A DNA stretch of 54,230 bases, taken from the IMG/VR virus record IMGVR_UViG_3300023179_000138, positions 1-54,230 of that record; one strand, given 5' to 3'. Positions 1-54,230 of this stretch are shown here, piece by piece. Position 1 is the first letter of the stretch; each line of letters starts with the position of its first letter. The stretch is from a virus. Taxonomy: Duplodnaviria > Caudoviricetes. The translations under genes and the position numbers were made by a program. The notes under the pieces were generated by a model. The model was not told the DNA's origin, made no database searches, and saw only the letters and a program-made list of their open reading frames with translations.

Positions 1-10227: not shown

Positions 10228-10631
10228 CAGCTCCTATATTTGGCAGTCTTCTTCGCTATTTTCTCAGGTTGCGATACAAACTGCTTACCCTCAGCCTTGC
10301 CTTCTCGTTTAGCGCGACTGGTCGCCGCATATTCAGCAGACGACAGAGACTGGATTGCTTTCTTTGGCAGATACCGCTCGCCGGTGGCTTCAGAGCCCTG
10401 CGTCGACGGTTTGCCGGACTTGGTGCCCCAATCCTGCTTGGACCATTGAGACAGGCTGTTGTCGGCCTTCTTAGGGCCTTTGTAACCGCCACCAGATGAT
10501 TTGTACTTCTGGGTGGCTAGTTGGGCCTTACGAGCACTCCATTGCCCCGGGGATCCCCCTTTGCCAGAAGCTTTAACGGAAGCAACGATGCGCTTCCATT
10601 TGCCCGGGTTGGTTTTTTCTGCTGTGCTCAT
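10224..10631 (-). CDS. Small basic protein (DUF5872-like)
   Basis: 'GQWSARKAQL...YKSSGGGY', 'SLSQWSKQDWGTKSGK', 'ERYLPKKA'. Very Lys-rich. Confidence 0.7.
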   Translation of the reverse strand: MSTAEKTNPGKWKRIVASVKASGKGGSPGQWSARKAQLATQKYKSSGGGYKGPKKADNSLSQWSKQDWGTKSGKPSTQGSEATGERYLPKKAIQSLSSAEYAATSRAKREGKAEGKQFVSQPEKIAKKTAKYRSW

Positions 10632-10634
10632 GGC

Positions 10635-11069
10635 TCACCTATAAGGTCGCGTTCCCGATCGGTCAATAACCAATGCCTGCTTTCTCGGCGCTACTGTCGG
10701 GCTGTTAGGAATGCTGATATGCACCCATGAATCAAACTCTTTGATGAGTTGGTCGTATTTAATGTCGCTGCCAATAATCGACAGCATCAAGTCATCCGGC
10801 GACAATCCAACCGCTCTGATGTCTGCGGCACAACCAAGCATGTGCTGACTGTTCTTTGAACCACCGATTGCCGAATTGATATTCGGAGAGCGGTATCCAG
10901 AGGTCACAACAATCGGCTTGTTAACTTCAGATCTCACCTGCTCTAACAACATTGCCAACCTCTTCAGATTGGCAATTTCCTTCTCTTCTGGATTGTTGGG
11001 CCATCCTCGACGAGCCGCATACTCAGACTGCGTCATCTCTTCCAGAGTGAAGTGCGGAGATAGGTTCAT
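10635..11069 (-). CDS. Endolysin, peptidase M15A family (Zn D-Ala-D-Ala carboxypeptidase-like)
   Basis: 'LSPHFTLEE', 'VTSGYRSP', 'SQHMLGCAADI', 'WVHIS'. Confidence 0.9.
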   Translation of the reverse strand: MNLSPHFTLEEMTQSEYAARRGWPNNPEEKEIANLKRLAMLLEQVRSEVNKPIVVTSGYRSPNINSAIGGSKNSQHMLGCAADIRAVGLSPDDLMLSIIGSDIKYDQLIKEFDSWVHISIPNSPTVAPRKQALVIDRSGTRPYR

Positions 11070-11431
11070 TTTTTCCTTGAGTAGAACAGTGTGCGATCGC
11101 CAAACAGGTAGAACCCAATTGCAGCAGCAAAGTTGTCAACAGCAGGATTTGAGACATTAGACATGGTCATGTATGCCCAAGTCCCAAGAACAAGAATTGC
11201 TACAGACGGACGCATCAAGCGGACAACTGCCTCAACCCACGGATAGGATGGGTTAGCGCCGCCAGCGTCATTCATTGCCTTGAACATCTCAAGGTCAATT
11301 TCCTTCATCTTGGCATACTGCTCAATGGTTGCAGGTTTGAACTGGTCGGGCGCAACAAAACGGTTAATAAGAGACTTACCCAAATCAACTGCCAAAGGCC
11401 CAAGGGCCGCGAGGATAGTTATTGGATCCAT
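11066..11431 (-). CDS. Putative holin (3TM/GTA-type)
   Basis: Hydrophobic segments with 'MRP' and 'FYLFGDR' motifs and a basic C-terminus, adjacent to the endolysin. Confidence 0.6.
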   Translation of the reverse strand: MDPITILAALGPLAVDLGKSLINRFVAPDQFKPATIEQYAKMKEIDLEMFKAMNDAGGANPSYPWVEAVVRLMRPSVAILVLGTWAYMTMSNVSNPAVDNFAAAIGFYLFGDRTLFYSRKK

Positions 11432-11652
11432 TATTTGTCCACCTTCCCATCTAGTCTGTCAAAAATCTTGGCCAGCATTACTTTGATGTCCGCGATGTCG
11501 TCGCGGTAGTCGTCTTTGGTGACGTAAATCAAGGGCAGCTCAGAGAGCTTGTCTTCCACTCTTATGATGGACTTGGAGAGGCTGTTAATCATCCAGCCAC
11601 CAAAGAATCCACAAGCACCCACAAGAATGTTGATCAGGCTCTGAGCATCCAT
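11431..11652 (-). CDS. Small membrane-anchored coiled-coil protein (lysis-associated)
   Basis: N-terminal TM segment followed by 'YVTKDDYRDDI...IFDRLDGKVDK'. ATG at 11652. Confidence 0.65.
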   Translation of the reverse strand: MDAQSLINILVGACGFFGGWMINSLSKSIIRVEDKLSELPLIYVTKDDYRDDIADIKVMLAKIFDRLDGKVDK

Positions 11653-11653
11653 T

Positions 11654-11827
11654 TCAGTCAAATCCTCGGAGTGTTTTCGCTAGTCTGGCGCGTTGCCCAA
11701 GTTTACCCGGAGCTTTCGCCGCCTTGTTCAGAATCTTCGCGGGAATCTTCTTATCAGTGGCAACACCCAGTTGCTTCTTCAGTGCACCGGGTTTGCTGAT
11801 TGCTTCTTGGATCCATTTCTTGGACAT
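11654..11827 (-). CDS. 57-aa basic protein (not in ORF track)
   Basis: My translation: MSKKWIQEAISKPGALKKQLGVATDKKIPAKILNKAAKAPGKLGQRARLAKTLRGFD. It fills the gap exactly. Confidence 0.8.
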   Translation of the reverse strand: MSKKWIQEAISKPGALKKQLGVATDKKIPAKILNKAAKAPGKLGQRARLAKTLRGFD

Positions 11828-11835
11828 GGTTACCC

Positions 11836-13794
11836 CTAGAACATAAAAAAGAAGTTGCCGGTGTTTGCTGCACCCGGCGTGTAGACAATGATGATTGCAC
11901 CTTGCGAGCCACTGCTACCTGCGCGGTTTGTTCCGGCTACGTTTACTCCACCACCGCCGCCACCAGCGCCATAAATACCACCAGTAGAAGTTGCCAACGC
12001 CGGACCGCCACCACCCCCGCCGCCGCCAGAACCAATACCTAAAACATCAATACCATTACCACCCGTAATAGTAATTGTTGTGGCTACACCACCACCACCA
12101 CCACCCCCAACGGCTCCGCTTACTTCACTAATACCGCCGCCCGCGCCAGAAGAGTTGTTGCCACCAGTACCGCCGGTAGCAGAAGACCCATTACCACCAG
12201 CCGTTCCTCCACCATTACCACCACCACCACCGCCAGACGCATTGGCGTTAATTGCGTTTGCAAAACCTATCCCGCCATTAGCCCCAGCGCCATTTGGGCC
12301 CGCTGCACCGCCACCGCCTCCGGCACCAACACCTTGTGTAGTTGTGGTTGTTGAGCCAACGCCACCAGCACCACCGTTAAACGTTGAGCCAGTTCCAGCA
12401 GTGCCGCCGGTAGATGTAGGTGTGGTAGTAGCTTGCCCACCGCCGCCACCACCAGCAGTCGATGCCCCTGAATTCCATGAAGTAGTGCCGCCAGCAGTAC
12501 CATCTGAACCGCCAGAACCACCTCCACCAGCAGTGCCAGCCTGATAAGTGATTGAGCCACTCAGGGTTTGATTGATGAGTTTTGTGTAACCCGCACCGCC
12601 ACCGCCCCCACCGCCAGCACGGTTAACTCCAGAAACACGACCACCGCCACCACCGCCACCACCACCAATTATGTGAATAGTGTTAGAAGAATTGTTCCAA
12701 TCAGTAGGGACAGTCCACGAAGTAGAAGATGTAGAAGTAAGAACCACCACAGCGTTATTTGCACGCTGCGTGGTAAACATTGCATAACCGCTATTTGGCG
12801 CTGTCGTATTGATGACAGAGTTAGCACCGATGTACCAAGTATCTGAAATTGGACTGCCAACAGCATCACGCACGTTTAGGTAATCAATGCCTGTTAGGTA
12901 TCCACCACCAGCTTTAGCCAACGTATATGGAGTTCCTGCAGTATCACTATTAAGCGTTACTACGTTTCCAGAGGTTCCAGTGATAGACCATGTGGTAACT
13001 GTAGTAGTAGTACTAGCAGCAAAAGTAATGGTATGCGCTACGGTTTTGGTGCTTGCTAGTTCGCTAAATGTATTTCCAATACCGGCACCAGTAATTGTTG
13101 TTGTTGAGGTGCTGGTGTTACCACCGATGGTCAGTTTGTTGTAACTAAGACCACCGCCTGTAAAACTTCTGGCGGTTGTTGTGTTGTTACTAAGAACGAT
13201 GTTTGCTGTATCTTTGTTAAACGTTAGATTAGTGGTGGTTGTTAATTGCCATATAACGCCCGTGCCAGTTATAGTCCAAGTACCAGAACCCATAGTGAGA
13301 GTTCTGGTATTACTGTTGCTTGCCGAAAATATCGAGCAAGTAATGTTTTGATTATTTGCAGTTAAAGTGCCTTGTGTAAGCGTTAGGGTTCCACTTGATA
13401 CAAATTCGTCACCAATAGTTACCGTAATGCCAGAACCACTAACAGTTACCGAGCCAAAAGTTTTTCCCGCACTAGTAATTGTTCCTGTAGCGTTAACAGT
13501 TAATGTGCCGCTATAAGTAAAAGTCATACCGGCAACTAATGCCACGCTGCCCGATACAGTAATTGCGGCCGTTCCTGCCAGAGTTCCTGTGAACCCAGTG
13601 CAAGTAATACTCTTGGCGCCGGTATTGCCAGCAGAGATTGTTACGATGTTTGCGCCGGAGTTTGCGTCAAAAAACACATCATCTGCAGACGTTGGAATAG
13701 CCTGACCACCGGTACCGTTAGACGTAAGCGCCCACTTAGTACCGGCAGTACCGTCCCAAGCAGCAGCTCCACCAACCCAATAACGGTTAGCCAT
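11836..13794 (-). CDS. Glycine-rich tail fibre / putative receptor-binding protein
   Basis: N-terminal 'RYWVGG..WD' and 'PTSADDVFFDANSG', a beta-helix-like middle and a C-terminal polyglycine-rich domain. Confidence 0.7.
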   Translation of the reverse strand: MANRYWVGGAAAWDGTAGTKWALTSNGTGGQAIPTSADDVFFDANSGANIVTISAGNTGAKSITCTGFTGTLAGTAAITVSGSVALVAGMTFTYSGTLTVNATGTITSAGKTFGSVTVSGSGITVTIGDEFVSSGTLTLTQGTLTANNQNITCSIFSASNSNTRTLTMGSGTWTITGTGVIWQLTTTTNLTFNKDTANIVLSNNTTTARSFTGGGLSYNKLTIGGNTSTSTTTITGAGIGNTFSELASTKTVAHTITFAASTTTTVTTWSITGTSGNVVTLNSDTAGTPYTLAKAGGGYLTGIDYLNVRDAVGSPISDTWYIGANSVINTTAPNSGYAMFTTQRANNAVVVLTSTSSTSWTVPTDWNNSSNTIHIIGGGGGGGGGRVSGVNRAGGGGGGGAGYTKLINQTLSGSITYQAGTAGGGGSGGSDGTAGGTTSWNSGASTAGGGGGGQATTTPTSTGGTAGTGSTFNGGAGGVGSTTTTTQGVGAGGGGGAAGPNGAGANGGIGFANAINANASGGGGGGNGGGTAGGNGSSATGGTGGNNSSGAGGGISEVSGAVGGGGGGGVATTITITGGNGIDVLGIGSGGGGGGGGPALATSTGGIYGAGGGGGGVNVAGTNRAGSSGSQGAIIIVYTPGAANTGNFFFMF

Positions 13795-13988
13795 TACGCC
13801 CCCGGATTAGCCATGTATTCACGCCACTTGGCGTATTGCTCTTGCTGGCGCTGCTCAATAACTTCAGGCGTGAGTGCGTCCCACTCTTCTTGAGTCATTT
13901 CCCAAGTGTCCATGTAGACGTACTCGTTATCACGCACTGTCCAAGCAAAACGGACAATAGGCTGTGGATTAGAATTAATGAGTTCCAT
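13794..13988 (-). CDS. Small tail-fibre-associated protein (possible chaperone)
   Basis: 64 aa from ATG 13988 with upstream AAGGA, located between fibre genes. Confidence 0.55.
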   Translation of the reverse strand: MELINSNPQPIVRFAWTVRDNEYVYMDTWEMTQEEWDALTPEVIEQRQQEQYAKWREYMANPGA

Positions 13989-13996
13989 AGTTATCC

Positions 13997-14938
13997 TTAA
14001 GCAGAGGCAACGCAGCGCCACTTTGATGTAGCCGCGTTCCACACAAAACCAACATCCAAACGGTTTGTGGTAACAGTAGTAGTCGGTAGCGTCACCGTCG
14101 ATGATTCAAACGATGCACCCCATGTTATGAGTCTTGCTGCTGTGCCTACAATGTAAATCCACAGCTTCTGGCCGTTCGTAGGAGTGCCGGAAAGGTTGGT
14201 GCTGAATGACGTAATGTCTACAGCCTGAGCTGTCAAACCATACTGATCCACGTTATCCGTGTTGATGGTCGGCGTGGCGCTCGAGGTTGTCGTTGATACG
14301 CGGGGCGTGATGCGCTTGTTGGTAAGTGTTGCGGTGCCATCAATCGTCGGGAAACCACCGGTTGCGTTTGTGTTGTTGCCCAGAGCAGTTACTACACCCG
14401 CACCAGTGGTTGTAGAGGTGATTGCCGTTGCAGATCCACCACCGAGTAGCAACGCACTTGCTGCCAACACGCCTGATTGAGTCACCAGACCGCCAGAGGT
14501 GTTGACGTTGTTACCAATTGCAGTCACCACGCCAGTACCAGTAGTGGTTGTTGCGGGGGCTGCGCCGGCGCCGCCGCCTAGCACAATGGCGCTTGCGGCA
14601 AGAGCTGCAGAAGATGCCCAAGCTGAAGAGCTAGAGAAGTAGGGGATGCCACCAGAGGTACCGGCAACAGTAAGAGCCAATGTCCCGCTGGTAGTAATGG
14701 GCGACCCAGCAACCGAAATGATGCCGCCGGTGAATGTTTGAGCAACCGACGACACCGTGCCTGTAGCGCCCGCCTTCGTGGCGATTATCTGCACAACGCC
14801 GGCATTGTCCTTATAGAACAGTTTGCCATCAGTGATGTTGATGGCCAGCTCTCCATTAGCCAAATTGGCGGCCAGAGGCACATTGGTCGTTGTTGACGAG
14901 TAATAAAGCTGGATTGGTGTATAGCCATTTTGTGCCAT
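13997..14938 (-). CDS. Tail fibre protein with an Mtd/hyaluronidase-like N-terminal domain
   Basis: 'PLAANLANGELAINITDGKLFYKD' N-terminus and C-terminal 'WNAATSKWRCVA'. The ATG overlaps the upstream TAA. Confidence 0.7.
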   Translation of the reverse strand: MAQNGYTPIQLYYSSTTTNVPLAANLANGELAINITDGKLFYKDNAGVVQIIATKAGATGTVSSVAQTFTGGIISVAGSPITTSGTLALTVAGTSGGIPYFSSSSAWASSAALAASAIVLGGGAGAAPATTTTGTGVVTAIGNNVNTSGGLVTQSGVLAASALLLGGGSATAITSTTTGAGVVTALGNNTNATGGFPTIDGTATLTNKRITPRVSTTTSSATPTINTDNVDQYGLTAQAVDITSFSTNLSGTPTNGQKLWIYIVGTAARLITWGASFESSTVTLPTTTVTTNRLDVGFVWNAATSKWRCVASA

Positions 14939-17754
14939 TAGAATGTGCCTCCTGAGACGCCGCCTGTGATGGCCCCAGTTGATGGGTTGCAAGTTATTGA
15001 AGAGTTTACCAACTGCGGAAGGTTTCCAGTAGTGGCGCTAACAAACGTCAGATAATTTGCGGCGTTTGCAGAGTTACTGGTTACAGCAATATTGGTTGCA
15101 TTTGTTGCGCTGGTTGCAGATCCAACACTAAGCGTTGATTGAGCCACATATTGCGGCGCAGAAGCTCCAGCGGTGAGCACATAATTGGTAGTGCCCAAAG
15201 CAAGGCTTGTGGTGGTGCTGGTTGCGCTCTGATATAGAAGTGAGCCCGTGGTACCACCAGAGACGTTTGTGGCCGTTGTGGCGGTTGTAGCGGAGCCGAC
15301 CGAGAGAGACGATTGGTTTGCCCACGTCGGAGAGCCAGTGCCTCCAGACAGAAGCACCTGACTGGACGTTCCGGCAGAAGAAAAGGCAAAAGCGGTACCA
15401 GTACCATATGCCACAGCCCCTGCAGTTGCCGTTGCCGTGCTATTGGTGCCACCGTTAGCAATCGGCAGAGTCCCAGAGACCCCAGCGGTCAAACTAATCT
15501 GACTCCACGCAGCAGTAGTGCCGTTGCTTGTTAGAGCGTAGTTGGCAGCACCAATAGCCAGACGGCTGTTGCTAGATGCGCCACGGACAATCAGGTCACC
15601 TTGAGTCGTCGTCGGGGCCAGCGCATCAAACCCGGCAGATGCACTTGCTTGCCCGGTGCCACCATTGGCAATTGCCACAGCGCCAGACGTAATCTGACTA
15701 CCGGAGATAGCAATCGACGTGTTGGATGCAGAGGTAATCTGTCCCTGCGCATTGACTGCAATGGTGGGCACGCTTGATGCGGTGCCATACGTTGCCGCCG
15801 ATACCCCGGTATTGGCGATGTTGAACGTGTACGCCGGGGACTCACTTAGGCCGGTGCCAGCCGAATACACAATCGGCGCACCAAACTGCTGAAACACGAT
15901 TGCAGTCGTTCCAATTGTGATTGGAAGAGGCGTCTGCTGCACCCACGATGTATTGGCCAGAGTAGCGCCAGCAGTAATCAAGAAGAAGTCACCAGCATCA
16001 ATCTGATTAACACCAGAGCCTGCGGTATTGTAGTCAGTCGCCCGGGTCAAAATGTAAGGCGTGGAAACGCTGCCTACCTGAGTAACGGTATACACACCGT
16101 TGTGGGCTTGGTTGGCCTCATTCTTGACCAAAATACGGTTGGTCAACACCACCAGAGTCCCGTCTACAGACAATGCGCCATTTGCTGTTGCTGTTAGCGT
16201 TGCGCCAACACCCGATGAGCCATTGTTGTAAGTATTTGATGGCAGCGCGGTTGCCGTGGCCAGACGGCATGCTTGGTGAAAGTTGATTCCAGCTGAAATT
16301 GAATCAACATACGTCTTGTTAACAATGTCATTGCCGGTTGACGGTGCAGTTGTGATTGTTCCGGTGGTCATGGCCACCGAAGTGAACGTGCCGGCGGCTG
16401 GAGTAGAGGCACCAATGGTGGTGTTGTTGATAGAACCACCAGACACCGATGGGGTGTTGATGGTTGGGCTAGTCAACGTTTTGTTGGTCAGCGTCTGGCT
16501 GCCTGTCAACGTAGCCACGGTGCTATCAATAGCAATCGTTACCGGGGAAGACCCGTTGTAAGACGTGCCGCTTAACCCAGTCCCAATGGTCAAAGCATTG
16601 GTGGCAGTTGCCGTGACAGTAGTTGAACCCCCAAGACTTACCGATGACCCATTGATGGTCACAGAACTATTAATAAGGGCTGAGTTTGGCAAACCAGTTA
16701 TGGTGTTGTTAGCGCCATTGATGGTCTTGTTAGTCAGCGTCTGAGATCCAGTCAAAGTCACGACGGTGCTATCAATTGCAATAGTGACCGGGGTAGACCC
16801 ATCGTAAGAAGTACCAGACAGACCAGTGCTGATGGTTAACGGGTATGACACACCCGCCGTGATAGTCGTCGATCCACCCAAACTGACCGTTGATCCGTTG
16901 ATGGTCACAGAGCTGTTGACCAACGAGGCGTTGGGAATGTTTGACAGCGAGTTTGTAGAGGCGGATATGGTCTTGTTGGTCAATGTCTGCGTGTCAGACA
17001 GGGTGACCACCACTCCGGTATCAATAGAAATGGTTCCAGAGGTGGTAATAGGTCCGCCAGACAGACCAGTTCCGGTATTTATCTGTGTGACAGTGCCCGC
17101 ACCTGCCACGCCGCTGGATGCAGAAGTAATCCGACCCTGCGCATCCACAGTAATGTTTGCTAGCGTGTAGGCGCCCGGCGTCACAGCGGTATTAGTTAGT
17201 GCAATTTGCGGGCTTCCAAAGATTCCGTCGCCGTTTGTGACCTGAATCTGCCCGCTGGTACCCAAAATTAAACGCGGGGTGAGCACTCCCGGGCCCGTAA
17301 CGGTCAAAAGACCCGTCCCAGATACCCCAGCAAGCGACAAAACGAGGCCATCAAGGGCCAAAGTTGGGTTGCCAGAGACGCCACTACCGTTAGTTACGGT
17401 CAAACCAGCGCCAGACACCGCAATAGAGCGTGAAGTAACGGTGCCAAGGGCGGTTTTGACTATCAAACCATTGCCAGCGCCCTCCAAACTGCCCGATGCG
17501 CCGCTAAGTTGCATCCGCAGATAGGACTGAGAGCCGCCATCGGTAAGGCTTAGACCAGTCCCGGTGGACATGTAACGGCTGTTGTTCAGCGTAGGCTCGT
17601 TGAACACCGTCACAAACGACTGGGTCTGGATTGGAGAGCCAGCCAAAGCCGCGGTCGTCGTCTGAACCGTCTGCCCATTCTGTACAATGGGGACAGATTC
17701 GGTGCCTTGAATCGGACCAGCTTGCGGGAGTTGAGTAATGGTTACGTTTGGCAT
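14938..17754 (-). CDS. Long tail fibre protein (ends GGTF)
   Basis: 938 aa from ATG 17754, with 'TVDAQGRITSAS', 'QTLTNKT' x3 and 'RILVKNEANQAHNGVY' fibre motifs. Confidence 0.8.
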   Translation of the reverse strand: MPNVTITQLPQAGPIQGTESVPIVQNGQTVQTTTAALAGSPIQTQSFVTVFNEPTLNNSRYMSTGTGLSLTDGGSQSYLRMQLSGASGSLEGAGNGLIVKTALGTVTSRSIAVSGAGLTVTNGSGVSGNPTLALDGLVLSLAGVSGTGLLTVTGPGVLTPRLILGTSGQIQVTNGDGIFGSPQIALTNTAVTPGAYTLANITVDAQGRITSASSGVAGAGTVTQINTGTGLSGGPITTSGTISIDTGVVVTLSDTQTLTNKTISASTNSLSNIPNASLVNSSVTINGSTVSLGGSTTITAGVSYPLTISTGLSGTSYDGSTPVTIAIDSTVVTLTGSQTLTNKTINGANNTITGLPNSALINSSVTINGSSVSLGGSTTVTATATNALTIGTGLSGTSYNGSSPVTIAIDSTVATLTGSQTLTNKTLTSPTINTPSVSGGSINNTTIGASTPAAGTFTSVAMTTGTITTAPSTGNDIVNKTYVDSISAGINFHQACRLATATALPSNTYNNGSSGVGATLTATANGALSVDGTLVVLTNRILVKNEANQAHNGVYTVTQVGSVSTPYILTRATDYNTAGSGVNQIDAGDFFLITAGATLANTSWVQQTPLPITIGTTAIVFQQFGAPIVYSAGTGLSESPAYTFNIANTGVSAATYGTASSVPTIAVNAQGQITSASNTSIAISGSQITSGAVAIANGGTGQASASAGFDALAPTTTQGDLIVRGASSNSRLAIGAANYALTSNGTTAAWSQISLTAGVSGTLPIANGGTNSTATATAGAVAYGTGTAFAFSSAGTSSQVLLSGGTGSPTWANQSSLSVGSATTATTATNVSGGTTGSLLYQSATSTTTSLALGTTNYVLTAGASAPQYVAQSTLSVGSATSATNATNIAVTSNSANAANYLTFVSATTGNLPQLVNSSITCNPSTGAITGGVSGGTF
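16470..17070 (-). repeat. ~240-nt (80-aa) tandem repeat in the tail fibre
   Basis: About 2.5 copies of TGLSG...IDSTVVTLTGSQTLTNKT...NSSVTINGSxVSLGGSTT. Confidence 0.8.
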
Positions 17755-17755
17755 G

Positions 17756-18106
17756 TCAGGGCTGTGGTTGGATGTTGATGCCGTCGAGGTTGCCGTCGTT
17801 TTCCGGCGTATTCGTGTTCTGTTCAGGCGACAAAACAGCCCCGCCATATGTACCTTGGGCTGCAAGACCGTTCGGATCTACTGCAACACTAAGGTCAGGC
17901 CGCGGGAACCGAATCGTAATCCGTTCAGTTTTTCTTGCCGGAAGCCGATACGGGTCAAACTGGTCGGCACAACCTTGGTTGCAGACCTGCAGGCCGGGGA
18001 AATTTGGATCTGAGCGCATCTCGGCGTGCGGGCGCTTCATCTTGCACCGATCGCATACCGCGATTGCTATGTCTGAGTAACCGCGGGTGTCCAAGAACTT
18101 GGGCAT
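17756..18106 (-). CDS. Conserved Cys-containing virion-module protein
   Basis: 'IAVCDRC', 'GLQVCNQGCADQFDP', 'RFPRPD'. Confidence 0.75.
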   Translation of the reverse strand: MPKFLDTRGYSDIAIAVCDRCKMKRPHAEMRSDPNFPGLQVCNQGCADQFDPYRLPARKTERITIRFPRPDLSVAVDPNGLAAQGTYGGAVLSPEQNTNTPENDGNLDGINIQPQP

Positions 18107-18109
18107 GGA

Positions 18110-19180
18110 TCACCTCGAGTAGACGCTGATATTCGGTGCGAAGTAAATAGGCGACTTGTCCCGCTCTTCCTGCTCGGCCATGTTCAGATACTTCTCGGCC
18201 TGAGCTTCAAGATACTGCGTGCGTCCAATATCAACACCCGGCAGCTCTAGGCTCATCTGGTGAGCCAGCATGCTGACCACCGCCAGATACCACCGCTGCG
18301 GGATTTCCAGCTCACCGTACAGGTCGCCCACGTCCATGATTTGGCGCGAGTACCAGATGGTCATCTGGACAAACGGATCCGAAGGCACCGGCCACAGGTA
18401 AATCTTGGGCTGGGGAATCGTGCGGTCAAACCAGAACTGGAACGGCTGGTTGGCCGTGAAGTTCTTGTTGGGCAGGTTGGTGTAGTCATCACGATTCAGG
18501 CGAGCCATCGTGATCTCAGTGCTGTTGTTACCGAAGTACAGCTCGCGGACATTCAGCGTATTACCGCCAGTCTCGCGCATGCGGTAGTACTGGACAGTCT
18601 GGCCGGGCTCAATGTCATACCAGAGCCACTGGTTGTTCACCCATACCGTCTCACCCGGGGCATTCAACGTGCTCCAAGTGACGCCATCGGTGGAGTACTC
18701 AAACACCACATTGAACGTGCCAGAGACGTTAGGCAGGACACCAATCGAGCCAATGTAGACCGCGTTGTTGGTGCCAAAGTCAACACCGATATAGCCATTG
18801 ATGGCGGACTGGGTACAGGCCGTGTTGATGTTGCCATCAAAGGCGTTCTGGGCGATGCCAGACGACGCCAGATAGCCTGCAGAAGTAGGCGGGGTAGGGC
18901 GGTTCATCCGGCGATACAGAGCATTCAGCACGTCTACAGCGCCCAGCGGCAGCTCATAGACATACTGGTCAGCCTTCAGGCCAAAGACCTTCTTGTCGAT
19001 TGCCCAGTACTGGATGCCGATGTTGATGAGGTTGGACATCAAAAAGAACAGCGACTCACGCGAAGCAATGAGTTGTTCCGATGTCAGCTCTTCAGCAAGC
19101 TTCCCGCAACGACGCGCACCATGGTCAATCAATGATTGAACGGTGACAACAGTTGTGCCGACTGTTCCCGAGTAAGCCAT
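18110..19180 (-). CDS. Head-tail connector with an inserted discoidin/F5-8-like domain
   Basis: Adaptor-type core ('DYTNLPNK...QFWFDR', 'YLWPVP'). The central 'NAFDGNINT...EYSTDGVTW...YYRMR' segment is galactose-binding-fold-like. Confidence 0.65.
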   Translation of the reverse strand: MAYSGTVGTTVVTVQSLIDHGARRCGKLAEELTSEQLIASRESLFFLMSNLINIGIQYWAIDKKVFGLKADQYVYELPLGAVDVLNALYRRMNRPTPPTSAGYLASSGIAQNAFDGNINTACTQSAINGYIGVDFGTNNAVYIGSIGVLPNVSGTFNVVFEYSTDGVTWSTLNAPGETVWVNNQWLWYDIEPGQTVQYYRMRETGGNTLNVRELYFGNNSTEITMARLNRDDYTNLPNKNFTANQPFQFWFDRTIPQPKIYLWPVPSDPFVQMTIWYSRQIMDVGDLYGELEIPQRWYLAVVSMLAHQMSLELPGVDIGRTQYLEAQAEKYLNMAEQEERDKSPIYFAPNISVYSR

Positions 19181-19188
19181 CTCTCACC

Positions 19189-19563
19189 TCACCAGCCGGG
19201 GCAGTTCCAGCGCCGCATAGACGCTCGAGCACGACTCCCCTTGTCACTCTTCTCTGCGACCGGTCCCATGCGAGCACAGAACGAATCACGCCTCGGGCCA
19301 CCCTGTGGCTGCGGAGCCTTTAGGTTTGATCCCGTCTCACGATTGTACTTTTCCCGGCCCTTTGCCGTAAGACCAGCGCCCTTATCTGCGGGCAGCTTTT
19401 CACCGCGGCCGATAGCCAGACTAGGGCCGCCCTTCTTCATCTTCTTATCTGCAGAGACAAACTCTTTGCCCACCGTCTGCGGAATACCAACCTTCTTCGC
19501 AAACTTAGGGCTGTGAGCCACCGCTTCCATCAGATTGTGCTGGGCTTTGGACTTAGATGGCAT
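19189..19563 (-). CDS. Small basic two-module protein (C-terminal DUF6321-like)
   Basis: 'MPSKSKAQHNLM...' module, an MKKGG linker, then 'GLTAKGREKYN...RRDSFCARM...RWNC'. Confidence 0.75.
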   Translation of the reverse strand: MPSKSKAQHNLMEAVAHSPKFAKKVGIPQTVGKEFVSADKKMKKGGPSLAIGRGEKLPADKGAGLTAKGREKYNRETGSNLKAPQPQGGPRRDSFCARMGPVAEKSDKGSRARASMRRWNCPGW

Positions 19564-19565
19564 GA

Positions 19566-20327
19566 TCAGTCCGGGTTCTTAATGAGAACACCACCGGCGT
19601 ACATGCTGACCGTGAATGGGCTGCCAGTGTTGGCCTTCACACAGAATTGGATGTCAGTCTTCTCAATGTGATCAACCGGCACCGTGAAAGGCACCTCTTG
19701 CTTTTGCACAAAGGTTGACTGATTCAACAGCGTGATACGGCCGCTATTGGTGCCGGTGTTAACTTTGTTGTACTCGGCAGCAATCATGTAGTTGCTCGAA
19801 GTAAAGCCAATGCTTGCGTCGTACTGGACATACGACAGATAGAACGTATAGCCAGCCGGCACGGTGTAAATCGACATCTGAGTCTGACCAACGCCGGCGT
19901 TAATCTTGGCGTACACGGTAGAGCTAATGGATGCCGTGATGTTGCCCGTGTTGGTGCTGTTCAACATGGACATCTGATTAATGCGCAGGAACGAATTAGT
20001 CGTGGTGACATTCGTCGTGCCATTCAATGCGATGGTTTCGGTCAGGGGCGCAAAGCTTGCGTCCAAACCTTGAATCACCACCGAGCGGGTTGTGTTGTCA
20101 GTTGCCGAGTCGCTAACCAGCACCAAAGGCGCGGCAGCCGAAGGCGGCACATACAAACCACCAGAAAGCGTTTGACCTTCCCACATCGGGCCCTGAGCCG
20201 TGCTACCAATAGCCGTGCTGTACCCAAAGATTTCCAAGCCAATGTGGCCGTCAACTTGATTGCGGGCCACTTGCAGATCAAACGGCTCGTAGGCGCCCTG
20301 ACGAGTGGCAGAAGAGTAGGTTCCCAT
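19566..20327 (-). CDS. Virion structural protein (hypothetical)
   Basis: 253-aa beta-rich ORF in the head module with an upstream GGGAG RBS. Confidence 0.7.
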   Translation of the reverse strand: MGTYSSATRQGAYEPFDLQVARNQVDGHIGLEIFGYSTAIGSTAQGPMWEGQTLSGGLYVPPSAAAPLVLVSDSATDNTTRSVVIQGLDASFAPLTETIALNGTTNVTTTNSFLRINQMSMLNSTNTGNITASISSTVYAKINAGVGQTQMSIYTVPAGYTFYLSYVQYDASIGFTSSNYMIAAEYNKVNTGTNSGRITLLNQSTFVQKQEVPFTVPVDHIEKTDIQFCVKANTGSPFTVSMYAGGVLIKNPD

Positions 20328-20345
20328 CTAAATCTCCCAAAGAGG

Positions 20346-20363
20346 GAGGGGCCGAAGCCCCTC
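20346..20363 (-). terminator. GC hairpin with UUCG tetraloop
   Basis: GAGGGGC-TTCG-GCCCCTC on the minus strand, just after the stop of 20369..21637. Confidence 0.55.
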
Positions 20364-20368
20364 ACCCA

Positions 20369-21637
20369 TTACTTAACGCGGCCACCTTTTTTGTAGGTGC
20401 CAGACAACTGGTTGATTGACACAGGCGTCGGAACACGCGGCTTGGGCATCTTCACCGCACGGCCATCATCCTGAACAGAACCACCCGTTGCATAACCCAC
20501 AGGCGTCGGCTGACCACCCGGTTGCTGCGCCAGCATCGAATTGTACGGATCATAAATCCGGCCAGATGCTGAAACCGGGGGCAGGCCAACTCGACCCATC
20601 GGCGACACGCTCGGGAGACCCATCGGGGCTCCTTGAACCATGCCACCATCGGCGTACTTGGTCTTACCACCCTTCTTGTAATGCGGGGTCTTCATGTACT
20701 CCTTCAAGAACTCCGGGCTAATCGGAGAATCCATCGGGGTTACATCATTCGACTGAACATTACGGCTGTCATACGGGTTGGGCTTCTTCGGGGTCATCTT
20801 GCGGACAATCTGGCGTTCCACTTCCGTGACGGTACCCATGCCAGACTTGGCACCGTCAACAGCTTTTTTTGAGGAACCGCCTTCGGCCATTTTCTTGGCT
20901 TTGCCACCCTTCTTAAAGCCACCAGCATTGCCAAGCTTCACGCCACCAGTGGTGGTGTTGGTCTTGCCAGCCGGGGTGCCAACCACGTTACCGTCAACGT
21001 AGTTCATCACCTTGCCGCCGTCGGCGTAGCAGCGACCGCCCTTCTTGTAGCCACCGCCGTTACCGTTTTTGACTTCACCGGTCTTGCCGCTGGTCTTGGT
21101 GGTGTACTCGGCGGTGTCCATCTTGGTGGTGCGGTATTCGCCGCCTTGGCCTTCGGTGTTGATGATGCCGCTCTTGGGAACGCCACCTTCAGCCATCTTG
21201 ACCTTGCCGCCCTTCTTGTAGCCGCCTTGGCCCATGGCAACGCCACCAGTAGCGTAGCAATCGCCACCCTTCTTCAGGCCCTTGTGAGCTTTAGAGGCGG
21301 GCTTGTCGGCATGCTCTTGGATCATTTCTTCACAGCTGCCACCCTTCTTCATGATGCGGCCAGCCATGCCCACCGGGCCCGCAGGAGCGGCAGCAGAGGG
21401 CATAGCACGCATGGCCTTACGACGCATAGCCAGCGACGGCTTCATCGGAGCAGCAGCGGTCGGCAGACCACCACGAGCAGGCATGGCCATCGGGGGAACA
21501 CCACCGTCCATCATTTTGTGACCGTCATGCTCTTTGACTTTCATCTTCGAGGTCTTGACGTGGCCACCCTTCTTGAGCTTCAACTCAACAGAGGGCTCAG
21601 TGGTGTACATCTTCACCATCGGTTTGAACTGTCCCAT
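20369..21637 (-). CDS. Basic, disordered protein with 15 [YFML]xxGG motifs (putative internal capsid protein)
   Basis: Lys/Gly/Met-rich, with repeated YKKGG, YADGG, MAEGG and YATGG. Lies two genes downstream of the major capsid gene. Confidence 0.75.
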   Translation of the reverse strand: MGQFKPMVKMYTTEPSVELKLKKGGHVKTSKMKVKEHDGHKMMDGGVPPMAMPARGGLPTAAAPMKPSLAMRRKAMRAMPSAAAPAGPVGMAGRIMKKGGSCEEMIQEHADKPASKAHKGLKKGGDCYATGGVAMGQGGYKKGGKVKMAEGGVPKSGIINTEGQGGEYRTTKMDTAEYTTKTSGKTGEVKNGNGGGYKKGGRCYADGGKVMNYVDGNVVGTPAGKTNTTTGGVKLGNAGGFKKGGKAKKMAEGGSSKKAVDGAKSGMGTVTEVERQIVRKMTPKKPNPYDSRNVQSNDVTPMDSPISPEFLKEYMKTPHYKKGGKTKYADGGMVQGAPMGLPSVSPMGRVGLPPVSASGRIYDPYNSMLAQQPGGQPTPVGYATGGSVQDDGRAVKMPKPRVPTPVSINQLSGTYKKGGRVK

Positions 21638-21649
21638 TACTGCCTCCTA

Positions 21650-22624
21650 TTAGGCTTGGGTGACGCCAAGGGCGCCAAGACGGGTGGCATTAGCACCAAC
21701 TGCAATTGCAGGCAGCGCAAGGGTCATCACCAGACGCTTCTGGCCGTCAGCAGCCGTGCTGGGAGCGAACGTGCCGCGCACATCACCAGTAGTAGTGGTA
21801 GCAGTGGCCATGTCAGCAACAGTCAGAACGCCGCTGGTGTCATCGGTCGTGGCATTGTTCCAGCCGTAACGGATCACATACGACTTGTCGTAGAAACGTA
21901 CCGGGCAGCCAAACACGTCAGCAGTACCAACGCTACAGGCGGTAGTGGTGCCACCACCAGCAACAGTCACCGAGGTGATTTGGTAGAACGCCTTCTTGCC
22001 AGCAACAGTCGAGTTAACCGTCGAGGTGATCGCTTCCGACATCAGCTGACCGTAGTAGTCATAACCAGACACGGTGAAGGTGCGTTGCGTACCAGCAGCG
22101 GCTTGGGTGATGCTAACTGCACGCGGGACGTCCAGTTGGATCACGGTGGTGCCGGCGGTGTTAACCACAGACTTGGCCGAGGTGCCGGCGGTCAGGGTCA
22201 GCGAGCCAGCAGCAGCCGGGGTTTGCGATGCGGCAATGTTGGCGGCTTGCAGGGTCTGCGGAACCAAGTCCCACACGAACACGCGGCCGAGCGGGCCAAC
22301 GCCAACATCCATCGGGGCCGGATTCTCAAACGGCACATTGGAGTGAGCGTACATCGTGGTGCTCGAGGCCGACACCGATTGGTTAATGGTGTAGGTGCCA
22401 GTGCCACCGGTTCCGGTCACGAAAGCGGTGATGTAGGTGCCATCGGTAACGCTAGAGCCGTCAACATACGAGCCCACGACCAGCGGCGAGCCGGACAACA
22501 GGGCAGTTACGGTCAACGTCGTGCTCGACATTGAACCAGTGAAAATGGTCGAGTACGGCCGAATGCCAGTACCCATAAAGGTCTGGGCCGAACCCAGAAA
22601 GAGATCATCACCAAAGCTAGGCAT
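21650..22624 (-). CDS. Putative capsid decoration / structural protein
   Basis: Directly follows the major capsid gene. Thr/Ala-rich, with an inserted 'STTLTVTA...GTYTINQS' beta module. Confidence 0.6.
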   Translation of the reverse strand: MPSFGDDLFLGSAQTFMGTGIRPYSTIFTGSMSSTTLTVTALLSGSPLVVGSYVDGSSVTDGTYITAFVTGTGGTGTYTINQSVSASSTTMYAHSNVPFENPAPMDVGVGPLGRVFVWDLVPQTLQAANIAASQTPAAAGSLTLTAGTSAKSVVNTAGTTVIQLDVPRAVSITQAAAGTQRTFTVSGYDYYGQLMSEAITSTVNSTVAGKKAFYQITSVTVAGGGTTTACSVGTADVFGCPVRFYDKSYVIRYGWNNATTDDTSGVLTVADMATATTTTGDVRGTFAPSTAADGQKRLVMTLALPAIAVGANATRLGALGVTQA

Positions 22625-22664
22625 CGTCTTCTCCTTGAAAAGCTTGACGAATTAAAGGGAAACA

Positions 22665-22680
22665 GGGGGCCGAAGCCCCC
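22665..22680 (-). terminator. Hairpin / terminator after the major capsid gene
   Basis: GGGGGC-TTCG-GCCCCC followed by TGTTTCCCTTT. Confidence 0.7.
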
Positions 22681-22692
22681 CGTCTTTGCTAC

Positions 22693-23607
22693 TTACACAC
22701 CCGGGGTGCCGTACATGGCACGCGGGTCGGTGAAGCCAACGTCGTAACGCTCGGTTGCCTTGTAGCGCATCGAGTCAGTTTCGAAATCGCCTTCCATCGT
22801 CTTCTCGAGACGACGACGCATCAGAAGCTTCATGCCTTCCGGCGCATCGGTCTGCACCCACCAAGCGGTCGGCGAGGTCAGACGCGAGATAACGGCAGCA
22901 CCTTCATCAAGCAGACCAATCGACTTGATCGGGTTGATGTCGTTGTTGGCGTTACCAGCACGCAGGACGCTCTTCAGCAGAACTTCAGCTTGGAAGATGT
23001 TGCCCGGGGCCACGACCAGTTGGCGCGGAACCAGACGAATCTTCTTGCCGTTGTTGTCCACAGCCTGACGGATCTGGATGAGCATTTGCTCAAGCGAGGT
23101 CTGCGACAGGTTTGCCGAGGTGGTCAGCAGATTGCTGAAGGTACCGTTGACGATCGGGTGCGAAGCCGAGTTCAGAGCCACGCCGTCACCGCCCGGGTAC
23201 GCGCTGTTGAAGGCGCGGTTCAGGACGTTGGCACTCAGAGTTTCCTTGGTTTCGACCAGCGACTGGGCCAAGTGACGGGCATAGACTTGACCGATACGGA
23301 TATGGTCGCCGTCTTCCACCAGCACCTTGGTCAGAGCGAATGCCAGACCGTACACGTTATAGACATAACGCTTCAGGAACAGCACGCCACCCTGTTGGTA
23401 GGTGACCGGGGTGCCGTCCGGCAATTGCGGAGCTGCACCAAAGCCGTAAAGGACCGGCTCTTCGTGATAGTTGCGGGGGATACCTTCTTGTTCGCGGAAA
23501 ACACGCGACCATTCGTCGGTACGCTGATCGTAGACACCGTCGAAGCACTCGTTAAGAATGGGTTCGACAATGCTACGAAAGTCTGTACTGCGCATCGGGG
23601 CTGCCAT
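22693..23607 (-). CDS. Major capsid protein (HK97 fold, Mu gpT-like family)
   Basis: 304 aa with 'GGDGVALNSASHP', 'PRQLVVAP', 'RYKATERYDVGFTDPRAMYG'. Strongly biased codons; follows the scaffold. Confidence 0.88.
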   Translation of the reverse strand: MAAPMRSTDFRSIVEPILNECFDGVYDQRTDEWSRVFREQEGIPRNYHEEPVLYGFGAAPQLPDGTPVTYQQGGVLFLKRYVYNVYGLAFALTKVLVEDGDHIRIGQVYARHLAQSLVETKETLSANVLNRAFNSAYPGGDGVALNSASHPIVNGTFSNLLTTSANLSQTSLEQMLIQIRQAVDNNGKKIRLVPRQLVVAPGNIFQAEVLLKSVLRAGNANNDINPIKSIGLLDEGAAVISRLTSPTAWWVQTDAPEGMKLLMRRRLEKTMEGDFETDSMRYKATERYDVGFTDPRAMYGTPGV

Positions 23608-23620
23608 TTTTTAGCCCTCC

Positions 23621-24217
23621 TTAGACGGCAACCGGCGTGTAGTTAGCGCCGGAGACGCGAACTTGGCCGAATTGGAATTGAGCAACCGTGGCGCGAACGA
23701 TAACGTAAGCGTCACCCCAAGCATTGTCCGGGTACGGAGCAATATCAACGATGCGCATCGCAGCAACACTGTTGGCACCAGCGAGGCTGGACGACAGGGT
23801 GCATTGCGACAGGCCAGTGGTGGTCGAACCAGCAGTTGAGTTGGTGATGTTTGCTTCGTCACCAATCGACGACTGGGCAACCGAACCATCGGTTTGGATT
23901 TCGTAAACGATGTTGGGATCGTTATAGAAGTAAGCCACGCACGAACCAGCTTGGTAGGCGGTGTTAGCCGGCCAGTAGTTCGACACGCGACGGCGACCCG
24001 TGGTATCGGTCCACTCAACGCCGGCGAATGCGCCAACGAAAGCTTCCGAGCCCGAGGCCACGACGATGGTGCCAGCGGTGTCGTACTTGACCGGTTGGCC
24101 CTTCAGAATATCGGTGTTGTAAGCCGATGCGATACCGCCAGCAAGCGCCTGAGCGCGATCCAAGCCAGAAGGATGGAACGCAGGACGCAGGCCGAACGGA
24201 GCAGATGTTGCAGACAT
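23621..24217 (-). CDS. Minor capsid / cement protein
   Basis: 'APFGLRP', 'DPNIVYEIQ', 'GSTTTGLS'; immediately upstream of the capsid gene. Confidence 0.7.
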   Translation of the reverse strand: MSATSAPFGLRPAFHPSGLDRAQALAGGIASAYNTDILKGQPVKYDTAGTIVVASGSEAFVGAFAGVEWTDTTGRRRVSNYWPANTAYQAGSCVAYFYNDPNIVYEIQTDGSVAQSSIGDEANITNSTAGSTTTGLSQCTLSSSLAGANSVAAMRIVDIAPYPDNAWGDAYVIVRATVAQFQFGQVRVSGANYTPVAV

Positions 24218-24236
24218 GACTGTCTCCTTTGTTTAG

Positions 24237-24779
24237 TTACCCATGAAAGATGGGCGTCTTAACGTCTCGGTCCAAATCGCCAAATCCGTCACCCTCAACC
24301 CGGCCCAGACTCTTACCTGAGCTGTCTCGCGCACCCTGCAGGTTCTCAATTTGAACGCGGATCTTGTCCGCCTCCTCGTTGGGAGCCTCGTGGTGCATCT
24401 GCAACATGAGGTCTTGATACACATCCATAGGGATCTTGTACAAGCGCATCTCGTTGCATGCGACGAAACCTACGTCTTCTCCAGCCTTTACGCGGTAGTT
24501 TTCAAAGTTTGGGAGTTCATCCGCCATTACAGGGACATACCCAAGCCGAATCCGCTTATCAATGCTGTCGTAAGCGTTAGTTGTCGAGAGCCAACAGATG
24601 TGCCAGCCCGGAATCTCCGGCACCTTTGGCAGCGCACTTTGTGTCCACTCATCGCTCCACATCTTTCGACGTTCCTGCGCTGACATGAACTGCTCTTCAG
24701 GAGCCTTGCGGGTAACGTCCTCGCTAGCACGAGTTTCGCGGCCGCCGGCCGTGAGAGTTTTCTTCAAACGAGAATCCAT
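24237..24779 (-). CDS. Conserved head-module hypothetical protein
   Basis: 'PEIPGWHICWLST...RIRLGYVPV'; lies between scaffold and capsid genes. Confidence 0.75.
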   Translation of the reverse strand: MDSRLKKTLTAGGRETRASEDVTRKAPEEQFMSAQERRKMWSDEWTQSALPKVPEIPGWHICWLSTTNAYDSIDKRIRLGYVPVMADELPNFENYRVKAGEDVGFVACNEMRLYKIPMDVYQDLMLQMHHEAPNEEADKIRVQIENLQGARDSSGKSLGRVEGDGFGDLDRDVKTPIFHG

Positions 24780-24781
24780 TG

Positions 24782-25699
24782 TTATCCCCTATTAGTTTTG
24801 TCGTACTGGATGAACTGCTTGATCATTCGGTTGCGTTTTTCTACGTCATCCCACATGCCCGCCTCTTTGATAGCTCGAACACGTTCAGGACTCAGTACAT
24901 AACCGTTGCCGGAGCCACGGTTCCCAACCGACTCACGCACAGATCCCGTAACTACACTTCGGGGCCTACTATGACGACGCTCGTCTTGATGGTTATTGTA
25001 ACGATGTGGCAAACGCTTTTGCAAGCGATTGTCAAGTTCTTCCCAATAATCTGCAGATGCAGGGTTCCAACCCTCTTGGGTCAGTTTTGCGTCAATGATT
25101 TTTGCAATTTGAGTGTCTTCGTCGTTTGAATCTGGGTCATACCACGAGTTTGCCTCAAGCCAATCATTTGCAAGGCGTTTTACCGTAGGGCTCACATTTT
25201 TTTCGGCACTTTCAGAGGCGTTAGCCCTAATAACCGATAGCTGTTTCAAACGATCAAGAGCCTCAGCTTCCATCTCTCGAGCGCGAACAAATGTGTTGCC
25301 GTCTGAGTTATCAGTAGCCTCACGCATTTTGGTCATTGCATATTGCAAACGAAGCTTCTCGTCTTCAATAGCTTTATCCAAACTTGCCAAATCAGAATGG
25401 CGAGTACGTTGCTCAATTGCCGATAGGCGTTGCATTAAATCTTGGTTTTGGCGCTGCAAAGACTCAAGACGTGCATCCTTTTCAGCATTGCGCTGACGCA
25501 CATAGTCTTTTTTGGCGCGACGACGAGCCCGTTTTGCCGCACGGACATCCTCATCATCATCAGGGTGATCATCATCGGCAGAGCCGCCATCAGCGGCATT
25601 TTGCTCGGGTATTTCAATGTCCTCCGGCACGTCTACCACGGCTGAACCATCGGCGGCCTCTTCAACCACCTGCATCTCTACTTCTTTGTTCTCGCTCAC
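24782..25699 (-). CDS. Putative scaffolding protein
   Basis: Acidic N-terminus, long coiled coil, 'WLEANSWY' and a C-terminal helix; position between portal and capsid genes. Confidence 0.7.
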   Translation of the reverse strand: MSENKEVEMQVVEEAADGSAVVDVPEDIEIPEQNAADGGSADDDHPDDDEDVRAAKRARRRAKKDYVRQRNAEKDARLESLQRQNQDLMQRLSAIEQRTRHSDLASLDKAIEDEKLRLQYAMTKMREATDNSDGNTFVRAREMEAEALDRLKQLSVIRANASESAEKNVSPTVKRLANDWLEANSWYDPDSNDEDTQIAKIIDAKLTQEGWNPASADYWEELDNRLQKRLPHRYNNHQDERRHSRPRSVVTGSVRESVGNRGSGNGYVLSPERVRAIKEAGMWDDVEKRNRMIKQFIQYDKTNRG

Positions 25700-26133
25700 A
25701 AGAAGGCCCTCATAGCTAGCGGATCACCGGTTACCTTTGCGATAACCTCGTGGTCGTTGAGAATCATGAACAACGCCGGCTCTTCCAAGTCGTCGTCTCC
25801 CGGCACCTTGACTTCCCATCTGTCGCCACCCCACTTCGGAACGCGCAGAAAGTCGCCAACCTCGCACCAAGAGCCCTCCGGCCACGATTGCATCGTGTCG
25901 CGGTGCTTGAACGCCAGCGGACCAATGTCAATGACCTTGGCCACCATGTTGTTCCACTTCTCGGTTTCCTTGGTCTCTTCAACCAAGATAATCCCCGCCT
26001 GCCCAACCTTCTTTTTTGCACGACGCAGCTGTACAAGAATGCGTCCGCCGAGAGGTTTAGCACCGGGGTCTACGCTCGGAAAAGCCCAAGCCAACTCAGC
26101 TTCGTTAGAAGCTTCCGGTTTACCTGTCGTCAT
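25696..26133 (-). CDS. GroES/Cpn10-like co-chaperonin
   Basis: 'KPLGGRILVQ', 'AGIILVE', 'AKVIDIGP', 'CEVGDF', 'ILNDHEVIAKV'. Likely start is ATG 26133. Confidence 0.85.
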   Translation of the reverse strand: MTTGKPEASNEAELAWAFPSVDPGAKPLGGRILVQLRRAKKKVGQAGIILVEETKETEKWNNMVAKVIDIGPLAFKHRDTMQSWPEGSWCEVGDFLRVPKWGGDRWEVKVPGDDDLEEPALFMILNDHEVIAKVTGDPLAMRAFL

Positions 26134-26305
26134 CGTCTTCCTTAAGTAATGAATCAAGAATCTGCAGAGCCTCCTGTAGGCCTGCATGATGTCCAACCAT
26201 GCGTTGATAGGTTTCCCAGTTCGACGCATTTCCTGCGGCCAAAGACAAGGCAATCTCAGACTGCCGAGTCTTCAACCCTCCAATCAAGTCCGAAAGAAGA
26301 CTCAC
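26120..26305 (-). CDS. Small hypothetical protein
   Basis: 61 aa, 'LAAGNASNWETYQRMVG...GL'; coupled to its neighbours. Confidence 0.75.
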   Translation of the reverse strand: MSLLSDLIGGLKTRQSEIALSLAAGNASNWETYQRMVGHHAGLQEALQILDSLLKEDDDDR

Positions 26306-26442
26306 TTCTTCTTGACTTGACTCAGAGCACCTTGCGATTGACCCTTCGGCTGCATGCTGCTGCCGTCAAGCTTCTCGCCTTGAGCAATGCGCTTGTGCTG
26401 CGGCACATTGATGCTCTTCTGTTCCTTGTCACTCGTAGCCAT
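26302..26442 (-). CDS. 46-aa protein (not in ORF track)
   Basis: My translation: MATSDKEQKSINVPQHKRIAQGEKLDGSSMQPKGQSQGALSQVKKK, preceded by AAGGAGG. Confidence 0.75.
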   Translation of the reverse strand: MATSDKEQKSINVPQHKRIAQGEKLDGSSMQPKGQSQGALSQVKKK

Positions 26443-28984
26443 ATTGGCCTCCTTGTTTGATGGTTAGATCCAATGCAGCCTTCTCGCCGTCCTGCTTCAA
26501 CTTGGCGGCATCGCGGGTCAACCGGGCTGTCTCGATGCGCTCCTTCAACTCCTGATCGCCTGTAGCAATGGCAAGCTTGAGCTGTAGTTCTTCCATGGCG
26601 TGCTGCTGATCTGCCTGTAGCTTCTGCACGTCCAACTGCAAGCGGGCGGCCAGCTCTTTGTCCTTGAGGCCCATCTCGGCTTGGTCTCGCTGGGTACGAC
26701 GCTGGGTCTCGGCCATGCTGGTCTGCAGCAGGACCTGACCGTCCGGCGTCATCTCGGGCTTCGGCTTGAACTGCTCTATGGTCTGAACCATCTGCTGGAT
26801 GACCGGCATGATGCCCGCAAGGGTTTGTTCGGCATCCATTTCCACATGTTGAGACGCAGCACCAAACAGCTTGTCAATGTCTTTTGGATCTTCCATCTCT
26901 TCGTACTCATCAACCTTGCGGCCCAGAGCCTGCTCAACGTAGCCATTCATGCGGTTCAGGTACCACAGGGTAATGTGCTGCTTGATGTGCTCCATGGCCT
27001 TCGGCAGGAATGACGGCGCCACCATTGGGTTACCACCGAATACGGGGTTCTTGGCGTAGTCCAGATGCACTTGAATGTGCCCAAGATGGTCTTGCTCGGG
27101 GAAGGCATAGGCAGACTGGCCAATAGTCATAGCGACGTTCTCATCGGCCGCATTTATTTTCTCCGGCGCAGGGGTATCGACCATCAATTCATTGACGCTC
27201 GGCACCTTAATCTGCTTCATGAAACGCTCAATCACCGCTTTCTGGTTAAAGAGCTGCGGGTAGTCCTTCATCACGGCCATAACGGCCTGCGTTTGGGCCA
27301 TCCGCTGCGTTTCAGAGAAGATATGCGGGTCAGAGACCGGGATAACGTCCGTCACACGCGCAAAATCCTCGCGCTCAACGTCCAAATCCTCCACAACCTC
27401 GCCGCGGCGCATGTCATCGAGGTACCAACGGTTGATTCGGCTCAAAACCTTGAGCACGCGGCCCTGAGACTCATGCAATCGGGCGTGAATGGCCGAGAAA
27501 ACAGCCGCGCCCTGCTCAATCATCGCCTGAGTGGTGCCTACAGGCGCATTTGAGGTGACATCAGCAATCTTTTCTTCAGCTGTGGTCACCACACCCTTGG
27601 CTGCTTCGGTCAACCAGCCCAAAAGGTCATACAGAACCGGGCTCGGCGGATTGAAAGGCATCGGCATCGCAATCTTGCGCACATCATCGACGCCCGGGGC
27701 ACCTTCAATCTCGGCAACCTGCGTTACTTCAACCTGTTGAGACTGCCCGGAAATCTTTGCGCCCTTGAGCTTGAGCATTGTGGCGGCATTATTGATATGA
27801 GCACTATCAAGCAGAGCCCGCAGAGCGCCAGTAAGGGCAGCACTAAGGCCGCCAATAAGATGCGGAAGACCAACAGCATAGGCACCTCGCCATGGAATGA
27901 ACTTGAACTCAATGATCCAGTCAAGTTTAGTGAAGGTTTCGTCGCCCTCTTCCCAGTTGCGATACAAACCCAGCACCTGAGAGTCCAGCTCGTCAATCAT
28001 CAGGATGTACGGCGCTGATTCGCCTTTGGTGTACGGGTCGTCGTCCAGCTCTAACCATGTATAGACGTGGTACACACGCCGCAGGCCGTCCTCGTTGTCA
28101 TTGGAGTTGCGCCCTTCAATCTTGTCCGTGGCCTTTTGCGGGCCAGTCGGGTCAGGATCCATAGTTGCGCGGATGTAAGACACGTCACGGTAGAGCCCGG
28201 CGTCGATTCGGCGCTTGAACTCGTAGTCGGAGATGTCATCCACCTCGGTAACGCGCTGTGCGGTGTAGAAGTTACCGGCCGAAAACGGCAGCAGGACGTT
28301 ATCAATCGGCAGAAACTGCGCACAGGGACGGCGTTTCTTCTCGTCGTACCAAAGCTTGAGGTACTGAGAGCCACCGAGAGGCAGTTGGGTGAGCATTTGC
28401 TCCTGCTCGTCGCGGAACTCTTCAATTTGTTCCGTCAGCTGCCAGTTCATAAAGTCCGATTTGCGCTCGGCGATCGCCACTTTGTCCTTGTCTACGTCAC
28501 CAAGGATCTTGGTGCGGGTAGGACCATCGGGCGGGAACAGCTCTTTGATGGCTCGAGAGGCAAAATCCACGCAAGCCTCGGCCATAACAGGGTGGACAAC
28601 CTTGCTAGCACCGTTGAAGTTAGCGCCACCGGGGGCGTCATTACCCAAACCAGTGCGTCGGATGCCCTCTTCATACTGCTTGTCGCGCTGTTTGCGGGCC
28701 TCTTTGTCCTTCTCGGCGTACTCGATGTAGCGCAGAGCCAGACTATCGACTGACATGTAGTCCAGACGGTCTGAATCGGCGAGGTTTTCGTAGAAGTCAG
28801 GCTCATCAAGCGGGCCCTTGATGTCCATGTGGACCATTACCGAACCATCAGGCAGCTCTTCAAGCTCCGAATCGTCAATCGGCTCTTCTACTTCCATGCC
28901 TTGTTTGCCCTCGTCTTGGGCGTCAGCAGGCTGGCCACCAATGAATCGGCCGTATTCTTGGTCAATCGGGAACTCTTCAGCCAT
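26429..28984 (-). CDS. Portal protein
   Basis: 851 aa with 'VVHPVMAEACVDF', 'LPLGGSQYLK', 'NAPVGTT' and a C-terminal coiled-coil barrel; upstream of scaffold and capsid genes. Confidence 0.85.
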   Translation of the reverse strand: MAEEFPIDQEYGRFIGGQPADAQDEGKQGMEVEEPIDDSELEELPDGSVMVHMDIKGPLDEPDFYENLADSDRLDYMSVDSLALRYIEYAEKDKEARKQRDKQYEEGIRRTGLGNDAPGGANFNGASKVVHPVMAEACVDFASRAIKELFPPDGPTRTKILGDVDKDKVAIAERKSDFMNWQLTEQIEEFRDEQEQMLTQLPLGGSQYLKLWYDEKKRRPCAQFLPIDNVLLPFSAGNFYTAQRVTEVDDISDYEFKRRIDAGLYRDVSYIRATMDPDPTGPQKATDKIEGRNSNDNEDGLRRVYHVYTWLELDDDPYTKGESAPYILMIDELDSQVLGLYRNWEEGDETFTKLDWIIEFKFIPWRGAYAVGLPHLIGGLSAALTGALRALLDSAHINNAATMLKLKGAKISGQSQQVEVTQVAEIEGAPGVDDVRKIAMPMPFNPPSPVLYDLLGWLTEAAKGVVTTAEEKIADVTSNAPVGTTQAMIEQGAAVFSAIHARLHESQGRVLKVLSRINRWYLDDMRRGEVVEDLDVEREDFARVTDVIPVSDPHIFSETQRMAQTQAVMAVMKDYPQLFNQKAVIERFMKQIKVPSVNELMVDTPAPEKINAADENVAMTIGQSAYAFPEQDHLGHIQVHLDYAKNPVFGGNPMVAPSFLPKAMEHIKQHITLWYLNRMNGYVEQALGRKVDEYEEMEDPKDIDKLFGAASQHVEMDAEQTLAGIMPVIQQMVQTIEQFKPKPEMTPDGQVLLQTSMAETQRRTQRDQAEMGLKDKELAARLQLDVQKLQADQQHAMEELQLKLAIATGDQELKERIETARLTRDAAKLKQDGEKAALDLTIKQGGQYGYE

Positions 28985-28986
28985 GA

Positions 28987-30147
28987 CTACCTCTTTTTGC
29001 CTTTAGTAGGGCTCTTTGTTATGGCGCCACCGCGTTTCTTACCGAACCGGCCCTCGCCACGGATGATCATTGACAGGGCCTCTTCAGGAGAAACGCCCAT
29101 TCTGTATGCAGCCATTGCGGCTTGATCTGCCAGCAGCTCCAGCTTCGGAGCACCAATTGGGGTTGTTACCCCGGTCTGCGGACTGAACAGGCCCCATGCT
29201 CGAGCCTGAGCGGGCACGGACTCTAGTCCAACTTCAGCAGCGACTTTGTCTCGCCACCACGGAGCCAGCAAAGACATCTCAGCGTTGCTAACGCTAGCGC
29301 CCGGGACAACCTCTTTGCCCTTTATAAACTTTGGATTGCGGGTGTCAGCCAGACCAACGGCTCGGCTCCAGTGCGCATCACCCACCGGGGTTCTGGTTTG
29401 GAAGCCAGTCTCAGGTACGCCAGATGCCTCGATGTACATAGGCACCTTGGGCGACTTCATCTGCATCTCGCCGGTCTCAATAAACTGCTGCATTGGCGTT
29501 GCTTGGGCGGTCTTGTGGTACGCATGCCCCGGCACCGTGAGCAGGTCTTCAGGGAAGTTTGGACCGCGCTTGTGAGCGGGCACACCGGCATACTTAACAA
29601 ACTCTGGGAACCGATCTTGCTTGAGCAAGTAGTACGCGGCGGATCCACGCGGAATCTCGGTCATCACTTCAGAGCCCGGGCTTGCCATACCCATCAGGGT
29701 ATTCATCAGCGGATACTCTTGTTGGGCTCGTTCTGGTCCAAGCTCTGCCACCATCTTTTGGTAGAACGGGTCCATGACGTACCAAGGATCCATGCCTTGC
29801 ACCAAAGCCGGGTAGTTCTCCGCCTCTGACAAGGCATCAATCATTCGCTGGCGGTTGCGCGGGTTCATCACCTTTGCTGCAGAGGCGGCGCCTCTCGGTT
29901 TATTAGCAGCACCCGGCAACGCGCCGGGGAGGTTGCCCTCTCGGTCTTTGGCCATCTCGTACAAGTCTGCACGGGTAACGCCAAACAGGCGCTTGAGCAT
30001 TGGGGACTCGGGGGCCACTTGCGCAGCAGCCTGTGCAGCCAATTCATCAGGGCGCTTGTAAATGCCCGGGAATGCGATGCGCTGCGGCTCTTTAACAGTC
30101 TGCAGGCGTTTGGCCAGCTTGGCCATTTCAGTTAACGGGCTAGCCAT
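28987..30147 (-). CDS. Hypothetical protein, possible HhH-glycosylase-like fold (DUF7178-like)
   Basis: 'PWY', 'MASP', 'PVGDAHWSR' and 'AQARAW' motifs; C-terminal 'KKRGG' tail. Confidence 0.5.
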   Translation of the reverse strand: MASPLTEMAKLAKRLQTVKEPQRIAFPGIYKRPDELAAQAAAQVAPESPMLKRLFGVTRADLYEMAKDREGNLPGALPGAANKPRGAASAAKVMNPRNRQRMIDALSEAENYPALVQGMDPWYVMDPFYQKMVAELGPERAQQEYPLMNTLMGMASPGSEVMTEIPRGSAAYYLLKQDRFPEFVKYAGVPAHKRGPNFPEDLLTVPGHAYHKTAQATPMQQFIETGEMQMKSPKVPMYIEASGVPETGFQTRTPVGDAHWSRAVGLADTRNPKFIKGKEVVPGASVSNAEMSLLAPWWRDKVAAEVGLESVPAQARAWGLFSPQTGVTTPIGAPKLELLADQAAMAAYRMGVSPEEALSMIIRGEGRFGKKRGGAITKSPTKGKKR

Positions 30148-30155
30148 GATGGCTC

Positions 30156-33100
30156 CTAATGTGCGAGAGAGAGTGCGCCAAGTTTAACGCGGCCACCACG
30201 TTTCATGCCGCCCTCACCAAAGTGTTGGTCGGGCTTGAATTCGCCTGTACGTTTAATGCGATCTAATTCGCTTTGAGTGATGTAGCGCGGAGTATTGTCT
30301 GGCACAAATGCTGGCCTTGCGCCATACCCACCCCTTACATCAATCAATCCTGCGTTTGCCAAATCGCCCTCAACTTTATAGTTACCCTCGCGGATGAACC
30401 GCTGGATCATCGGCTGGTAGTCGTCTTTAGGTGCAGCATTCTGTTTGCCCTTGATTTGGGTGATTACTCCTTTTTGTGCTTTACGAGCCTCTTGAAACTC
30501 CGGCAAGTTACGAACAAAATTTGCAATCCTATCAAGACTTGCGCCAGTGGGCATTTGCGCAAGAATGTTTGTTGCTTGCTCTTCTGGCAAATTGAATAGC
30601 CAATCCCTTGGGTTTAAATCCGGCTTGCCTACCTCAATCGTCACATGCGGGTTGTTCTTGGCGTCACGCAACGAAAAGACCTGAGCATCACCGCCCTTAA
30701 TAGCATCCCAGCCACCATGCCCATAGGTGCTGTGCCCAGAGTTACCGGAGACATCAATCCAGTCTTCAGAGCCCTTGCGGGGCTCGTAGCCACGCACCGA
30801 GTGACCCATGCGGTCAGACTCTTTGGCAAACTGACCGGGCTTGTCTAGCTGGACCATCTTGTAGCCGTCTTCAAATTCTTTGGCGATGGTCATGCCCTTC
30901 ATCTCTTCGGCCGATGCCTTGGCCATAGCAGCAGCACGCTCGATGTCGTATTCAGACGTGCGGCGTACAGCCTGCTCCATTGACATCTTGGACAACTGTT
31001 CAGGACGAAGACGACCCGTAACCATGTCCTCTCTCAGCACGTCAATGATGTGATCAACGCCCAGCGTCTCGCCCAAATCTCCGCGGTTGCGCATGCGATA
31101 CACCATCTCATCCGGGTTAAGTTTTTCAAGCCATGGGTTTTTCTCTCGGATAGATTGCACTATCGCAGGCGCCGAGCCCCAGTCCCATGCGCGTGACTTT
31201 TCTTCTAGCGTTTCTGGTTGACCCGGAACGCGGTTGCCACGAATGTTCTGATCCATTGCCATGCGCTGGTCAAAGATCTTTCGCATAGCCTCCGGGTCAC
31301 GTAGCGTGCCGGCATTGATGCTAGCGATCTGCGCGTCAGTCAGATTCTCCCACATGCGCCCAAGGTCAGTGGTCGCAGTGCCAAGCGCCGGGAAGCCAGC
31401 AATTTCTCTGGCTCTAGATACATCACTCATAAGCGGCACATCACGATAAGGCATGTGCAGCACACCCTCTTCCGCCAACTTTAAGACCGGATCATCGGGA
31501 GTGCCCATTTGCTTGCGCAGGTAGTTCTGCAGGTTTGAGTCAATCCAGTTATTGACCGCGGCGTGCCGCTCTGCACCCTCTAACACTGCCCTTGATGTTT
31601 CCATAAGGCGTCGATTAGTCTCTGTCGGCTCCGCTTCATATGCCCGACGATGGGCATCTGTTATGTCACGCTTTCTCTGGATGCTTTCAGGATTCATATT
31701 GATTGCATCATCCCGAGCGCGGAATTCACCAACAGACTTGGGACCACGAGAACCACTTAGCCACTGCCCACCTACAGGCTTGATAGCATATGCAGGTCCT
31801 TGGATAAGGCCAGACTCCATTCCAGACTCCAGAGCCCCGCGCAAAGCCTCTTGTGCAGCCGGAGCCGTATCCTTTGCCAGTTGTCCAACCTTCTTTGCCG
31901 CAGATGGCGCAAAAGGTGACGCCAGAGCCAGACCAGTCTCCAACAGCGGGCGCTCTTGCTTAGTAAAGCCGTAGTCCTTCATCAGCTTCTGGACATGCGC
32001 AGAGCCACCGATGGGCATCTCTGACCCCAGACCGAAAGGCTCCAGCCCCATGTTGACCAGATCAATCGCACCGCTCACCGGGTTGTTGGCAATCAGCCCG
32101 CGGTTAACGAGGTCCGTTACGGCGTTGGGATCACCTAGGGTCTTTACTTCCTTCTTGCCCTGCTTAACGCCCTCCTGCAGCAGAGTGCGGAGCTTGTCTT
32201 TGGCGCTCATCTCGGGGGCAGGCGTTCTCATAGCACGCGCTACAGTCACCTCTTCCGGCGTGACCTTGTACGGTGCGGGAATGTCTACCTTGCCAAACTG
32301 GTTCTCTCGCATCCAGTTCTGCAGGGCGTCAGGATCTTTTTTGTCGTAGGCGAACGTCAGGGGCAGGCCGTTGGCTGCGTGGACTTCACCGCCGCGGGCG
32401 TAGGGCTGGTAATCCCTTTGCATAAGTTGCCGATCATACGGTACGTAGTTGTCGTAGTCCTGATCCTGCGGATGCGTAGCCAGTCTTTCTTCCGGCGTCA
32501 TCTGGCGGCGGGCCTCAACAGCTCGAGCCTCTGCTTCCCCAGCCATGCGGCTATAAAGTTCGCCTGCGCGACCGGAGAATTCTTTGCTGGCTTCTGCTGT
32601 TGCATCTTTTGGCGACATGCCTTGAGCCTGCAATTCTCGGATTCTTGCTCCTACCATCAGATTCAAAGCATCTCGCGGACTGCTGCCGCCCTCAAAACCC
32701 TCAATGTCTTGAATGACGTGCTGCAGTTCATGGACCATCGTGTCTTCAGGCTTAATCTTGGCATTGGGGCTTTCAGACAGTCTGGAAAGGCCGATTGTGC
32801 GACCGCTGGGGCCCATAACCACTTCGCCATACACGCCCTTCCCAAGATCATTGCCACGGCGAACCATTACGTCATCCCCAATGTTTGGGTACGCCTTGTA
32901 CAACTCCGGATGTTCCATAACCAATCGCAACGGATAGCCGGTATACGACGGGTCAGCCCGCAACAAATCAATATCCGTCTCCAATTCCAACCTTCGCGGC
33001 CGCAGTTCAGCCCGAGCTGCGCTCAACTCCCGCGGGAACAGATCGCGCTGGCCGGTTTTATTGAATCTCATCGCCGACTCGAGCGCAGACAATTCAATCC

Positions 33101-33665
33101 GCTTTTGTTGCGCCATCGCATCCAACTCTGCCTGACTACGCAAACGCATGTTTTTGTCGCTGATCTCTTGGCGAAGCGCGCTGTCCGCACCAAAGTGAGT
33201 TCCGGTTTTACCGTGCGCCTTATTCCAGTCCTCGCCCTCGTCAACCAAACGATTGAATTCATCCGCTGCAGCCTTATTCCAAGTCTTTGCCTTGGGGCCA
33301 ATGAAGATGCCAGCCAATGCGGGAATAGCCTTCCCGCCCAGTGCAGCAGCACCCTTTAGTAGTGGGCCGCCGGCGACATCCATGCCTGCTTGCAGAGCAG
33401 CAGAGCCATAGTCGCCCTGCATCGCGGACTTACCGGCGCCGACAAAAGGGATGAAGTCAGCCGCAGTGCTCAGAGCCTCTTCAGCCTTCTTAGCGCCCGG
33501 GGCCTTGCGCATCTCCACCTTGCCGGTGTCAGCGGCAGCAAAGGCATCGCTCTTAGCGCGACCGCCACGTTTCATACGCTCTTCAATTAGCGCACGCAGC
33601 TCTGGGTTCTGAATCGCCGGCGGGCCACCTAGTAATTCATCGAGCTTTTTGCGTTTGTCGTCCAC
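30156..33665 (-). CDS. Polyvalent protein: LPD23/zincin-like module plus PcfJ-like module
   Basis: 'RQEISD', 'HPELYKAYP', 'HELQHVIQDIEGF' (HExxH), 'AGEAEAR'. The C-terminus has 'MGHSVRGY...FSLRDAKNNPHVTIEV...QIKGKQN'. Confidence 0.7.
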   Translation of the reverse strand: MDDKRKKLDELLGGPPAIQNPELRALIEERMKRGGRAKSDAFAAADTGKVEMRKAPGAKKAEEALSTAADFIPFVGAGKSAMQGDYGSAALQAGMDVAGGPLLKGAAALGGKAIPALAGIFIGPKAKTWNKAAADEFNRLVDEGEDWNKAHGKTGTHFGADSALRQEISDKNMRLRSQAELDAMAQQKRIELSALESAMRFNKTGQRDLFPRELSAARAELRPRRLELETDIDLLRADPSYTGYPLRLVMEHPELYKAYPNIGDDVMVRRGNDLGKGVYGEVVMGPSGRTIGLSRLSESPNAKIKPEDTMVHELQHVIQDIEGFEGGSSPRDALNLMVGARIRELQAQGMSPKDATAEASKEFSGRAGELYSRMAGEAEARAVEARRQMTPEERLATHPQDQDYDNYVPYDRQLMQRDYQPYARGGEVHAANGLPLTFAYDKKDPDALQNWMRENQFGKVDIPAPYKVTPEEVTVARAMRTPAPEMSAKDKLRTLLQEGVKQGKKEVKTLGDPNAVTDLVNRGLIANNPVSGAIDLVNMGLEPFGLGSEMPIGGSAHVQKLMKDYGFTKQERPLLETGLALASPFAPSAAKKVGQLAKDTAPAAQEALRGALESGMESGLIQGPAYAIKPVGGQWLSGSRGPKSVGEFRARDDAINMNPESIQRKRDITDAHRRAYEAEPTETNRRLMETSRAVLEGAERHAAVNNWIDSNLQNYLRKQMGTPDDPVLKLAEEGVLHMPYRDVPLMSDVSRAREIAGFPALGTATTDLGRMWENLTDAQIASINAGTLRDPEAMRKIFDQRMAMDQNIRGNRVPGQPETLEEKSRAWDWGSAPAIVQSIREKNPWLEKLNPDEMVYRMRNRGDLGETLGVDHIIDVLREDMVTGRLRPEQLSKMSMEQAVRRTSEYDIERAAAMAKASAEEMKGMTIAKEFEDGYKMVQLDKPGQFAKESDRMGHSVRGYEPRKGSEDWIDVSGNSGHSTYGHGGWDAIKGGDAQVFSLRDAKNNPHVTIEVGKPDLNPRDWLFNLPEEQATNILAQMPTGASLDRIANFVRNLPEFQEARKAQKGVITQIKGKQNAAPKDDYQPMIQRFIREGNYKVEGDLANAGLIDVRGGYGARPAFVPDNTPRYITQSELDRIKRTGEFKPDQHFGEGGMKRGGRVKLGALSLAH

Positions 33666-33700
33666 GTTAATGCCCCAGAGTTTTTCCGAATGATAAGGGA

Positions 33701-35113
33701 TTAGACCGCATAGGGATTCTGCCGCTTGGGCATCCCTGAATCAGCATAATCGTCATCATCCCAATCATCTGCCGGCGGAGGATCTATATCAAGCCATCCT
33801 GCATCTCGTAAGAATCGCAGGGCCTGAGTACAGGCATCGACGTAGTCATCATGCGTGCAGTCAGGGAACGAACAGATCTGGCTGACAAACCCTTCCGCCC
33901 AGTCCCTGACGTAGCCGGGCCTCTGTGAGCTCTCAGGGATCCATACACGCCCTCGAGCGATGATGTTGGACACGATGTTCAGGCGCTGCATCTTGTCGGC
34001 TCTGCCGGGGTTGTAGGCCCTCACAGGCAGGTGCGCACGCTGCAAGTCTTGGATCAGCGAGATGCCAGCAGACTTGTCCTCGACCAGTATCAGGTCTACC
34101 CGCTTGCGCTCTTTGCCTTCACCGAAGACGGTCTCGTACTCGTCAATAACCTTGGGTCGCAGGTCAGGGTATTGCAGGCGGTCTTGCCAGCAGTCGATGA
34201 CCATGGCGGACATTGGACCATCCAGCGGCTTGAACACGCCGAAGGTGATGCAGGCGGTCGGATCGTTCTGTACCTTTTCGCTGGTGGCCACGTCATAGGA
34301 CTGGACGATGTACTCGAACTTGGGAAACTCTTTGCCCGAGGGCCAGAGCTTGAACATGTCACGCTTAACGATGCCCGACTCTTCGGGGTCAAGAATCTCA
34401 GCGTAGATTTCCTGCCGGCCAATCTTGGTGCCCTCATACTGCAGGATCTGCTTTTGAAAGCTAGGCGCTAGGTTGGCGATGTTGTCATAGGTCGATGCGG
34501 TGGTCAGGACTACATCGTCGCCCTCTCGAGACACCAGATCGACAATCAGGTCTTTCGGCCGCGGCGTGGTGGTGGCGACTATCCGCGTCTTGTTACCCAG
34601 ACGCACGCCGAACATGATCTGGTCCCACGCGTCCTGCAGGTAGTCCCATGCGGCCAGCTCGTCTAGCCATGCACCGTGATACTGGCCACCCCGGAAACGC
34701 TCGGGCTCACTGGCGGGGATGCCCTTGATCAGGGATCCATTGGTGAGCTTCAGCTCGTGGTATGCGCGGTTGTAGTCGGCGACCAGCTCTTTGGGTATGA
34801 CGTTGATCAGACCGGAGTCACCCTCATAGCAGGTGGCACGCACGTCAGCAGATGTAGGAGCCGCTACAAGCCAGCGGGTGCCGGGCTCTGTCCATGCCCA
34901 CCAACCAACCTGTTCGGCCGCGGTTCTGGTCTTGCCTGCACCACGTCCAGCAAGCAGCAGCCAGATGGTCCACCAGTCACCGATTGGGACTACTTGGTGC
35001 TTGTGAGCCTTTGAGAGCCACTCAGCACGCCACGCCCATGCGGCCTGCTGCTCTGGTGTCAGAGCCTTGAACTTAGCCCGGACTTCTGGATCTCGAAGAA
35101 GCTCAACGCTCAC
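33701..35113 (-). CDS. terL: Terminase large subunit
   Basis: Walker A 'AGRGAGKT', Walker B 'AWLDE', 'ATTTP' and nuclease 'HDDYVDA'. Confidence 0.95.
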   Translation of the reverse strand: MSVELLRDPEVRAKFKALTPEQQAAWAWRAEWLSKAHKHQVVPIGDWWTIWLLLAGRGAGKTRTAAEQVGWWAWTEPGTRWLVAAPTSADVRATCYEGDSGLINVIPKELVADYNRAYHELKLTNGSLIKGIPASEPERFRGGQYHGAWLDELAAWDYLQDAWDQIMFGVRLGNKTRIVATTTPRPKDLIVDLVSREGDDVVLTTASTYDNIANLAPSFQKQILQYEGTKIGRQEIYAEILDPEESGIVKRDMFKLWPSGKEFPKFEYIVQSYDVATSEKVQNDPTACITFGVFKPLDGPMSAMVIDCWQDRLQYPDLRPKVIDEYETVFGEGKERKRVDLILVEDKSAGISLIQDLQRAHLPVRAYNPGRADKMQRLNIVSNIIARGRVWIPESSQRPGYVRDWAEGFVSQICSFPDCTHDDYVDACTQALRFLRDAGWLDIDPPPADDWDDDDYADSGMPKRQNPYAV

Positions 35114-35280
35114 TCAGGATCTTCTTCCGGTTCCGGCTTTGCTTGCGGCGGCATCTGGGCTTCAGCCTCCTGCTTGATGCGCATAGCCAGCGGCCAGACG
35201 TTATGCCCGGTGGGCAGAGCACTCAGGCCATTCAGGATTGCGTTAACTTCTTCGACGGTAAAGGTCAGGTTGATGCTCAT
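35110..35280 (-). CDS. 56-aa protein between terS and terL (not in ORF track)
   Basis: My translation: MSINLTFTVEEVNAILNGLSALPTGHNVWPLAMRIKQEAEAQMPPQAKPEPEEDPE. It has a GAGGAG RBS and 4-nt overlaps at both ends. Confidence 0.75.
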   Translation of the reverse strand: MSINLTFTVEEVNAILNGLSALPTGHNVWPLAMRIKQEAEAQMPPQAKPEPEEDPE

Positions 35281-35780
35281 GGGTTCTCCTCATTGGCGTT
35301 AACTTGTTTGGCCAGCTCCATATTTGTCAGGATCCGGTCAAACAGATCTTTGGCGTCTACGTCTACCTTCAGGGGGTTGTCGGCGTCACCAGCAAGAGTT
35401 GTGCGATCGCCGTACTTCTTGGGCTTCAGTTTTGATGCAACCCATTTGCGGGCGTCTACTCGGTTCTTCTGCCAAGTAACCCAGCCAGAATCAACTCGGG
35501 CAATACCCTTATCATCAACGATCTGAATCGGGTCTTGGTCGGCCAGAGCAATAATCTCATCGGCCAGAGTTTCAGCCTGCTCTTCCCTTGCTTTCGCGTA
35601 TTGTTCCGAAAAAGTAGGGTCTTTCATCATCCACACATACACAGTACTGATAACAGGCATGTGGGCGTCTCTGGTGATTTGACGCAATGATTCACCACTA
35701 GAGATTCGCTCGAGGATTTCTGTTGCCAGCTCATTCGTAAACTTGGACGGGCGTCCAGCACGTTTCTTGGTAGGTTCCAT
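35277..35780 (-). CDS. terS: Terminase small subunit
   Basis: 'GRPSKF...ISSGESLRQI...P..STVYVW', 'RVDARKWVASKLKPKKYGD' (Sf6-like). Confidence 0.88.
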   Translation of the reverse strand: MEPTKKRAGRPSKFTNELATEILERISSGESLRQITRDAHMPVISTVYVWMMKDPTFSEQYAKAREEQAETLADEIIALADQDPIQIVDDKGIARVDSGWVTWQKNRVDARKWVASKLKPKKYGDRTTLAGDADNPLKVDVDAKDLFDRILTNMELAKQVNANEENP

Positions 35781-35832
35781 TTGGCACCTCCGTGACAAGA
35801 TAGCTGATTGTATCAGTTACACATAAACAACA

Positions 35833-35850
35833 AGAGCCCCGAAGGGCTCT
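35833..35850 (-). terminator. Rho-independent terminator ending the early cluster
   Basis: AGAGCCC-TTCG-GGGCTCT followed by TGTTGTTT. Confidence 0.7.
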
Positions 35851-35869
35851 GTCTAGATTGGCTAACTTA

Positions 35870-36184
35870 TCAGACTGGGATCAGGCGGCCGGCATCTGAG
35901 TAGTTGCCGAGGATCTTCACCTCGTACTGCTTGCCATCGACGGTCACGGTATCGCCGCTACGGAGCACTTCTTCGCCGAAGTAAATACGGTTGGTGTAAA
36001 CCCGGTCTTCTTCGGTGTAGTGAGCCTTGAGGCAGCTACCCTTCTGGAGGATGTAGATCACACCCTCTTGGGTGTCATTGAACAGGTAGCCAGCAGCGCG
36101 TTGCGGCTTACCCTTGTAGTCGTACTCGAAAGCGAAGCAGGCGTCGCGGTCGAAGGTGTTTGCGGGGTAGGTCAATGTCGTCAT
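35870..36184 (-). CDS. Early hypothetical protein
   Basis: 104 aa, AGGAGACTGACATG start context. Confidence 0.75.
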   Translation of the reverse strand: MTTLTYPANTFDRDACFAFEYDYKGKPQRAAGYLFNDTQEGVIYILQKGSCLKAHYTEEDRVYTNRIYFGEEVLRSGDTVTVDGKQYEVKILGNYSDAGRLIPV

Positions 36185-36231
36185 GTCAGTCTCCTAGGTT
36201 TATGTATTGGGGGCCGTAGCCCCTGTTGGGT

Positions 36232-36498
36232 TTATTTGATGAGACCCGCTTCGTACATCTTGCGGAGCATATCGCTGTGGATGATTGAGTAACCAAGCTT
36301 GGCTCCCTCAGTCCGCATCCATTCGGACTCTTGCTCGATGGTGGCCAGTCGATGCGCCCCGGCGTTCATACAGCACCAATGCAATGCAGTGATGTAGTTG
36401 GTGGACGAGTCAAACCAAAACCCGTCTTTGTCCACACAACCGTAGAAGGTGTCGTCGCCGTGCATCCGGTTGAACTTGTCCCACGATTTCTTACTCAT
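36232..36498 (-). CDS. Early hypothetical protein
   Basis: ATG 36498 with AAGGAAA RBS; flanked by GGGGC-TACG-GCCCC hairpins. Confidence 0.7.
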   Translation of the reverse strand: MSKKSWDKFNRMHGDDTFYGCVDKDGFWFDSSTNYITALHWCCMNAGAHRLATIEQESEWMRTEGAKLGYSIIHSDMLRKMYEAGLIK

Positions 36499-36540
36499 CG
36501 TATTTCCTTTCAAGTATGGGGGCCGTAGCCCCCGGTGTTG

Positions 36541-36756
36541 TTAGCAGTACTTGTTGCGGAGCAGGAAGCTGATCAACTCAGCCTTATCGCCTTCACGGTA
36601 CTTGCCACCAGTCGGCCAGACGTAGAACTTGCCATTGCTCAACTCACCAATCATTTCTTCTGCGGCGGTTTCACGCTTTTCGATGCGGCCCAGATAGCGA
36701 TCTTGGGCGGCCATCCGGCTGTTTTGCTTTGCGTTGAGTTGTTGGTCAATGTTCAT
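36541..36756 (-). CDS. Early hypothetical protein
   Basis: ATG 36756 with AAGGAG RBS, directly downstream of promoter cassette 1. Confidence 0.75.
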   Translation of the reverse strand: MNIDQQLNAKQNSRMAAQDRYLGRIEKRETAAEEMIGELSNGKFYVWPTGGKYREGDKAELISFLLRNKYC

Positions 36757-36793
36757 GTCGATCTCCTTAGTCATGTCCGGCTGGATGCCGTGA

Positions 36794-36843
36794 TGTAACT
36801 TTAGGATATACAACCCAGAGCTTCCAGTGAATCTTTTGTTACA
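36794..36843 (-). promoter_or_regulatory. Early promoter cassette, copy 1
   Basis: Minus strand: TGTAACAAAAGATTCACTG-N20-TAAAGTTACA; 50 bp. Confidence 0.75.
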
Positions 36844-36847
36844 AAAC

Positions 36848-36921
36848 TGGTTGCAGGGCCGGGACTCGAACCCGGGTCTCTAGCGCATGAAGCTAGCGTG
36901 GCACCTCTCCACTACCCTGCT
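36848..36921 (-). tRNA. tRNA with CAT anticodon (Met/fMet-like, atypical)
   Basis: Full cloverleaf: GCAGGG/CCCTGC acceptor, GTGG/CCAC D stem, CTAGC-TTCATGC-GCTAG anticodon arm, CCGGG-TTCGAGT-CCCGG T arm, encoded CCA. Confidence 0.9.
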
Positions 36922-36927
36922 CCTCAA

Positions 36928-38439
36928 TTATATCAAGTTGTTGATTCGTTTACCAATCCAATGCATGACTGGTACGGCCATTGAATTGCCCAAAGCCTTG
37001 TAGCGCGGGCCATCCGGTGCCTCCGGCTTGTTGCGCCACGGGATGTTGGTATAGCCATCAGGGAAACCCTGCAGCCGTTCGCACTCAGTTGGAGTCAGGC
37101 GGCGCACTTGCATGGCGGTCATCACGCCCATGCCCTTGTTGGTTCGCATCTGCGCCCCCGCTAGGATGTTCCCCGTGCAGTCGCCGGTCAGGTTGCAGTT
37201 GTCGATGTCCACGGCCACCGGCTGCGCGACGGCAAGATGGGCTGAGTAGTTGCTCCCGCACCGCATCGTAGGAGTTCCGTCTACAACGGCATCACCGCCA
37301 TAATCACAACGAGTGAACGCCACCGGCTGCGCGACACCCTGCGTGGCGTGCGTGTCCACCGTGTAGGCCGTGCCATCGTCATTCCATCCGCGCCCGTTCT
37401 GGTTCTTCTCAACGTCTCGCACATCCTGCAATGCAATGGGCTGCGCGACGGCCATCGGGTTCTTGGCCTGCAACGTCTGCACCAGATTGACATCGGTCTG
37501 CGGCGTAGACATCTGTGCGCCAAACGTGATGGGCTGCGCGATATGCTGGTCCTGATGTGTTGAGAGGGTAGACGCCAGCTCGTCGCTACCCAGATAACCT
37601 TTGCCGCCACCCTCGCAACCTTGGCGAACCTTGAAGGCGTGTGTGACTAAGTCGGTCGCGTCTTTCCAGTCCAGCGCCTTCATCGCACTCGCCGTGCCGT
37701 CATCGACGTACTCGCCGAACGCGACCATCCGCGCTGCGGTTATGGCTGCGGGTGGTGTTCCTGCTCCGCGACTGCGGCCAAGGCTTGCCTCAATGGTTCC
37801 GGCAACGCTTTGCCTCTTTTCTCGGCGCGGCGCAGAATCCCAGTACACGCTTTCGCCGACAGAAAAAAGCGCTCTGGCAGCGGACCAGTTTCCAGAACCT
37901 CGGACAGCGCACACAAAGACACGTCTGCGTCGTTGGGCCACTCCGAAGAATTGAGCATCGAGAACGCGCCATGCAACCGTGCGTCTCGGGCCAGAGACCA
38001 GACCCGCGTTGTCCCATCGTCCGTCTGGAACGAGGGGCTCACTTGCTCCGACAAGGCCTGCCAGAAAGCATCCAAAGGCGTTGTCTTTTGACGAGAGGAC
38101 GCCCGGCACGTTTTCCCAGACAACCCAGTTGGGGTCAAAGTAGTCTGCCATTTCGACAAAGGTGAGGGTGAGGTTTCCTCTGGAATCTGAAAGTCCTCCC
38201 CGAAGTCCAGCAACAGAGAAGGCTTGGCAGGGCGTTCCGCCGACGAGCAAGTCAACGTCTTCAACATTCCACTCCTTGAATTTGGTCATATCGCCCAAGT
38301 TAGGCACACCGGGGTAGTGGTGAGCCAGAACAGCACTTGGGAATGGCTCTATCTCGGCGAAACCTACTGGCGTCCAGCCCAGCGGGTGCCAAGCCACAGA
38401 GGCGGCTTCAATGCCAGAGCAAATTGATAAATATCGCAT
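36928..38439 (-). CDS. C5 cytosine DNA methyltransferase
   Basis: Motif I 'SICSGIEA', IV 'GGTPCQAFS', VI 'WENVPG', VIII 'QRRRRVF', then 'RRLTPTECERLQGFP' and 'YKALGNS'. Confidence 0.93.
   Translation of the reverse strand: MRYLSICSGIEAASVAWHPLGWTPVGFAEIEPFPSAVLAHHYPGVPNLGDMTKFKEWNVEDVDLLVGGTPCQAFSVAGLRGGLSDSRGNLTLTFVEMADYFDPNWVVWENVPGVLSSKDNAFGCFLAGLVGASEPLVPDGRWDNAGLVSGPRRTVAWRVLDAQFFGVAQRRRRVFVCAVRGSGNWSAARALFSVGESVYWDSAPRREKRQSVAGTIEASLGRSRGAGTPPAAITAARMVAFGEYVDDGTASAMKALDWKDATDLVTHAFKVRQGCEGGGKGYLGSDELASTLSTHQDQHIAQPITFGAQMSTPQTDVNLVQTLQAKNPMAVAQPIALQDVRDVEKNQNGRGWNDDGTAYTVDTHATQGVAQPVAFTRCDYGGDAVVDGTPTMRCGSNYSAHLAVAQPVAVDIDNCNLTGDCTGNILAGAQMRTNKGMGVMTAMQVRRLTPTECERLQGFPDGYTNIPWRNKPEAPDGPRYKALGNSMAVPVMHWIGKRINNLI
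37740..38267 (-). CDS. Nested alternative-frame ORF, M.EcoHK31I beta-subunit-like
   Basis: AAGGAG-TGGA-ATG start inside the MTase gene. 'LSEVLETGPLPERFFLSAKACTGILRRAEKRGKALPEPL' resembles the beta polypeptide as I recall it. Confidence 0.65.
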   Translation of the reverse strand: MLKTLTCSSAERPAKPSLLLDFGEDFQIPEETSPSPLSKWQTTLTPTGLSGKTCRASSRQKTTPLDAFWQALSEQVSPSFQTDDGTTRVWSLARDARLHGAFSMLNSSEWPNDADVSLCALSEVLETGPLPERFFLSAKACTGILRRAEKRGKALPEPLRQALAAVAEQEHHPQP

Positions 38440-38476
38440 AAATCCTCGCATACGGTTACAAGACCGTACTAAGAAT

Positions 38477-38659
38477 TTAACCCACGGTTACATCGGCGTC
38501 AACGTGTTTAACAATCCAAACGCGGGCCATGCGGCCGTGGTGCAGGGAATCACTGAGCTGCTCGTCTGCCTTCTCAAAGTCACCGCGGTTTAGGCTCTCT
38601 GAGGCGTCACGCAGGTTCTGTTCAGCGCGGATCAGGTGATACGACCAGTCATAGTCCAT
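38477..38659 (-). CDS. Hypothetical protein
   Basis: 60 aa with AAGGA RBS. Confidence 0.6.
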   Translation of the reverse strand: MDYDWSYHLIRAEQNLRDASESLNRGDFEKADEQLSDSLHHGRMARVWIVKHVDADVTVG

Positions 38660-38739
38660 TTGGAATCCTTGTCAAATTAGTAGGAAAAATGCAACATCCG
38701 TCCGCGACTATGTCGAAATCCTTTAAGGGACAGGACGTT

Positions 38740-39891
38740 ATGAAACACTTGAGAGAGTTTGCTACGGTACGAGATCATGAGATCTTAGATACGATTGAAG
38801 AGCACGGCACCCAAGTTTTGGCGGCTAAGGCTCTTGGGATCTCCACACGGTCTGTCGAGCGTTGTATTCAGCGGCTCAAGATTCGTGCGGCCCGCCGGGG
38901 GATGAGCCCAGAGCATGACATGGTGCATATGGTCCCTGATGGCTTCATCGTCAAAGGCGTGAGTACGTATTATAACCGAGACGGTCGCCCGTCCGGTCAG
39001 TGGGTCAAGTCCACACAGGACAAACGCAACGCCCGCGACATTCAAGAAGCTTTCCTCGACGCCTTCAAAGACGACATCGTCCGAGTAGCCCCAACTAACC
39101 CCGGAACGCAAGAACCAGACGAACGCCTACTGAACACTTTTGTGTACGGTGACCCGCACATTGGCCAAAGGTCATGGTGGGAGGAAACGGGGCACGACCA
39201 TGATCTCCATAACGCCGAGCAGCTGTTCACCAAAGCTCACGACGATCTGGTCGAGCGATCGCCGGCCGCGACCACAGCTCTCATCCTAAACCTTGGGGAC
39301 TACTTCCACGCAGACGATGGCCAGAACCGCACCATGCGCAGCGGGCACCATCTAGATGTCGATGGCAGATACCAGAAGGTCCGCCGGGTTGGATTTAGGA
39401 TCCTGCGCTCCATGATCCAGATGTGCCTGCGCCGGCATCACAAGGTTGTCGTCTGGAACATCATTGGGAACCACGACGACTACTCGGCGGTAGATCTGTC
39501 CCTCTGGCTGCAGGTTGCCTATGAGAATGAGCCGAGGGTTCACATTGAGACTTCGGCCAACAAGTTTTACTACCTGCAGTTTGGCAAGGTGATGCTGGCC
39601 GCTACCCATGGCGACACGGTCCGGCAGGAACAGATGCTAGGCATCATGGCGGCCGACCAGCCTGCTATGTGGGGACAGTGCCAGTACAGATACGCCCACA
39701 TGGGCCATGTCCACCACAAGTCGCTTAGGGATCTTCCCGGCGTCTCGGTCGAGACCCACCGGGTTCTGCAGCCCTCGGATCTCTGGGCTCACAATGCCGG
39801 CTATCGCAGCCAGCGTGACGCACAATGCATCACTTACCACTGGGATCACGGCGAGTACGCCCGGACCATCGTCAACCCCAGCATGATATGA
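38740..39891 (+). CDS. HTH plus calcineurin-like metallophosphoesterase
   Basis: 'GDPHIG', 'LGDYFH', 'GNHD', 'THGD', 'MGHVHH'; N-terminal 'AAKALGISTRSVER' HTH. Start is 38689 or 38740. Confidence 0.85.
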   Translation: MKHLREFATVRDHEILDTIEEHGTQVLAAKALGISTRSVERCIQRLKIRAARRGMSPEHDMVHMVPDGFIVKGVSTYYNRDGRPSGQWVKSTQDKRNARDIQEAFLDAFKDDIVRVAPTNPGTQEPDERLLNTFVYGDPHIGQRSWWEETGHDHDLHNAEQLFTKAHDDLVERSPAATTALILNLGDYFHADDGQNRTMRSGHHLDVDGRYQKVRRVGFRILRSMIQMCLRRHHKVVVWNIIGNHDDYSAVDLSLWLQVAYENEPRVHIETSANKFYYLQFGKVMLAATHGDTVRQEQMLGIMAADQPAMWGQCQYRYAHMGHVHHKSLRDLPGVSVETHRVLQPSDLWAHNAGYRSQRDAQCITYHWDHGEYARTIVNPSMI

Positions 39892-39894
39892 AAC

Positions 39895-39914
39895 GGGCGG
39901 TCTAGCCGCCCGGT
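39895..39914. terminator. Hairpin between convergent genes
   Basis: CGGGCGG-TCTAG-CCGCCCG. Confidence 0.55.
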
Positions 39915-39917
39915 CCA

Positions 39918-40091
39918 TCACTCTTCGTCTTCTTCGTCTTCGTCATCAATCTCAACTTCAAGCGACGAGACAACCCAGCTTTCGTCCTTGTCGTCGGCCT
40001 CTTCGGTAGCAGCAGCTTGAAGAGCATCGCCGGCGGTTTCGGCGTCGATGAAGTACTCAAACTTCACCATGTTGACAATGTGGAACAGCAT
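39918..40091 (-). CDS. Small, highly acidic protein
   Basis: 57 aa from ATG 40091; 21 Asp/Glu. Confidence 0.6.
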   Translation of the reverse strand: MLFHIVNMVKFEYFIDAETAGDALQAAATEEADDKDESWVVSSLEVEIDDEDEEDEE

Positions 40092-40212
40092 AAGAACCCC
40101 CTGTTGGTTAGCGCGGCTGCGCAATCAAATGGTAACGCCACTGTATGACTGATTGGTTGCACTCAATTGGTTGCATTGGTGTCACCAATTCCAGCAACTT
40201 GGCGGCATTTTG

Positions 40213-40293
40213 TTATATGAACCAGATCATCACCATGATGGCGCAAATGGCGATCGAGCCCAAGATCTTCTCAACCAGCGTCTCCTCATTCAC
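40213..40293 (-). CDS. 26-aa membrane peptide (not in ORF track)
   Basis: GTG start with AAGGAG RBS; MNEETLVEKILGSIAICAIMVMIWFI. Confidence 0.5.
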   Translation of the reverse strand: MNEETLVEKILGSIAICAIMVMIWFI

Positions 40294-40480
40294 AGTTGAA
40301 CTCCTTCCTGATGTACTCCTCGGTGCCTCCGGTGTAGAAGCTTAGAACTGCAATCAGGTGAGGCAGCAGCTCTTTGTCTTCCGGATCCTCGGAATCTACT
40401 GAGAACCGGATGTCCTGTTCCAACATCTCAACCATCAGCTCTTGGACCGCGTCCCATCCAACCTCAATCGTCAGCTTCAT
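40286..40480 (-). CDS. Hypothetical protein
   Basis: MKLTIEVGWD...; GGAG RBS; overlapping chain of early genes. Confidence 0.65.
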   Translation of the reverse strand: MKLTIEVGWDAVQELMVEMLEQDIRFSVDSEDPEDKELLPHLIAVLSFYTGGTEEYIRKEFNCE

Positions 40481-40706
40481 GGACATCTCCGTCTCGGAAC
40501 TCCACCTCGCCCATGTACTTGCAGCAGCGGTGTACGTTTTTGGGTGACATGTACATCGAGCCCTCTTGGCGCTCAAGTTCAGTAGAGCCAAGGTAGGTCA
40601 TAAGCACCTCTTGGTTCTTGTAGCTGCAACGAAGGACATAAGCCTTGCGGCCGCTGGGCATCTCATACAGCTGGCGCTTCGAGATAGTTCTGACGATGTT
40701 TCTCAT
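40464..40706 (-). CDS. Hypothetical protein
   Basis: 80 aa; ATGA overlap with the upstream gene. Confidence 0.6.
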   Translation of the reverse strand: MRNIVRTISKRQLYEMPSGRKAYVLRCSYKNQEVLMTYLGSTELERQEGSMYMSPKNVHRCCKYMGEVEFRDGDVHEADD

Positions 40707-41044
40707 TTCTCTCCCCTTGCTCTGATTGCTCCGGCAATCTCAAAATTTTCGCCATCCCAAGTGCCGCCTTGAGTCTCAAGTGCTACGGCGCAAGCTTCAC
40801 GCTCCGCAGCAGCGACCAGCTCGGCAAAGCGTTCAAGTGCTTTCATATAAATACCGTCACGGTTTGTTGTAGTTACTAACTGGCACTCAACAGCCATGCG
40901 GATGATGTCATCTCGATTCATTGTTGTTCTCCACGCCTTCGCGCATTCCTCACGCTCCGCTTCCACACAATCCATAACTAACTTCATAACCCACGGCGGT
41001 ACATCTCTGTGCCCCGCCATTCGGATGATGTCCTCTCGAGTCAT
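40703..41044 (-). CDS. Hypothetical protein with two 'DIIRMA...AERExCA' modules
   Basis: Internal duplication is visible in the translation. Confidence 0.7.
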   Translation of the reverse strand: MTREDIIRMAGHRDVPPWVMKLVMDCVEAEREECAKAWRTTMNRDDIIRMAVECQLVTTTNRDGIYMKALERFAELVAAAEREACAVALETQGGTWDGENFEIAGAIRARGEK

Positions 41045-41238
41045 TGCTCCTCCACGGTAACGGTGTACTTCTTGCCATTGATGTCGGTCACTTCAAACTT
41101 CTTGGCGGTGCTGCGGAAGGCTCCGCTCTCGTCAAGATCCAGCCGCACCGGACCGGCGGCGTAGATGAGGTTCTGGGCGTCGTTGTTCTGCAGCGTGGTG
41201 CGGCAGAGGTGGGCGATGTAGTCACAGTAAGCAAGCAT
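41041..41238 (-). CDS. Hypothetical protein
   Basis: 65 aa with GAGGAG RBS. Confidence 0.7.
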   Translation of the reverse strand: MLAYCDYIAHLCRTTLQNNDAQNLIYAAGPVRLDLDESGAFRSTAKKFEVTDINGKKYTVTVEEQ

Positions 41239-41248
41239 GTCATTCTCC

Positions 41249-41458
41249 TCAGAAGGGGCCGTGCAGGCTATCGGGTGCGTTGAGTTCTTCGTTGCGGACT
41301 GCGGCGTAGGCCGCCTGCTTCACTTCTTCGTCGCACTCACCAAAGTCGGGCGCGTCGATGATGGTCTGCAGGGCATGCCAGTACTCCTCGTCCACGCCAA
41401 AACCACGCCAGAGTGTGTCAGTGACGATGTCATGGGCGTGTGCAGTGCGCGGGCTCAT
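41249..41458 (-). CDS. Hypothetical protein
   Basis: 69 aa, coupled to the upstream gene. Confidence 0.65.
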   Translation of the reverse strand: MSPRTAHAHDIVTDTLWRGFGVDEEYWHALQTIIDAPDFGECDEEVKQAAYAAVRNEELNAPDSLHGPF

Positions 41459-41697
41459 GCTGACACCTTCAGGGCCTTCTGGGCCTGCTTGTACAGGGCA
41501 CGGTACACCTCGATGCTGATGGCTTGGCTGTAGTAGCCGCCGGTTAGGTGTTCTCGGACAAATTGGGCGCTAGGTCCGCAGATGCTGCGGTCGGCGGACA
41601 GGCTGTCGTACAGCCGCTGTGCGTAATCCGGGTGCATCTGCTTGACGTTGCGGCTAAGGTGGCGCTTCCATGCGGGCGTGGTCATGTCGTTCTCCAT
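41455..41697 (-). CDS. Early hypothetical protein
   Basis: First gene after promoter cassette 2. The true start is probably the MTTPAW ATG (GGAG RBS). Confidence 0.65.
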   Translation of the reverse strand: MENDMTTPAWKRHLSRNVKQMHPDYAQRLYDSLSADRSICGPSAQFVREHLTGGYYSQAISIEVYRALYKQAQKALKVSA

Positions 41698-41717
41698 ATC
41701 CGGTTAAGTACCGTAGA

Positions 41718-41767
41718 TGTAACTTTAAGTTAGACAACACAATCAGCACAGTGAATCTTTTGTTACA
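41718..41767 (-). promoter_or_regulatory. Early promoter cassette, copy 2
   Basis: TGTAACAAAAGATTCACTG...TAAAGTTACA; 50 bp. Confidence 0.75.
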
Positions 41768-41982
41768 CGTTCGCCACGGCTTGCAATCGACGGCTCCGCA
41801 TAGGTGTCGTCAGATCGGTAGTAGTTACGCTTCACCGTGCTCCCGGCCGGAACCATCTCCGGGGCGTCGATGCAGTAGGCGTAGGCCATCACAGCTAGGC
41901 ACATTGGATGCCGCATATCGACTTCATCCATGGCGTTAAAGCTGGCGCCGGTGCGGGCATCCTTGTGATCTCGATACTTCAT
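41743..41982 (-). CDS. Hypothetical protein
   Basis: 79 aa. Its 3' end runs into promoter cassette 2. Confidence 0.55.
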   Translation of the reverse strand: MKYRDHKDARTGASFNAMDEVDMRHPMCLAVMAYAYCIDAPEMVPAGSTVKRNYYRSDDTYAEPSIASRGERVTKDSLC

Positions 41983-42071
41983 TTCAAACCCTTCAGGTAG
42001 TCGTCAATCTTTGAGTCGCTCCAGCCAAGCTTCTTGAGAGCCTTGACCAGAGCTTCGTGGAAAGAGGTCAT
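41979..42071 (-). CDS. 30-aa peptide (not in ORF track)
   Basis: MTSFHEALVKALKKLGWSDSKIDDYLKGLK; ATGA overlap with the next gene. Confidence 0.6.
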   Translation of the reverse strand: MTSFHEALVKALKKLGWSDSKIDDYLKGLK

Positions 42072-42079
42072 GATGTCTC

Positions 42080-42280
42080 TCACCGCTTGTCGAGTTGGAT
42101 TTCATAGACAACATCGTCGTAATCACTGGTGTTAGCCAGCGCCTCGAGGTCATCCTCATTGAGCATCGTTCCGTCTTCAAACTCGGCGTATGAGATGTAC
42201 GCATCTGCAATCCCACGCGGGTGGTAGATGCCAGACAGCTCGATGGTGCTCCACTTAATCTTGCGGCCGTTGAGTTCCAT
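42080..42280 (-). CDS. Small acidic hypothetical protein
   Basis: 'DAYISYAEFEDGT.L.EDDLEAL'; GGAGG RBS. Confidence 0.75.
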   Translation of the reverse strand: MELNGRKIKWSTIELSGIYHPRGIADAYISYAEFEDGTMLNEDDLEALANTSDYDDVVYEIQLDKR

Positions 42281-42281
42281 G

Positions 42282-42479
42282 TCAGCCTCCCAAAATGGTA
42301 ATCACGAACGGCGATTGATCAAGCTCATGTTGCTGCATCCCGTATATAAAGCCCAGCTCGAACACAGAGATCTCAGGATCGTCCGTCACAACCTCGGGGC
42401 CAATCTGCTCATAGGTCTCGGGATCCCTCATGTGAGCAGCCCACATACCCTCTTCGTTCTTGTAGCAGTGCAATTTCAT
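42282..42479 (-). CDS. Hypothetical protein
   Basis: GGAGACTGACATG start at 42479. Confidence 0.65.
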   Translation of the reverse strand: MKLHCYKNEEGMWAAHMRDPETYEQIGPEVVTDDPEISVFELGFIYGMQQHELDQSPFVITILGG

Positions 42480-42520
42480 GTCAGTCTCCAAATAAAACCC
42501 CCGGTAGGGGGTTCTCCGAT

Positions 42521-42805
42521 TTATTTGCTGGTGGTCTTGATGCTGAACACGGCGGTCGTCTTGGTGTAACGAGCGATCGCATCAGCCGGGATGTTGAACT
42601 CGGAGGCAAGAGCCTTCCAATCAACCGAAGAGCGGTTGGCTTCAACGTAGGTGGACTTGAAGAGGTTGCCCTCGAACACGGTGGGGCCACCGGCGCTAGC
42701 AACATCCTTGAGCTGGTCCTTGATTGCATCTGCCTGAGCGGTCAGGTCAGCAATCTGAGCCAGCAAAACGCCCAGCTCGTCAACTTGGGTGAGGGTACGG
42801 TCCAT
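42521..42805 (-). CDS. Early hypothetical protein
   Basis: 'VDELGVLLAQIADL...VDWKALA'; first gene after promoter cassette 3. Confidence 0.8.
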   Translation of the reverse strand: MDRTLTQVDELGVLLAQIADLTAQADAIKDQLKDVASAGGPTVFEGNLFKSTYVEANRSSVDWKALASEFNIPADAIARYTKTTAVFSIKTTSK

Positions 42806-42845
42806 GTCAGTCTCCTTAAGTTATGTCCGGCGTCGCTGCCGTAGG

Positions 42846-42895
42846 TGTAACTCTAAGTAAGACTGTCCAAAGAATACAGTGAATCTTTTGTTACA
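42846..42895 (-). promoter_or_regulatory. Early promoter cassette, copy 3
   Basis: TGTAACAAAAGATTCACTG...TAGAGTTACA; 50 bp. A CCGCCC-TTGTT-GGGCGG-TTTT terminator lies just upstream (42900-42920). Confidence 0.75.
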
Positions 42896-42938
42896 AAAGA
42901 AAACCGCCCAACAAGGGCGGCAGGTACTCGAGGAACGG

Positions 42939-43076
42939 TTACGCCATCAACATGAAGCACCAACCACACACGGTCACGGACCACCAACCCACAGTACGCT
43001 CGAAGTTCAACCAGAACTTAGGGTTGCGCATACCGTGCGGTACATCTTCCCAAAGGTTCAGCACAGTCACTTTCAT
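42939..43076 (-). CDS. 45-aa Trp-rich peptide (not in ORF track)
   Basis: MKVTVLNLWEDVPHGMRNPKFWLNFERTVGWWSVTVCGWCFMLMA; ATGA overlap. Confidence 0.5.
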   Translation of the reverse strand: MKVTVLNLWEDVPHGMRNPKFWLNFERTVGWWSVTVCGWCFMLMA

Positions 43077-43249
43077 TTCATCACCATAAAAAGGATAGGA
43101 ATGGAAACAACAGCAGCCAGACAGATCTTCGACCAGATCGGGTTCTCACTCTCTTCCACATACAGAGGAGCATCCCACCCATAAGCTTCCTTCATCGACC
43201 GGGCAATCCGGTAGTCACTTGCTCTGTACTCAGTAAACTTATTCATCAT
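43073..43249 (-). CDS. Small protein with a C-terminal TM helix
   Basis: 'RSMKEAYG' plus a hydrophobic tail; AAGGGGG RBS. Confidence 0.65.
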   Translation of the reverse strand: MMNKFTEYRASDYRIARSMKEAYGWDAPLYVEESENPIWSKICLAAVVSIPILFMVMK

Positions 43250-43269
43250 TACCCCCTTATTAGTTATTA

Positions 43270-43625
43270 GTAACCTACCCATGCTGGTGGAACGCACCTA
43301 GCCTAATCCCTAAGTGCCTTCAACTGTCTACCCACGCCGGAGCCAACAGCACCCGCCAGACGTTCGATCAGGGGCTCTGGCTTCGCCACCCCCCGCGCAT
43401 CTCAGACCTAACCCCACAGTGCGCGTATCCCTAGACCCCTGCCGTATCTCGCCGACAAGCCTAGCGGTCCTCCAAAAGCAAAACCCCGATACATTGATAG
43501 AGGCTTGGCCCTTGGCTTGGGCAACTCTGGACACGGAATCTCGGTAACGTGTTGCAGAGCCACACAAGCCCCTATCAATACACCGGGGTCTTCCGAGATT
43601 CGGTGTCTAGGTGCCACCCCAGACA
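43270..43625 (-). ncRNA. Candidate structured non-coding RNA / replication-origin region
   Basis: No credible CDS. It has a 24-bp helix whose four deviations are all G-U on the minus strand, a crossing 18-bp helix, a U-tract, a G-rich 3' half and an upstream sigma70-type promoter. Confidence 0.6.
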
Positions 43626-43631
43626 GGTCGG

Positions 43632-43660
43632 ACGTTATACAACCCGAGAGAGCGTGTCAA
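43632..43660 (-). promoter_or_regulatory. Sigma70-type promoter
   Basis: TTGACA (43660-43655), N17, TAACGT (43637-43632). Confidence 0.65.
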
Positions 43661-43910
43661 GCACCTTGGCAATCGTATCGTTCAGCACAGACATCTCTGT
43701 GGCCTTCATGACCGACCAGATGCGCTTCTGCCCATGGATCCCATTGTGGGACCCCTGATGGCAGTCCTTGCATAGAGGGATGCACAGGTACTGCTTGTGC
43801 TGCTCTATGTGGTGCGCATCGCTAGGACCAGCTGCCCCGCATACTCCGCAGGGCATCTCCTTGATCCGTTGCATGTAACGCCTCTCGGCCGCGTTCAGCT
43901 TGTTGTTCAT
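43635..43910 (-). CDS. HNH-like Zn nuclease (Ref/DUF968-like)
   Basis: 'PCGVCG', 'AHHI', 'IPLCKDCHQG...GIHG'. Confidence 0.75.
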   Translation of the reverse strand: MNNKLNAAERRYMQRIKEMPCGVCGAAGPSDAHHIEQHKQYLCIPLCKDCHQGSHNGIHGQKRIWSVMKATEMSVLNDTIAKVLDTLSRVV

Positions 43911-44160
43911 AGCTTGCTGATGATCTTGCGCCGGGTGGATGAAAAGCAGTGCCCATCTTGTGCGTACAGAGACCCGGTGACGATGTCTGCCCAGACCTTC
44001 TCTACGCGGCCCACCCACGCAATCAGCGGGGCCACCTTGATCTTCGACTCACCACATATACCCTTCACTGTGGCGTTCTTAATCTTCGGCTCAGTCCGCA
44101 AGAACCCCAGCAGGTTCTCATACGTCAGGCACAGACCGTCCTCAGACGTTGGCCAAATCT
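43907..44160 (-). CDS. Possible hypothetical protein (no canonical start found)
   Basis: An open frame fills the gap and ends with an ATGA overlap; 'WADIVTGSLY'. Confidence 0.4.
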
Positions 44161-44490
44161 TTACCCCAGTGCTCGTGCTTCTCGGCGATTGGACGCCTCG
44201 ATACTTCTCCAAACATCTACGCGTGCTTGCGCCGCTACGAGATCCCATCTCAGCTTCTCCTCGATTTCAATGGCCTCTCTGAGGCCCTTCAACAACTCTC
44301 TGTAATCCGGGTGGGCATAAGCCTCACGCTCTTGGGCTCCGACCGTCTCCTCAAAAGACTCCTTCATCAGGATGGCCTTCTTAGACTTGCGGAACTCCTC
44401 AAGGTAAATGCGCTCGGCCTTAGCCTTAGCGAACATCTCGGCGTGCTTGATGATGTAGTCAATCGCCTGATTCGGATCTATGTCTCTCAT
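44161..44490 (-). CDS. Conserved coiled-coil protein (UvsY-like recombination mediator candidate)
   Basis: 'AKAERIYLEEFRKSKKAILM...QEREAYAHPDY...WRSIEASNR'. Confidence 0.7.
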   Translation of the reverse strand: MRDIDPNQAIDYIIKHAEMFAKAKAERIYLEEFRKSKKAILMKESFEETVGAQEREAYAHPDYRELLKGLREAIEIEEKLRWDLVAAQARVDVWRSIEASNRREARALG

Positions 44491-44645
44491 GTGCTCTCCA
44501 TCTTTACCGGCAGACAGTAGTAGTTGCCGGGGGCAGTCTGCTCATACTCAGCTCGTGCGCTCTGGCACTCTTCTAGCGTGTCCAGCGTTTCAATCAGTGA
44601 CCAGTGACCGCTACTCAACAACAGCAGGTTGAACCAGATGATCAT
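44487..44645 (-). CDS. Small protein with a hydrophobic N-terminus and two Cys
   Basis: MIIWFNLLLL...EECQ...YYCLP; AGAGG RBS. Confidence 0.55.
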   Translation of the reverse strand: MIIWFNLLLLSSGHWSLIETLDTLEECQSARAEYEQTAPGNYYCLPVKMEST

Positions 44646-45033
44646 CTCGGACCTCTCTTGCGACGGTTGCCCAAGCCTCCAGACTGCATTCGACGGTGTA
44701 GTCAAAGTCAGTCCACCAATCTGCACGCTGAGTGTGTACGTGTACACACAATGGATATACAGCCCTCCACTCACCCCTCTGGCGCTTGTAGATCAGCAGC
44801 GGGATCAGTCCCTTTGATTGGTCGCAGGCTTGTGCCCACCAGCCCTTCAGATCGCCCATAGTCGCTTTGGCGTGGTCCTTGACCTCTACGGCCCAGCCGG
44901 GCACGCCAATCAAGTCCGTGTCGCCGTGGTCGTTCCTAACGCGTCTGTGCGCATCCCAGCCGGTCAGCTCGAAGATTATGTTGGCGACCGCACGCTCACC
45001 GCGCTTGCCTTTGTCTCGAGAGAACTTACTCAT
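44611..45033 (-). CDS. Holliday junction resolvase-like PD-(D/E)XK nuclease
   Basis: 'SRDKGKRGER', 'DLIG', 'AVEVK'. Confidence 0.8.
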   Translation of the reverse strand: MSKFSRDKGKRGERAVANIIFELTGWDAHRRVRNDHGDTDLIGVPGWAVEVKDHAKATMGDLKGWWAQACDQSKGLIPLLIYKRQRGEWRAVYPLCVHVHTQRADWWTDFDYTVECSLEAWATVAREVRDDHLVQPAVVE

Positions 45034-45301
45034 CGTTCTGTCCGAAAAGCTTCTGAGCCTTCTTGCGGCGATCCTCATGAATGCGAGCCATGAAGTCCTT
45101 CAGCATCTCGCTGGCGGTCTTACCGCGGATCTTCTCGCGCTCTGCCAAACCCTCCCGGCGCTGCGGCATGGGATAGGTCAGCAGGCGTTTAGCTTCGCAC
45201 TCGAGCGCCCATAGGTGGCAGTTACTACAGACCTTGCAGCCGTCCTGCAGCGTGACCATGCTGGGCGCGTACTCGCACTTGTTAGAGCCTAGGCAAGGCA
45301 T
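45026..45301 (-). CDS. Hypothetical Cys-rich protein
   Basis: 'W.LECEAK.LL...RR..L...EKIRG'. Confidence 0.65.
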   Translation of the reverse strand: MPCLGSNKCEYAPSMVTLQDGCKVCSNCHLWALECEAKRLLTYPMPQRREGLAEREKIRGKTASEMLKDFMARIHEDRRKKAQKLFGQNDE

Positions 45302-45609
45302 CCCCGCCTCCTTGGGTTCTTGGCCGATCGCCGATTCATCTCGGACTGGTGGCGGTGGCGTTTGATTTGAGACTCCGCGACCGCATGCACGTAACCCCCG
45401 GCGGTCAGCTCAAAGAACTCCTCGAGCACCGGCTGCACGCAATCCAGATCCAGCTTGACGTGCCTCGCCAGAGCCTCCGGGTTTGCAATCAGCGGGGCCT
45501 CGCTCAGGTAGTACAGATCTAACAGCCTGCGATACGCGAGATCTTCCGCGTCTGGCAGGTGATGGGTGTCTTGGATGTAGTCAGCGACGTAGAACTTGTA
45601 CCACTTCAT
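45289..45609 (-). CDS. YdaU/DUF1376-like protein (N-terminal domain only)
   Basis: 'WYKFYVADYIQDTHHL...DLAYRRLLDLYYLSEAPL'; only 106 aa. Confidence 0.8.
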   Translation of the reverse strand: MKWYKFYVADYIQDTHHLPDAEDLAYRRLLDLYYLSEAPLIANPEALARHVKLDLDCVQPVLEEFFELTAGGYVHAVAESQIKRHRHQSEMNRRSAKNPRRRGCLA

Positions 45610-45815
45610 AGATATAAATCCGGTCGCAAGTCTGCACGAGTCACGGCGCTGTTGGTCAGGCGCTCAATGGCCACCGCCATCTCTGCGCTTGGCGTGCCGC
45701 GACCATAGATAACTTGAGACAGCCACGTCCGGGTAATCCCAAGAGCAGTGGCCATGTTTGCCTTGCTGCCGTGTGGCTGTGTGAGGAAGTACTTCGCAAG
45801 CTTCGTTGGTTCCAT
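45606..45815 (-). CDS. Cro/YdaS-like HTH regulator
   Basis: 'MATALGITRTWLSQ...IERLTNSAVTRADLRPDLY'. Confidence 0.85.
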   Translation of the reverse strand: MEPTKLAKYFLTQPHGSKANMATALGITRTWLSQVIYGRGTPSAEMAVAIERLTNSAVTRADLRPDLYL

Positions 45816-45927
45816 GGTGCCTCCTTGAACTCCATGTTACACCGTATGTCTACTATGGCATAGATGTTGTAAGTGTGAAAATGATGTGTTATGGTGGTGT
45901 TGTCGTACCAAACGACACGGAGAAATT
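45816..45927. promoter_or_regulatory. Divergent promoter region
   Basis: AT-richer 110-bp gap where transcription switches strand. Confidence 0.55.
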
Positions 45928-46083
45928 ATGGACATTGACGACGCATACGAGGCTGCCCATCAGGCAGAGCTTGAGCTGCAACAGATGCTTGAAGAAGCTT
46001 TACAGCGTGTTGAGCGCAAAGAGGCGACTAAAGAAGACATATCTATTTTGAGATACGCGTGTGGACTAGGGAGAAAGACATGA
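45928..46083 (+). CDS. Small hypothetical protein
   Basis: GGAG-N4-ATG; MDIDDAYEAAHQ... Confidence 0.65.
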   Translation: MDIDDAYEAAHQAELELQQMLEEALQRVERKEATKEDISILRYACGLGRKT

Positions 46084-46760
46084 TCGTTGCAAAAGGCACA
46101 GATAGCGGCAAAAAATTTAAGTTAGTTCCGGCGGGTTTACATCTTGCGCGGTGCTACAGAGCCATTGATCTTGGAACGCAGATTTTTCTCACAAAAGGCG
46201 AAGAGAAAAAAAATCGCAAGGTGCTCATTCAGTTTGAGGTGCACGGCGAAGACGAGTTTGGCAACCCGATGGTCACCGATAACGGCGACCCCATGATAAT
46301 TGGCAAAAACTACACCCTGAGCCTCGGCGAGATGGCCGCTCTGCGGAAACATCTACAGGTTTGGCGGGGCCGAGAGTTTACGCCAAAAGAGTTGGAAGGT
46401 TTCCAGCTCTCCAACATCCTCGATCAGTGGGCGATGTTGGCCGTCATCCATACCACCGGTAACGATGGCCGCACCTACGCAAACATTGATTCGGTGATGC
46501 CTGTACCGGCAAACATCAAAAAGGCTGGTCTGCCTGTTGGTCACAACAAGCCGGTCATCTTCTCGATTGACAGCCCGGACATGGAGATCTTTGAGAGTTT
46601 TTCGGATGGCCTCAAAGCAAGAATTGAGAAGTCACCGGAGTGGCGGTCGCGTATGTCTTATGCACCAGCCCCTGTTAGGGATTCACGCCCGGTGGCTCAA
46701 CAGCATTCACGACCGGCAGCGCCGGCTGTGGAGTTTGAAGAAGACGACGTACCTTTCTGA
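46080..46760 (+). CDS. Putative single-stranded DNA-binding protein
   Basis: 'PAGLHLARCYRAIDLGTQ', 'YTLSLGEMAALRK', and an SSB-type acidic tail 'EEDDVPF'. Confidence 0.7.
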   Translation: MIVAKGTDSGKKFKLVPAGLHLARCYRAIDLGTQIFLTKGEEKKNRKVLIQFEVHGEDEFGNPMVTDNGDPMIIGKNYTLSLGEMAALRKHLQVWRGREFTPKELEGFQLSNILDQWAMLAVIHTTGNDGRTYANIDSVMPVPANIKKAGLPVGHNKPVIFSIDSPDMEIFESFSDGLKARIEKSPEWRSRMSYAPAPVRDSRPVAQQHSRPAAPAVEFEEDDVPF

Positions 46761-46770
46761 GGAGAAAAGC

Positions 46771-46977
46771 ATGATTTTGAAGATTAAGCACAACGGCGTT
46801 GAGATTGAGTTCAGCGCGAACGATTTGCAACAGGTTGCCCAAAAGGTGTCCGAGGTTGCAAAGCCCGCAGTAGCGAAGTCCGTGGTTACCAAGGTCGTGC
46901 GCGGCCGCGGTCGCCCGAAAGGTAGTAAGAGCAAACCCTCGGTCAAGGTTGTCCCGCCTATTGAATTGGCGGCTTGA
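46771..46977 (+). CDS. Small AT-hook protein
   Basis: 'RGRGRPKGSK'; GAGGAG RBS. Confidence 0.7.
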   Translation: MILKIKHNGVEIEFSANDLQQVAQKVSEVAKPAVAKSVVTKVVRGRGRPKGSKSKPSVKVVPPIELAA

Positions 46978-47021
46978 TCTAAAGCCGATGGGTTGTCCAC
47001 GAGTTAATTGGGAGAGCAAAA

Positions 47022-47219
47022 ATGCAAAGCGATTTCATGCAACGGCAGTACGAGGTGGCACAGCAACTCATCGGCTGCATGACCACCGACATTGAGTATC
47101 AGCGTCAACTGGCTGACCTGTCTCATCACTATGAGCACAAGCTGGCACAACGCGACCGCAAAATCAGCAAACTTGAATCCACGATTCAGGCGATGCAGGT
47201 TTTGAACGGCGCTCGCTAA
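47022..47219 (+). CDS. Small coiled-coil hypothetical protein
   Basis: 65 aa with GGAG RBS. Confidence 0.65.
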   Translation: MQSDFMQRQYEVAQQLIGCMTTDIEYQRQLADLSHHYEHKLAQRDRKISKLESTIQAMQVLNGAR

Positions 47220-47530
47220 TGTCCGTCAACTTTGAAATCCTGCAGTCCAATGTCATTCAATGGGCGTTGGACCGCGGGATTGTTCATCACTCAAATCCTC
47301 GGGCTCAACTGCTGAAGATGTTCAGCGAGGCCGGGGAGCTTGCAGACGGCGAAGCAAAAGGAAAGCTTGACGACATCGAAGATGCCGTTGGCGACATCGC
47401 TGTCTGTCTCATCATCTACTGCCACTTCTATGGCCTGACCGTGCCGAAGTGTCTCGAAGCCGCTTGGCATGAGATCAAGGACCGCAAAGGTCGAATGATT
47501 GAAGGTGGCGTCTTCGTGAAGGAGTCTTGA
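47219..47530 (+). CDS. MazG-like nucleotide pyrophosphohydrolase
   Basis: 'QLLKMFSEAGELA', 'EDAVGD', 'AWHEIKDRKG...GVFVKE'. Confidence 0.85.
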   Translation: MSVNFEILQSNVIQWALDRGIVHHSNPRAQLLKMFSEAGELADGEAKGKLDDIEDAVGDIAVCLIIYCHFYGLTVPKCLEAAWHEIKDRKGRMIEGGVFVKES

Positions 47531-48288
47531 TGTCTATCGTCGTGTCCGAGCCAAAGGTTTCGGAGCATTGGTATTCCCGCGATGGTATGCCGATGTATAC
47601 CGTCGAGTCAGCAAAGGGCACGCAACGCCCTACAACGCTCCGTGACGCACGCAAACTGAATCTTGTACCCTCGGTGACCACCATCATCAATGTGGCCGCC
47701 AAACCCGCTCTTACGCAGTGGCTGCAGAAGCAGGTCTTGATGGCTGCACTGACTCTGCCGAAGGTCAACGATGAGACCGAGGAGCAGTACATCGCTCGCA
47801 TCATTCTTGACGCTAAGGAGCAGGGTAAGGCAGCGGCCGATCGTGGCACTGAGATCCACGAGGCAATCCAGAAGGCTTACGAGGACCAGCACTATCCGTT
47901 CGGCTTCTCGGAGTTTGTCACTGGCTGCCAGAAGACTTTGGAAGACTTCTTTGGTAAGCGTGACTGGATCTGCGAACGATCGTTTGCCCACGACCTAGGA
48001 TACGGCGGGAAGTGTGACCTGCACTGCGATGGTCTGGTGGTGGACATCAAGACCAAAGAGTTTGCAGAGGGCGACGACGTAACTTTGTACGACGACTACA
48101 TGCTGCAGCTGGCTGCCTACCGGGTAGGTCTGGGTATGCCCGAGGCACGCTGCGCTAACGTCTTTGTGTCCCGCAACAACCCCGGGGTGGTGTCCGTCTA
48201 TGAGTGGCCAGAAGAGGACATCAAGCGCGGCTGGGCGATGTTCTGCTGCCTGCTCGAGTACTGGCAGCTCAGAAACAATCACGTGTAA
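47530..48288 (+). CDS. PD-(D/E)XK exonuclease
   Basis: 'PSVTTII', 'RGTEIH', 'YGGKCDL', 'VDIKT', 'QLAAY'. Confidence 0.85.
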   Translation: MSIVVSEPKVSEHWYSRDGMPMYTVESAKGTQRPTTLRDARKLNLVPSVTTIINVAAKPALTQWLQKQVLMAALTLPKVNDETEEQYIARIILDAKEQGKAAADRGTEIHEAIQKAYEDQHYPFGFSEFVTGCQKTLEDFFGKRDWICERSFAHDLGYGGKCDLHCDGLVVDIKTKEFAEGDDVTLYDDYMLQLAAYRVGLGMPEARCANVFVSRNNPGVVSVYEWPEEDIKRGWAMFCCLLEYWQLRNNHV

Positions 48289-48300
48289 AAGGAGAGAACC

Positions 48301-48507
48301 ATGCTAACCAATGAAGACTTCCGCAAGCTTTACCTGCAGTGTGACTGCAAAGACTTTGAGAATGGCGTCTTCGCCGACGAGGTGGACATCCTCGAGTACG
48401 GCCGGGCCGTCGAGGTTGAAGCTGCCAAACGCGAGCGAGAGCGATGCATTGAGTTTGCTGCTACCCTGAACAAGGTTGTGGCGGAGGCGATGCAAGAGCA
48501 GCTGTAA
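48301..48507 (+). CDS. Hypothetical protein
   Basis: 68 aa with AAGGAG RBS. Confidence 0.65.
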   Translation: MLTNEDFRKLYLQCDCKDFENGVFADEVDILEYGRAVEVEAAKRERERCIEFAATLNKVVAEAMQEQL

Positions 48508-48533
48508 AAAAAGCCCCTCACACGAGGGGCTAA
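48506..48533. terminator. Terminator between convergent modules
   Basis: A-tract followed by AGCCCCTC-ACAC-GAGGGGCT. The U-tract is on the minus strand. Confidence 0.7.
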
Positions 48534-48600
48534 TCACTTCTAAGGAGGAAGCTCAGTTAAGAGCACTCCGATGGTGTCAGATGAACATCACAGGCGTATT

Positions 48601-50010
48601 TCAGAACCCAAAGTCGCCCATGGGGTTTGACGGGATTACGTCAGGCTTATAGCCAAGCCGCTCATTCTCTCGAGCGCGATCGCGTGCAAAACGAGCGGCG
48701 GCGGCTGCTGCACTTACTGGGATGCCCACTGCAGCGGTAGCTGGATGTATGGAAGCCAACCCGCCCAGACCTTCAACTGCAGACAAAGCAATCTCGCCAG
48801 CATCAGGGTTGGGCTTGCGAAGCTCTTGAGCCACTCTTGTTACATCACCAGCGGCTAAAGCGCCACCAGCAGCTGGACTTAAGTAACGCATCAACGGCGT
48901 ATTGGCAAACCGACGAAATAGCGAAGTAACCTCTTCAAGCGCACCAGCGGGCTTGGGAGTAACTGGCGATACCGGGGGGGGTTTTGCACCACCAATCTGG
49001 CCTTGAGGGCCTCGGGGGCCAGTGTATGGGGTCTGCTTAGGAACCATCAAACCACCACGAGTCGGGTCTTCAGCCATGCCAGCGGCGGGGGCCATACCTT
49101 GCAGACGCTCAAGTGCGGCAGCACGAGCCTTAATCAGCTCATCAGCACTACCCGGCGCATTGCCCATAGCGGTGGCGCGACCAGCCTCAATGTCACCAAG
49201 ACCAAATTTTTTACCCCAGTTGGCCGTACCAGATCCACCGGCAGGTTGCCCACCACTAATATCTGGGCCAGCGGGGCTTACACCAGCCAAAGGCGTCCCT
49301 GCCGCCGGAGGCATTCCGCCAGTGACGGGAGCAATGTTTCTAGCACTTGCAGCACCCTCTGCCGCTTTGCGTGCTAGGTTTTCAACCACGCTACCACCGA
49401 TGTCTCTGGCGCCTTGAGCAAGACCCAAAGCAGCTCCGGCGCCGCCACCATATATCTGCGCCTGACGAACGTCTTGATCGTCTATGTTCTGTTTCAAGCG
49501 CCGCTCAATCTCTTCTGGGCTTTCTTCTTGACTGGGCTGAACTTGGGGAGCTTGCGGCTCTGTCTGGACCTCAGCTACTTGGGGCTGAGATTCAAATGCA
49601 CCGAACTCTTTTAATGACCGTAAGTAGTTCTCCGTCTCTTTGGGCAGTTCGCCGCCGGCAAAGAACGGGTGCGCAGGGCCCGCGTTGTAAGCAACCACGG
49701 CCAAGCGCGGATCATCTGGGAATTTGTCGAGCATGTCTTTCAAAACTCGAACGCCAACGTCAATGTTGGTGTCCGGGTCAATCAACTCTTTTTTGTCTAC
49801 GCCATACGCTTTGGCGGTGCCCGGCATGACTTGCATAATGCCAAGTGCGCCCTTCGGGCTGCTTCCAACATTTGGGCGAAGTCGGCTCTCTTGATAGGCA
49901 ACAGATACGGCCAGATTTGGGTCAATGCCAAGCTGTTTTGCCTTTTCGGCGACTTTGATGGCAAAGTCTACTTGTTCATCATCTAAGTCTTTTTGGAAAG
50001 ATAGAGGCAT
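48601..50010 (-). CDS. Ejection protein with an N-terminal lytic transglycosylase (SLT) domain
   Basis: 'AYQESR', 'GALGIMQVMPGTA', 'AYNAGP'. Confidence 0.88.
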   Translation of the reverse strand: MPLSFQKDLDDEQVDFAIKVAEKAKQLGIDPNLAVSVAYQESRLRPNVGSSPKGALGIMQVMPGTAKAYGVDKKELIDPDTNIDVGVRVLKDMLDKFPDDPRLAVVAYNAGPAHPFFAGGELPKETENYLRSLKEFGAFESQPQVAEVQTEPQAPQVQPSQEESPEEIERRLKQNIDDQDVRQAQIYGGGAGAALGLAQGARDIGGSVVENLARKAAEGAASARNIAPVTGGMPPAAGTPLAGVSPAGPDISGGQPAGGSGTANWGKKFGLGDIEAGRATAMGNAPGSADELIKARAAALERLQGMAPAAGMAEDPTRGGLMVPKQTPYTGPRGPQGQIGGAKPPPVSPVTPKPAGALEEVTSLFRRFANTPLMRYLSPAAGGALAAGDVTRVAQELRKPNPDAGEIALSAVEGLGGLASIHPATAAVGIPVSAAAAAARFARDRARENERLGYKPDVIPSNPMGDFGF

Positions 50011-50012
50011 TA

Positions 50013-51704
50013 TTATTTCCCTAGCAGTTCATCAAGGCGACGGGACGCACTATCAGACGGTTTGCGCTCACGAGAAGGAACAGCGGGCGCAGTTCCAAAG
50101 ATAGATGCAAGCCGTTTTTCAAACGCTCTTTCAAGATTCTTTGCGCCCGTCGAACGCTCAAACTGATCAATCGTGCCATTGGGGTTTTGATCTTGCCACT
50201 GGTGGAAGGCATCAACACGGTCAATGTCGTACTGGGAACGCTCTTTCAAAAGCTGCATACGAGATTTCAAAACGCTTGGGCTGTTACTAACACCGCCACC
50301 TAATCTGCGGACAATGGCACGTTCACCCTCAGTGATTGCACCCTGTTTTGTTAAATATAGTTGCGTGTAAGCAAGCTCAATTTCGGCAAGATCGGCCGCT
50401 GCGTTAGTGACAGCGTCCAAGTCCTTTTGTTGAACGCCGGGCATAATTTTACGCATGGCGTTTTCAAAAGTGCCCTTTTCAACAGTAGCCTGAGGCGTTC
50501 TTTTAATGTCATCAAGAATGCTGCCAATTGATGCGACAAACCCCGGGCGCTCAAAGAGGCCAAAGTAGTTCCCAGACTTCTTGACAGCGTCTTCAACACG
50601 AGACGCAGAGCTATAAATGCTACGGGCCGATTGTTGAATTTTAGGCAACTCAGCCTCTCGAGCGGCGCTGGTTTCGGAGCGTTTTTGGGCTAACGCTTTT
50701 AACCGCGCTTCTTCAATTGCACGATCAGACTTTTCCTGCTCTTCCATCCTTTTTTGTTCTTCAACAGACAGGAACCTTGGCTGGCCGCCCGTTGGCGCTT
50801 GAGGCGCAGCTCCGGTTGGAGGATTCGCTGGTGTAGTTGTGCCTTGAGTTGGGGCTGCGGGAAGACCCGGGCTTATGTAAGGCTTGGCAAGGCGCATGTA
50901 CGTCGCTATGTCATTCCGAGACAAGGCATCGTCCATTTGCAAAGCAATCCCTTCTGGCACTTCAATTGTTGAAGGCTTGCCATCCCGAGACGGCACCTGA
51001 CGTTTTTCTAGCGTACCGGTCGGGCGGCCGTAGAACTTGCCAGTGCTGGCGTCAAACATTCCAGATTCTTTAATGTCGCGGCGCTTACGAAGAACCTCTT
51101 CCCACTTTAGAACAGCTTCTTCATACGGAACATTTTCCCTTCGCTGCTTGGCAAGGAACTGCTCTCGAGTCAGCAGCCCTTCCATAGGGGGCGCAATTTG
51201 AACACCTTGCGGGACACCTTGAGCGGCCGGGCTGGGCAATGCACCGCCCTCTGGGGCGGCTCCCGAAGGTGCGGAGCCATAGGCAATTAAAGGCCCAGTA
51301 GGACTGCCGCGGTCTGGCGCTTTAAAAAATCCCGCGGAAAGAGCACCCTGCGGAGCCATATCGTTTTGATATGACTTGTCTGCCTCTTTAAGGCGCTGCA
51401 GCGCAAGACCTTGCGTTGCTATATCTAGCTTGCCCTTAGCAATGTTCTGCTCTTCAAGGGCCATGGCCTCGTCGGCTTTGTTGACGTTGCCGACCACATT
51501 GCCAAGCACCTCACCCCAGCCACCAGTCCTAGTAGGCGCAAAGAACCCTTGGGCAGCTGCGGCCCAACGGGGATCCAGAATCCTATTCTTGCGCACATCC
51601 AACGACTGATTAAGCCTTGCCAATGCCTCTTGATATGCGCGATTGGCCTCAATGGCTTCTTGAGAAGTTTCTGGTAGATAGCCTACTGTAGATTTGTCAG
51701 CCAT
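50013..51704 (-). CDS. Putative ejection / DNA-transfer protein
   Basis: 563 aa, helical, with 'GFFAPTRTGGWGE' and 'QGAITEGER'; located in the ejection gene block. Confidence 0.6.
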   Translation of the reverse strand: MADKSTVGYLPETSQEAIEANRAYQEALARLNQSLDVRKNRILDPRWAAAAQGFFAPTRTGGWGEVLGNVVGNVNKADEAMALEEQNIAKGKLDIATQGLALQRLKEADKSYQNDMAPQGALSAGFFKAPDRGSPTGPLIAYGSAPSGAAPEGGALPSPAAQGVPQGVQIAPPMEGLLTREQFLAKQRRENVPYEEAVLKWEEVLRKRRDIKESGMFDASTGKFYGRPTGTLEKRQVPSRDGKPSTIEVPEGIALQMDDALSRNDIATYMRLAKPYISPGLPAAPTQGTTTPANPPTGAAPQAPTGGQPRFLSVEEQKRMEEQEKSDRAIEEARLKALAQKRSETSAAREAELPKIQQSARSIYSSASRVEDAVKKSGNYFGLFERPGFVASIGSILDDIKRTPQATVEKGTFENAMRKIMPGVQQKDLDAVTNAAADLAEIELAYTQLYLTKQGAITEGERAIVRRLGGGVSNSPSVLKSRMQLLKERSQYDIDRVDAFHQWQDQNPNGTIDQFERSTGAKNLERAFEKRLASIFGTAPAVPSRERKPSDSASRRLDELLGK

Positions 51705-51711
51705 TATTTAA

Positions 51712-52689
51712 TTACCCCGGCGGTGGAGTTCCATCTGGATTATCCAGATTTGTCCAATCAACTGAATTTGCGAGTGCATCAATTTCTTCAGCTGTCAATG
51801 TGTAATCCCCAAGGCCAAAGGTTTCAAGAATTTTCTGAAGGCCCTTTTTAACGCCTTGTGCGCCTCCAACGCCACCAATGACAGACAAAATCCCACCAAT
51901 GTTTTGAAAAGCTGATTGACCAAATTGGCCTTGCTGGCCCGGGGCAACAGTTTTTTCAGTTGACGAAATGGGAATCTGATAGTTGCGCAATAGTTGAGAT
52001 ACGTTTGTTGCATTGGTCAACGGATAATCCAGAAGGCTCTGCTGGTACTTCTGTCGTTCAGCCCCGGCACCGGTCAAAGCCTTGGCTCCGGCAAGTCCAA
52101 GCGTTTGCTGTTGTTCAGCAATCTTGGCTTGTGTTTGAGCGGCTTGGTTTTGCAGCTGCGCCTCATCAAGCGTTGCCTTGAGGGCATTCTGATAGCCAGA
52201 TGATAAAGCGCCATACTGTTTGCCAGTAAGGTCTGATTGAACATCAGCAAGTGTTTGACCCAAGGCACCAGCGTAGCGTTGGCTGCCTAATGCGCCGGAT
52301 CCAACAAACCCAGCCTTTACGGTTGGCAACAGGTTGCGCTGCAGATTCTGCTGCGACAACCGCGTCATCTCATTGACCACGTTCTGTTGGTACGGGTCCA
52401 TAAATTGAGAAATGCGCGACGTATCAATGCCACCGGCAACCTTTGCTGCGGTCTTCCCGGCGGCATCTAGGCCCGGCTTATAAGCACCAGCGGCAGCTTC
52501 ATACTGACCGTAGCCAGCAGTTTGCAAAGGATCGTACCCAGCAACACCCTCGGCGGCCGTCCTAGTAAGAGCGCCTTGGCCAACATTGGACAAAGCGTTC
52601 AGATAGTCAGTGTAGTAGCCCGGCGCTGACAGATTTTTGTCAACGGTTGTTGTTACGTTAGGTAACGCTTGGCCTTGAAAGAATCCCAT
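51712..52689 (-). CDS. Putative DNA pilot / ejection protein
   Basis: Gln/Ala/Gly-rich, with 'FMDPYQQNVV', 'GALGSQR' and a hydrophobic C-terminal Gly stretch. Confidence 0.65.
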   Translation of the reverse strand: MGFFQGQALPNVTTTVDKNLSAPGYYTDYLNALSNVGQGALTRTAAEGVAGYDPLQTAGYGQYEAAAGAYKPGLDAAGKTAAKVAGGIDTSRISQFMDPYQQNVVNEMTRLSQQNLQRNLLPTVKAGFVGSGALGSQRYAGALGQTLADVQSDLTGKQYGALSSGYQNALKATLDEAQLQNQAAQTQAKIAEQQQTLGLAGAKALTGAGAERQKYQQSLLDYPLTNATNVSQLLRNYQIPISSTEKTVAPGQQGQFGQSAFQNIGGILSVIGGVGGAQGVKKGLQKILETFGLGDYTLTAEEIDALANSVDWTNLDNPDGTPPPG

Positions 52690-52691
52690 CT

Positions 52692-54230
52692 TTATCTCCT
52701 GCGCTTATTTGATTTGCCGCTTAGGTAATCAAGCGGTGATTTGGCCGGCGGCGGCAAATCTTTAACATCAGTAGACCTAGCACGCTTTCTGATGTTATGC
52801 ATCATTTCGTACAGTTTATCAGAGCCCGCTTTGGTGGAACCATTGCCGAGAGCGGCAACTACGTCAGCAGGGAACACAAACTCACCGTCTGCCAGCATCG
52901 CCGGGATCTCGTCTGATTGGCCATCACCGATGCCCGTTACGGCATCACCCTTACGGTAGTCCACTCTGTGCTTACCGGCCGCCTCAACGATGTCTAGTGC
53001 CCCATGGGCGTTCTGTCCATAACGCGTGCCGCCTTGGGCCATCAGGGGCGCTGGCATACCGCCACTAGCCATCAAAGGCGTAGCCATGCCCCCACGCTTA
53101 AAGCTGGCAACAGTCCCAAAGTCAAACATAGAGTCGTTGACCGGCTTTGTAAGGCCCAGAACATCTTCAATGCTTTCTGACTGCCCATAGTTGAAGTAAC
53201 TAGAAGGCTTGGGGGCTTGAACTCGAGTTTGCTGCATACCTTGCTGTCCTTGTTGTTGAGCCCCCGGAGCTTGACTGGCGGCAACTTGTTTCAAAAATTG
53301 ATCAAGCGGGCTTGTAAATTTTGCTTCTCCACCAGTAAGTAGCGGGCTCAATGGAGTTGACGCTGGCTGAGCGACTGGGGGCGCATAGGAAGGCCCAGCC
53401 GCAACACTTTGAGCGGCAGATTGAAACTTTTGGTTTGCGGCGTCTTGCGCTGCTTTCTTTGCAGCATCGTCTACGGCTTTTTTCCGCGCCTCTTCGGCAG
53501 CAGAAGAGGCGTCCGCCTGTTCTTTCAAAATTCTGTTTTGCTCGGTAATAGCAGCAATCAACGCTTCATTAGTATTGGTATTAGTATTGGTATTAGTGTT
53601 TGTGTTGGTATTGGTATTGGTACCAGTATTAGTATTGGTGGTGGTAGTATCACCGGTATTAGTATTGGTATTAGTGTTGTTACCAGTATTGGTATTGGTT
53701 GTGGTACTTTCACCAGTATTGGTGTTTGTATTAGTGCTATTACCAGTATTAGTATTGGTGGTGGTAGTATCACCAGTATTAGTATTGGTATTAGTATTGT
53801 TGCCAGTATTAGTATTGGTTGTAGTACTTTCACCAGTATTGGTGTTTGTATTGGTATTGGTACCAGTATTGGTATTGGTGGTAGTGCTTTCACCAGTATT
53901 GGTATTAGTATTGGTGTTAGTGCCGGTATTAGTATTAGTGGTGGCAGTATCACCAGTATTAGTATTGGTATTAGTATTGTTGCCAGTATTAGTATTGGTT
54001 GTAGTACTTTCACCAGTATTGGTGTTTGTATTGGTATTGGTACCAGTATTGGTATTGGTGGTAGTGCTTTCACCAGTATTGGTATTAGTATTGGTGTTAG
54101 TGCCGGTATTAGTATTAGTGGTGGCAGTATCACCAGTATTAGTATTGGTATTAGTATTGTTGCCAGTATTAGTATTGGTTGTAGTACTTTCACCAGTATT
54201 GGTGTTTGTATTGGTATTGGTACCAGTATT
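52692..54230 (-). CDS. C-terminal part of the giant ejection protein
   Basis: The frame is open upstream of the track's start at 53561, through the TN repeats to 54230. It ends with 'GIGDGQSDEIPAMLADGEFVFPADVV'. Confidence 0.8.
   Translation of the reverse strand, partial: NTGTNTNTNTNTGESTTTNTNTGNNTNTNTNTGDTATTNTNTGTNTNTNTNTGESTTTNTNTGTNTNTNTNTGESTTTNTNTGNNTNTNTNTGDTATTNTNTGTNTNTNTNTGESTTTNTNTGTNTNTNTNTGESTTTNTNTGNNTNTNTNTGDTTTTNTNTGNSTNTNTNTGESTTTNTNTGNNTNTNTNTGDTTTTNTNTGTNTNTNTNTNTNTNTNTNEALIAAITEQNRILKEQADASSAAEEARKKAVDDAAKKAAQDAANQKFQSAAQSVAAGPSYAPPVAQPASTPLSPLLTGGEAKFTSPLDQFLKQVAASQAPGAQQQGQQGMQQTRVQAPKPSSYFNYGQSESIEDVLGLTKPVNDSMFDFGTVASFKRGGMATPLMASGGMPAPLMAQGGTRYGQNAHGALDIVEAAGKHRVDYRKGDAVTGIGDGQSDEIPAMLADGEFVFPADVVAALGNGSTKAGSDKLYEMMHNIRKRARSTDVKDLPPPAKSPLDYLSGKSNKRRR
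53568..54230 (-). repeat. Thr-Asn tandem repeat: 60-nt subunits with a 180-nt perfect period
   Basis: Lines 53821=54001, 53881=54061 and 53941=54121 are identical. Confidence 0.95.

Follow-up and report, generated by a model that had tools for sequence, protein, structure and literature searches.

Does a structured, promoter-driven non-coding RNA that lies between two gene blocks of an uncultured phage control transcription, or does it prime replication? The question arises near position 43,500 of the window (the whole stretch of viral DNA that was analysed, 54,230 nt), where the first-pass annotation had described an RNA with crossed helices and proposed either an attenuator controlling read-through or a ColE1-RNAII-like primer forming an R-loop origin. 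The region is a two-part non-coding cassette in a phage of freshwater Betaproteobacteria. Its promoter-proximal part, here called module U (43626-43472, minus strand, approximately 155 nt), is an uncatalogued, widespread element that probably decides on transcription read-through. The cassette and its neighbors are as follows.

44018-43635, minus strand: upstream gene of 127 aa, zinc-ribbon/HNH-like, the last gene of a Cro-like early block
43660-43655, minus strand: -35 hexamer TTGACA of the cassette promoter, read from the sequence
43637-43632, minus strand: -10 hexamer TAACGT (TAnnnT), with a 17-nt spacer to the -35
43625-43604, minus strand: 5' hairpin with an 8-bp stem and the loop GUGGCA, of which UGGCA is invariant
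43610-43593, minus strand: 5' strand of helix S, overlapping the 3' arm of the 5' hairpin; extended form to about 43619
43592-43565, minus strand: 5' arm of helix L, from the MFE fold, a complementarity search and relatives
43561-43508, minus strand: interior of helix L, a three-way junction with hairpins at 43561-43523 and 43522-43508
43544-43527, minus strand: 3' strand of helix S, within the loop of helix L; extended form to the invariant UUGCCC at 43524-43519
43507-43480, minus strand: 3' arm of helix L, from the MFE fold, a complementarity search and relatives
43483-43474, minus strand: U-tract UUUUGCUUUU, directly after helix L, at the 3' end of module U
43473-43467, minus strand: linker from module U to the catalogued RNA, from the sequence and the start of the Rfam match
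43466-43351, minus strand: Betaproteobacteria-1 RNA (Rfam RF02932), full length, including GGTGGCGAAGCC
43350-43275, minus strand: 3' extension past the Rfam model, conserved across 18 loci
43246-43073, minus strand: first downstream gene, 57 aa, with a C-terminal hydrophobic stretch and no Pfam match

Promoter and crossed helices of module U

The promoter TTGACA-N17-TAACGT that had been claimed was found on the minus strand, where its -10 hexamer overlaps the TAA stop of the upstream gene. Judged by its hexamers it is of the sigma-70 type, and transcription is predicted to start at about 43625 (43626-43624). Among 11 distinct window-type relatives, all 11 kept a -35 hexamer with at least four of six matches at a spacer of 16-18 nt, and in each the -10 ended 6-7 nt upstream of a conserved GUCUG. 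In scans of the sequence upstream of module U, a promoter in this fixed position was present in 11/11 distinct window-type sequences, against 0.18 expected in shuffles, and in 48/99 distinct sequences of a second subtype (described below), against 1.7 in shuffles. A generic promoter/terminator scan called neither the cassette promoter, since its -10 rule demands 4/6 matches, nor a terminator at helix L, whose loop exceeds its 8-nt limit, and the evidence beyond chance for both elements is therefore comparative. Two other promoter candidates were dropped: a sigma-54 reading of the invariant TGGCA, in which the GG-to-GC spacing is wrong, and an internal sigma-70 promoter in L (TTGCCC, 19 nt, TATCAA), which by eye has the wrong spacing and start position.

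The 5' hairpin, first described as 43624-43605 and found here as 43625-43604, is kept in relatives; its stem is 97.1% paired among those of the window type, with both-side changes in two of the eight pairs. Helix L had been described as 24 bp (43588-43565 with 43507-43484), and a hand count of these pairs gave four G-U pairs and zero mismatches. A complementarity search and the MFE fold extend it to 28 bp (43592-43565 with 43507-43480). Fourteen of the 28 pairs are invariant, seven vary on one side and four have changed on both sides, with 93.3% paired overall. The G-U pairs of the helix are fixed among relatives, which indicates that the RNA is made from the minus strand. In the interior of helix L, the first hairpin shows both-side changes in 7/10 pairs and the second (GCCC/GGGC) never varies. 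Taking the 5' hairpin, L and the interior hairpins together, 91.6% of cells were paired versus 84.1% in shuffles, none of 500 of which reached 91.6%, and pairing fell to 30-46% when the arrangement was slid.

The base of L consists of CCCCGG/UCGGGG and is followed by UUUUGCUUUU, the first four U of which belong at the same time to the 3' end of the 28-bp helix. Classic intrinsic terminators are marked by T-runs of 5-10 immediately behind a G+C-rich stem base, and a T-run follows the hairpin in 13/13 window-type copies and in the second subtype too. Judged by this sequence, helix L and the U-tract form an intrinsic-terminator-like 3' end of module U, at which transcription would stop.

Helix S had been claimed to pair 43610-43593 with 43544-43527 (16/18) and to cross L. 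It is present, and a cognate duplex of 14-20 bp was found in all 13 window-type copies. S was tested alignment-free; its columns could not be aligned by MAFFT. Cognate duplexes had energies of -18 to -26 kcal/mol in 13/13 copies, versus a mean of -12.6 for 156 non-cognate pairs. The 5' and 3' strands of S have only 30% and 35% pairwise identity, respectively, against 82% for the rest of module U. For example, the relatives L229 and L230 differ in eight alignment columns, seven of which lie within S, and all seven preserve pairing. Both crossed helices are thus real and evolutionarily maintained, as S and L each covary in relatives.

A third copy of the S word was not found in the window beyond chance (six matches with up to two mismatches, 3.3 expected), nor was there an exact match to the pairing word near the related loci. 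A 4-nt complement was weakly enriched in the linker (32/98 versus 58/294, p = 0.012, uncorrected for relatedness). Complementarity between the 5' hairpin and the Betaproteobacteria-1 RNA was treated as chance, being lost by eye in the loci L212 and L058.

The whole 359-nt fold had z = -2.67, with 0/100 shuffles as good, and the nested MFE fold leaves helix S unused. When growing prefixes of the RNA were folded, extended S, including the invariant UGGCA/UUGCC, was the MFE structure until about 43500, and helix L displaced it from 43495 on. The final fold energy was -77.0 with L versus -63.5 with S enforced. S and L share no nucleotides, and S may be sterically compatible with the lower part of L as a pseudoknot.

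The catalogued RNA and the spread of module U

The first-pass annotation had suggested that the RNA belongs to an undescribed class. This holds for the first approximately 155 nt, as module U had no match in Rfam 15, either in the window or in 34 related loci, but not for the G-rich stretch of approximately 200 nt, which is RF02932. A search of 43000-43900 against Rfam at E up to 1 returned only this family, starting at 43466 and leaving module U (43626-43472) uncovered. The match scores 98.9 bits versus a gathering score of 49.4 and spans model positions 1-120 of 120. It contains three hairpins and the conserved words GUCGG..ACGGCAG, CUGUGGG..CUGA, GGUGGCGAAG and CGGGU; GCGGGGGGTGGCGAAGCC is located at 43396-43379 on the minus strand. 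An already described family therefore accounts for the 3' part of the cassette only, and it explains no mechanism, since to our knowledge no function has been given to it. The family is reportedly a product of a survey of 224 motifs (PMC5737381), in the main text of which the motif is not named. Searching the literature for Betaproteobacteria-1 by name yielded unrelated papers only.

The helices of Betaproteobacteria-1 are preserved by compensating changes across 18 loci. The Rfam model spans only about one third of the non-coding stretch, and the RNA runs to approximately 43275. Its 3' extension carries the conserved words GGCUCCG, GAAGGC, GGCUAGGU and CCACC. The last of these (43290-43286) is predicted to pair with GGUGG (43390-43386), a helix which is invariant and hence unproven. 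A direct-repeat word lies at 43340-43328 and 43287-43275, and it is repeated at seven or more of nine positions in 27/44 distinct loci.

Betaproteobacteria-1 occurs with two different subtypes of module U or without the module, in the latter case immediately after primase genes; the cultured Acidovorax phage AP1 is one example. Module U is therefore dispensable for Betaproteobacteria-1. Among isolated phages, the only match to the window's 431 nt was 84 nt of Acidovorax phage AP1, inside the catalogued RNA; the second subtype of module U with its downstream RNA had no match in this set.

Module U of the window type recurs at 13 distinct related viral loci. A second structural subtype, the main one, is represented by over 100 viral contigs. 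Here the loop of the 5' hairpin pairs with an internal loop of the terminator hairpin, and at least 30 different compensated words are used. This pairing reached 7-8 bp in 30/30 representatives, and only two of 870 non-cognate pairs reached 7 bp. Both-side changes were seen in 5/7 kissing pairs despite 11 rows being out of register, and across P1, P2 and P3 of the main subtype 12/24 pairs were compensated. Some internal-loop nucleotides are conserved, as in a CA/GY 2x2 loop, and the terminator can form in full alongside the 7-bp loop contact. The two subtypes share their topology, not a conserved core.

A T-run was present in 100 of the 103 raw pattern matches to the main subtype. In each downstream sequence that was read, a long G-rich non-coding stretch follows on the same strand 15-25 nt past the T-run, and the linker of 15-25 nt is partly conserved. 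By eye, these stretches showed no promoter-like hexamers. Both subtypes lie upstream of Betaproteobacteria-1 or of other, uncatalogued G-rich non-coding sequences. Across 103 distinct loci, the sequences that follow module U are of at least six kinds: seven loci have Betaproteobacteria-1, 10 a Betaproteobacteria-1-like sequence, 28, 20, seven and three belong to other types, and 28 are unclassified. Module U is thus portable in front of different downstream sequences.

The window-type pattern had no matches in genome contigs. The main-type pattern had 117 raw matches there, of which 16 passed the T-run filter and approximately 10 were judged real by eye; the rest were chance matches in coding DNA. 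Seven of those judged real came with record titles. Four were from Betaproteobacteria, Burkholderiales-type or Comamonadaceae MAGs and one from a Gammaproteobacteria strain, and the other two were from bins labelled Chitinophagia and Synechococcus, possibly indicating mis-binning. No description of module U was found in the literature on phage RNA antitermination, terminator-leader kissing or the P4 CI RNA.

The genes on either side of the cassette vary. The upstream 127-aa protein matched DUF968 (PF06147) at E = 9e-4, below the cut-off, and phrog_1588 at 1.2e-15, and its gene is not conserved beside the RNA at other loci. The 57-aa gene opens a block of approximately 12 small ORFs, which runs to a terminator-like hairpin at 39912-39894. 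No conserved neighboring protein gene was found beside the cassette at the related loci; in other phages it lies ahead of RecE/RecT-like genes, behind primase genes or ahead of tRNA arrays. The genome had also been said to lack a recognizable polymerase, primase or helicase, and indeed no such family was found among 45 ORFs compared with PHROGs and 24 compared with Pfam. The only replication-type matches were to DUF1376, a 'primosomal' domain (106 aa), and, over part of its length, to a 'DNA primase' PHROG inside the C5 methyltransferase. A generic scan of 42500-46200 found no plus-strand promoter-like site.

Proposed read-through control and its rivals

In its outline, a promoter-driven structured RNA, the earlier description stands, with the promoter in a fixed position and the helices covarying. 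What it does is best read, tentatively, as attenuation, in which S and L compete to gate read-through; this proposal of the first-pass annotation survives as the best available one, inferred rather than demonstrated. The sigma-70-type promoter would start the RNA at about 43625, and its first approximately 150 nt could fold in two crossing ways. S would form first, before the 3' arm of L is transcribed, and L would be thermodynamically favored once that arm emerges. The balance between them would then set whether polymerase stops, releasing an RNA of approximately 150 nt, or reads through into the Betaproteobacteria-1 RNA (43466 to approximately 43275) and then the small-gene block. Such a switch supposes that L would terminate transcription and that S would compete with L rather than coexist with it in a pseudoknot. 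As the loop contact of the main subtype leaves room for the terminator, there may be no competition at all, and the contact may serve the architecture only.

S is the most variable part of the module yet always compensated, and for this reason we suspect it of being a specificity word. Once released, RNA of module U may act on nascent leaders of the same kind. Carried further, module U would be a self-addressed device with which uncultured freshwater phages exert control through RNA alone, an idea that we put forward as speculative and on balance improbable. The RNA released at L would expose the two halves of S, one in a linker and one in a hairpin loop, and pairing in trans with nascent leaders that carry the same word would determine the number of polymerases that read through into a cargo RNA, either Betaproteobacteria-1 or one of five or more other structured RNAs that are uncatalogued. 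The word would act like the immunity or incompatibility specificity of P4 or P1/P7, but on an unrelated fold, and it would control an entire family of large phage RNAs.

Two RNA-library runs matched with small shares, one through a contig over 43466-43275 and the other only inside the upstream gene. Neither covered module U, which is no evidence that its RNA is absent. The first contig, from a lake metatranscriptome, stops precisely where the Rfam match begins and lacks module U; as an assembled contig it cannot fix the start, end or strand of a transcript, and its boundary at 43466 is a weak hint in favor of the attenuator reading. Given that module U is missing from it, read-through from the U promoter is not seen, and a 5' end at 43466 would need processing.

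A contig of the downstream RNA alone also suits module U being a free-standing sRNA gene of approximately 150 nt, which would always end at L and act in trans on a host or phage target. The contact between S or the loop and its partner would then be part of a compact pseudoknot that stabilizes the RNA or forms a binding surface. Such an sRNA could be, for example, of the Hfq type, with a purine-rich linker and a U-tail, and its adjacency to Betaproteobacteria-1 would stem from a shared 'RNA island' rather than from regulation. Module U brings a promoter of its own and in every copy a strong terminator-like 3' end, the 7-bp loop contact of the main subtype tolerates the terminator, a purine-rich P1-P2 linker is visible, and Betaproteobacteria-1 exists without module U. 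However, a G-rich non-coding stretch regularly follows the module, no sigma-70-like hexamer pair was seen by eye between the T-run and the next RNA, and conservation extends to the spacing and to part of the linker. Furthermore, no conserved single-stranded seed region was found, and S, the most variable part, pairs within the same RNA. A free-standing sRNA is accordingly a possible but doubtful alternative to attenuation.

The short, fixed spacing to the next RNA, the partly conserved linker and the lack of visible promoter-like hexamers ahead of the downstream RNA could also indicate that module U and Betaproteobacteria-1 make up one ncRNA of approximately 350 nt, in which L would be an internal domain and the S/loop contact would block termination. 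That 14/28 pairs of L are invariant goes beyond the needs of a plain terminator and fits this idea. Yet the library contig stops exactly at 43466, and the T-run after a G+C-rich stem base has the form of a classic terminator. Separable modules also fit better with the pairing of module U with at least six downstream types, and of Betaproteobacteria-1 with two U subtypes or none. We consider a single long RNA quite unlikely.

A small-molecule riboswitch, in which a ligand would stabilize S or the loop contact, is very improbable. A pseudoknot plus terminator in a 5' leader is a suitable architecture, as are the conserved internal-loop nucleotides such as the CA/GY loop, but a ligand pocket should be conserved, whereas the pairing words are hypervariable and the subtypes have a common topology without a conserved core. 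There is also no association with metabolic genes and no Rfam riboswitch match. Finally, a ColE1-RNAII-like pre-primer, whose G-rich part would form an R-loop priming phage DNA replication, is suggested by a promoter-driven, structured, G-rich RNA, by the missing replication families and by a position just after replication/recombination-type early genes, but is unsupported and scarcely credible. The G-rich part, more than just a G-rich strand, adopts a catalogued fold that compensating changes maintain, and a terminator-like hairpin precedes it. An antisense promoter-like site was not found in 42500-46200, nor did RNAI or any Rfam family beyond RF02932 match, and gene contexts elsewhere are varied (RecE/RecT-like, primase, tRNA arrays).

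The catalogued half of the cassette is an orphan, widespread phage RNA that often stands behind a portable promoter-plus-terminator leader. A leader with a strictly paired, hypervariable helix makes this orphan RNA experimentally approachable, and several further G-rich non-coding sequences, all uncatalogued, also lie behind this leader. The RNA itself could be studied at the bench in Acidovorax phage AP1, a cultured phage that has it without the leader. Were S a specificity word, module U would join immunity of the P4/P1 type as a second, structurally unrelated case in which RNA alone controls phage transcription, and it would operate in freshwater Betaproteobacteria, whose phage regulation is almost uncharted.

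Comparison with known systems

In ColE1, RNA II and RNA I are structured and promoter-driven, and a kissing-loop sequence sets specificity. RNA I is encoded opposite the 5' part of the primer, and the origin lies at the 3' end of the primer. Since the two partners are transcribed in opposite directions from one stretch of DNA, second-site compensation is not needed. The cassette resembles this system in being a structured, promoter-driven RNA with loop-loop pairing. It differs in that the partners are two covarying segments of one strand and that a terminator follows.

The late leader of lambda consists of the PR' promoter, the 6S RNA and the tR' terminator, which is overcome by Q antitermination. 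The window has a similar arrangement, with a strong promoter that directly follows the last early gene, a leader (approximately 150-200 nt) ending in a strong intrinsic-type terminator, and a co-directional gene block downstream. No Pfam match to a Q family was found among 24 neighboring proteins. In contrast to lambda, the leader here contains a conserved long-range helix, and in other phages the cassette lies ahead of genes of the early type, for instance RecE/RecT-like genes.

The C4/P4 CI family (C4 being presumably RF01695) is marked by a word complementary to two further sites, one upstream and one downstream. It had no Rfam match in the window or the 34 related loci, and no third copy of the word was found in the window or near the other loci. 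As described in PMC4825925, the P4-type immunity leader has the order seqA, CI RNA and seqC, and the isrK locus of Gifsy-1 produces the IsrK sRNA, a read-through isoform and a stable downstream RNA, STnc1160. Both resemble the cassette in that a (pro)phage promoter drives a short RNA with a terminator at its end. For the cassette, two further likenesses to these systems are proposed, namely some read-through into a stable structured ncRNA and then genes, and control by short complementary words that can differ between relatives. P4, as presented there, differs in using a processed RNA and two target sites, whereas the words of module U lie within one short RNA.

The put RNAs of HK022 are cis-acting processive antiterminators of approximately 70 nt, with two stem-loops, which bind the beta' zinc-binding domain and lie upstream of the terminators they overcome, according to PMC9378689. 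They differ from the Betaproteobacteria-1 part, which has three hairpins and a tail, is approximately 190 nt long and comes after the first terminator. What they share with it would be a phage leader RNA able to act on polymerase without a dedicated protein. By this analogy, put-like action is a possible role for the Betaproteobacteria-1 part of the cassette.

The RNA cassette and its setting in the window

All of the features listed in the first-pass annotation are present on the minus strand, namely a promoter, a 5' hairpin, a long hairpin stem before a U-tract (helix L) and a pairing that crosses this stem (helix S). The window is a near-complete virus record (54,230 bp; completeness estimate 96%), in which the RNA cassette follows a gene of the early block.

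Features of the RNA cassette and its surroundings
46059-48288, plus: short gene block with MazG-like and exonuclease-like genes
45815-45606, minus: Cro/YdaS-like gene, first gene of the early block
Early block, minus: genes for a DUF1376 'primosomal' domain protein, a DUF7696 protein, a PDDEXK resolvase-like protein, a 109-aa protein and a 127-aa protein
44018-43635, minus: gene for the 127-aa zinc-ribbon/HNH-like protein, in the early block, upstream of the cassette
43660-43270, minus: RNA cassette, after the gene for the 127-aa protein
43660-43655, minus: -35 element TTGACA, read from the sequence
43637-43632, minus: -10 element TAACGT, 17 nt after the -35 element
43625-43604, minus: 5' hairpin
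43610-43593 with 43544-43527, minus: helix S, 16/18 positions paired, crossing helix L
43592-43565 with 43507-43480, minus: helix L, 28 bp in its extended form
After helix L, minus: U-tract, UUUUGCUUUU
43340-43328 and 43287-43275, minus: two copies of a repeat word
Cassette to about 40286: about 12 small ORFs, none with a family match
After the small ORFs: genes for a C5 DNA methyltransferase, a tRNA (36921-36851), the small and large terminase subunits, portal, head and tail proteins and an endolysin

The core of helix L is 24 bp long, with exactly four G-U pairs and zero mismatches. The nested MFE fold of 359 nt (-157.2 kcal/mol, z = -2.67) holds the 5' hairpin and helix L with a three-way junction inside, and helix S is absent from it. 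A generic promoter/terminator scanner called neither the cassette promoter nor the terminator, and the significance of both was therefore sought by comparison. Terminator-like hairpins overall were not above shuffles (22 versus 16.4 +/- 3.8). Two strong ones lie on the minus strand, one inside the small-ORF block (42921-42903) and one at its end (39912-39894), the latter convergent with a plus-strand exonuclease-like gene (38689-39891). The top sigma-70-like match of a 20-kb scan (36956-36927, minus; TTGGTA, 18 nt, TATAAT with TG, 10/12) is directly 5' of the phage tRNA gene (36921-36851, minus) and the packaging genes, and may be a separate late promoter.

The genome had been described as lacking a recognisable polymerase, primase or helicase, which holds at the level of family matches, with zero matches to these families among the window ORFs scanned. 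A C5 cytosine methyltransferase (507 aa, 36928-38451, minus) has a strong partial match to phrog_864 'DNA primase' (2.2e-57, residues 18-233), which probably reflects a methylase domain shared in fused proteins and not a primase.

Two subtypes of module U

The promoter-proximal ~155 nt of the cassette (43626-43472, here module U) has no Rfam match in the window (E up to 1), in 14 related loci (E up to 0.1) or in 20 more (E up to 0.01). A 15-mer from its interior was found in at least 119 viral stretches, and a hairpin and T-run are present in 14 among the matches listed. These 14, with locus L058 and the window and with two truncated copies left out, gave a set of 13 distinct copies (the window subtype); module U of locus L313 is identical to that of the window. 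A promoter, defined by at least 4/6 matches at -35, a 16-18-nt spacer and a TAnnnT -10 ending 6-7 nt before a conserved GUCUG, is present in 11/11 distinct upstream sequences versus 0.18 in shuffles, and the sequence around it is otherwise unrelated between several of these loci.

The 5' hairpin, helix L and the interior hairpins are paired in 91.6% of 665 cells across the 13 copies, as compared to 84.1% in shuffles (0/500 reach the observed value) and 30-46% with the partner slid. Of the 28 pairs in helix L, 14 are invariant, 7 changed on one side and 4 on both sides. Several of its G-U pairs are fixed and would be C-A on the opposite strand, which indicates that the RNA is the minus strand. 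Helix S was tested without an alignment because its sequence is too divergent for MAFFT to align. In 13/13 copies, the 5' segment pairs with the copy's own interior as a 14-20 bp duplex (-18.2 to -25.8 kcal/mol), whereas 156 non-cognate combinations average -12.6 kcal/mol; 15% of the latter reach the weakest cognate value, some of them being pairs of near-identical copies. The two strands of helix S are 30% and 35% identical between copies, versus 82% for the remainder of module U. Loci L229 and L230 differ in eight alignment columns, seven of them in helix S (4 + 3), with pairing kept. Covariation in homologous loci thus bears out both of the crossed helices proposed earlier, helix L and helix S being kept by compensating changes.

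The window stretch is present in sequencing runs labelled freshwater or lake water, and long contigs near-identical to it are carried by runs X4 and X9, which belong to other studies than the possible source of the record. In X4, a DNA run, the assembly is continuous on both flanks and falls into five short contigs, with many differences, across 43496-43631, which marks module U as a hot spot of strain variation. Two changes in X4, C>T at 43601 and G>A at 43536, would, if linked, make a compensated helix S pair; they sit on different contigs, of similar depth.

A second, shorter form (93-119 nt; the main subtype) lies upstream of the catalogued Betaproteobacteria-1 RNA in other viral loci (among 90 stretches). 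It consists of a promoter, a 5' hairpin P1 with a 6-8-nt loop, a purine-rich linker, a long hairpin (P2, a 2x2 internal loop, P3 and an apical hairpin) and T6-T10. The P1 loop has its complement in an internal loop of 7 nt, in the 3' strand of the long hairpin. A search with the P2/P3 pattern returned at least 120 viral stretches. Forty-six different loop words occur among 120 distinct parsed loci, a set from which loci were dropped if the complementarity was shorter than 6 nt, the flank too short or the T-run missing. Thirty representatives were taken, one per distinct word starting GU and hence selected to differ in word; the longest Watson-Crick run is 7-8 in 30/30 cognate cases, and 2/870 non-cognate pairs reach 7. 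On a MAFFT alignment this kissing helix is 73% paired, with 5/7 pairs changed on both sides, despite 11 rows judged out of register. The whole structure is 92.7% paired versus 77.0% when shuffled (0/500), and RNAalifold recovers P1, P2 and P3, with 12/24 pairs compensated. A promoter at fixed distance is present in 48/99 distinct upstream sequences versus 1.7 in shuffles, and many of the remaining loci show, by eye, an extended -10 immediately after the preceding terminator.

In main-subtype loci, a 4-nt sequence complementary to the start of the P1 loop word (its first four bases) is weakly over-represented within 20 nt downstream of the T-run. This linker complement occurs in 32/98 cognate versus 58/294 non-cognate cases (p = 0.012, uncorrected for relatedness). 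It could be a further site of pairing when transcription reads through, or could arise from the kinship of the loci.

As judged from these sequence comparisons, module U is an uncatalogued and widespread family of phage leader RNA that comes in two subtypes and combines a predicted terminator with a hypervariable, compensated helix; no description of it was found in Rfam 15 or in literature searches. The window-type pattern is absent from the genomes of 185,579 species (one genome per species). The main-type pattern has about 10 believable matches in species genomes, mostly MAGs labelled Betaproteobacteria, Burkholderiales or Comamonadaceae.

RNAs and genes around module U

The sole match in the region by cmscan against Rfam 15 is to Betaproteobacteria-1 RNA (RF02932; 43466-43351, minus), covering the full model at 98.9 bits versus a gathering score of 49.4. 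The G-rich non-coding stretch of the first-pass annotation, including GGTGGCGAAGCC, is present and belongs to this match. The earlier interpretation, including an undescribed class of non-coding RNA, is therefore partly supported: a structured leader with an uncatalogued 5' half stands, module U having no match in Rfam 15, while the 3' half is an already known orphan Rfam family. RF02932 is entered in Rfam as an sRNA gene; a literature search found no paper on its function, and the Betaproteobacteria-1 motif is not named in the main text of the 224-motif survey PMC5737381.

Conservation runs ~75-90 nt past the RF02932 model in 18 loci (GGCUCCG, GAAGGC, GGCUAGGU, CCACC). A long-range GGUGG/CCACC helix is predicted, invariant across the 18 loci and hence without covariation support. 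The 3' extension also holds a phage-specific word of ~8-10 nt directly repeated after GGCUCCR and after CACCA, which varies between phages and is copied inside each phage. The copies agree at 7/9 or more positions in 27/44 distinct loci (cognate mean 5.95, non-cognate 3.55), and no complement of the word lies within 1.5 kb. A 220-nt contig assembled from a lake metatranscriptome matches 43466-43275 over its first 192 nt with 5 differences and then diverges from the window. The contig stops precisely where the RF02932 match begins (43466), with no letters beyond, and does not include module U. As the sole RNA-level evidence, this one assembled contig hints weakly at a distinct species of the catalogued RNA whose 5' end is at 43466. 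In a second RNA-library run, cover was only on part of the upstream gene.

Module U is portable. Of the main-subtype loci, 103 distinct ones have 200 nt or more of downstream sequence. Among these, Betaproteobacteria-1 RNA follows in 7, a look-alike with the same three-hairpin grammar in 10, and four other recurrent G-rich non-coding sequences in 28, 20, 7 and 3; 28 are unclassified. The window subtype precedes Betaproteobacteria-1 RNA in the window, L212, L288, L292 and L313, and other sequences elsewhere. Besides Betaproteobacteria-1, at least five recurrent G-rich non-coding sequences were seen 15-25 nt after the module U T-run (L092-L211), starting, by eye, with for example CCGTACTCC.., CCSTCAGRGCGSG.. 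or GTCGGTGG..GGTGGGCGAA. They look like uncatalogued structured RNAs, with no Rfam match in 20 sampled loci (E up to 0.01). Some (L197, L199, L203, by eye) hold a tRNA-like insert with GGTGTAGCTCAG..GGTTCGAAGCC-type arms, and L201:412-477 has a weak tRNA match (33.6 bits, cut-off 29). Sub-threshold matches to RF02278, Betaproteobacteria toxic small RNA, occur at L008:2272-2330, L191:195-256 and L202:163-223 (29-34 bits, cut-off 50); that in L008 is just upstream of module U, at a place that by eye holds a small transcription unit of its own, from promoter to terminator, whose 5' part is pyrimidine-rich.

Gene neighbours vary, with no constant protein family among 82 distinct loci. Downstream are RecE-like exonuclease (17) and RecT-like (11) genes, upstream are helicase (11) and primase (8) genes, and further neighbours include RusA, Cro/YdaS-like and H-NS-like genes and, in L074, eight tRNAs. 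The 127-aa protein upstream in the window is not among the families common to these loci. In L074 (1487-2299, locus minus strand), Betaproteobacteria-1 RNA is followed by a same-strand array of seven tRNA matches above cut-off and one sub-threshold tRNA-Sec-like match. Betaproteobacteria-1 RNA also lies behind Toprim/primase genes in several viral loci. The cultured Acidovorax phage AP1 (L448, OM049504.1; host Paracidovorax oryzae) carries the full RNA without module U (2461-2584, 93.4 bits), 35 nt after the primase gene in an unannotated 294-nt gap, and is a possible bench system for it.

Folding path and possible mode of action

Growing prefixes of the window RNA were folded computationally. 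The 5' hairpin is the first to form, and once the 3' strand of helix S is out (prefix to 43527), part of helix S lies beside it. At 43515, the 5' hairpin is opened in the MFE structure by a long helix, which also uses the invariant UGGCA of the 5' loop and the invariant UUGCC at 43523-43519. From about 43495, when the 3' arm of helix L is out, the MFE structure is helix L with a re-formed 5' hairpin. The final energy is -77.0 kcal/mol with helix L versus -63.5 kcal/mol with helix S enforced.

By their pattern of sequence change, the helix S and helix L alternatives are both under selection. No sigma-70-like hexamers were seen by eye between the U-tract and the next RNA. Together, the kept alternatives, the U-tract after helix L and the lack of promoter-like hexamers by eye suggest the anatomy of a terminator/antiterminator leader, in which the balance of helix S and helix L would gate read-through past the U-tract. 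A read-through gate is the most likely action of module U; its assignment as a terminator/antiterminator leader is tentative, at slightly less than even chances. Helix S and helix L have no nucleotide in common and could therefore both form within one pseudoknot, which counts against that assignment, as do the 7-bp loop contact of the main subtype, which is compatible with a terminator, and the absence of a known effector for the leader. Prefix folds of the main subtype gave a transient nested alternative only.

The extreme variability of helix S under strict pairing is reminiscent of the words that set specificity in immunity or incompatibility systems under RNA control. When the RNA is in its terminated fold, the S word is divided between a hairpin loop, which holds one half, and the linker together with the 3' arm of the 5' hairpin, which hold the other, so it is conceivable that a released leader might act in trans on nascent leaders. 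The proposed ColE1-RNAII-like primer fails every testable point, with no RNAI-type match in the Rfam search, no opposing promoter-like site in the plus-strand scan and compensated helices in the G-rich part, which is a conserved RNA fold.

The PR'-6S-tR' arrangement of lambda has a layout similar to the cassette. That arrangement requires Q, and no candidate for Q was found among the neighbouring proteins scanned or the shared neighbour genes. Membership of module U in the C4/CI family was rejected, with no family match and no third word site. HK022 put (PMC9378689) is a possible functional model for Betaproteobacteria-1 RNA, from which it departs in size, architecture and position. In its logic, the cassette comes closest to the P4 immunity leader together with the Gifsy-1 isrK locus (PMC4825925). 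In these systems, a short RNA is transcribed from a prophage promoter up to a terminator, transcripts that read through contain a processed, stable non-coding RNA followed by genes, and control is by short complementary words.
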